A DNA stretch of 64,000 bases from contig NC_088814.1 in assembly GCF_011386835.1 (NCBI RefSeq), positions 3,534,001 through 3,598,000 of the forward strand, given 5' to 3'. Shown here piece by piece: positions 1 through 64,000 of this stretch; the first letter of the stretch is position 1, and each line of letters opens with the position of its first letter. Position numbers and translations under genes: made by a program. The stretch is from Chrysemys picta bellii (lineage: Eukaryota). The notes beneath the pieces are model-generated. The model was given only the letters and a program-made list of their open reading frames with translations, was not told the DNA's origin and ran no database searches.

Positions 1-795
1 CCTCACCCCGCGGTGCCCGCTGATGGGGCAGGACCCAGCCCCTGCCCCAGCCCAGCCCAGCCGAGGAGCAGGCAGCAGTGGGAAAGCAGAGACGTGCCCC
101 TTCCCCCCTTTCCCCCCAGGGCTGACACAGCCGCCTCTGCGACCAGGGGCCCAGCTTCAGATCCCTAAACTCAGGGCTGGAATGTGGTGCCTCACGTGGG
201 AGGCTCTGCCCGCTGTCCCATAGGCTGACCTCTCACAGCCATGCCAGAGCTCGCCCGCGTCCTTCCCCACGGCACCGCATTGTGGGCGGGGCTGGGATCG
301 GGGCAGTGCCCAGCAGGGTCGTTCCCTGCATTGGTAAAGGACCTGGCTGCCACTCAAGACCCTGCATGATCTGGGCCCCATCCCCACGCCAGAGAGGGAG
401 GGTATGATGGGGCGGGGGGGCAGGTTGGGGGTGGCTCCTAACCTGCCCCCTGCTCCCACCAGGCACAGGCCGCTGGGCAGCAGCTCCAGCACCCCATCTC
501 CCGCCCCGCTGCACCCTGATTAGCAAGATCCTCCCTAGGGGAGATACCCAGGGACTTTCCTCCCCTCCTCTATCCTCACCCCAAACCCAAGCAGGGCCAC
601 GCTATCCGTGCCAAAGGAGAAGGGGCCTGGCCACGGCTGGGCGGATGGCCCAGGGACTTGGTGGCATCCTCTGCCCCCATCGCATCCAGCCACAGTACCA
701 AAGCCTCCCCCTTCTCCCTCTCACCCGGATCCCCCCCCAGGAGGCTTGCTGGGCACAGACACGCAGCGAGCCCAGCCGCTCAGATCCCCGCTTAC

Positions 796-928
796 CCGTC
801 CAGAAGGTTGCAGGACTCCACGCACTCCTGCCCGCGCAGGAACTGCTCGCAGGCCACGCACTGCGTCGGGCCCGGCCCCCAGCACTGCCCCTTGGCACAG
901 AGGCGGAAGCACACCAGCCCCTCACTCT
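796..928 (-). CDS. ERBB2: ERBB2 coding exon 13 (133 nt), [45 protein letters not shown]
   Basis: cag acceptor at 929-931; GG|GTAAG donor at 795; phase 1 to 2. Confidence 0.95.
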
Positions 929-3900
929 CTGGGGGGAGGATGCCACAGTTAGCACTTGGAACCCAGCCTGTCCCCGCCGTCCCCTGTGGCAGCCAGACCA
1001 AAGGCCTTTCCCGGGGGGAACGCAGCCTCCACCGGGCACAGGCCCGCCGTGGATGTCAGCACGGCATTTGGTGTCAGAGTGACAGCCAGGGACACATGGT
1101 ACCATGTGGCACTGGGGGGCTGTGCACCAGCCAGCAGAGAGCACCCATCGGCACCCATCTAACATGGCAGTGCCACTCAAAGCCCAGGTGAGTTGGGCAT
1201 AGGAGGAGTCCCTGGGTGGGGCAGAGAGCCGGACAGAGCCCTGGCAGAGGCCCCCACCCCTTACCACACTGCTTCACCGGCTTGTTGTCAGTCTGGAACA
1301 GCGTCTGGCGCCGGTTCCTGAAGATGGCTTTCCAGGGCACCTTCTGGAGGAAGCAGAGGTTGGGGTTCTGGTGGACCAGCACCATCCCGCTGCTGATCTC
1401 CTGCAGGGAGCGCAGGCCCAGCGAGACGATGGACAGGTTCTGCAGCGTCAGGGAGTAGGCACCGCTGCAGAGAGACGTCGACAGGCACGGGGTGAGCCAG
1501 GAGGGGTAGGACAACGAAGCAGGAGTCAGAGGGTCCCTGCCAGCCCCACACTCTAGGGGGCTCTGGAACTGGGTCACATCCTCCCATGTGCTCCCTCTGA
1601 ACCACAAACCCTGAGGGTGGCTTTTGTGAGCTGGCCTCTGGGCTGAGATACACCAAGCTCATTCCACATCTGCCAAATCCCAGCCACTGGGTTCGTCTCT
1701 AGGCTTCCATCCTGAAAGGCCCCATCACCACTGCCCTTGGGGAAGATCAGAGGACAGCTGGCTAGTACCACTCCCCCTCCTGTGACCAAGAGAACTGGGC
1801 ACATCCCCAACTGGCTTGCGAGGCCCATCCGTTCTCCGGACCCCGTCCGAGGGCCTGTTCCTCCCCACCCCGCGTCCCTGCCTGTGCACGCTCACTTGTG
1901 AAGCACTCGGCCTCGGATGATCCGGAGGTTCTGGAAGATGCTCAGGTCTGGGAAGGTCTCTGGCCAGGACTCGATGTATAAGAAGCCTGTGAAATGGAGC
2001 AGGAAGGCGCGTCCTTATTCATGCGAGCAGCGGCCTCCCACCAGCTGGTGGTGGGTCGGTCTCCCAAACTCCTCGGTGACTGATAGGTGCAGGGCCCAGG
2101 CCCGCCTCCTATGGCGTGTCCCCCCCAGGCTAAACAAGGTGGCTTAAATTTCCAGGGCAGCAGTGTGTGACCTTTAGCCAAAGCCCCACCCTGGGGGGCT
2201 GCCGAGCCCCATCCAGCGACTTTGCCAGCGAGCGACATGGAAACAGGAGTCGTTGGCACATCACAGATGGAGGCTGCATCCCGCTCTCGGTGGGCACTGG
2301 CAGGAGACGGGGATGAGTGAGCCCGGGCGCTGAGCAGTCCCTCACCCACCTGTCAGCTCCTCCAGGCTCCTAAAGCTCTTGAGCTGCTCCGGCTCCAAGG
2401 GGGCAGTGTTGGTGGCGGGATCCCTGTTGGAGAAGGAACACGGTCGGGGAGGGGGATCCTTAGAGGCGTAAGCCCTTGGGACCACGGACACGGGAGGCGG
2501 TGGCTGCCCTGCGGCCATGCAGTCACAGGGGCTGCCCGGCCTGATGGGCTACAATATCTGCAAGGCCCAGCTGGAGATTTTGGAAGAGTAAACGGACGCT
2601 CCGGGGGGAAGCCCCCGCTCACACCCGCTTCACGCTCCGTGACCCGCTCACGTGCACACTCGCCTCGGGCCTGCACGACTAAGGCCCAAGGGAGGTATCA
2701 GTTTCCAAAAAGGCCCGATCTAGACAGGACTGTAATGGACTGGCTGGTGTGTGCACTGCTGCCCCCTCCTGGAGAGAATCAGAACCATTCAACTGTGTGG
2801 CATAGGCCCTACACTGCTAATGGTGATTCCCCTTTGGCTCATGCATTAAGGGCTTGGGCTTTGGAGCAGAGACTCCCCTAGTGGCCAGATAGCTGAGCAG
2901 GAGTTAGCCAGCTCCTGGTGCCCCCACACAGTGCTCCGACATGCCACACACGCACCTCCTTCACCCAGGACATCTGAGTCCAGAGCTGGGCCCTCCCACC
3001 CACAGAGCCAGTAGCTCCCCCAGGGCGAGCCAGCAGGAGCTGTGCTGAGCTTGCCTGGGCTGGACAACGGCAGCGGAGATGGGGGCACCGGGCACCGCTA
3101 CTCACCCCATGAAGGTCTCGGGCAGGAAGGCCAGGCTGCCAAAGATCTTGGTGCAGTGGGCAAAGTGCTGGATGTTGGAGGCGTTGACGGCTCGGACGCC
3201 CTTCAAGAAATCCACACCCAGCCCGTAGCAGCCTAGGAGAGAGCAGGGCAGGGGCTGAGAGGGAACCCTGGTGTGGAATAACCCTGCGCCGACCACCCAT
3301 GTGCTTCCATTCCACCCATCGAGCCTCAGTACAGAGACACCCTTCCAGCCCCCCAGACCTTCATGCGGCTCCCTCTCCTCAAATCCAGAGAATCCCACAC
3401 TGCCGGATGTGCCTCCCCTGGTCCCTCCGGGAGAGGAGAGGGGCTCCCCAGGGCAGGGCACAGGGGATGGGGGAACGTTACCTTCCGGGCAGGGCTTGCT
3501 GCACTTCTCGCACTTCTGCACGCTGTCCGTGCTCACCTCCTGGTTGTCCTGGGGACACACCAGCGTGCAGGAGCCCACCTCCGTGGCCAGGTAATTGTCT
3601 GTGGGAAGGGGAGACATGGAGCGGAAAGATGGCCCCGTGGTTAGGGCATTAGCCTGTGACTCAGGAGACGTGCCGTCGATTCCCTGCTCTGCCACCGACT
3701 GCCTGTGGGACCTTGGGCAAATCCCTTCACCCCTCTGGGGTTCGGTCTCTCTTCGCCGGGGGGATAAATGGCACCGAGGAGCGGGAGGCACCCAGAGGCT
3801 ACAGTGACGAGATACACGAGTCTGCCCAGCTCACGCAGAGCCCGGGTCCGATCTGGGGGCTTCACTTTGGTCACAACGCTCGGACCCCAGACTCTGACCC

Positions 3901-6900
3901 TGGGTGGGGGGGGGAAATGGCCCCACCCCCACTGCCTGCAGCTAAGGACAAAGCCCCGTTGCTTCAGCTCCCTCCCCATTAACCCCTCGGCTGCTGCATT
4001 CCAACACGAAGGACTTAGTTTGCAATGTGGCTGCCCGGTTAACGGGAATTGCATGGTGTGTGGTGGGGTTTTTGGAGTGTGTGGGGGGAGTGCTATGGGC
4101 CTTGGAGCTCTGGGAGTTTGTGGCCCCCTAGGAGCCAGACCCGACTTTGGGAAGCGCCAGGCAAACGTCAATAGAAGCCCCTCCGACCGTCCTGCCCTGC
4201 CAGCAGGGGGCACTTTGCAAACGGAGCCCTGGGGGGGTTGCCCTGGGGGTCTCTCCACAGGGCTGGGGTGCAAGACCAAAGCCCAGCATACGCAGCTGGC
4301 AGGAAGTGGGACACCCCACAGAGCCCACCCCCCGGGATCTCCCCGGAGGAAGGGGTGCTTACAGGGGCACTTCCTGACACAGCTGGCTCCGAAGGTGTAG
4401 CGCCCGTCCCGGTTGGGCACCGACTGGAAGATGTCCGAGTTGTAGATGAAGAGGGGCGGGCAGTGCAGCTCGCAGATCCCGCTGCGGTTGACGTGCAGGC
4501 AGGCCTGGGGGGGAGCGAGCCAGCCCAGAGAGTGAGCAGCTAGGACACCCCTCCGCACCAATCCCTAACCCTCTCTATGCCAACTCCACCAGCTCCAACC
4601 AACCTCCCCATTCCATCCCCCACGTGAGCCTCTCTGCACCGATCCAGCCATCCCCACCGTGCCTACCCCCTCCATGCCCCCACCTGCCACCCTCCCACTC
4701 CCACCACGCTAACCCCCACCCCAACCCTTGACCCACCCCATCCACTGTGCTGACCCCCTGGCCACGCTCACACCCACTGGCGCTCACCAGGCAGTCCGAG
4801 TGCTTGGGCCCGGTGCAGCCCGCCGCGCACTGCTCATGGCAGCAGTCCGTGGGCTTCGTGCCCTTGCACCTGGGGCACCCGTCGCAGATGCTTTGGGTCA
4901 CTGGGGCAGAGAGAGAAGTGGGGAGGAACCATGAGGACCTGGAGGTTTGGCTATGGCCGCGTGACAGGCTCTTGGCATCTGGGGAGCTCTGCTGGGAACT
5001 CTCGGAGCCAGGAACCCAGATGGCCACAGCAAACAACTGCCCCCACCCCAGCACGCAGGGGTTTTCCCAGGGCAGGGGCTCTGCGCTTCCTGAAATCTCT
5101 CCTGTTCAATGGATCCATTTCCCCCTCATCCCGCCCCACTCCAATGTCTGTGCCTCCTTTCCCCATCCCCCCAGCCACAGCCTGCGTTTCCCCAACGTGC
5201 ATCTCCACCATCCGCCCAGCCACACCTTTGCCATCCTCCCCCGGCACCTGCCCCACCCCTCGCTCGGGGGGCGGTTAGAAAGCCACACAGTTCTCCTGGG
5301 CACCAACACGCTCGCTTCACCTCCCGGCGACACAGCCGGCACCATAGCACGGTGCCCCCCTCCCCCCCCCCCAGCCAGGCTTTGCAGGGTCCGGGCCCTA
5401 TCTGCATGGAGGGCGAGCTGGCCCCGTGTGCCACTGCAGGTCATGGGCAGAAACCTGAGTCCAGCACTCCCCCCCCGTGCCCGGTGCTCACGTGTCTGGC
5501 AGTACTGCGGCCCTTCCCCCCAGCAGTGCCCTTGGGAACAGAAGCGTCGGCAGTCAGCACCTGGGCAGGATGGAGAGAAGACCGAAGCCGTTAGAGGAGG
5601 CCCGAGACTCTGCCTCGCCCCCCTGCCCATGGAAACCCCCTCCCCAGGCTCCTCGAGCAGCCAGCCGGGGTGGAGGCCCCTGCAGCAGCTGCTATTCCCC
5701 ACCTCCCTCGCTCCACGACTGGCTTGAGGCACCACACCCCTGTCCCCCTTGGACAGGCCAGTCTGGAGCAAAGGACTGTGGGGCAGACGCGGGAGTGGCT
5801 GAGTGTCAAGCCTGGGAGAGTCATAAACCAGTCTATTGGGGTGTGCCAGGCTCGGGGGCGGAGGGGGGGAGGGAGGGCAGGCTTGGTTCCTGAAGGGTGT
5901 AGAGGCTCTGCCCCTTGTACCAGGCCCCACTCCTGGCATCCGGCACAGGACAGTCCCACATCTCCTCTCCAGAGCCGGAGCCCAATGAACTCGCCCGTGG
6001 GCCGGCACTAGATGGGACAGGCCAGATCTGACATCTTGTCAGCCCCGCCAAGGAGGCGGACGGTCCCTCCCTCCCTGGGAGCCGGGTCGCACGCGGAGAG
6101 ACCCCACCCGGGCACGTACACGTCCTCTCCCTGCTGCTGTTGATCTGCTGGTGCTGGGCCAGGTCGTTGTGTTTGTGGAAGATGTCGCCCCACAAGATGG
6201 TCTCCTGGAAACACAGCTGGGGGTTGCCCTCGATGTGCACCCCGCCCTTCAGGATCTCTGGAGTGGGGGGAGAACAGGACAGTAAGCAGAGCAGAAGGGA
6301 CAGCTACGGGCTTCCCACCCGCGCGGCCACTGAGGGAGACTGGGAGACACGGGCCAGCAGATGTCCCAGCCCGGCGATCCCTGGTGCTCCCCCATGACCC
6401 AGCCACGTGACATTCTCCTGGCGGCTGAGGAATCCAGCCCCCAGTCGAGGGGGCCGCAAGCTTATTTGAAATGACATTAGCCAGGCAAAGCGCTGAGGGA
6501 TGCTCAGAAAGGCCTTTGACCTTGACAACTGCATCTGCAGCAGCACGACCGGTGAGGGCAGTCGACCCTCATGCTCCAGGGCATCAGTCAGCTCTAACGG
6601 GGGCCAGGAAGAATCTCCCCCCACCAACCCCAATGCTGGGCTACTGCATCGCTAGGAGCCTTGTGTATCTGGTACTGGCCACGCTCAGAGAAAGGGGGAT
6701 GTGTGACTGGTTGGGCCTACTGGTCTGAACTGGTGTGGCAGGGAGGTCAGGATTACCAGGCACTAGTCTGATCCGGTGCAGTGAGGGGGATGCCGGACCA
6801 CATGGACCAGGGGTCTGATCCGGTGCAGTGAGGGGGATGCCGGACCACATGGACCAGGGGTCTGATCCGGTGCAGTGAGGGGGATGCCAGACCACATGGA

Positions 6901-9900
6901 CCAGGGGTCTGATCCGGTGCAGTGAGGGGGATGCCGGACCACATGGACCAGGGGTCTGATCGGGCACAGCATGGAGGCCTGGATACCAGGCTACGGGGAT
7001 CACTGGTCCAACAAAGTAGAGATATTACACTAGATGGGCCACTGCTTTGCTCTGGCACAGTGGTCCAGTGACAATCAGCTCTTCTAAACAGGTCCCTGGT
7101 GCATCCCCCCTAATTCTGAGTGTTCACTGGGATGAGCCCGGGCCCCCCAATTGGCTCCGGGGCCAGCCTCCCCACCTGTCAGATGCCTCATGCCCAGCTC
7201 CTGCAGCCCCACCGTCCCGGTGGGGTCGGCGTTGGCGAGAACGGCCAGCGCGTATTTCTCCTCGTAGAGCTGGGTGCCCCGGATGATGCGGAGGTTCTCC
7301 AGCTGCACGCGGCTCACTTGGTTCTGCGCAATCAGCACGTAGCCCTGGACCTCCTTGATATCCTAGAGGGGCAGAGAGCAGGGTCAGGGGGAGGCTGGGC
7401 ACCCATCCGGCTGAGGCTGGGCCGTCAGTGGGAGCAGAACCTATGAGCCCTGGAGCTAAACACAGGAGCTGCTACTGCCTGAGCTAACGGGCAACACCCA
7501 CGTCTCTGCCCACAACTACGGGCCAACCTTGGCAGAGCCCACTTCAGGGTCAGCCACTTATCTGGGGTCAGAGCGCCCAGGGGAACGCAGCAAGCACTGG
7601 GAAGATGGAGAAGACTTTCTGTGGGAAGAGCCGGAGATCTACCCATCCCACTGTATGATGTGGAAGGGAGGATGCTGAGCTCAGGGTCAGGGTTCCCCCC
7701 ATCCCCGCCGAGTTGCTCACCTTGAGGAAGGACATGTCGGCGTCTGGCCCCAGGTAGGTGATCTCCAGGTTGCCCTGCACCACCTGGCAGTTCTGGTAGA
7801 GGCGGCTGAGGGTGGCGTAGTGGTTTTCTGGGCTGGAGGGATGCAGCAACTTCATGTCAGTGCCCGTGCAGACTGCAGGGGGGTGGAAAGGAAGAGCCGG
7901 TGAGGCTGGGCAAGGGTGGTGGTCAGAGCTCTGGACGAGGCAGAGACGATGGATGCCATTCAGAGAGATGCTCGGCACCGTTTCTCCAAAGGCTGCTCCA
8001 CCCCAGCTGTGGGCGTTCAGCTAAACGGGGCCCAGCCCCCACCCACCCCTTACTCTGCAGGCATTTCCCCCAGGCACAGAGCTGTGACTGGAGAGCTAGC
8101 AGGCGCTTGGCCCTTCTGCAGGGCAAGAAGGAGGAAGGGGGGCCTGGCCCCTAGTTCTCACGCCTATGGGGCCAGATTTGCAGCGGAGCTCAGATGCCAT
8201 TTAGGCAGCTAAAGAACGGCAGGTTTTCCAAAGGGCTTGCTGAGCTCTGTAGCAAGTCCAGCCATTGTGTGCCTCTGGGCCTCAGTTCCCCACCTGTAAA
8301 ATGGGAGCAACGCGCCTTCCCGGCTGGTCTAGTTAGATCGTAAATTCCTGGGGCTGGGATTCCGTTGGCACATGTGGGAGCAGCACCTGCCACTTCAGCC
8401 CCAATCAGCTACGCCCCCTAGATGCTAGCGTAAATACACAGAAGAAACCCCCAGGGGATTATTACACATCAGTGGCTGCAAGGAAAACACAGGGCCCTGA
8501 ACTCAAGTCTCAACAGGTAAAAGCGCCTGGAGTGGGGTTTTTAAACACAGCCGCCTGCAAATCCCCAGACTTCTCTATTGCCTCCTGAAGCCCCCTTTGG
8601 GCAGACTCTGCCCATCGTAGGCAGGTTCCCTTTATCCATTTCAAAGGTTTCCCATACACCCAACCACTGCTGAGTGGTTGTAAATCAGGCAGCGGCTGTC
8701 TAAAGCCTTGCAGAAACCCCGAGGGAGAGATTACAAAAAAGAAATTTACAAGCAACTCCCACCCCCAAAAAAATCCTTTTGCTAGCATTTGCCAGGGTCA
8801 AGCTGCGTTTAAAGCAGAGATTCGAGAAACAGTTGATGGTGCGTAGGTCTTGTGCCAGGCAGAGAGGAAGGGTCCGATGGGAATCGGTGCAATGGAGCAT
8901 CCGGGCGAAGTGCCGGGTTTATTTTTATCTTGACGTGGTTGGGGCGGATGCAGAGCAGGTTCGAAGTTGCAGGAGGATTGTGAGGAGCGTCGCACAGCCG
9001 TGCGCGGTGCCCGTGTTTGTGACAAACCCTGCTGAACTCTAGAAATCTGACAGAGAGGCAGAGACGCCCACCAGGTTGGCCACTGAGGCTCCGTATCCAA
9101 GCCAAGTTTAAACCCCCTCAGCTGTGGGGACTGTTCAGGATTTCCCCCCCCGCCCCCAACTTCTGGAAGCGTAGTGAGGCTGGCGTTAATACCCTCCGGT
9201 CACGGACTCACTCCCCACACGGTCTGGACGCCGGACGTGTTTAGGAAGTGTCACTTTCCACAGGAAATGCCATGGACTAAAGTAACATCCATTTATCTCG
9301 GGAGGGCTTTCAACAGCTTCCTATGGGCTTCCTGTATGACTTCTCCCCACCACAAGGCAGAACAATGGGGTTTAGCCACAACCCTGTAAATGAGCAATTT
9401 GTTTGGTCCCAGCCCCCGTTCTCAGCCCCCTCACTGCCTCAGATAAAAGCTCCTCTGGGGGAGGCCCCGGTGGGAGGCCAAATGGATTGATGGCTTCTGC
9501 GTGTCAGGACCTCTCACCCCCACCATTGTGATCAGCTAACAAAAGGCTCCTGTCAATTAATTAGACAGAAGCTGTCAACATGGAACTCCAGCAGGGAGAG
9601 TTTTATCTGGATGCCCTCAAAGCGCCTTCCGCACAAAGCCTTCCAACCAGTAAGGAATGCTGGGTGACTCTTCTCCCTCCCTGGGCAGGGGAGTCCCGTC
9701 CGCCCCACTTCACAGAGGGAGAAATTCGGCACTCGCCCCAAGTCACCCAGTCAGCTGGAGAACAGAAACTCAGGAGCCCTGGTTCCCACTCCTGTGTTTT
9801 AGCAAGGAGATCACACGCCCTTCTCAGAGCCAGAAAGCCGGCCTCCGAGTCCTCAGCTCCAACCACTAACACCCCGCCCTTCCCAGGAGTCCTGTCTCAT

Positions 9901-12900
9901 TCCCCCCCCCGTCCCCTTCACCCCAGACCACACTGGTCCGAACAACCTCCCAGGCGAGTCAGACTGAAGTGTTCGGTTCAAAGAACCCTAGTTCCCGTTC
10001 CCCAGCCACGCTGCTTGTCCGCTGGCCTTGCTCTTTTGCTCCTGGCCCTGCGGGGGCTGTCCAGGCAGATGAGTCAGTTTCACTTTCCCAGGCTGGGGCG
10101 GGGTGGGGGGTTTGTTTCTGGGGGGATGTTTCCATGTTGCTGCTTGAATCACTGGTGGGCATGAGCCCTTTGCTCCACTGAGGGTAACTGAGGACAGAGC
10201 ATCTGATGGGCCTCCATGGCTCCTCCCAGGGGCACAGGGAACCACTTGGTTTAGAGCCGTCCCCTCCGACCCCAGAGTATCCATCCCCGGCTCCTGTCAT
10301 GCGCCTTGTTTATATGCCATGGGGTCCCCCCCCCCCAGGATGGTAAGCGGAGGTTAGGATGGGTTGCGCCACACTATTGCTACCCCTCAATCGCAGCTAA
10401 GGGACAGGTGCACATACCCCTGGATTGGCATCAGCTCGGCACCTCTGCGCCACGTTTCCTAAAATCCCGGCTGCCCCAAATGGAACAGTCCTGATTCACA
10501 CAGCCAGCACGGGGTGGGCACCCCGAACCGCTGCGGCCTGGATGCCAGCCAGGTTTCCAAGGGCCCCGGGCATTACGTAACCCAGTTACGCTGGCTTCAA
10601 AGCTCTCGGCTTTACTGTCTCCTCTGGAACGGGGCTGGGGTGGAGCTGGCTGGGGCTGGGCTAGGAAATCAGCCCTGTGAGAGAAGAAACACACAATAAC
10701 ACCAACCCACGCAGCATCTCCACCTCCTTCTGGCTTGGTCTCCAGAGCAGCAGGTGTGACCAAGCGTGTGCACGCGTTCAAACTAAAAGGCCTTAGCAAA
10801 CCGCCTTCCAATTCCGAGTAAGTTCCTATCCTGTGCTCCCTAGAAGAGCCCCCTAGAAGGCAGGGGGGAGAAAGGAAAGAGACAGGGTGACAAACAAGCA
10901 AGCTATTCCGAACAGGCCCGACTATCCAGTCCTCGCGGGTGTTGCGCTGAGCGGAATGTCTGAAGGGACTGGAGAGTGTTACTCCTATGGCACTATACCT
11001 CCAAGGTTAGCGGGTTTGGAGCTAGGTCTTTTGGGGTGAAACAGGCTCCAGAAGAGCCCAGGGTAGGAACCCTGCACCTCGACTTTGTTCCCTGTTCAGA
11101 TCTACACTCCAAACCGGGATAAAAGCACAGCGCTGCTGTGGGGCAGTTGCTCCAGGCGGCTGGAGGTCGTTGGAAAACCAACACGTGATTCTGGCTCTAC
11201 TGGGCTTGCATGACCGGTGGGACTCAGATGGGTGGACAGCAGAGTCCGGTGAGTGGCAGGAGCCTTTGTACAGGATTTCCTGGCTCTACTCACGACTCTG
11301 CGATCGGTGCACCGTGCGATCCCAGTCAAACGAGGAGTCTGGACTCACAAGTGTTTGTGCAAACCTCTTGTTTGCCCCGGAACACACTTATCAGCCCCGT
11401 GAGTTTCCCTTACTGCAGGAGGTTCAGTCAGAGTCAGAACAAGACCATCAAAACCAGCTTGGGGTTCAACAGTGAGACTGGTACATGTATTGGGGTAACG
11501 CCTCAGCCGAGATGAGGGCCCCATCGTGCGAGGTGCTGCACAGACAGAGCAAGAGAAAGTCCCTTCCCCAGAGAGCTCACAGTCTAAAGATAGAACTAAA
11601 CAGCGCCCCCACACCCTGCCAATACAAGGTACCCCGCTTTTGGGGCGGGGTTTCAGATCCTAACTAAATAACTAGCCCCTCTCTCTATTACCAAAACTCA
11701 AACATGGGAAAAACTGGGATCTGGATACAGACTCCAATTCCAAGCCTCTGGCGCAAGGGTCCTGGCCTATTGTTCACACTTGTTCAGGGAGCTGCAGTTC
11801 TATGTAACACAATCCCCGTTGGTGGTTTGTCGGCTGCGGGGATCAGATAAGGGACCGCCGGATCTTAGCTTGAGCGTCTGCCTGCCCAGACACCACTAGA
11901 GGGAGACAGAGCATCACACCGCGTGGGCATGGGTTACACCTACAAGCATAAGATGCGTTGGCATGGGCAGAACGAACGCCAGTCAAGGGTGCTGCATCTA
12001 CAAACCTGACCACACGCCAGTGGGAAGAGAACTCTCACGCTGGCTTTGGTTGCCTCACCCAACATCCCCCTATAGCATTGCCCCTATTGGATCCCCAATG
12101 CGCACCCAGCAAATGAAATACCACTTATACAACACATCTTAGGGCAGGTGATCCAAGACCTCATTTTTCTGATTGGCCAGCAGAAAGGAAGAGCATCGTG
12201 CGCTGCATGTACTGTATTCCCCTCCCACGGTCCCTCCCTGCAGACAGACACCCAGGGAAAGCAATGCCATGATCAGCCATCCGGCAGGGAGAAAAGGCGG
12301 CTGGCTCCCACCAGCTGGGATCGCTGCCACTGGCGCTCTGGCATTTGATCAGATAAGCCTCCTTGGCGGGAAATTGACTCTGCAAGCCTCCTGATAAACA
12401 ATCATTACAGCCATGCTGATGGTTGGTTGGAGTTGGATAATCAAGAGTGGGGCTCGTATGTGGATTGAAACCACCGGGCGCACTGACTCAAACTGAACCC
12501 CCAACTTCCCACGGAAGTTGAAACGCTTTGGGAGGCCGTTGTGTTCGCTCTCCACCTGCTTCCAGGCTGTCTCCAAGCTCGTGCCATTGAAATACTGGGA
12601 GGCAGGAGAGTGTCGCCTGATAGGAACCAAAACTGGTGCAGAATCTGTCCTACCTAGTCTCCACCTGGATTTTGCAGACACAAGCCTGGAGTGTTTGGAG
12701 AAGTATCCAAACTTTGAAGCATTTATCAGAACTTCTGAAGGGCTTCCAAACCTGGTCCGTGAGGGAGGAGGTTGGCAGTAGAATGGTTCCTATGGCCCCT
12801 CTCTTTCCAACACAAGTGCAGATACCTGGGTGAATGCAGACAGGCAGCGGCCGACGTAACTTTAACCCCCTTGCTGCCAGAGTTCTGCTAAATAGCCAGT

Positions 12901-15900
12901 GCTCCATTACAACGGCTGCACTTTGATGGGGTGCAAGGGGAAGCTATGGAGGAGCAGGTTTTCCCCCAGGCAGGCATGCTGCAGCACTGGAGGGGAAGCT
13001 GTGCATGGAGGGCCATTGGCGGATGGGGCATTGCAGCACACAGCGCTGGAGGGGCAGTCGTGCCCGGGATATGGCTGTGCCCGGTGCAGTATCAGAGGTA
13101 CATTATTTTTGCACAAATCCCTCTTAACTCCCGCCCCACACACACACACACACGCCAGGCACTGAAGCAGTTAAACCCAAGTTCTGTCCAACTGCAGCTC
13201 ATGAAATCAGAGACATGGGTTTTGTAACCCAAGCCCAGCCAGCAGACGCTGGTTTAAAAAACCCAGGCAGTTCCGGAAGATGCCACCGGACCGGAGGGGC
13301 ACGCGAGGGCTCCATTTCTAATCACATCCAGAGAGGGACACCCACAGTCCCTCAGAGCATAGAAACACTCACTCCCGTGGCTCACTCTGATGTCACAGGT
13401 GGCTCTCAAATCCCTGTGTCAGTGGCTGGCGCTAAGTGTGCAGTGAGGGGGCTGGGGGAGCTAGAGGGATGTGGGATTTTCTCCTAGAGTCCAAGTGGGG
13501 TGAAAAAAAAGACCCAATTGTGAAGAGAGCTGCTGGTCAGAGCCCACCCCAGACAAACAAAACTAGTAACAGTTGCTTCTCCGAGGAATGGCAATGGCAG
13601 AGATGGGCCCAAACCATAAGGATCAGACCCCAAAGGGTTGTGAGTTCTGGTTCGGGTCACTGAGCATACACATCAGCTTTTAATACACACCCACCCGGTT
13701 GCCCGACATCCCCAGCTGAGGTTGCGCTGATCACTGGAGGAGGGGAGCTGGAAGACGAAGGGCGTTGGGACAATCTCTATCACCACTGTATGAAATGAGG
13801 GGAAACTTGATGCTGTGGTTAGGATTCTAGTCTGGGCCTCAGGAGATCAGGCCTCGATTCCCTATGTCACCATGGGCAAGTCACTTACCCTCTCCTTGCC
13901 TCCATTTCCCCATCTATAAAATGGGAATAATAGCACGGCCTTGCCTCACGGGGGTGTGAGGACAAATACATTAAAAGACTGTGAGGAGCTCCAGTAACAG
14001 AGGCCATAGGTCAATTAATCCCAAGTGGTGGGTTTTGTGTGAGGTGGATGTTTGCCCGATAGGAACTCAGCAGAGACCCAACAAACTCATTGCACTGGGG
14101 TCAGCAAACAGCCCTTAGGCCATTAATGTGCTCGCCCCAGCATCTCTGTCTCTGCACCCGCTGTGCTGAGCAACGTCGGTAGCAGCAAGTCAGTCTGGTT
14201 CTTGGGGTTGATGGGGGGAAGATATGAAGGCCAATAGGCTGTCTAGCGTTCACACACCACTGCAATTACTAGTTACCCCCTTGTTAGCATTTATCCTAAG
14301 ACAAAACATTCCCCTCACCAGACAGGGCTGCAGCCTAGGAAGGGGTCAGCTCTGGGCCCAGGTTTAAGGCGTGCTGCGCATGGAGGCCAATATTTTAAGC
14401 TATTCAGTCGATCATTTAGGGAGAGAAACAGGGGTGTGTCTTTATCCCTCCCTGAAACCCCACCTGTGGCTTTCCCTGCTGGGACGCTCTGGGAACAGGG
14501 GAGACCCTTGTACCCCAGTTTCTGCCCAAGCAACTCATGCCTGAGGGAGTGATATGAGTGATATGAGATGTGTTGTTACAACCTCCCCCTAGACAGCTAT
14601 GAATCTTTAGCTTTAGCTGTAGCAATTCCTGTTTTTAGGGTGGGCGGTTTCCAGTTCAGTCCCCATTGTGTCAGCCAGGAGGGTGTCTGTTGCATCTGGG
14701 CCGCCCGTGAGGGAACGGTCAACCTGGAGATAAGTCTCTAGGCTGGGGCTCTTCATTCCTTCTGCTGAGCTGTGGTCGTAGGATACCAGAGGCCTTGGTG
14801 CCCCTTTGGTTTGGGCAGATTCACAGAGTTTAAAACCAGAAGGGCCCATCCTGACCCCCTGCAGAAAACTGGCCCTGGCAATTCCTGCCTCCAGCCCATA
14901 CCTTGGGGTTGAGCTAGAGCAGGGCGATTTCTAGACAATGCTAATCCCTGGATTGGGACAGAAACACAGGACCTGGTGGCTCAGGGACACAAGTGCTCCC
15001 ACCTGAGGCCCCAGTCGCTACCACAGACTCCTCGCAGAGCAGTACGACCAAGGCTCTGCCTCACCCTGTCTCCCGATTGACGGCGGCGGCAGGTCACCCC
15101 CGGGCTGTTGCAGTTTTTGACGGAACAGCTTTTTCAGGTTGGGCGTGTTTAAAAAGGCAAAGGACTGACGCAATGTTGTGGAGCCAAGCTTCCCCGCCCC
15201 GACACACCTCCGCCTCGCCTGCCCTGACGCAGCCTTCCCCCAGCCCTGCCTCCTGCAACTGCTGCAGCTGTCACCATACGCTGCGAGCTGCCTGCTGTCG
15301 GCTCGCCCAGGGTGGCGCAGGCCGCCAGGGAAGGCCTGGGGGCTTGACAGGCCATCGCCCTGACTCTGCTTGCCCAGGGCAGTGCGTGCCACCTGGAGGG
15401 CAAGCCAAGATTCTTCACCATGTCCATTTTGGGCCCCAACATTTATAAGTGATCAAAACCAAACTGGGGTAAAATAGCTGCAACAGGATAAGCAATATTG
15501 AGCATTTTACTTCTGAAAGATGAGCCAGGGCCTGCATACAACAAACACACAGACAATCAGGCACCAGAAACTCAGAGCCAAGTCCCGTTTGAAGTCCTGG
15601 AATGTGGGATGTTTTCCTAGACACATCTGGTCCACGGGGCAGCACAATGCACTAGTGGAGGCCACCAGTTCAATCCCAGTGTGTTGGCCAAGATGGGCAC
15701 CATCCCTAGAGCAAGAGGCAACTGCCCTGCATTGCTGGGCTGCAGACAGACAGACAAGTCCCTTCGGGGACTTGGGGGAACTCTGCCCAAGGAACTGGAG
15801 AAAGGATCAGATCTTAGAGAGGGGAGGGGCTGAGTAACAAGAGGATGGTGATCTCAAGGGAGGAAGCAGCATGGAGATCTTCCTCCTTGTCCAGACTAGG

Positions 15901-18900
15901 GTTTGATGGGTCAATATCTATGAGAGGAGCATTCCTGAAGGGATGGGGTCTGAGAGACCCAATTCCCATAGAGATGCTGGTGTAACCCACAGGTGCATGT
16001 GTGTTACTGGTCCCCCTCTGAGCCTGACCCCCCGCCATACTTCCAGCTCAAATCCAGGATATGGTCCCACTTCTATGACAGCCGCCATCTTGGCCAACAC
16101 CCCGCCGATTGACCTGGGGAACCTCCAGAGCTAAGTTTGAGCAAGACAGATCCTCTGTGGATCAGGCACGGGGAGGGGCTGTACTACGCACTGACCAATG
16201 GGCTACACGAAAGCACTGGAGGAACAGGGTCTTCCCTTAGGCTCAGCTGGGTGGGTGGCCCATCAGGATAGTACAGAGGAAAAACTCCTTTGGCGGCATG
16301 CGTCTCCCCTTGGGGAAGCAGCTGAGTTGCTGGATATCCTTGGGAGGGTTGACCTGGAGTCTCCAGGAATTAAAGATTAAGTCGTGATGAAATCTCCAGG
16401 AATACATCCAACCAAAACTGACAACCCTCGCCATTGGCCCCCACAATGGCGGGGGGGTGGCACTACCGCGTCATTCCTCCTCGGCTTCTCCCATCCGCCC
16501 CCCCAAAGAGGCAGGCGTGCTAAGGACATCTCATTCCCAGCATTCAGTCCGCAGCGGGGTCTCTACAGGGGACAATGGCCCGCGAGGGCCTATAATAAAG
16601 TCAACTCCCGGCAGCCAGGCATTCTCTGGATGTCGGTAGCCAGTCTCCTAGCAACCGGCGGTGGTAGGCCTCAGGCCTATGTGGCCCAGCTGAATGGGAG
16701 GCCTGACTCTGGAGCTCTTATCTGGCGCTTGGGCAGAGGGCAGATTCAAATTAACAGCCAGCAAACAGCCTGGGCCATTCCCAGCCACGAGAGACGGGGC
16801 TACTGTGCCTCCGAAGCAAGATGGCTGGGAATCAATAACCCCTGGACCACACTGCCCCTGTGCTACCTCTGTTATCCAGAGGGTCTTCACTCAGGATCTG
16901 TCCCCCTTGGTCTCCTGGGGGGTGGTTTGCAGCTAGCCCAGCATCCCTCCCCCCGACATCTATTGTTGCACCAGTGGGTCTGTAAACAGTACCCCGCCCC
17001 TAACCCCACCCAGTCTGGACTGTGTAGGCAAGTGGTGACTTTGCATAGGTAAAATGGACGCATGCCTGATTCCCCAGGAGAGCATCTAGGCTGGCAAATC
17101 CAGGGGATCGGATGGGAAGAGCAGGGAGTGAAAACTAAGGGACAGAGACTAGTTCGCCCAAGCCTGGTCCTTTCCCTTCAATCAGCTTGGTTGGTATCCC
17201 CTGCCCTCCCCCCAGTCTTTCCACTAGCTGGAGTATCGAGCCCCAGGACTGATCACTGGGGAATTTTATATTCATGTCCCTTTGCCTTTCATGTGTACAG
17301 ATCAAAGCCCCGTGCACATGAACAAACTTTGTCCACACTCCCAGACGCCAGGCTGATTATCCCCATTTTAACGAATTTAAGCTTAAATTAAGGTATGCGC
17401 AGCAGGGGGTCGTCAAGTCCTGAATAAGGAAGTTATACCATTTGGCAGGTAGGGAAACTGAGGCACAGAATGATGACGTGACTGACCCAAAGTCACACAA
17501 GAGGTCATGGGGAGAGCCAGAAATAGAACCCAGGAGTTCTGATGCCCCACTCTAATCAGTAGGAAACACTTCCCTCTCCCAGACCTGGGAACAGAACCCA
17601 GGAGTCCGGACTCACTCCCCAGCCCCCCTTGCTCTCACCTCCCATTCAGTAGCCTTGTAGATTTGTTTAATTCTGCTGTTCTCAAGGATGCAGAATTATG
17701 GGAAAAAATAGGAGGGAGAGCAAACATTTCTCTGTCAGCTACTGAGGTGGGGGTGGGCAGGAAGGAAAGGGGCAGCAGCTGTTGAGCCTTTGAGGTTCAC
17801 TCTGTGCCCCCCAAGTCCCTCACAGTAAAAGCAAACTGCCTTGTCATGCACCCCGGAGAGCAGTGCTGGCATTTGGCCCGGTGACCCTACAGCAGAAGCT
17901 CACTGGCTGCTCGCCACAGATCACGGGAGCCGGGATTCCATTTGTCAGATTCCTGAAAAGCTCGGGCAGCGTCGGCTACGTGACTGAGCAGCAGGGATAA
18001 GGGATTTGTCCTGGGCTGGGCTGGGAAGCCTGCAGGCTTGGGGACTTTAAATCCAGGTTGGAAACACCTGATCCGTTTTGCCTCCTCTCTCTTTGTCACA
18101 GACACACTGTTACTTCAGGGAGAGGTTCCTAACTCTCCTTGTTCCTACCCCACCTCCGCAGTAGTAAATTACCAACCCTCCCCAGCCTTCGGCCTGTGGG
18201 CTGGGACAGCAAACAGATGGCTCCCCATGCGGCCTGACTGACAGCTCGCCTGGGGCCAAGCAGCTGCCCAGCAACGGCATGCCTCGTGCGTAAAGCCAGC
18301 CGCCTCCCGCCTGCTCTGGGTCACAGGACCTGTCTGCGCAGCCTTCTCCTGAGCGGTCCCTTGTCCCGGGAAATGGGCAGCAAAGGTTTGTGCTAAATGT
18401 CAAAAGGCGAGGAGTTCGGGCCTGGCACAAAGGGGCTGAGCCGGGGGCTGAGTTTGGAGCCGTCTCCTTGATCCCCTTGGGGGGCTCCAACCTGCTGTCC
18501 AGCTCCCGGGCTCCTAAACTGGATGTCATTGTCTGCAGCTTTCTCTCATGCTAAACCTGGTCTCAGCTTCCTCGGTGTCCTCTGCCCCTTCCTCCTGCCA
18601 ACCTCTGCGGCGTCACTGCCATCCCCTCCGGCCTGCCAGAGTGCAGCTGCTAATGTCACCTTGCCCTGCCAGCGCTCTGGGGCAGTACCTGACTCCGACG
18701 GGAGCAGCGACTGCACTCTGGTGAGCCGAAGGGTGTCTGACCCCTTCGGTTCAGTCCCTCTAGCCCTCCCCAGGGTGGCTGCCGCTCTGTGGAACCACTG
18801 CACCAAACACATATCCATCGATACAGGTATCTCCAGCCCCATTAGCTGGGCCCCCCCATTTCCTGTCCCCATCCATTCCTTACCCACCCCACTACTCAGA

Positions 18901-21900
18901 GTAGCCCCTGCCCCTCCCCACTGGCTGCATTTCCCAGGGCCCAGCAGGCATTTAACAGCTGCTGCTGGGACTCAGAGAGGCTCAGGAGAGGACCAAGTGT
19001 GGGGGATCCCTGCTGTGGCAGGAGTTTAAAGGTCACCGTCCGAACAAGCTGGGCCAGGGCAGATTTGTATTTCATGCGAGGCTAGCACAGAGAGGAATCC
19101 CCCAGAGGGAAAGAGAATCATTAATGCCAGGGCTGAGCTGATCCGTCCTTGTGAGCTTCCTGGCTCAGCCCTGCACCATCACAGGGGTTCCCCAGTTTCC
19201 CGACCCCGCCACTGAGCGCACGGAGGGCAGCATGATGTGGGACTCCCTTTTGGATTTCTCCCCTTCGAGCAGCACGGGTGCTATGCAGAGGGAGGTGGAG
19301 CTCTCGAAGGTATGTGTTGTTTCCTAGAGGATTCAACCAAACAGTCCTGGGGACCATCGTTTGACCAGAACAGATCCAAGCGCGTGCCCAGTGCATAAAG
19401 CAGGACAGAGTACGTAAAGGGGAATCATTCGAGGGGAAGGGTCCCATCTCCCAGAGACGGCAAGAAAGCAAAAACAAGCGATCACCTGCAGCCAAAGCTC
19501 AAGGTCTAAATCCACCTGATAATCAAGAGATTGGTGTAGGATTCCAGAGAACAATGAACTGCGGCAGCTGAGGTGGGGCTTTCGGTGGGGCAAAGGCCAG
19601 AAGGGCCCAGCACCTGCAGCCAGGGCCAGATTTTCACAAGGGTTCAGTGGGAGCTGCTGGCCTTGTACCAACCACCACCTGGCCCCAGGAGCACGAGTAC
19701 ATTTTACCGGGGAGGTTTCCCAAAGCTGAATTTGGATGCCCAGTAACAATTAAATGGAATCGGGCTTCCAAAATCCATGAGCTTTGGCTTCCAAGTCTCA
19801 CCCTCCCATCTCCAATCCTCTCCTTTCCCTCCCCGCAGGGTCTGTTGACCCTCCTGGCATGAGGCAAGGCCAGTCGGTTTACTCTGCCTTTTGGAAGAGG
19901 GTCAGTGCCATGCTGGAAAGGGAGCTGAGGTTTGTGGGGGGACTGCTGGTGGGGCAGTGGCTGGCTTTAGTTTCATGGCCTCTCTTTTCAAAGCTGTTGC
20001 ATGTGCTCCTAAGAATAAGACAGGGCAGCTTTTATCTCCGTCCGGATCCATATAAAATCAATAGCCTAGCCACACGATTTGTACATTGTAATGTGCCTTT
20101 GACTCTATTTATCTGACGGTAGGAACCCCATCTGAACACCTCACAATCTTTGCATTTATCCTCACACAGCCACATGAGGCAAGGTACTTATCCCCACTGT
20201 GCAGATGGGGAAACTAAGGCATGGAGAGGTTAACTGACTTGCCGAGGGTCATGCAGGGTGCAGTGACAGAGCAGGGACTTAAACCCGAGTCTCCTAAATC
20301 CCGGATTAGTGGCCTACCCGCTGGGCCCATCCTGCCTCTACAGCCATTTGTTAACCAGGGGCGGGTTGTTCAAAGGAGCCTATGGGAGGGAGGCATTTCC
20401 TAAGGGAAATTCAGTGGGCACTGAGTGCCTGACTCTCTTAGGATAGTCTCAGCTTCTGGACTGAAGAAACCGAACAGCACAGAGAAACATCACACTCGGC
20501 ACCTGGGGATCCCTTTAGTGGTAGCCTCCGCCAAGGACTAAGCAGGTGGAGAGACCAGACTCCCCTTGGGGGTCAGGCACAAGACAGGTTGCGGGGATGC
20601 TGTGTAGGGAGGGAAGGCGTGGAAAGGGCGCCCTGCTGGTTTCTGGGCTGTCCTCGTTCTGGGGATAGGGTAAGAAGCGTTGGCCTCCAGGGCTGGCCAG
20701 CCAGCGGTTAAACTAGAAAAGGAAGATGCCGAGCCCTGTCCTACTTGCTCTGTCCTCTCTGAGGGGAGGGGGGGATGTAGCCTGCTGTTTCAGGAGGTGG
20801 AATCAATGCTCTGACTATGCTCCCACATACCAGGGGACGGAGAAGTACAACGCGCACTCCAGGGAGAGTGCATCCCACCTACACAGCCTGAGATGCAACG
20901 TCCTTGACCAGGTCCCAAGCTGAGATCCAGGCATCCATTACAGGAAGATTGTCCCTTTCCCCGCCCTCCTTCTCTGCTACCTCCCGCTTCACCAGGCTGG
21001 CCTGAGGGCAGTGGTGGAGGTGGGGGGATGGGGCGGTCTCCTGTCTCCCCAGCTGTGCTTTGCGCCCCTGGCAGTGAATCTGAAGGGAGCCGGGTGCCAA
21101 AGGAGGAGGGTTGGGTGCAGGTTGTTAAAGTTGCATAGGAATGTGAGACCGCCCAGGCGCCCAGCAAGGTTAGTCAATTATCAATCATTAAAGGCTCCTC
21201 ATTCAGTCAGCACTGGACATTTCACTGGGAGGCTAAGGGCCTCTTGTTTATCCTGCTGTTAAATGCCTCGTGTGCACAGAACCTGTTTAAAAACCTGGGA
21301 GACAGAAAGCCTCTGTTTAACCACAGAGCAGGGCAGCAGTGGGGAGAGCTCCCCACACAAACATGCATCAAACTCTGCTAACAACTCTCAAACCTGACCT
21401 GGAGGGAACAATTCTTCAGCAGAGCAGGGAGTCTAGCTTTCAATCCCTGCTAACACGTCTCCACTGCAAACTGGACTGAGGTGTCACAAACTCATCACAC
21501 ATTTGCCACTGAAAAAGCCATCAGATTGTAACTGCTACTGGCCTGGATTCAAACAGGCCACTTAGCAATGAAAGCCTCTATATTCTATTGACCCGCTGTG
21601 GAGATCGTGGGAGATTCCTGTATTGTTTCTATTAATAATTATGCGTGCCTCAGTTTACCTGCTTAATATTATCTTCCCTGATCGCATGGCATTAAATCAG
21701 AGGAAGGGAAACAGACAGGAAACTAAACAATGATGGAGAGAAGGTACCTCCAGAGAGAATACCAAGGGTCTTCCAGGGAGCAATGGTGGGGACAGAGGAA
21801 ATGGGGGCGTTATTAATTGGGAAATGCCCATCTGCCTGTCTCCAGCTCGGCTAGCAGATTTAGTTTTCCCAGGCCCAAGCCTAGGATCAAAGGGACGCTA

Positions 21901-24900
21901 AACCATTAAAATCCCCCCGCCTAGAGAGGAAGGGTGGTGAGTGGGCAGCAGGAGCAGGAGGTGAATCTCTAACAGAGATGCACAGAGAGGATGCTGAGTG
22001 AGCTGTCTGGCTCTCCCAGGCCAGGTGGAGGGGTGTCTGGGCTGAGTGCAACTTGCCCAAACCTTCAAGGAAAGAACGAAGTGGAGGTAAGGTTCATGCG
22101 TGTTGGCCTTTGTTGTTTTAACCCAATTCTCTCCCTACTGTGTTCCTGTTGAGTAATAAATACTGTAATACTTTGTTTTGAAAAGGCTGAACTGTGTGGC
22201 TGCAAACATTAGCTGGTTACACAGCTCCTGAGAGAGAAGCCTCCTGCTCCAGGAGCCCTGGGGAGAAACAGGGGTGCTATCACCCCGGGACCCAGTGGCA
22301 CAGGCGCAGGACTTCGCCTCGAGTGAAATGGGCCTATCACTAGAGGTCTGCAGAGGGGTACAAAGCAGAGCACATTCTGTGATCCCTGGCATCAGCCCTT
22401 CGGTCAGGGATTGTGTCTTACTCTAGGGCTATGCCTCGCCAAGCACAATGGGGTCCTGATCTAAGGTGGGGCCTGGCGGTGCTATTATTTATTATCTACA
22501 TTAAAATAACAGCCACCATTTAAAAAAAAAAAATCTAAGCAGCGTCTGGAGAGAGTGAATTGAAGAGATGACTCTACGGGTAAAGATTCCTAATGGAGGG
22601 ATCCATTAGGCTGTGGGACCGGATCTTAAGGAAGAGTCTGGATGCTCCATCTCTACAGATGCTTAAACCTGGAGGACTGCATAAGCAGGGAGAACAGACC
22701 CACAGAACAATCCTGAACCTGCGGGGAGGATGCGATTTAACAGGGCTATGCCCACTGCTAACCTGGACGATTCCATAGCCTGACCAGTACGGTGGAGATA
22801 GTTAATTTAGTTAGATTTTTAGATGCACCGATTCCAGGACCACGCGCAAAACATCCGCAAACAACACACACACAGACTCACCCCAGGGAAAAGCTGCACA
22901 TAAACCTTGCAAATCACCCGTTGTGTAAACAGACGGGCCTGACCTTGTGCCCTAAATGTTATCAGACTCAGGTTCTCTTAGTGTCCAAAGGTAATTCTAC
23001 CGTAACCAACAGTGACTCTGTAACCCAGTGGACCAAGTCCTGACAGGCGCGAGTCCTGCAAACACTCGAGCATGTGTGTAACTTGACCTACATGAATCAT
23101 CCCATTGACGTTAATGGGAAGGCACATGTGTGTCGAGTTATGCACGGGCTTCTGTGTTTGCGGGATTGGGGCATGCACACCTGTAAAGCCCTGCAGCCCA
23201 AAACTAGGATATAGAAGTGAACAATCCCCAGTGACTCTTTTTAATGTCGGGGTGTCATCACTATTTATTTTGGAACATTGTTACTCAGGCCCTGCCAGGA
23301 TGTCCCCATTCCCAGGAACAGGTTCTCTTTCCTGGGAAATTAGGGAGAACAATTAACTTCAACATTTTTTCAGATATTCTGATACCGACAAACACAAAGC
23401 ACCTTATTGGCATGTGAACTGGAAAAGGCGCTTCAGAATTCAGTGCCCACTTGCTGCTTGGATCTCACCAGCTTAGCAGGGTTGGGCCTAGATGGAATGT
23501 ATATGGGACAGACAGATACACACAAGCCCACAGGAAAACCCAAGCAGTGCTCCCAAGTCAGTAGGTGATGATCTTTCTGAACCAATGTCCCACCATGGCA
23601 GTAAGGGGGACACTGGTGCTGTTTTTTGGCTGAAATATCAACTAAAGTAATTAAAGATCCTGTGGGATTTTCTCCCCTTGGGAGTAGGGGGGGGTTAATC
23701 TGGCTGTCTTTGCCAATTCCAATCTGAGTAAATACATTCTGCCACTGTATATCCCCCTTCACTCCTGCAGATTCAATAGAAGGAGTTTCCCCCTTCACTT
23801 TCTCCCTCAAACTGTTGGATAGTATTGCTCTGTGCCGTTAGGCAGCTGATGTGTTCCACCCCAGAACTGGCTGCATCTCATCTTGTGAGTGAAGTTACTC
23901 CTGTATATGTAAAGTCTCTGAAGCACTTCAGGATGAGAGGTCCTTTATAAGATACAGTTCTCTGAGGGCCACATTACCCAGGAGCTCTTATCACTAAATA
24001 TAGTGTATTACAGGGACCCTAGGGCCTAGATATGGGTTTAACATAGACCTGCCCAATTTGCAGGTCCAATTCATACTCAGCTAAGACATCAGAAAACAAA
24101 CACTACTAGTTAGTAAATATTTGGGTTTGTGCATAAGGTGCTATGGATTATTTACCTAAATCTGACATACTGGATAACTCCCTTGGGAATCAGCACCTAG
24201 AATTTCCTGTCTGTCCTCTTGCCCAACAGTCAATGAACTACAAAATGTAACTGCATCAATAAAGCTGCAACCCCCCAGGATTCAAATACAATAAACAGCT
24301 CGACACTGTAAACAGCAGACAAGATGGATGAGGTGGTAACATTTTCAATAAACAACTTGCCTTCTGCATAAATCAAAAAGGCTAAAATCTTTTTGGCCTC
24401 ACTTATTTCCTCATTGTACATTTTGAAACACGCCAAACAAGCATTCACTTCAACCAGCCCCATCACAAAAATTGGTTCGAATCCTAGCCTCTGAAATTCC
24501 TAACATAAATTCCTTTCCAGACTATTTAATTTGTGAGTGAGCTATAAAATAATTGCCCAGGTAAACTATTACTGGACTCAAATTCATCCTTAAAGGTGAT
24601 TTCGCACACAGAGCAAAACGCAAATAAAGAGAAAAATTCAGCCCGTAGAGTTCATCCAACATCTCAGAGTGAGTAAAGTCTGATCCAGCCATCTACTACT
24701 GTACACAACAATCAGATGGGTAACTCTGTTCCCTTACAACGCAGTGCTTAGATATACAACTCACTCCAGATCTCTGCAGGCAACTTCAGGGTCTGCCTGG
24801 GATTGCTTTTGTACTATTAAGCAAACTCCATGGATCCTATGTTTGAAACCCACTCTTTCCTTGTAGCAGCAACAACGAGAACAGGGAATGAAAGAAACCA

Positions 24901-25565
24901 TTTTAAAAAACAGCCAAGTCTCCCCCTCCCTACGCTCCTGATGCAACCGCAGTTCTCTGCCTCTCTAGTCACGTCTGGATGGTGTAATGGTCCCTGGGAA
25001 AGGTCCCTTTCCCTGCGTGTGTAAAACAACACAAAACGACAACATCTAGAAACACGCTCCCCACTGAAGTGGCAGCCCTGCTCTGAAAGCTCCAGCTAAA
25101 TCCTTGCTAAACCAGGACTCATGGGACCCAGTCAATGTCATGCTCGCGAAAGTAATTAACAAACTCCCCTCCCCACTCCCCCTCACACCTCATTCTGCTG
25201 GGTGGAATGATTAATTTCTGCGTTCTCGGTAGATCTTTGAGTAACGACACTAAGATTGTTAAACTAGGTCAGCTCTCTTTCTTTATGCAAGTTACACAAA
25301 ACTTCAGACAAAGTTTTTTGTTTTGGGTTTGCACCCCCTCCCCCCTTTCTTTTCCGGGGCTGTGTGTGCTTGTTTGGAGTTTTCTTCGCCCACATCCTAA
25401 GATCTCTCTCCCTGATCTGAAGTTTCTCTTTCCTAACGTCCCACACAAGCTTGCTTTTCTCTCTCTCTTTTTCAAATCTGACCCACCTTCTGTGCTCCAA
25501 CAGCCTGGCAAGGAAGAGGCTAAAAACAGCCCCATGCAGAAGCACCAGCTGCTGGGAAGGATCAT
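796..25565 (-). CDS. ERBB2: Receptor tyrosine kinase erbB-2 (HER2/neu), 5' part: coding exons 1-13 (signal peptide, ectodomain I-III, start of IV); continues left of the window
   Basis: 13 GT-AG exons totalling 1622 nt (540 codons + 2) in one continuous frame. Peptides [39 protein letters not shown] and [10 protein letters not shown] match ERBB2, and exon sizes match human or differ by multiples of 3. Synteny with PGAP3/PNMT/TCAP. Confidence 0.97.
1265..1464 (-). CDS. ERBB2: ERBB2 coding exon 12 (200 nt), [26 protein letters not shown]...KPVKQC
   Basis: ctgcag acceptor; G|GTAAG donor; same size as human exon. Confidence 0.95.
1896..1986 (-). CDS. ERBB2: ERBB2 coding exon 11 (91 nt), [29 protein letters not shown]
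   Basis: tttcacag acceptor; AA|GTGAG donor. Confidence 0.95.
2350..2423 (-). CDS. ERBB2: ERBB2 coding exon 10 (74 nt), [24 protein letters not shown]
   Basis: ccaacag acceptor; G|GTGGG donor; absent from the ORF track, read by hand. Confidence 0.93.
3106..3232 (-). CDS. ERBB2: ERBB2 coding exon 9 (127 nt), [42 protein letters not shown]
   Basis: ctcctag acceptor; GG|GTGAG donor. Confidence 0.95.
3482..3598 (-). CDS. ERBB2: ERBB2 coding exon 8 (117 nt), [38 protein letters not shown]
   Basis: cccacag acceptor; G|GTAAC donor. Confidence 0.95.
3628..3745 (+). mobile_element. tRNA-derived MIR/CORE-like SINE fragment
   Basis: gtggttagggc head ... gaccttgggcaaatc core. Confidence 0.6.
4363..4504 (-). 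CDS. ERBB2: ERBB2 coding exon 7 (142 nt), dimerisation arm, [47 protein letters not shown]
   Basis: ccccag acceptor; T|GTAAG donor. Confidence 0.95.
4788..4900 (-). CDS. ERBB2: ERBB2 coding exon 6 (113 nt), [37 protein letters not shown]
   Basis: gccccag acceptor; CTG|GTGAG donor. Confidence 0.95.
5492..5560 (-). CDS. ERBB2: ERBB2 coding exon 5 (69 nt), [22 protein letters not shown]
   Basis: gcccag acceptor; C|GTGAG donor; Cys spacing conserved. Confidence 0.93.
6120..6257 (-). CDS. ERBB2: ERBB2 coding exon 4 (138 nt), [45 protein letters not shown]
   Basis: ctccag acceptor; T|GTACGT donor. Confidence 0.94.
6766..6961. repeat. 47-bp minisatellite, 4 near-identical copies plus a partial, ERBB2 intron 3
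   Basis: gtctgatccggtgcagtgagggggatgccggaccacatggaccaggg starts at 6766, 6813, 6860, 6907 and 6954. Confidence 0.95.
7176..7362 (-). CDS. ERBB2: ERBB2 coding exon 3 (187 nt), [16 protein letters not shown]...[17 protein letters not shown]
   Basis: cctctag acceptor; G|GTGGG donor. Confidence 0.94.
7721..7872 (-). CDS. ERBB2: ERBB2 coding exon 2 (152 nt), [50 protein letters not shown]
   Basis: ccctgcag acceptor; AAG|GTGAGC donor; same size as human exon 2. Confidence 0.96.
13805..13990 (+). mobile_element. MIR/CORE-like SINE
   Basis: gggcaagtcactt...tttccccatctataaaatgggaataata. Confidence 0.7.
17440..17640 (-). mobile_element. MIR/CORE-like SINE plus an extra SINE head
   Basis: gggaaactgaggcacaga...agaacccaggag (twice). 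Confidence 0.65.
20150..20320 (-). mobile_element. MIR/CORE-like SINE
   Basis: cagatggggaaactaaggca...tgacttgcc. Confidence 0.7.
21597..22385. mobile_element. Possible solo LTR in ERBB2 intron 1
   Basis: TG start, internal AATAAA near 22155, repeat-like texture; ends and TSD not resolved. Confidence 0.3.
25487..25565 (-). CDS. ERBB2: ERBB2 coding exon 1, signal peptide [26 protein letters not shown] (alternative in-frame ATG at 25574 adds MKK)
   Basis: Hydrophobic signal-like peptide ending in phase 1 (GAA G|GTGGGT), which joins exon 2 to give TEVCTG. An HER2-type uORF sits just upstream. Intron 1 is about 17.6 kb. Confidence 0.88.
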
Positions 25566-25570
25566 CTTTT

Positions 25571-25591
25571 TCATTGCAGACAGCAACCCAT
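25571..25591 (-). promoter_or_regulatory. ERBB2 upstream ORF MGCCLQ*
   Basis: Minus strand reads gaagcc ATG GGT TGC TGT CTG CAA TGA aaaag ATG ATC: strong Kozak context, 6 codons, 5-nt spacer. Confidence 0.85.
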
Positions 25592-26573
25592 GGCTTCTTG
25601 CAGAGAGAGGTCTTCCCAGAAAGTTTGGGTGGGTTTCCCTTCCTTTGCACTCCCAGATCCACAACTTTATTCGTGCACAGCACTTCCTCCTCTGGGAGGC
25701 GGGGACGTGCCGCGCGCCCCCGAGCTGGATTCCAACTCCCTTGGGAGTGGCTAGGCAGTCTCACTCCTTGTAGCATGCCAAGACCATTGTGTGCCTCCTG
25801 AGTCCTGGGAAAGCACTTCTCGCTGTCCTGTTGCTGCAGGGTCATTCGGATTTCACTTTTCCTCTTGGCCTCTTTTTGTTTGGTCTCCGCCTGGGCTGCT
25901 CTGGGACAGATCCGAGTAAATAGAGATGTCAAGAAAAAGGACGAGAGCAAAAAAATAAAAGGGTTGATTGAGGTGTACACATTGGAAAATCTCTCCTAGG
26001 AGAAGGCAGGCTTGCAAACTGCTCTAAGAACCACTCCATAGCAGGGAAACTCCCTCCAGATCAAGGGAATTGGGAGGTGGGCATTAGCCGCTACCCAGGG
26101 GTTCTGGGATTTAGGGACAAATCTCCAAAAGGGTGCAACTCTCCAGGCGCCTAAACAAGCAGGTGGGTTTTCAAGAGGGCTTTCAGCAGGAGTGGTTGGG
26201 TTCTGTGCAGTTTGAATAGCCGACCGCATCTTTCTGTGCCAAAGTAGAGGCTCACCTGCCTTGAAAAGCTGCCCTGATTGTGGGGGTAGAACCCTCCTGG
26301 AAATTCTGGCCTCCTGCTCGTCTTTATAAGGGTGCTGAGCTCAGAGCGCGCAGCCACAGTGATCTGTGCCTGAGTCTGTAGACAGCCTGAAACGATAGCG
26401 TGAACTGCCCTCAACCGTGTCCTTTAACTCTGAAAACTAATGATCATTAATGATAACTTCATGTGAACATTGTTAACCATTTTGCTGCTGATCTAGGTAT
26501 GTGAGAAAGGAGAGAGACAGTGAGACTATGCAGAGCTGGAAGTAAAGTGACTGGAGTTTGGGTTATGAGAGAA

Positions 26574-26822
26574 AGAACATAACAATGGCCATGCTGGGTC
26601 AGACCAATGGTCCATCTAACACAGTATCCTGTCTCTGACAGTGGCCAGTTTCAGATGCTTCAGAGGGAATGAACAGAACAGGGCAATTTTGAGTGAGCTA
26701 TCCCTGTTGTCCAGTCCCAGCTTCTATCAGTCAGAGGTTTAGGGGCACCTGGAGCATGGGGTTATGTCCCTGACCATCTTGGCTAATAGCCATTAATGGA
26801 CTTGTCCTCCATGAACTTAGCT
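26574..26822 (-). mobile_element. CR1 LINE 3'-end fragment
   Basis: Reverse complement ends ...gatggaccattggtctgacccagcatggccattgttatgttct, a recalled reptile CR1 3' terminus. Confidence 0.75.
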
Positions 26823-28748
26823 ATGAGCAGAATTTGGTTTGAGGGTGGAACTTGGGAGAGCATCACTGCAGGAGATGTTGTCAATTCAAATCTTCTCTGG
26901 GAGGGAATCCTTGCCTCATACAGAAGGCGGAAGATTCCCTCAAAATGCCACACCATCCATCAGGGAACCACAGCACAGTTTGGTTCGGACCCACTGCACA
27001 GAGGGTGCCCAACCCCATCTCTCAGTGGATCAGGAGAGGAGACCGTGATGCATCATGGGAAATGTAGGCCACATGGGAGATGTAGTCCAGCCATGAAGTC
27101 TAGCCCGCAGAGCAAAAGGGGAGCATGAGGCACGCAAATCACAACTCCCATGAGGCACCATGGTGGCATTTCCAAATAAAAAAGTGTTTTTGTTTTTTTA
27201 CCAAATAGATTAAATTTACCATGAAAAAGTTAAATGGAAAAAAAATGGTTTTCATTACAATTTTCCACAAACACCCTCTTTCTCAGATAATCCCTAGCTG
27301 AGGCCCCCAAATTCATTCACACAAGCCACGAAACAGCCATCGGATGGCGATAATTTCCATTCACTGTTCACCTGGAGCTAGATCTGAACCTATCCCAAGA
27401 GGAAGGGACTAACTAGTCACTATCATAAGTAAAGAGAAGTTGGTCTAGTGATCTGCGTCTGGGAAAGAGGATACCTAGGTTTAGTTCCTAGATCTGCCAC
27501 TAACCCAGCTGTGTAACCTCAGGCAGGTTACTTCTCTCACTTTCCCCTGCTCTAAAATAGCTTAATAACACTTAAATAAGGGAGGTTGCAAGACTTATTG
27601 CTCTGGAAGCTTGAGGCCCCTGGATTAAAGGCCCTGGAGAAGGAGAAAGTATCTTGTTAAGAAGAAACTAGTTTTCTTTGTCGTTTTCTGGATTCTAAAC
27701 AGAGGTCAATATCTTGAGTACAAGAGAGTATTTCTAGTCAATATCTTAAACCAACAGTGCAGGGTGGGGAGTCTGCTTGTTAATATCCTAAGTGGAGATG
27801 CCAGAGTGGGGCAGTTGGATTGTGTCCAGGAGTATATGTATCTCTGGATAGCATGTGCGATCTGAATCTGAGCAGGTATTGGCACTTCTGGCAGGATCCC
27901 ACTGCTAGGAAGTTAGTGCTTGATTCATGTTCCCAGCCTCAGAAGACTAATAGGCAGAACTTCCTATATTTGGCAGTCCTCCATTCATTTCCTTGCGTGG
28001 CTGGAAGTCCTCATCAGGGCTATAATGGGCTGCCACAGTTCTGTCTCAGAGGAGAGGGTGGTTTGGGGGAGGAGTTAGCCTGAGAGATTAGACCCTGGGG
28101 AAGAAAATCTTGGAAGCAGGAAGGGCTCTTAGAGAATGAACTCCATTCACGCTTCTGCTGAGCCTTCCACACAGCCAAAAAAAAAAAAAAATCCATCTGT
28201 TGTTGTTATTGTTTTTCTCCCTTTCCTGCAGCCGTTTGAAAATGGGAGGGAAAAAGAAGGCAGGAAAACGAGTTTATTGCTCGTGTTCCCTGTAATCTGC
28301 ACCTGATAATAGCCAGGCACCACTTTACAATCCGTGCAATTGTGTTGTAGTTGGGATGTGTGTGAAAGTGGGCAGGGACAGACAGAGACAGGTCCAAGGG
28401 TTGAGAGAGTGCAGGCAAGAGAGAAAAAAGAAGAGGGTCCCAGGGGGCCTTGTCACATTACAAGGATGGTTACAACATATTTGCATCTTGAAGTGTAGAT
28501 AGGGCCAAGCCGGCTGAAAGCTGTACCCTGATTCAGGGACAGAATTTGCAAACAGTGTGATCTCATCTACTCTGCAAGATAGAACTAAGTTAGGCGAGCA
28601 CTGCCCTGGAACTATTGGGCAGTGAGAGAGTGGCCTTGTTTTGAAGGGGTCTTGGGGGATAGGGTGGAGGAACTGGAGTTCCTTTTGGCCTGGATATTTC
28701 CAAATCAAACCCTCTGCCAATTTGGCATTAAAGCATTACCTTGTGTGA

Positions 28749-29063
28749 GCCTTGTTTACACTCAGATTTGCACGTGTTTAATTGAGGTCTTGTCTGTATG
28801 AGAAAGTTGCTGCTGTTTTAACCGAAGGTGTGATTTTAAACTGATTTAACTAAACTGGTGCAAAAGGCCACGTGGGTGCGCTGGCTTTGATTTAAACCAG
28901 GTTTTGGTTTGGCTGATGTTGATTAGGAATCAGTTTAAGATACATGAAAATAAACTACTCTTTAAACCAAAATGTGTCCACACCGGGTTTGCACTTGTCT
29001 AAGTAAATCAGTTTAAAAACCTATTTAAGTTAAATCAGTGTAATGTGTGTGTGTAGACAAGGC
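28749..29063. mobile_element. MITE with GCCTTGT(T/C)TACAC termini, between ERBB2 and PGAP3
   Basis: Left gccttgtttacac, right gtgtagacaaggc; TSD not clear. Confidence 0.65.
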
Positions 29064-29777
29064 TTTGGTTTGGGGCAATTTGTTTCCTCATCCTACCTTC
29101 ATTCCCTACTTTTGTCCCCTGCTCTAGCATTAGACAATAGCATTTTCACTCTCTGATGTGCTGGGCCTGTCCACCTTGGAGGGGGAAATGGGCAGGACCA
29201 GGACTCTGCACCTGTATTGAACACAGACCCGCCTGTGTGTTTGTGATCATGTTGCCATCTAGCAGTTGCAGCCAAGAGGCTACAAGCCCTGTTACTGTAA
29301 ACAGAATGTCTCCCAGGTTGCAGCTGCTGACTGTTATGGTATTAGGGCTTTAGGAAGACACCAGAGGGAATGGCTTAGAAATTGCAAACCAGAAGCAGTC
29401 CACTGAAATCTAGGGGCCTTGCTCTTGTGTGTGCTGAGATAGACGAGCTCTGACAGGACTGGGGTCTAGTGGTTAGAGCAGGGGAGTTTGGAGAGCAGGA
29501 TTATGGGAACCAATATCCAATCCCAGGATTCCTGACTTCCCTGCTCTAACCACTACACCATGTTCTCTTCAAAGCTCAACTACCTCAGTGGAAACCTGGG
29601 GTTTGGATATTCGTTCCCATACGCCTCTCAACCTGGAGAGACAGACACCAGTTCCCATTATCCTCTCTTCTCCGGGTGTGTCTGGGATGCTTTCCTATGA
29701 ACCTCAGTGTCTGTGTACCTGACCCTCTCTGCCCTGGGGGGTGGGGGAATAGACACTTTCCGTGGGCTGTCAGTCAC

Positions 29778-29920
29778 TATTTCCCATGATCCTCTCTGCC
29801 CTGGAGAGGGTAAGACATTATTTCCCATGATCCCCTCTGCCCTGTGGGGCTGTCAGGCACTATTTCCCATGATCCCCTCTGTCCGGGTGGGGAGTTGGAC
29901 AAATATTTCCCATGAGCCCC
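29778..29920. repeat. 41-43-bp tandem repeat with core TATTTCCCATGA, 4 copies (degenerate copies back to about 29615)
   Basis: Core at 29778, 29819, 29861 and 29904. Confidence 0.85.
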
Positions 29921-30022
29921 TTCGCCCTCAGCGAGGAACGCTTGTGCGCGGCCCGTGTTTCCGGGGGGAAGCGGCCCCTTCCGGTGCGGCCGGAAGCGGC
30001 AGTCCCATGGTCCGGCGGCGGG

Positions 30023-47532
<17,510 letters not shown>

Positions 47533-49285
47533 AGTTGTCGGGGGGGGTCTGCCGTGCGGAGAGGAGCTGTCCCCTCTCTGACATGCGAGACCTTCTGAGC
47601 GCCTTTCCCAGCAGCATGCCGGGTCTCAAGCCAGCTGCTCTCGAGAAGCGGTGATGTTGTGCTCTTTCATCGAGTCCCTGTCCGGAATCTGTGGCCGTGC
47701 CGAGACCTGCTCTCTGCCTTCTTTGACTCCTGGGTGCACCAGAATCCTGGGTAAACGTCACCCTCCGCCAGCTGAGTTTTGTTTCCTCTTTTCTTGCCTT
47801 CAAAAGTTTTTAATTCTAATCCCATGACTCGTTCTATTAGAACATCAACGATCCATCTCGCCCACACGCTCCCCCCCACACACTGTAATTAATGCTCTTC
47901 TGTGCTACCGGGCAACATGGTGTGTTTCCGTTTCCACTGTTATGAAATCTGTTTGATTCTCAGCTTGCTGAGGGATTTCAGACTAAGTGGGAAATGTTGG
48001 TGAACCAACTGGTGACTCGGTAGACTGGAAGATGTCGCGAGCATGTTGGGGGGACATCTGGTCATGAAGTTGTGTGGCCCACAGGACCTCAGACTCTGCA
48101 GTCAGCCGCTGCGGAAATGGGTTATTGTAAAATCTGTGTAAATAAGATGGGTGGCCCAGCAGCATACGCTGCTCTGTACATTAGATTCACTCATCCTCTG
48201 AGAATCGAGCCTGTGGTTCCGTGCCGTGAAACCTCCTTCAGTAGTTGTGGGGAGGTGGCTCTCCCAGGCTGTGGGGCACTTGGGGGGCACGTGGGAGCTC
48301 TTTGCTGTGCAGAGGTGATGTTTTTGAAATGGGATACTCGGCGCAGTGTGAAATGCCAGGCTGACTCGGGCAGTTCAACACTTATTTTTCCGCTCCTTGA
48401 CAAACCTGCTCTGATGAATCCTGTGCCCTCTAAAGAGGGAAATGCCCCTTTCTTGCAAGGAGAGGGGGCGCTAAGGTCCCCCAAAGATTCCCTAGTCCCT
48501 GCATACCACTTTAAGTCACCCACATGTTGTGGCCAGTCCACCATCCTTTCCGGCTGTCAAGTGCTGAGAAGGGACTCCCTGCAGCGCTGAGATGAGGGCC
48601 TCCTGGCTGGGGGTGGGGTGGGGAGGGTGACATCTGCCCCCCCGTTATTCCAGTTGCTGAGGGGAGCAGATGAAAAACAGAACAGGACTATTCTGTGCGT
48701 AATGACATTCCTGGCTCCCCCTTTGCCATTGCATTAGTCAGGGGCCTGCTGTATGTTACAGGATTAAGGCCTGACTGACTAAAGTGAAAGTCTGAGTGCT
48801 CTGGGCTCCGCTCGTGAAAGCAGAGAGACCAGGAATGCGCCGAAGGGATCAGCAAGTGCCTTCCTGATCGCCAAAGGAAGTCAATGAAGTAGATGATAGC
48901 TCATCGCAAAAGGTGTTAGGACTATTGCTGTATTGCTGTGCCACCACTAGGTGGCGAGCGTTGCCAATCCATTGACATTTCAAACTCTCCCTGTCTGAGG
49001 TTTGCAGCCGGCCAGCTAGGCTGGTCCATGTTTGCCTGAAAGCCATCTGGCATCCGTGTGCCCTGTGCCACCAGATGGGGCTTGGGACATTGGGTTGAGA
49101 GCCCATGAATCTGGGTGTCCTCCGTTGTATTGTGCTGTACGGTCTCCTAGAGAATTCATGCCTTGTGTCTGAATGGGCCCAGCCTGCGTGTGACCCTGTT
49201 AGGACCGTTCGTGGTTCTGTGAAAGGCTTGGTGTTATTAGCTCAGACTTCTAGTCTGCATGGGGCTGCAGGGGTTGATTTGCGGG

Positions 49286-49306
49286 AGTGTGTGTGTGTGT
49301 GTGTGT
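49286..49306. repeat. (GT)n microsatellite (others: (CA)n at about 13137-13153, (GT)n at about 52579-52592)
   Basis: Directly visible. Confidence 0.9.
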
Positions 49307-51539
49307 GGCTTGTTTGCAAAATTAGATTTACTTCCATTGTTAAGATAAAGTCCAGGTGTGTGGGTTTTGTTTTGTGGGGGAGTGTGATTGCACTCCAGTT
49401 GGGAACTGGATTTTGTTTTTGTGGGTGCAGCCCTGAGTAACCTCCATGGCTGGGCTGGGCTGCCCCCCAACTCACAGATGTGGCGCGAGAGAAGGGGGTA
49501 ATACACAAGCTGGTCCGAGCAAGGGACAGGAAGCCAAGAACTTGCCAGGGGCCTGAGGTGCAATGAGTCTGGGGAACTTGGTCCCTTCGGCACCGACCCC
49601 GCAAAGCGCTTGCTCCCCAGTAAGGACCTGAGTGGTTCCATTGACTTAGCTGGGACTGCCTGAGGCTCTGATCCGGAGCCCTTTGCAGTCAGTGGACAGG
49701 TCAGACGTCGTGCTTGGCGGACTGGGCCATACAGAAGTCTGCGAGGACGATGGCTTGGAGAACGTGAGCGAAGCTGGGAAGTCCTGGCAAGTGGCTCCCT
49801 AGAGGACTCGTATTTATGTTGACGGCAGTTAGCACAATAGCTTGTGTTCAGTGGAAATTAGAGACTATGGCAGCATGGTGGTAACCCTGGAGAACTGTGT
49901 GTGTGTATGTAATTGACTACATACCATGATGTTTGCCCCTGCCTAGGTGCAGATGTCTGTCCATCTGTATCTCTGTCGCTGCTTTGTCTCATTGTTCAAA
50001 ACCCAAACTCTTGAACTTAAGTTGCCTGTAACATCCTTGTCCCGGTGATGAGGAAATCTTCTACAGCCCGTATGTTTGTCCCAGAGTTTTGTATGTCTCT
50101 CTCTCTTCTCTTCTGCCTTCTCCCGTGTTTAACCTGCCCATCGCCTTCCCAGAGAAACCACCCAATGCCCTGGCTCTCCTCCAATTACAGAGCTTGTCAA
50201 CTCCACCACTGCCCAGCTACACTGAGCCGCTTAATGCAAAGAGTGACTTCTGCATGTTCCCCAGACGGCTGTGGAAAGATCAGTCCAGACAAGCCACCTT
50301 GAAAGCTTTAGGAAAAGTAAAGGCCAGCACAATCCTGGTCCTTATCGCTTATTAGCCCCTGCTCCGAATTCCAAACACTCTCTTTAACCATTCATCTTGC
50401 TTCGCAGAGATCCCAGACTAGCCATTCCCCTGGGTGCCGGAGCCCGTAACTTTGCAGAGCCATACCCAGTGTGAGCGAACGCAGGAGTTGTCTGGCTAGC
50501 GGAGAATGCCAAGTCCAGCCAGATACCGGGGCAGGGAAATCTCAAGGTAAACAAGTAGACTCCTCTTCCTGCCGGGTGAGAGCCGTTTGCGGAGTGGTGC
50601 AGGTCCTGCCGCACAGGAAGGGTCATCCCCACGCAGGTGGATCTGAGCAGCCCAGGCCAGGCTCTCCGTCAGCTCGGCGTTGACAGCGCTAGGCAGGCCC
50701 TGGAATTTCATGTTGGAAGTGGCATGATTAGAGACCATGCATAACTCTTGATGGGGCGCGGGGTACAATGTAAAGGTTTGGGGGGGGGGTGCGGCTGCCT
50801 TACGCATGTCCTCTGGGCTGAGGAACAGCAGCAGAGCCAGGAGGCCAGGGCAGCGGAAAGCGAGAGCCTCAGGGAGCATCTGATGGCAGCTGGTTTCCAC
50901 TGGCAGGGGCTGGCTCCTGGCGGGATCACCGGTCAGCGCTGGCCTCTCTCAGGGGGCTCAGCTCAGAGCTGTGCCGCCCGCCCTGCCTGGGGAGTGCCCA
51001 GCCAAGCAGAGGCCGCCCAGCTCCGGGAGCAGAGCAGCTGGGCAGCCAGCCAGCGCTCCGGCTCCCACAACACAGAGAGTCGGGGGCCCGAGCGGGCTGG
51101 GCAGCTTCCCACCAGCTTCCAGTCCTCTGGCTCCTGGCAAGAGGCGATGGGGCCCCACGGTTTGAAAACCTGAGTGCTAAATGGAGGGCAGAAATCGGGG
51201 GGGCTCACGTGCCCCCCCCTCTGGGCGTGATGTGCACTGATCACGAGCAGTGAGAGGGGATGAGTGGAGCTGATAGGATGGCAGCTGGCGCCGGGTGGCT
51301 GGAACTGGCTGCAGCTTTTCCCACATTCAGTGCATTGTAGAGGGTTCCTTCTCTGGCCAGGGGAGTGATGTGTCTGACTCGCTGGGACCTCTCTTGCAGC
51401 CAGTGGATTTACTGGTCTCTTCCCTGGAGGGATTCTGTATCTTCCCGGCACTGGCCCATGTGGTTCCACAAGGCCAGGCCCTCTCCTCTCCCTCGTCGTC
51501 AGTCGCAGTCCCACCCTCTGGCCGTGCAGAGGTCCAGAG

Positions 51540-51815
51540 CCGTGGCTCTCAACCAGGGCTCCACCAAACTAACCCAGAGAGCAGGGCCGGCATTAGACAC
51601 TCCGGGGCCCAGGGCTGAAGTTGAAGTCCAAGCAACTTAGTTTTGAGGGGCCCCCTGTGGCAACAGGCCCTGGGCCAGGCCCTGCTTGCTACCCCCTAAC
51701 GCTGGCCCTAGCTTTTAATCTACTGGATATGCAGAAAACCAGTTGTTGGGGCACAGGTGGGCCATGGAATTTTCAAAGCATGTTGGGGGGTGCTCAGAGA
51801 GGTTGAGAACCCCTG
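51540..51815. mobile_element. hAT (Charlie-like) MITE, 276 bp, with a second short TIR element nested at 51582-51710
   Basis: TIRs CCGTGGCTCTCAACC / CAGGGGTTCTCAACC; perfect 8-bp TSD GTCCAGAG at 51532-51539 and 51816-51823; inner TIRs CAGGGCCGGCATTAG / TAGGGCCAGCGTTAG. Confidence 0.85.
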
Positions 51816-53023
51816 GTCCAGAGAATGGCTCCTTCCCCTTGGTAGCCTCTCCTGCCTTCCTTACACCGGGACTGCAATAGGGCAGCTGGGCTCGCTTGCC
51901 AAGGACGGCACCCACTGGCGTATCTGCTGCCTCCTAGGTCGCTGGCGGCCTTCAGCCTGTTACTGGAAGGAGTCGCAATAGGCCTCAGTATCCTCTTCTG
52001 AAGGTGCTGCGACATGGCTGGGCTTCCCCAGGTGGGACTGGTGCCAGCATTCCCTCCTGGCACTCCAGCCCCTGCTCTGGCCCCTGGAGAGCCAGCGTCC
52101 CTTCTCCCCACTTGCTCCAGGGCTTGGCACCTGCTATGCAGGTCCAGGGCTCTGACCTCACCTTTCCATCCAGCAGCCATCCCAGGGCCTTGCCTTATTC
52201 CCGCCTGGTCTCCTGTAGTCACTGTGGCCTGAGTCTCAGGGGAAGCATCTCTGGGGAAAAAATGCCCTGCCTCTGGCTTTAAACCGTAGTTTTCCTTGTT
52301 TGCTGCGATTGTGCGTGTGCTGGAGCAGATCATTTTCAGGCCAGTTTAAAAACTCCTGTTGCACTGGGAGAGCTTGATCCATGAGCCCCTCCCTCCCCCT
52401 GGCTTTCCACCGGCATGCTGTACCCTAGCAAGGAGGAGGCATTTGGTGTGATGCTGTAGTTAGCAGGGTTGTAATGGAGGCTTCTCGTGGAAATTCTTGC
52501 CAAGAACAGACTGATGGCTGTGCGTGCCGGGGTGTACAACAGGTGATCGTACAGTGAAAGCAGGTGAAGTTTCTCTTGGGTGTGTGTGTGTGTTGGTGTG
52601 AAACGCAGCTCCTGGCCTCTGAGAGCTCTGTGCCAACTTCTTACTGAAATGTCCCAGTGTGTAATTTTAGAAGTAGAAAACAAACAGCACATCCTCCCTA
52701 GATAGCTCCCACCCAACGCAGCACATCGCGTGCTCGCCCGCTGTCCAGTCTCCCTCGGAGCTATCGCCAGAGCCTGGCATCTGTTTTTCACATGGAAAAT
52801 GACCGGACATTCTCCTGGCATCGCCCCTGCCAGCCACTTCAGCTGGGCTTGGTAACAGAATTTCCTGAAGGTGACCTGAAAGTGCTGTTGGTGGGAGCAG
52901 CTGCTTTGCTGCGGGGGAAGGGGAGAGCATAGATTTGTGGGTTTCTTTTTCCTCCGTTTCCGAGGCTATTTCCTTTTCTGGTTATACAGGTGATGGGTTG
53001 GGATAATCTGTATATATCATGGT

Positions 53024-53248
53024 AATAAAGGAATGGGGGCAGATTTTCTATCACTGTACAGCCCACACACGTGTCGTATGGGGATGTGAATGTGACTAAC
53101 GTGTATTCTATTGCTGTTTCACTTCTTAAATCAGCTCTTTGGAGCGTGATCAATTAATTTTATTAGACTTGGGTCAAGTCGACGATTATTGCAAACGGTG
53201 CAAATGAACCTTTGTCTGTATTGTTGTCCTGGTTTCTCTGAAAATAAA
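53024..53248 (+). terminator. Candidate PGAP3 polyadenylation signals (AATAAA at 53024 and 53243)
   Basis: First canonical plus-strand hexamers I found after the PGAP3 stop; AU-rich block; U-run downstream of the second. Confidence 0.45.
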
Positions 53249-55946
53249 ATTGTAATTAATCTAATAATCTTCACCCCCTTCATCCGTTGATTTTTTTTGC
53301 CTCCAAATCTCCACCTAAAGAAAAACCATTTGGAGTTGCCAAAAATATTAATAACCACTCTTTAATCCCCGCTCTGCCTCAAATCCTGAATTAAGTGGAG
53401 TGCTGTCACATGGCCAGCTGGGGAGTGGGGCTGGGAGGGTCACGGCGTCTAACTCCAGGCCAGGAAGCAGCCACCTCCATCTGAGGATCAGGTCCAGGAG
53501 TTACTGGTTTGGGATGGAGGGAGGATTGACTGGAAGAAGTGAGGGTGAGATGGGGTTGGTGGTGCCAGCTCTTAGATCTCCTGTGGTTAATAATGGACAG
53601 ACCCTTCCACTACAGTTGGGAGCAGGGTTGGGCTTCCTACCAGGAAACCGGATTAGAGCAGGATTCCAGCCACTCTGCTGGCCCCCATCCTCTAAACCGC
53701 ATGGCCAGGGTCCAGCCAGGAGACCCGGAGCTGCAGTTACAGATTTGGTTTACGCTCTTTGGATAAAGCTCGGCCCATATTACCGGCCTTTCCAGCGTTT
53801 GGATTGGATGGCGCGGTTATGATACTCTTTAGACAAGGCAGAAAACTCAGCAAGATCAAATCAGCAACTCAAAGGCAGGTGGACTCCGACCTGTGCGTTC
53901 CTGGGCCGAGGCTGACTAGATGTGAGGGAGCACTTGGCAGTCAGGCCATGGGGAAACTTCTGTGCTTCAGGATGCAAGATCTCTAAATAAAAGTAGTGGC
54001 TTTATTTCACGCAGCTTGTGCGCTCTCTTCCAAATCCTGCTCTAGGGACAGGAATTGGGAATGCGGAGGGGGGAGCTGTCACTGGGCACAGCAATGACGC
54101 AGACAGACCTGCCTCCCGGCAGCAGCTGAAGCTGGGGAAGGGAAAGTTCCACCTAACCTCCCTGGTGATCAGTTAATCCCTTGAACGGGGCTCGCTGTCC
54201 TGTCCCCCGCGGTTATGGACCGTGCTGACGGGTGTGATGTCAGTTCTCTGGATAGTAACGTTACACTCCCTGGCCTCACGCGCGAGCCTAAATCCCTCTG
54301 CGCCGCCTCTGGGGCGGGGATTGGATTTAAAGACTGGATGCTCATTTGAAGCCTTGAATTCCTTCCCCTGCATGAACTAGCCCCCTAGGAGAATGGGGCC
54401 AGCCCGGCGCCATTGTGACCCAATGGCTAAAGAAGTGGTGCCCTCATTACCAACCCTGCTGTTTGTACGGCACGATCCAAGGCAGGTATTTGCGTGTGGT
54501 GAAGAAGGAGCACGAGCTGGCGGGAGACAGCCTGGGAGACTGAGGAGCTGCCACATCCATTTTCAGTGACGTGGGGCACGGAGTTGGGCCTCTGAAAGAC
54601 GCTGTGGCTTTAAGCTGCCTCGCCTCCCCAATGCGATCTGCAGGTCCTGCGTGTGCGAGGAAACTAGAGAGACTCACTTAAGCACCATAAAATCCCACCC
54701 TTGGCTTCCAAACTATTTTTTGCTAGAGCGAGTTAACTAGAGAGGGTCAACGTGGGGTTACTGTGCCCCCCACCTTGGGGAAAGACCTATTTCCCCCCCC
54801 CCAAACATTTCTTTAAAGGGTTGGTTCCAAATTAAACATCCTGTATTTATTAAAGTCGTCAGCTGAACTATTCACCACGTTGGGATTACTTAAATATAGA
54901 CTCACAGCTGTGTTGTAGGCTGTTTGTTTAACGTTTGCACTCCCCCCAACTCGGAGTGAATCTAGGCAGCCCCGTTTGCCTTGATTTTATAGCTTTTATT
55001 TTCAGTGGATTCTCATGCAGTAAAACACAGGCTCAGTGCATAGCTCTCAGAGAACAGCATGGAATATGTATCGATAGCCACAAAATAAATATCTAGATAA
55101 AGTGCCATGGAAATCCTGAAAACATCTCGTCATTATTAGGTTCTCTGAAATGTTTTTTAAACATACAGTAAAATTCTAACCGTTGGGCCTAAATTATCTG
55201 GGGTGCCCACTAAAATTCTTCAGCAGATGGGATCGGGACCAAAACTAAATTGTGCTAATTCTGAAGTTGGAATCCTGCTGAAATTCTACCACGGCTAGTT
55301 TTGTCTTCTCCCTATACAGTGAAATTCCAGATTCGGTAATTTATATTCTGCCTACCTCCTACTTCCCTTTCACTTTCAGATGGAGTGGGAGGCGGTTTTT
55401 CATTACCTGTTCGAAACTCTTGTGGAATGTTACTGTCTGCCCTTTAGCAGCTGCTGAGTTCTGCCCCAGAGGTGGCTGCATATCATGTAAAACGATATGG
55501 AGAGAGAGAAACTAGTGCATTGAGTGCAGGATCAGGAATTGGCTGAGTTCTAATCCCAGCTCTTGCTCTCTAACTCGCCCCTTCTTAGTTTCTGTGACTC
55601 AGTTTCTAAAACAAGGGTGTTAAGGCAGATCTGCTTCACAGGCTGGTATGCAGATTAATTGAATGATGTAAGAACTTTGAACCCCCCCAAAGTGCTGTAA
55701 AAGCACCCGGAGCCGCTAGGAAGAGGCTCTAGAAATGCATGCCCCAAGTAGGATTTCACTCTGTCTGTACGGCACAAGGAGAACCTGGGTGCTATAGAAA
55801 ACCAACCCTGCCTGATACTCCAGTAGCTGCTCAGGCCACGTGTGGCCCTACACAGACACAGGGGAACAGGACCTGCCATTAATAGAAGCGTAGAATTTAT
55901 GAATGAAGAGACCCTCAGAGAACCAGCTAATCCACCTGCCTCCAGT

Positions 55947-55952
55947 TTTATT
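55947..55952 (-). terminator. Candidate PNMT polyadenylation signal AATAAA
   Basis: First minus-strand AATAAA I found after the stop, about 220 nt downstream. Confidence 0.55.
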
Positions 55953-56169
55953 TAACCCCTTCACTGCTAAATTGGCTACCACATGCAAAGGAGATGCGCT
56001 CTGGAGCTGGGGGTGGAGGGGGCGTTAAGGAGAATCACGCAGCATCTCAGGTTATCTGCCTAGGATGGATGCATCTATTGCATGACTAGCTACCAAACTT
56101 CACTCTGCTGTGGGACGTGCATCTTAGCAAAGAACAAGAGGATTGGCCAGGCCTGCCTAGCCACGGGCC

Positions 56170-56605
56170 TCAGGCCACGGGCTTCTTCTGTGCGTGGACA
56201 AAGAAGACCCCACTCACGTCATCCACGCCGATTTTCAGGCTGGGCGGCATGAGGTAGGAGCGGAAGTCGTGGATGTAGTAGCCGCTCTTGCTCAAGGCCT
56301 CCTTGACGTCGGCCTCGCTCACCGGCACCACCGAGAGCTTGGCCTCACCGGCCAGGTAGAAAGACTCCTCTAGGGCGCCAATGAGGAGGAAGTGGCCCCC
56401 GGGCTGCAGCAGGGTGGTGACGTTACGCAGGGCTCTCTCGAAGCTCGGCCGGTCGGGGCTCACCGCCTCCAGGCAGAAGGTGGAGACCAGGGCGTCGGCC
56501 CGCTGGCACAACTGGGAGCCCAGCGGCTCGGACTGGTGGACGTCGATGGGCAGGATCTGCCTCAGTTTCCCTCTCAGCTTCTGCTCTTTCTCCTTCCACT
56601 GCTCC
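56170..56605 (-). CDS. PNMT: PNMT exon 3 coding part, EQWKEKEQKLRGKL...FFVHAQKKPVA*
   Basis: tgcacag acceptor; TGA at 56170-56172. Confidence 0.95.
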
Positions 56606-59600
56606 CTGTGCAAGCCAGAAAAGAATGAGGCTCGGCCGTGAGAAAGGGAGCGTGGGAGTCGAGCAATAGGCATCAGGGGGGCAGTGTACCCAGCCGCACC
56701 CAGGAGGGAGAGGGGGTGTTTAGGGTGCTCCAAGGGGGATGATGGGATCAGAGGAGCCAAAGGGAAAATTTTGGCCGAACCGGCCCACGGAAAAGCGCCA
56801 CAGGGGGTGGGGTGAGAATTTTATGCCCGCTCAAGGTGCTGGGGTGATAACACCAGAGTCTGACATGGAGCATCGCCCTGCTTCGCCCCTCCAGCCCGCC
56901 TCAGTGCTGGAGAGATCAGAGCCATGGAGAGGGACCCACCCGTGGTCCAGTCTCCATAGCTGAGACTCCTAGAGAGGGGGGGTTTAGCTCGCTCAGGCTG
57001 GGTGCCCAGCTGCGTCCCCGAGGAGCCGTATAATGAGGCTAGATAGAGCCCTGGGCAAGCCAGAGCGGGGAGGGACTCCAGCACCGCTGGGCAGAACAGG
57101 CCTGACTTTCCGGGGGGTAGGAGCTCAGGGCTCTCTGCAAAACCAGCCCGATTCGGCCACGCGCTCACCGCGGCTGTTATCGGTTACTGAGCACCAGCAT
57201 CACGTCCGTGCTCGTTAGAGCTTCAAGCGTCTGAGGCAGAGGGGCCACGCCGTGCTGGGGACCCTGACAGAAGGGGAACGTCGGGTTATAGAGCGAGATC
57301 TGTTCGTTTCCAGCTCCAGATTGTCCCAAACGCAGCGTGGCAGCAGGTGGGGTTCACGCCGACACGGCTGTTTTGGCACAAGGCTGTGGGTGACTCCCCT
57401 TTCTGAGTACAGGGTGTTCCCAGCTCTGATTTCTGGGGTCACGAGGGTGGGTGTGTAGGTTTTACTTTCTCTGCACTCAGGAGATCATTTCTCGCCCCCC
57501 CCCCCCCCGTCTCTCGCTGCTTCCAAGCAGGGTGCTGGCCCTGGGGAGGGTTAGCACTCTGCACCCTGGGGAGCGCCCTGGTTGCTTCGCAGGCTGGGAG
57601 ATCAATGCGGGGGCTTTGGAGTGATGCCGCTGGGCCCTGGGCCCTACCCAGAGCTGGAGCAGTGACGTTACCAGACCCGCGAGTCCCCCCCCACCATCGC
57701 TGATGCTCTCCGGTTATTTGGAGCCAGCAATTTGCTTTCCCCAGCCCTGCTCCAGGAGACGCCCTCCAGCCAGGGAGGCCTTTTGGCAGCAGGGCTGACA
57801 AGCTGTGACGGAGCAGGGAGTGGGGTGTGGGAGTTTTACTGGGACTGTCTGCGTTGGTGATGGGGATATCAGGGGGTGACTTCACTTGAGGGACGATACC
57901 TGAGCATGTAACCTGAGCCCAGGAGGGGGGCTGGGGCCAGGTGACACCTTTGCCCAAAAGGCTGGAGGAGGAGCCGGGGGGAGGCTGGGTGAGACGGCTG
58001 GAGAGGGTTTCAGTTTGGAGCTGGCTGGGGAAACGGAGGGAGCCCCAGGGCTGGGGTCTCAGCTCCCTGCCCCGCAAGATGGACCTGACTGAGGGGGTCC
58101 TGTTGTCTGTACCTACACGCTCTGTTTTGGACTGTGTTCCTGTTGTCTAGTCCCGGTGAATCGCAGGAAGTTGGGGGGTGCAGGGCCCTGCCTCCCCCCA
58201 CTTCCTGACACAAGCGAGACTTGGAAGCCGGATCCCTGGTGTGAGCGCCTTGAGCTTCCAGCCCCCAGTGGCACGCTGCCTGGCGGGCAGAGCAAAGCCC
58301 AGGGGGTGAGGCCAGGCGGCGGGTGCGCGGCCCCAGGACACGGGTTTGCCCGCTGGTAACTTTGTACGGCTGGCGCGGGGTGAGCAAAGGGGAGGGATCG
58401 ATGCCCGGGGCAGTCACTGGGTGAGCTAAGCGATCGGTGGGGGGGGCTCAAAGGGGTGTGTGGGGCTGTCAGTGTGCGTGTGAACGTGTGGGACACGGCT
58501 GGGCGGCGGTGCGCTTCCTGTGACACGCCGCATGCACATGCCTGTGCTGGCCAACAACGCCGAGGTCACCCTGGTTCCTTTAACCCTGTGCCTCAGCAAC
58601 CCCCCCCCCCACCCCAGCTGCCCATTGCTAAATCCGCCTCACCCCCCCAGTCCACTTGAGTTCCCAAACAGCGAGTTTGGGAATTCAAGTGACACCCTCA
58701 GGTCACACAACCAGCCCGGACCACGGAGCATCAGCCAGAGCGGCTGCTCCGTCCAGTCCTGCTCGAACGCCCTCGCTCCGGCCAGCTCTTCCCCCGGCTC
58801 TGGTGCCACCGACCAGCCTGGTTCGCAGGCTGCCCCCTCCCATCCCCCCCAGACGCCTACCCTTTGCCCTCAATCCGGCAGACGTGTTTGATGTACGGGC
58901 TCCAGTCGAAGCTGTCGGGCTCGCCCCGCACCCACCGGCGCAGCACCTCCCGGTTCACCTCCAGGTAGTCGGTGGCAATGATCTCCTCGAAGTGGTCGCA
59001 GGCGCTCAGGAGCTGGTAGATGGTGGGGCCGGAGCCGATGTCGATCAGGGTGCGGCCGTGGATGTCCCCTGGGGGGCGAGGGAGACCGGTACAGAGGGAC
59101 GTGTGCTAAGGGGTGGGGAGGGGGGTGAGTTTTTGGGATACCCGCTTTGCGGTGGAGGAGGCTGTGAGAGCGGAAATGGAAGGAGAATTCAGCCCAGGCC
59201 CAGGCCTGGTCTCCGCTGGGAAGCGTTTCCCCGACAGCCGTATGGGTACAGCAAACCCTGCGTGGAGATGCCCTCAGTCCGGCCAAGAGTTCCTTTGCCT
59301 GGGTGGCTTATACCCGGTCCCCTCCGAGCTGAGCCGTAGCCGCAAAGGCTTTTTCTAGAAGCCACGAGACGTTCAGCCTAGCGGAGGTGAAGGGTGGGCA
59401 CCAGGGCTCCTGGGTTCTCTCCCCCGAGCTGCCAGGGGAACGGAGTGTAGTGGTCAGAGTGTGAGGGGTGGGCACCAGGGCTCCTGGGTTCTCTCCCCCG
59501 AGCTGCCAGGGGAACGGAGGGTAGTGGTCAGAGTGTGAGGGGTGGGCACCAGGGCTCCTGGGTTCTGTTCCCAGATCTGCCACCAGTGCTGGCTTCAGTC

Positions 59601-59894
59601 TGTACCTCAGTTTCCCCATCAGTAACACAGAGGCCGTGACACTCTCCTCCCTCCCAAGGCAGCTCGGAGACTTCATCCACTGATGCCTGCAAAGCCCTTT
59701 AAAGGCTTATTTACAGCTTCCGTCTCACCCCAACGCTCACCTGTGGCGAAGGCCTCGGCCAGGCACCGCAGCTTCCAGGGCACCACGCAGTCCTCGGCGC
59801 TGAAGTCGGCCCGGGGGGGCATGTAGTTGTTTTGCAGGTAGGCTCTGGGGTTGAACTTCTGGTAGCTCTCCCCGACGGCCGCGATGCTGCTCAT
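56170..59894 (-). CDS. PNMT: Phenylethanolamine N-methyltransferase, complete, 3 exons, 265 aa
   Basis: Exons 154+208+436 = 798 nt. PRAYLQNNY, PWKLRCLA, LIDIGSGPTIYQLLSAC (SAM motif I), FCLEAVSPD, GALEES and GVDDV are present, including equivalents of human K57, E185, E219 and D267. Syntenic with PGAP3. Confidence 0.96.
58861..59068 (-). CDS. PNMT: PNMT exon 2 (208 nt), DIHGRTLIDIGSGPTIYQLLSACDHFEEI...CRIEGK
   Basis: ccccag acceptor; GG|GTAGG donor. Confidence 0.95.
59392..59566 (+). repeat. 74-bp tandem repeat (about 2.4 copies) of a tRNA-SINE head, PNMT intron 1
   Basis: Units start at 59392, 59466 and 59540; contain TAGTGGTCAGAG and CTCCTGGGTTCT. Confidence 0.85.
59741..59894 (-). CDS. 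PNMT: PNMT exon 1 coding part, MSSIAAVGESYQKFNPRAYLQNNY...LAEAFAT
   Basis: ccagccATG Kozak context; G|GTGAGC donor. Confidence 0.93.
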
Positions 59895-59947
59895 GGCTGG
59901 GGGATCGGCCGGGCGGCTCACGCCCAGCTGGGGCCGAGGGAGAGGCC

Positions 59948-59953
59948 TTTATA
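59948..59953 (-). promoter_or_regulatory. PNMT TATA box (TATAAA)
   Basis: gggcTATAAAggcc, 54 nt upstream of the ATG, GC-rich flanks. Confidence 0.75.
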
Positions 59954-60434
59954 GCCCCTGCCCTGGGTGGCTCAGGGCGTCGCAATGCGCTAATCGGCCC
60001 AATCTGATTAGGGCCCAACGTGCGCCAGGCAGATGGGACCTGGTGCTCCCCGCAGGGCAGATGGAAATTGAGATCATTTCTCTAGCTGCCCCCCTCCGCC
60101 CCCCCAACCACGCCGGCCCCCCGGCCCAGCCAGGCGGGGAGGAAGCTGTCGGGCAGTGATTGGCTGGACATTTAGGGGAGTTAATGGAGGCTCCAGAGAC
60201 ACGTCGGGGGTGGGCTGGGAGATTAGTTTATCTTGCACCGGATGATCATTTGACAAACGTATTGAAAGGCGACTTTATTGTGGCCGTTCATCCCGGCTAA
60301 CCAGGTTAGTGTCAGCGCCGGGGGGGCCGGAGCCGCGTCCTGCCGCTCCACCCCGACCGGCTCAGCCTGCCGACGGGCTCTGGCTTTTCACAGTGAACGT
60401 AATGCTTGGGAAGAGCAGAGTAAGGGAAGTGCCA

Positions 60435-60775
60435 GCTCCCCACACAGCTCTGCCGGTGCCCCTCAATCCCGACCTGCAGCCCCTGCTAGCCCAGCCCTGG
60501 GCTCCCCCCACCCCAGCTCTGCCGGTGCCCCTCACTCCCGACCCGCAGCCCCTGCTAGCCCAGCCCTGGGCTCCCCCCACAGCTCTGCCGGTGCCCCTCA
60601 CTCCCGACCCGCAGCCCCTGCTAGCCCAGCCCTGGGCTCCCCCCAACACTGCCGGTGCCCCTCACTCCCGACCCGCAGCCCCCTGCTAGCCCAGCCCTGG
60701 GCTCCCCCCACAGCTCTGCCGGTGCCCCTCACTCCCGACCCGCAGCCCCCTGCTAGCCCAGCCCTGGGCTCCCCC
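60435..60775. repeat. 64-69-bp C-rich minisatellite, 5 copies, upstream of PNMT
   Basis: gccggtgcccctca at 60452, 60521, 60587, 60651 and 60718. Confidence 0.93.
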
Positions 60776-61924
60776 CCTCCCCCCAACCACACAGCTCTGT
60801 TGATTCCTTTCCACATAGGCCCCTCTGGACACAGGTTGTGAATTGGTCTTTAACTGCAGGCTGGTTCTGTGATGTGCTCCGCAAGGAGGCAGCGCTCTGC
60901 ACCGGCTGGACCCCAGCTCTCAGCCCCCAGCTGGCCGGCCTGCTCCCCCCATCCCTCTCGCTCCACCCTGGCTCCCTGGTGCTTCCCGTGACAGGGGCGA
61001 GATGGGGCTGGCCTGAGGACACCAGGCGTTAGAATCATTCCCAGCACTGGTTTGGCTGGGGAAGATCCATCGCAGCCAATGGGGAAGGGGCCGGGGGCTT
61101 CCCTTTGCCACCTTTCCTCGCCCATTTCAGCCTCTTGGCTTATTTCAGACTCGCAGGTGGGGACAAACCAACTCCTCTCCCAGCCCATTCATGGCAGCTG
61201 GATCCGCTCACAGCCCCCCACCCTCGTGATGGGAGGAAGGGGCTCATTGGCACAATGCAAACCAGGGCGGTAATGGAGTTAGCGGGCAAGGGGGGCCGGC
61301 CTCAGGGCCCTGTCAATTGTGGCTGTGAAATATCTCTGGTGCAGCTGATAACGCCAGGCCTGGAACAGGTTAGCGGCCCCCAATGGAAAAGCTGTCTCAG
61401 CTCATAAATTACGTCAGCGAAAGGCCATTAAATGAGACCGATCCCAGCGCTCTGGTGGGGCAAACGTGTTTTGATCCGTGAGCGGCTGGCGGGCGGGAAT
61501 TGTCACTGTCGGTGCTGGCTGCATGGGCGGGGCCAGGCTGAGAGCCGATTCTCCAGCCCCCGCCATGCGATCTCGGAGCTGGTGGAAGGGCATCAACTCC
61601 ACAGCCCGGGGTCCTCTGCTGACCTGCACAGCAGGGGCGGCTGCTCCCCCCCAGCGTGCCCAGAATGGGGGGCATCAGCCTGGTCAGTCATTGGGCTTCC
61701 TGGCCATGAAGGATCCCGGGGCCCTTTCTGCCAGCCGAGGAGGAGCACTGACCAGGCGTCCTGACGCCCTTTTACGTTGCTAGCCCTAGGAAAGGCCATT
61801 TCACTGGGGCAGGGGCGGGGAGGGAAATGGAGGTGCCAGTGGGGGGAGGGCACTTGAACAGAGTCCCACAGCAAGTGGGGAATAATAATACGAGTATTAT
61901 AGCACCTGCCACCCAATGATCAGC

Positions 61925-62030
61925 TTAGAACCCAGGAGTCCTGGCTCCATGTGGCCTGCTCTAAGCTACTCCCCTCCCAGAGCTGGGAATAGGACCCAGG
62001 AGTCCTGGCTCCCTGCCCCCCTGCTCTAAG
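61925..62030 (-). mobile_element. Tandem tRNA-SINE head fragments
   Basis: acccaggagtcctggctcc repeated. Confidence 0.6.
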
Positions 62031-62111
62031 CCCCAAGTCTCCACCCGGAAAGTGTGAGTCCTTCACATGCTGCCGCACCCCCTCCCCCAGGAATCCTTGG
62101 ACCCAGGGCGG

Positions 62112-62121
62112 CTATAATTAG
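62112..62121. promoter_or_regulatory. MEF2 consensus site CTATAATTAG upstream of TCAP
   Basis: Exact YTA(W)4TAR match about 1 kb upstream of the TCAP TATA box. Confidence 0.55.
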
Positions 62122-62629
62122 CCCCATCCCCTTGGCCCTGGCGGGACAGCCAGACTGGGCTGCTCAGCACATTTTCTCCCGGCCGGGCGAGGTTTTCACA
62201 TTGCGTCTCTGGGCCGGGGGAGTGTGCTGAGGGCAGGGGCTCACGCAGTTGTCACTGCCCCGGGGTGGGCTCACCGAACACGGGGCTGGGAGCTCGCCCG
62301 CCGGGGGGCCACTAACCCGGGGGTCTCCAGGGTCAAGTTTCAGGATAAGCTCATCCCCCAAGCTTGGTGGCCAGCAGGCCCCGTGCTCCATGGCCTGGGG
62401 CAGCGCCGAGCCCGGCCCGTCAATGAGAAACCCAGTCTGAGAACCGCCCCCACCGCTAGTTCCAGCTCCCACATGCTCTCTGGGGACACCTGGGTTCTGC
62501 CATCCAGGGGCCACTGGCTCATCTGGGCCCCTCCAGCCAGCCAGCCGGCCAGCTCCGGTGGCAAGGGGGAGACCTTTAAAAGAGCCACCACCCCTTTTCC
62601 CCACTTTGAAGTTGTGGGAGGGAGAGGCG

Positions 62630-62780
62630 TGGGCTCTAGTCAGTTCCAGCAGGGGCGGGGTGGGCTGGGCGCCAGGACTCCTGGGTTCCAGTCCCAGCTC
62701 TGGGAGGGGAGTGGGGTCTAGTGGTTAGAGCGGGGTAGGCGAGGGTATCAGAACTCCTGGGGTCTACTCCCAGCTCTTCT
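62630..62780 (+). mobile_element. Dimeric tRNA-SINE heads
   Basis: ggggtctagtggttagagc and ccaggactcctgggttcc. Confidence 0.65.
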
Positions 62781-63129
62781 ATTGAGTCCCTCTGAGACCC
62801 AGAGTAGACCAGAACTCTCTTCCCGCATTGGGCCGGGGGTTTGCAAAGGGTTAATTCTCACCCCTAAAGGGTTGGGCCACCTGGTGTGGACAGTGGCCCA
62901 GGATTGCCCCCCTCCACACACACCCCGTAGCTGAGACCCCTGCAGCTTCCCACAGGCTGCGTGAGGGGCGGGGGTATAAGCGTTGCCCGGCAGGGTGATC
63001 TCCGGGCCGAGGCTGGTTTCCAGTAAACAACAAACGCAGGGGGTGTCCGGTGTCCGGAGCGCTGGCGAGTCACCGCGTGGGGCGGATATAGCCCCTGACG
63101 ACACGGCTCGGAAATAGCCACAGGGAGAC

Positions 63130-63137
63130 TATATAAA
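63130..63137 (+). promoter_or_regulatory. TCAP TATA box (TATATAAA)
   Basis: Canonical TATA box upstream of the TCAP start codon. Confidence 0.7.
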
Positions 63138-63170
63138 CCCTGGCCTGGACAGCCAAGTACCAGGGCTTGG

Positions 63171-63365
63171 ACACGCACAGCCGGGCTCACGCACACGCAG
63201 CCGGGCTCACGCACACACAGCCGGGCTCACACACACGCAGCCGGGCTCACGCACACACAGCCGGGCTCACGCACACACAGCCGGGCTCACGCACACACAG
63301 CTGGGCTCACGCACACGCAGCCGGGCTCACGCACACGCAGCCGGGCTCACACACACACAGCTGGG

Positions 63366-63404
<39 letters not shown>

Positions 63405-63408
63405 GCTC
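63171..63408. repeat. 20-bp minisatellite (9 full units) ending in a (CA)n microsatellite, between the TCAP TATA box and ATG
   Basis: ccgggctcacgcacacgcag every 20 nt from 63181 to 63360; CA run 63368-63402. Confidence 0.95.
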
Positions 63409-63445
63409 CCCCCTCCCCCCCAGCAAGGCGTCCCACAGGGCGAGG

Positions 63446-63594
63446 ATGTTCGGCAAGAGCGTGGTGCTGCGCAGCGCGGGGGTGCTGTCGGCGGCCGAGC
63501 TGGGCTGCCTGGTGAAGGAGGAGGACGTGGTGCGGCACGAATCCTTCACGGCCGAATGGAGGGACCTGTCGCTCTCCACCAGGCCCGAGGAGGG
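63446..63594 (+). CDS. TCAP: Telethonin (titin-cap) coding exon 1, MFGKSVVLRSAGVLSAAELGCLVKEEDVVRHESFTAEWRDLSLSTRPEEG; exon 2 outside the window
   Basis: AEWRDLSLSTRPEEG matches human AEWKDLTLSTRPEEG; phase-2 donor GG|GTGAGT at the same position as in human TCAP. Confidence 0.93.
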
Positions 63595-64000
63595 GTGAGT
63601 GTGGGGCGCGGGCACCCTGGGCAGCGGGGCAGGGCATTGGGCTCCCTGTGGCCCCGGCCCTGGGCTGAGGGGAGCCCTGGGAGTTTCTGTGGAGGGGCAG
63701 CTGGGGGTGGGGGGTCCTGGAGCAGAGCAGGATCCCTGTCCTGGCCCCTCCTCCGTGCCCAGCCTGGGGCAGAGGGGTCGCAGCCCCTGGGCACAGCGGT
63801 GCCCCTTCCCCTCACCAGCCTCAGCCCTGGCCCGTCCCCCTGCAGCTGCCCCGTCCCCCTGTCCAGGAGAGAGGCAGACCCAGCTCTGGGGCAGTGCCCC
63901 CAGCCCCCCAGCCCTGGGTACAGCATCTGACTGGGAGCAGGGGGTGGGGGTTGGGGTGGAGCAAGGCCCCCACTGCCCCCCCCAGCTCCCTGCCCCTGGG

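What the first reader, a model, noticed from the sequence alone, without database searches (positions are those of the whole stretch)
25560..25597. HER2-type repressive uORF architecture present in a reptile
The minus strand reads gaagcc ATG GGT TGC TGT CTG CAA TGA aaaag ATG. The human leader, as I recall it, is gagcc ATG GGG CCG GAG CCG CAG TGA gcacc ATG. Both have GCC-ATG-G context, 6 codons starting MG and ending Q, a TGA stop and exactly 5 nt to the main AUG, while internal codons and spacer have diverged. The human uORF is known to repress HER2 translation, largely through the short spacer hindering reinitiation, and I know it as described in mammals. Kept geometry implies selection since the amniote ancestor, and it supports 25565 as the orthologous start.
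Basis: partly seen in the sequence, partly recalled or inferred. Interest (0 to 1): 0.75.

Follow-up and report, generated by a model that had tools for sequence, protein, structure and literature searches.

The report
Turtle ERBB2 keeps the HER2 uORF
Just ahead of the start codon of this turtle's ERBB2 (HER2) gene is the same six-codon upstream reading frame that throttles HER2 translation in mammals; it has the same length and spacing in turtles, an alligator and a wolverine, so this known brake dates back at least to the first amniotes.

Summary
On the minus strand, gaagcc ATG GGT TGC TGT CTG CAA TGA aaaag ATG lies at 25597-25563, directly before the signal-peptide exon of ERBB2. Exons 2 and 3 at 7872-7721 and 7362-7177 identify the gene.

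Leaders fetched from other species show the same cassette: a strong-context uAUG, six codons, CAR-TGA, then 5 nt.
- It is present in a box turtle, a softshell turtle, an alligator and a wolverine.
- Two squamates keep a six-codon uORF but with a 7-nt spacer. One is a spliced mRNA contig, so there the uORF is transcribed.
- The emu has GTG in place of the uATG.
- A non-amniote mRNA has an 8-codon uORF that also ends 5 nt before its AUG.

An in-frame ATG at 25574 overlaps the uORF stop (CAATGA). NCBI models of turtles and crocodilians start there (MKKMI.../MKTMI...), so "5 nt to the main AUG" holds only for the orthologous AUG at 25565.

I obtained no RNA reads for this turtle, so transcription of the uORF and repression are inferred here.

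Verdict: an orthologue of a known mammalian element, an ordinary but clean extension.

The parts
25571..25591 (-). uORF: ATG GGT TGC TGT CTG CAA TGA (MGCCLQ plus stop), with the uAUG in the strong context GCC AUG G
   Evidence: Read directly. The same 6-codon frame occurs in Terrapene, Pelodiscus, Alligator, Gulo, Lacerta and a squamate mRNA.
25566..25570 (-). 5-nt spacer (aaaag) between the uORF stop and the orthologous main AUG
   Evidence: The length is 5 nt in turtles, alligator, emu and wolverine, and 7 nt in squamates. The letters are not conserved.
25572..25574 (-). In-frame ATG overlapping the uORF stop (CAATGA). It gives an MKK- extension of the signal peptide and is the annotated start in related turtles and crocodilians.
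   Evidence: NCBI proteins of 10 named turtle species start MKKMIL, Crocodylus starts MKKMIS and Alligator starts MKTMIS.
25487..25565 (-). Coding part of ERBB2 exon 1 from the orthologous AUG ([26 protein letters not shown] plus the first base of Val). The GT donor is at 25486-25485.
   Evidence: The N-termini align with Pelodiscus MTPPSS..., birds MIAAGG... and alligator MISPSS....
7721..7872 (-). ERBB2 exon 2 (V)[13 protein letters not shown]...SFLK, which fixes the gene identity and the splice phase
   Evidence: Used as the query, it retrieved ERBB2 proteins.
7177..7362 (-). ERBB2 exon 3 ([15 protein letters not shown]...MRHLT)
   Evidence: The best PDB match is rat HER2 (1n8y_C), E 1.3e-20.
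25682..25689 (-). GAGGAAGT, an Ets/PEA3-type motif 91 nt upstream of the uAUG, followed by the TATA-like AATAAA at 25671-25666
   Evidence: The motif is also present in Terrapene, Pelodiscus, Alligator and Gulo. [quoted passage not shown] Its role here is inferred.
25727..25751 (-). Conserved promoter block GCCACTCCCAAGGGAGTTGGAATCC
   Evidence: It is identical in Terrapene and Alligator apart from the leading G (A in Alligator), differs by one further letter in Pelodiscus, and is recognisable in Lacerta and Gulo.

Best explanation
The 21-nt frame at 25591-25571 (minus strand) is the turtle orthologue of the mammalian HER2/ERBB2 upstream open reading frame, inherited from at least the amniote ancestor.

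Likely mechanism, by analogy with the mammalian experiments:
1. Transcription starts downstream of the conserved Ets-motif and TATA-like block, around 25640-25655. This is inferred.
2. Most scanning 43S complexes initiate at the uAUG because of its strong GCC-AUG-G context, translate six codons and terminate at UGA.
3. The next usable AUGs are too close for efficient reinitiation. One overlaps the stop at 25574 and one lies 5 nt downstream at 25565.
4. ERBB2 synthesis therefore depends on the minority of ribosomes that leak past the uAUG or reinitiate inefficiently.
5. The peptide itself is probably irrelevant. Only M1, mostly G2, and the last codon CAR are kept.

Shown here: the sequence, the gene identity, positional and geometric conservation across amniotes, and presence in a spliced squamate mRNA. 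Inferred: inclusion in this turtle's mRNA, translation of the uORF, and repression.
For: Sequence and geometry.

Gene identity and a unique exon 1.

Cross-species table:
- Terrapene is identical to the window.
- Pelodiscus: ggagcc ATG GGC TGC AGC CCG CAG TGA agaca ATG.
- Alligator: gaagcc ATG GGC TGG AGT CTG CAA TGA aaacg ATG.
- Wolverine: cgagcc ATG GGG CCG GAG CCG CAG TGA gcacc ATG.
- Lacerta and the squamate mRNA contig L008: ATG AGY TGG GAT YTG CAA TGA plus 7 nt. In L008 exon 1 is joined to exon 2, so it is RNA.

Pattern of conservation: between turtle and wolverine the matching letters in the block are the context, ATG, GG, CA and TGA. The rest of the leader needs many gaps.

Background rate of the exact geometry: about 6e-4 per ATG.

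The MKKM/MKTM N-termini of 10 named turtle species and 3 crocodilian species show that ATGA plus the 5-nt spacer is kept in them.

Mechanism in mammals: a strong Kozak context and a 5-nt spacer repress HER2 (PMC11106035). Mutating the uAUG derepresses a reporter, and removing the uStop lowers it further, so reinitiation contributes (PMC4820681).
Against: - No RNA evidence for this turtle. The single read-laying run was lost to a filter. The 14 runs that hold 25487-25720 are only guessed to be RNA and are contigs.
- The emu has GTG, not ATG, at the uORF start and no other uATG within 300 nt, so an AUG-initiated uORF is not indispensable in every sauropsid.
- Squamates have a 7-nt spacer.
- The in-frame AUG at 25574 means the first main-frame AUG is not 5 nt downstream but overlaps the stop. 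The spacer argument taken from human work may therefore not transfer unchanged.
- Turtle-alligator identity is high throughout the leader. The weight of the conservation argument rests on the deep comparisons (mammal, squamates, softshell turtle).
Confidence: 0.8

Rival explanations
1. The cassette is conserved, but in turtles and crocodilians the working main start is the AUG at 25574 that overlaps the uORF stop (AUGA). Control would then be by stop-start overlap and leaky scanning rather than by a 5-nt intercistronic gap. The protein would carry an MKK-extended signal peptide.
For: - The in-frame ATG at 25574 has G at -3.
- NCBI models in 10 named turtle species and 3 crocodilian species start MKKMI.../MKTMI....
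- MKK gives a positively charged n-region, which is typical of signal peptides (general knowledge).
- A rodent-like Logan ORF starts MIIMELAAW, which suggests the same overlap type.
Against: - Pelodiscus (CAGTGA), wolverine (CAGTGA) and emu (CGCTGA) lack this AUG.
- In squamates it is out of frame.
- It therefore looks like a by-product of CAA-TGA rather than the conserved start.
- Annotation pipelines pick the first in-frame ATG by rule, so the models are not independent evidence.
Confidence: 0.12
2. The block is conserved for a reason other than uORF translation. It could be a DNA-level promoter or initiator element, or an RNA element around the main AUG. In this turtle the uATG would then be either untranscribed or bypassed.
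For: - The TSS in this turtle was not measured.
- The emu keeps the frame and the 5-nt spacer with GTG instead of ATG, which could mean that something other than AUG initiation is under selection.
Against: - What is conserved is what a uORF needs: start codon and its context, an in-frame stop, and a length free of indels. Internal codons and spacer letters vary.
- A spliced squamate mRNA contig contains the uORF with 80 nt of leader upstream of it.
- The conserved Ets and TATA-like promoter block lies 75-98 nt upstream of the uAUG.
- In human reporters the uAUG is functional.
Confidence: 0.06
3. Chance resemblance: a short ORF that happens to lie before the start codon, unrelated to the mammalian one.
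Against: - The exact geometry occurs at about 6e-4 per ATG in this window.
- The same cassette, at the same place relative to the same exon, is found in every amniote leader fetched. One of these, the emu, differs by an ATG-to-GTG change.
Confidence: 0.02

Closest known systems
Mammalian HER2/ERBB2 (neu) uORF (Child, Miller and Geballe 1999; Mehta et al. 2006; Spevak et al. 2006, cited from the reference lists; reporter data in Wethmar et al. 2016, PMC4820681)
   Same: Same gene and same position directly before the signal-peptide AUG. It has six codons, a GCC-AUG-G context, M-G at the start, CAR-UGA at the end and a 5-nt spacer. The wolverine sequence (L006) aligns without gaps to the turtle block.
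   Different: The internal codons differ (MGCCLQ versus MGPEPQ) and the spacer letters differ. The turtle has an extra in-frame AUG overlapping the stop. The predicted leader is shorter, about 60 nt before the uAUG against about 150 nt in mammals. No functional data exist for any reptile. The 3'UTR derepression element described in human was not examined because the 3' end of the gene is outside the window.
[quoted passage not shown]
   Same: These are short conserved uORFs that end 7 and 4 nt before the first main AUG. They control downstream initiation by leaky scanning and reinitiation (PMC3045505; PMC4820681).
   Different: They are in different genes. There the uORF steers the choice between in-frame isoform starts. 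Such a role is only a speculation here, for AUG 25574, AUG 25565 and Met11.
Stop-start overlap (AUGA / UAAUG) termination-reinitiation
   Same: The uORF stop UGA shares two bases with an in-frame AUG (25574-25572).
   Different: Known efficient cases in viruses need an upstream 18S-binding element. None was looked for or is implied here, and the overlap is not conserved outside turtles, crocodilians and probably rodents.

Membership tests
HER2/ERBB2 uORF | Lies in the ERBB2 gene, immediately 5' of the signal-peptide start codon | tested here: met
   Exons 2 and 3 are ERBB2. Terrapene ERBB2 exon 1 maps only to 25574-25470, which includes exon 1 (25574-25487). PGAP3 is on the other strand upstream.
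HER2/ERBB2 uORF | Six sense codons | tested here: met
   MGCCLQ plus TGA.
HER2/ERBB2 uORF | uAUG in a strong Kozak context (purine at -3, G at +4) | tested here: met
   gaaGCCATGG. The literature criterion is in PMC11106035 and PMC4820681.
HER2/ERBB2 uORF | Stop codon 5 nt upstream of the main AUG | tested here: met
   TGA at 25573-25571, aaaag, then ATG at 25565. Caveat: an in-frame ATG at 25574 overlaps the stop.
HER2/ERBB2 uORF | Positional and sequence homology to the mammalian element | tested here: met
   Gap-free correspondence with wolverine L006. Intermediates are present in Pelodiscus, Alligator and squamates.
HER2/ERBB2 uORF | Present in the mature mRNA (TSS upstream of the uAUG) | tested here: inconclusive
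   Shown for a squamate spliced mRNA contig (L008).
HER2/ERBB2 uORF | Represses translation of the main ORF, with derepression when the uAUG is mutated | not testable with these tools
   Shown for human leaders only (PMC4820681; reviews).
HER2/ERBB2 uORF | 3'UTR translational derepression element that counteracts the uORF | not tested
   The 3' end of the gene lies outside the window. The element is described for human in PMC11106035.

The most novel reading that the evidence does not exclude
The uORF-plus-AUG cassette may be older than amniotes. A non-amniote mRNA also ends a uORF 5 nt before its AUG.

In archelosaurs the cassette may work as a three-way start selector. Ribosomes that terminate at UGA could (a) reinitiate on the overlapping in-frame AUG to give an MKK-extended signal peptide, (b) use the AUG 5 nt downstream, or (c) reinitiate at the conserved Met11 (CMG, 30 nt further on, the start used in one alligator model). 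The uORF would then set not only the amount of ERBB2 but also which signal peptide it carries.
Probability: 0.12. Interest if true: 0.55.

Novelty: new member of a known kind. Interest (0 to 1): 0.38.

Why it matters
The HER2 uORF is a textbook translational brake on an oncogene, and it has been described and tested in mammals. Finding it with unchanged length, start context and spacing in turtles and a crocodilian, and with small changes in squamates, shows that the geometry rather than the peptide has been held for more than 300 million years (the date is from general knowledge of amniote divergence). This supports the spacing-based mechanism.

The natural variants amount to ready-made mutants for reporter tests: GTG in emu, a 7-nt spacer in squamates, and the overlapping in-frame AUG in turtles, crocodilians and probably rodents.

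The finding also bears on annotation. The orthologous ERBB2 start in turtles is most likely 25565 (MILPSS...), not the MKK start used in current gene models.

Tried and rejected
The error message said to lay beside those places, so I retried on 24500-28100. There is therefore no read-level evidence on TSS or splicing.
- After, no letters of 28164-28206 went as a query to any search tool. Local scripts did read the whole window file: regex counts, and the local tblastn database.
- The look-up of sequencing runs listed 14 small runs, guessed to be RNA, that hold 25487-25720. Without laying them I give them no weight.
- Three encoding-contig look-ups failed because isoform X2/X3 products are not on record (Rhea, Ahaetulla, Pseudophryne). 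The Hyperolius gene was too long to return DNA. As a result there is only one bird and no identified amphibian.
- A search with the first 150 residues of the turtle protein found no turtle or crocodilian N-terminal transcript fragment.
- Searching papers for the peptide MGPEPQ found nothing. Mehta 2006 and Spevak 2006 are not held. Wethmar 2016 scored uAUG conservation in nine vertebrates including chicken and zebrafish, but the result is in a figure that is not held, and no supplement is held.
- No human contig was fetched or compared. The mammalian comparison uses wolverine.
Full report
**What is in the window**

- The ATG at 25565 opens [26 protein letters not shown].
- This frame stops in phase 1 at 25487 in front of a GTGGGT donor.
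- The dangling G joins the TC at the start of the next exon (7872-7721) to give ...[17 protein letters not shown]....
- That exon and the following one (7362-7177, [15 protein letters not shown]...) are unmistakably ERBB2. The best solved-structure match of exon 3 is rat HER2. Used as a query, exon 2 retrieved ERBB2 proteins of turtles, birds, crocodilians, squamates, frogs and mammals.
- A local tblastn of the Terrapene ERBB2 protein places its exon-1 residues at 25574-25470, which runs past the 25487 donor, and nowhere else. It places residues 30-544 on exons further down the minus strand.
- PGAP3 starts on the other strand near 30020. Synteny is therefore as in mammals.
- The window has no N.

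**Is it more than chance?**

The exact geometry is ATG, five sense codons, a stop, five bases, ATG. It occurs at one other site among the 1,615 ATGs on both strands of the window, a rate of about 6e-4. The stricter pattern with GCCATGG and CAR-TGA occurs only here. Because the comparison target was fixed beforehand by the mammalian element, this alone makes chance unlikely. The cross-species data settle it.

**Related leaders**

The route to the other leaders was as follows.
- I obtained ERBB2 protein ids from the representative library using exon 2.
- I widened these with a word search.
- I fetched the genomic or transcript DNA that encodes them.

Anchored on the main AUG, the blocks are:

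| Species | Context | uORF and stop | Spacer |
|---|---|---|---|
| Window and Terrapene | gaagcc | ATG GGT TGC TGT CTG CAA TGA | aaaag |
| Pelodiscus | ggagcc | ATG GGC TGC AGC CCG CAG TGA | agaca |
| Alligator mississippiensis | gaagcc | ATG GGC TGG AGT CTG CAA TGA | aaacg |
| Gulo gulo (wolverine) | cgagcc | ATG GGG CCG GAG CCG CAG TGA | gcacc |
| Lacerta agilis | gaaatt | ATG AGC TGG GAT TTG CAA TGA | aaaaaca (7 nt) |
| Squamate mRNA contig L008 | gggatc | ATG AGT TGG GAT CTG CAA TGA | gaaaaca (7 nt) |
| Dromaius (emu) | ggggcc | GTG GGC CGC GGC CCG CGC TGA | gcacc |

I fetched no human DNA.
- L008 is a Logan contig in which exon 1 runs straight into exon 2, so it is spliced RNA. It carries 80 nt of leader upstream of the uAUG.
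- The emu has no ATG anywhere in the 300 nt upstream of its main AUG.
- The proteins MKKMIL... (10 named turtle species), MKKMIS... (Crocodylus) and MKTMIS... (both Alligator species) show indirectly that ATGA and the 5-nt spacer are kept there too.

**Pattern of conservation**

Between turtle and wolverine the matching letters in the block are the last four bases of the context, ATG, GG, part of codon 5, CA of codon 6, TGA and the main ATG. Codons 3-4 and the spacer differ.
- The rest of the leader aligns only with many gaps.
- Signal-peptide length itself varies between lineages.
- The peptides share only M1, mostly G2, and Q6: MGCCLQ, MGCSPQ, MGWSLQ, MSWDLQ, MGPEPQ.

This is the signature of selection on the presence, length and placement of a short ORF, not on a peptide. 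Turtle and alligator are similar throughout the leader, so that pair adds little. The weight comes from mammal versus archelosaurs versus squamates, and from the deep split between softshell and hard-shelled turtles.

**Outside amniotes**

One transcript contig (L007, run SRR22028078) encodes an ERBB2 that falls outside frogs plus amniotes in a maximum-likelihood tree (support 89/85).
- Its leader has an 8-codon uORF (MALHCPMH, TAA) that also ends exactly 5 nt before the main AUG.
- The looser geometry (any uORF of 2-31 codons ending 5 nt before an ATG) has a background rate of about 1.5%.
- This is suggestive, not proof, of an older origin.

Because the last uORF codon is CAA, the letters CA-ATG-A contain a second ATG at 25574-25572. 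It is in frame with the main ORF and gives MKKMILPSS....
- This is the start used in NCBI gene models of related turtles and of crocodilians.
- A rodent-like Logan ORF (MIIMELAAW...) suggests the same overlap there.
- Pelodiscus, wolverine and emu lack it.
- In squamates the 7-nt spacer puts it out of frame, where it opens a second uORF overlapping the main start.
- The AUG at 25565 is therefore the conserved, orthologous start. The statement "exactly 5 nt to the main AUG" is true for that AUG only, and the first main-frame AUG in this turtle overlaps the uORF stop.

**Is the uORF in the mRNA?**

I could not test this for the turtle.

Indirect support:
- An Ets/PEA3-type GAGGAAGT (25689-25682) followed by AATAAA (25671-25666), and a further block (25751-25727), lie 75-160 nt upstream of the uAUG. 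They are shared with Terrapene, Pelodiscus, Alligator and, recognisably, wolverine and Lacerta.
- The segment after the motif in wolverine (gaatgaagttgtggagctgagag) matches the turtle (gaataaagttgtggatctgggag).
- The 5' end of the squamate mRNA contig aligns to this same region.

I therefore place the turtle TSS near 25640-25655, about 50-65 nt before the uAUG. This is an inference.

**Mechanism**

For mammals the literature held here says three things.
- The uORF strongly inhibits HER2 translation because of the optimal context of its AUG and the 5-nt gap to the CDS. HER2 is made by leaky scanning or reinitiation (PMC11106035; PMC3738444).
- In reporters, mutating the ERBB2 uAUG raises output.
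- Removing the uStop lowers output, so reinitiating ribosomes contribute (PMC4820681).

The turtle cassette has all the sequence requirements, so the same brake is the most likely function. Its strength, and which of the three nearby in-frame AUGs (25574, 25565, Met11 at 25535) is used, are open.

**Novelty**

The papers I could read describe the element as mammalian. One paper scored uAUG conservation in nine vertebrates including chicken and zebrafish, but its result is in a figure I could not read. None of the 16 papers that name the HER2/ERBB2 uORF has a title or abstract about reptiles.
- The finding is an orthologue of a known element in a new clade: clean, useful for annotation and for mechanism, but not surprising.
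- Other notes of the scan report conserved uORFs in other genes of this genome (TSC1, FOXG1, CPEB4). None covers this locus.

- No human contig was fetched.
- No N was filled.
- Letters of 28164-28206 were not sent as a query to any search tool. Local scripts that read the whole window file are named in Tried and rejected.

Noticed in passing
L005 (Dromaius novaehollandiae) 2967-3003: The emu ERBB2 leader keeps the six-codon frame, TGA and the 5-nt spacer gcacc (the same letters as in wolverine), but it starts with GTG instead of ATG. No ATG occurs in the 300 nt upstream. This could be a near-cognate start or loss of the brake in birds. Only one bird could be fetched.
   Followed up: partly
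L004 (Lacerta) 2973-3000 and L008 (squamate mRNA) 81-108: In squamates the spacer is 7 nt. The ATG inside CAATGA is therefore out of frame and opens a second uORF (20 codons in L008, 111 in Lacerta) that overlaps the main start. This could be an additional brake.
   Followed up: partly
L007 (Logan SRR22028078) 1-320: This non-amniote ERBB2 mRNA leader has five upstream ATGs. The last uORF begins with the same 12 bases as the main ORF (ATGGCACTGCAC), which suggests a small duplication of the start region. A uORF at -80 has six codons, TGA and a gagcATGG context like the amniote one. The organism was not identified.
   Followed up: partly
window 25533-25535 (minus strand): An in-frame Met (CMG) 30 nt after the main AUG is conserved in turtles, crocodilians and squamates but absent in mammals. 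One alligator gene model starts there. It is a possible reinitiation site that would give a shorter signal peptide.
   Followed up: no
window 29873-30628, 32221-32589, 41298-41498, 45671-46051 (plus strand): PGAP3 exons lie on the plus strand, with its ATG near 30020 inside a GC-rich island. It is head-to-head with ERBB2, about 4.4 kb from ERBB2 exon 1.
   Followed up: partly
window 6640-7110 (minus strand, ERBB2 intron 3): Translations of all three minus-strand frames show a motif (…[25 protein letters not shown]…) repeated several times. This indicates a tandem repeat of roughly 100 nt in the intron.
   Followed up: no
proteins P0245, P0249, P0254, P0259 (turtles, crocodilians); P0256, P0258, P0261: Annotated isoforms start at the Met of exon 2 (MKLL...), as in the shorter human isoform as I recall it. 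This implies alternative 5' exons that skip exon 1 and the uORF. Crocodilian X1 models carry an extra 19-residue segment between exons 1 and 2.
   Followed up: no
   Followed up: no
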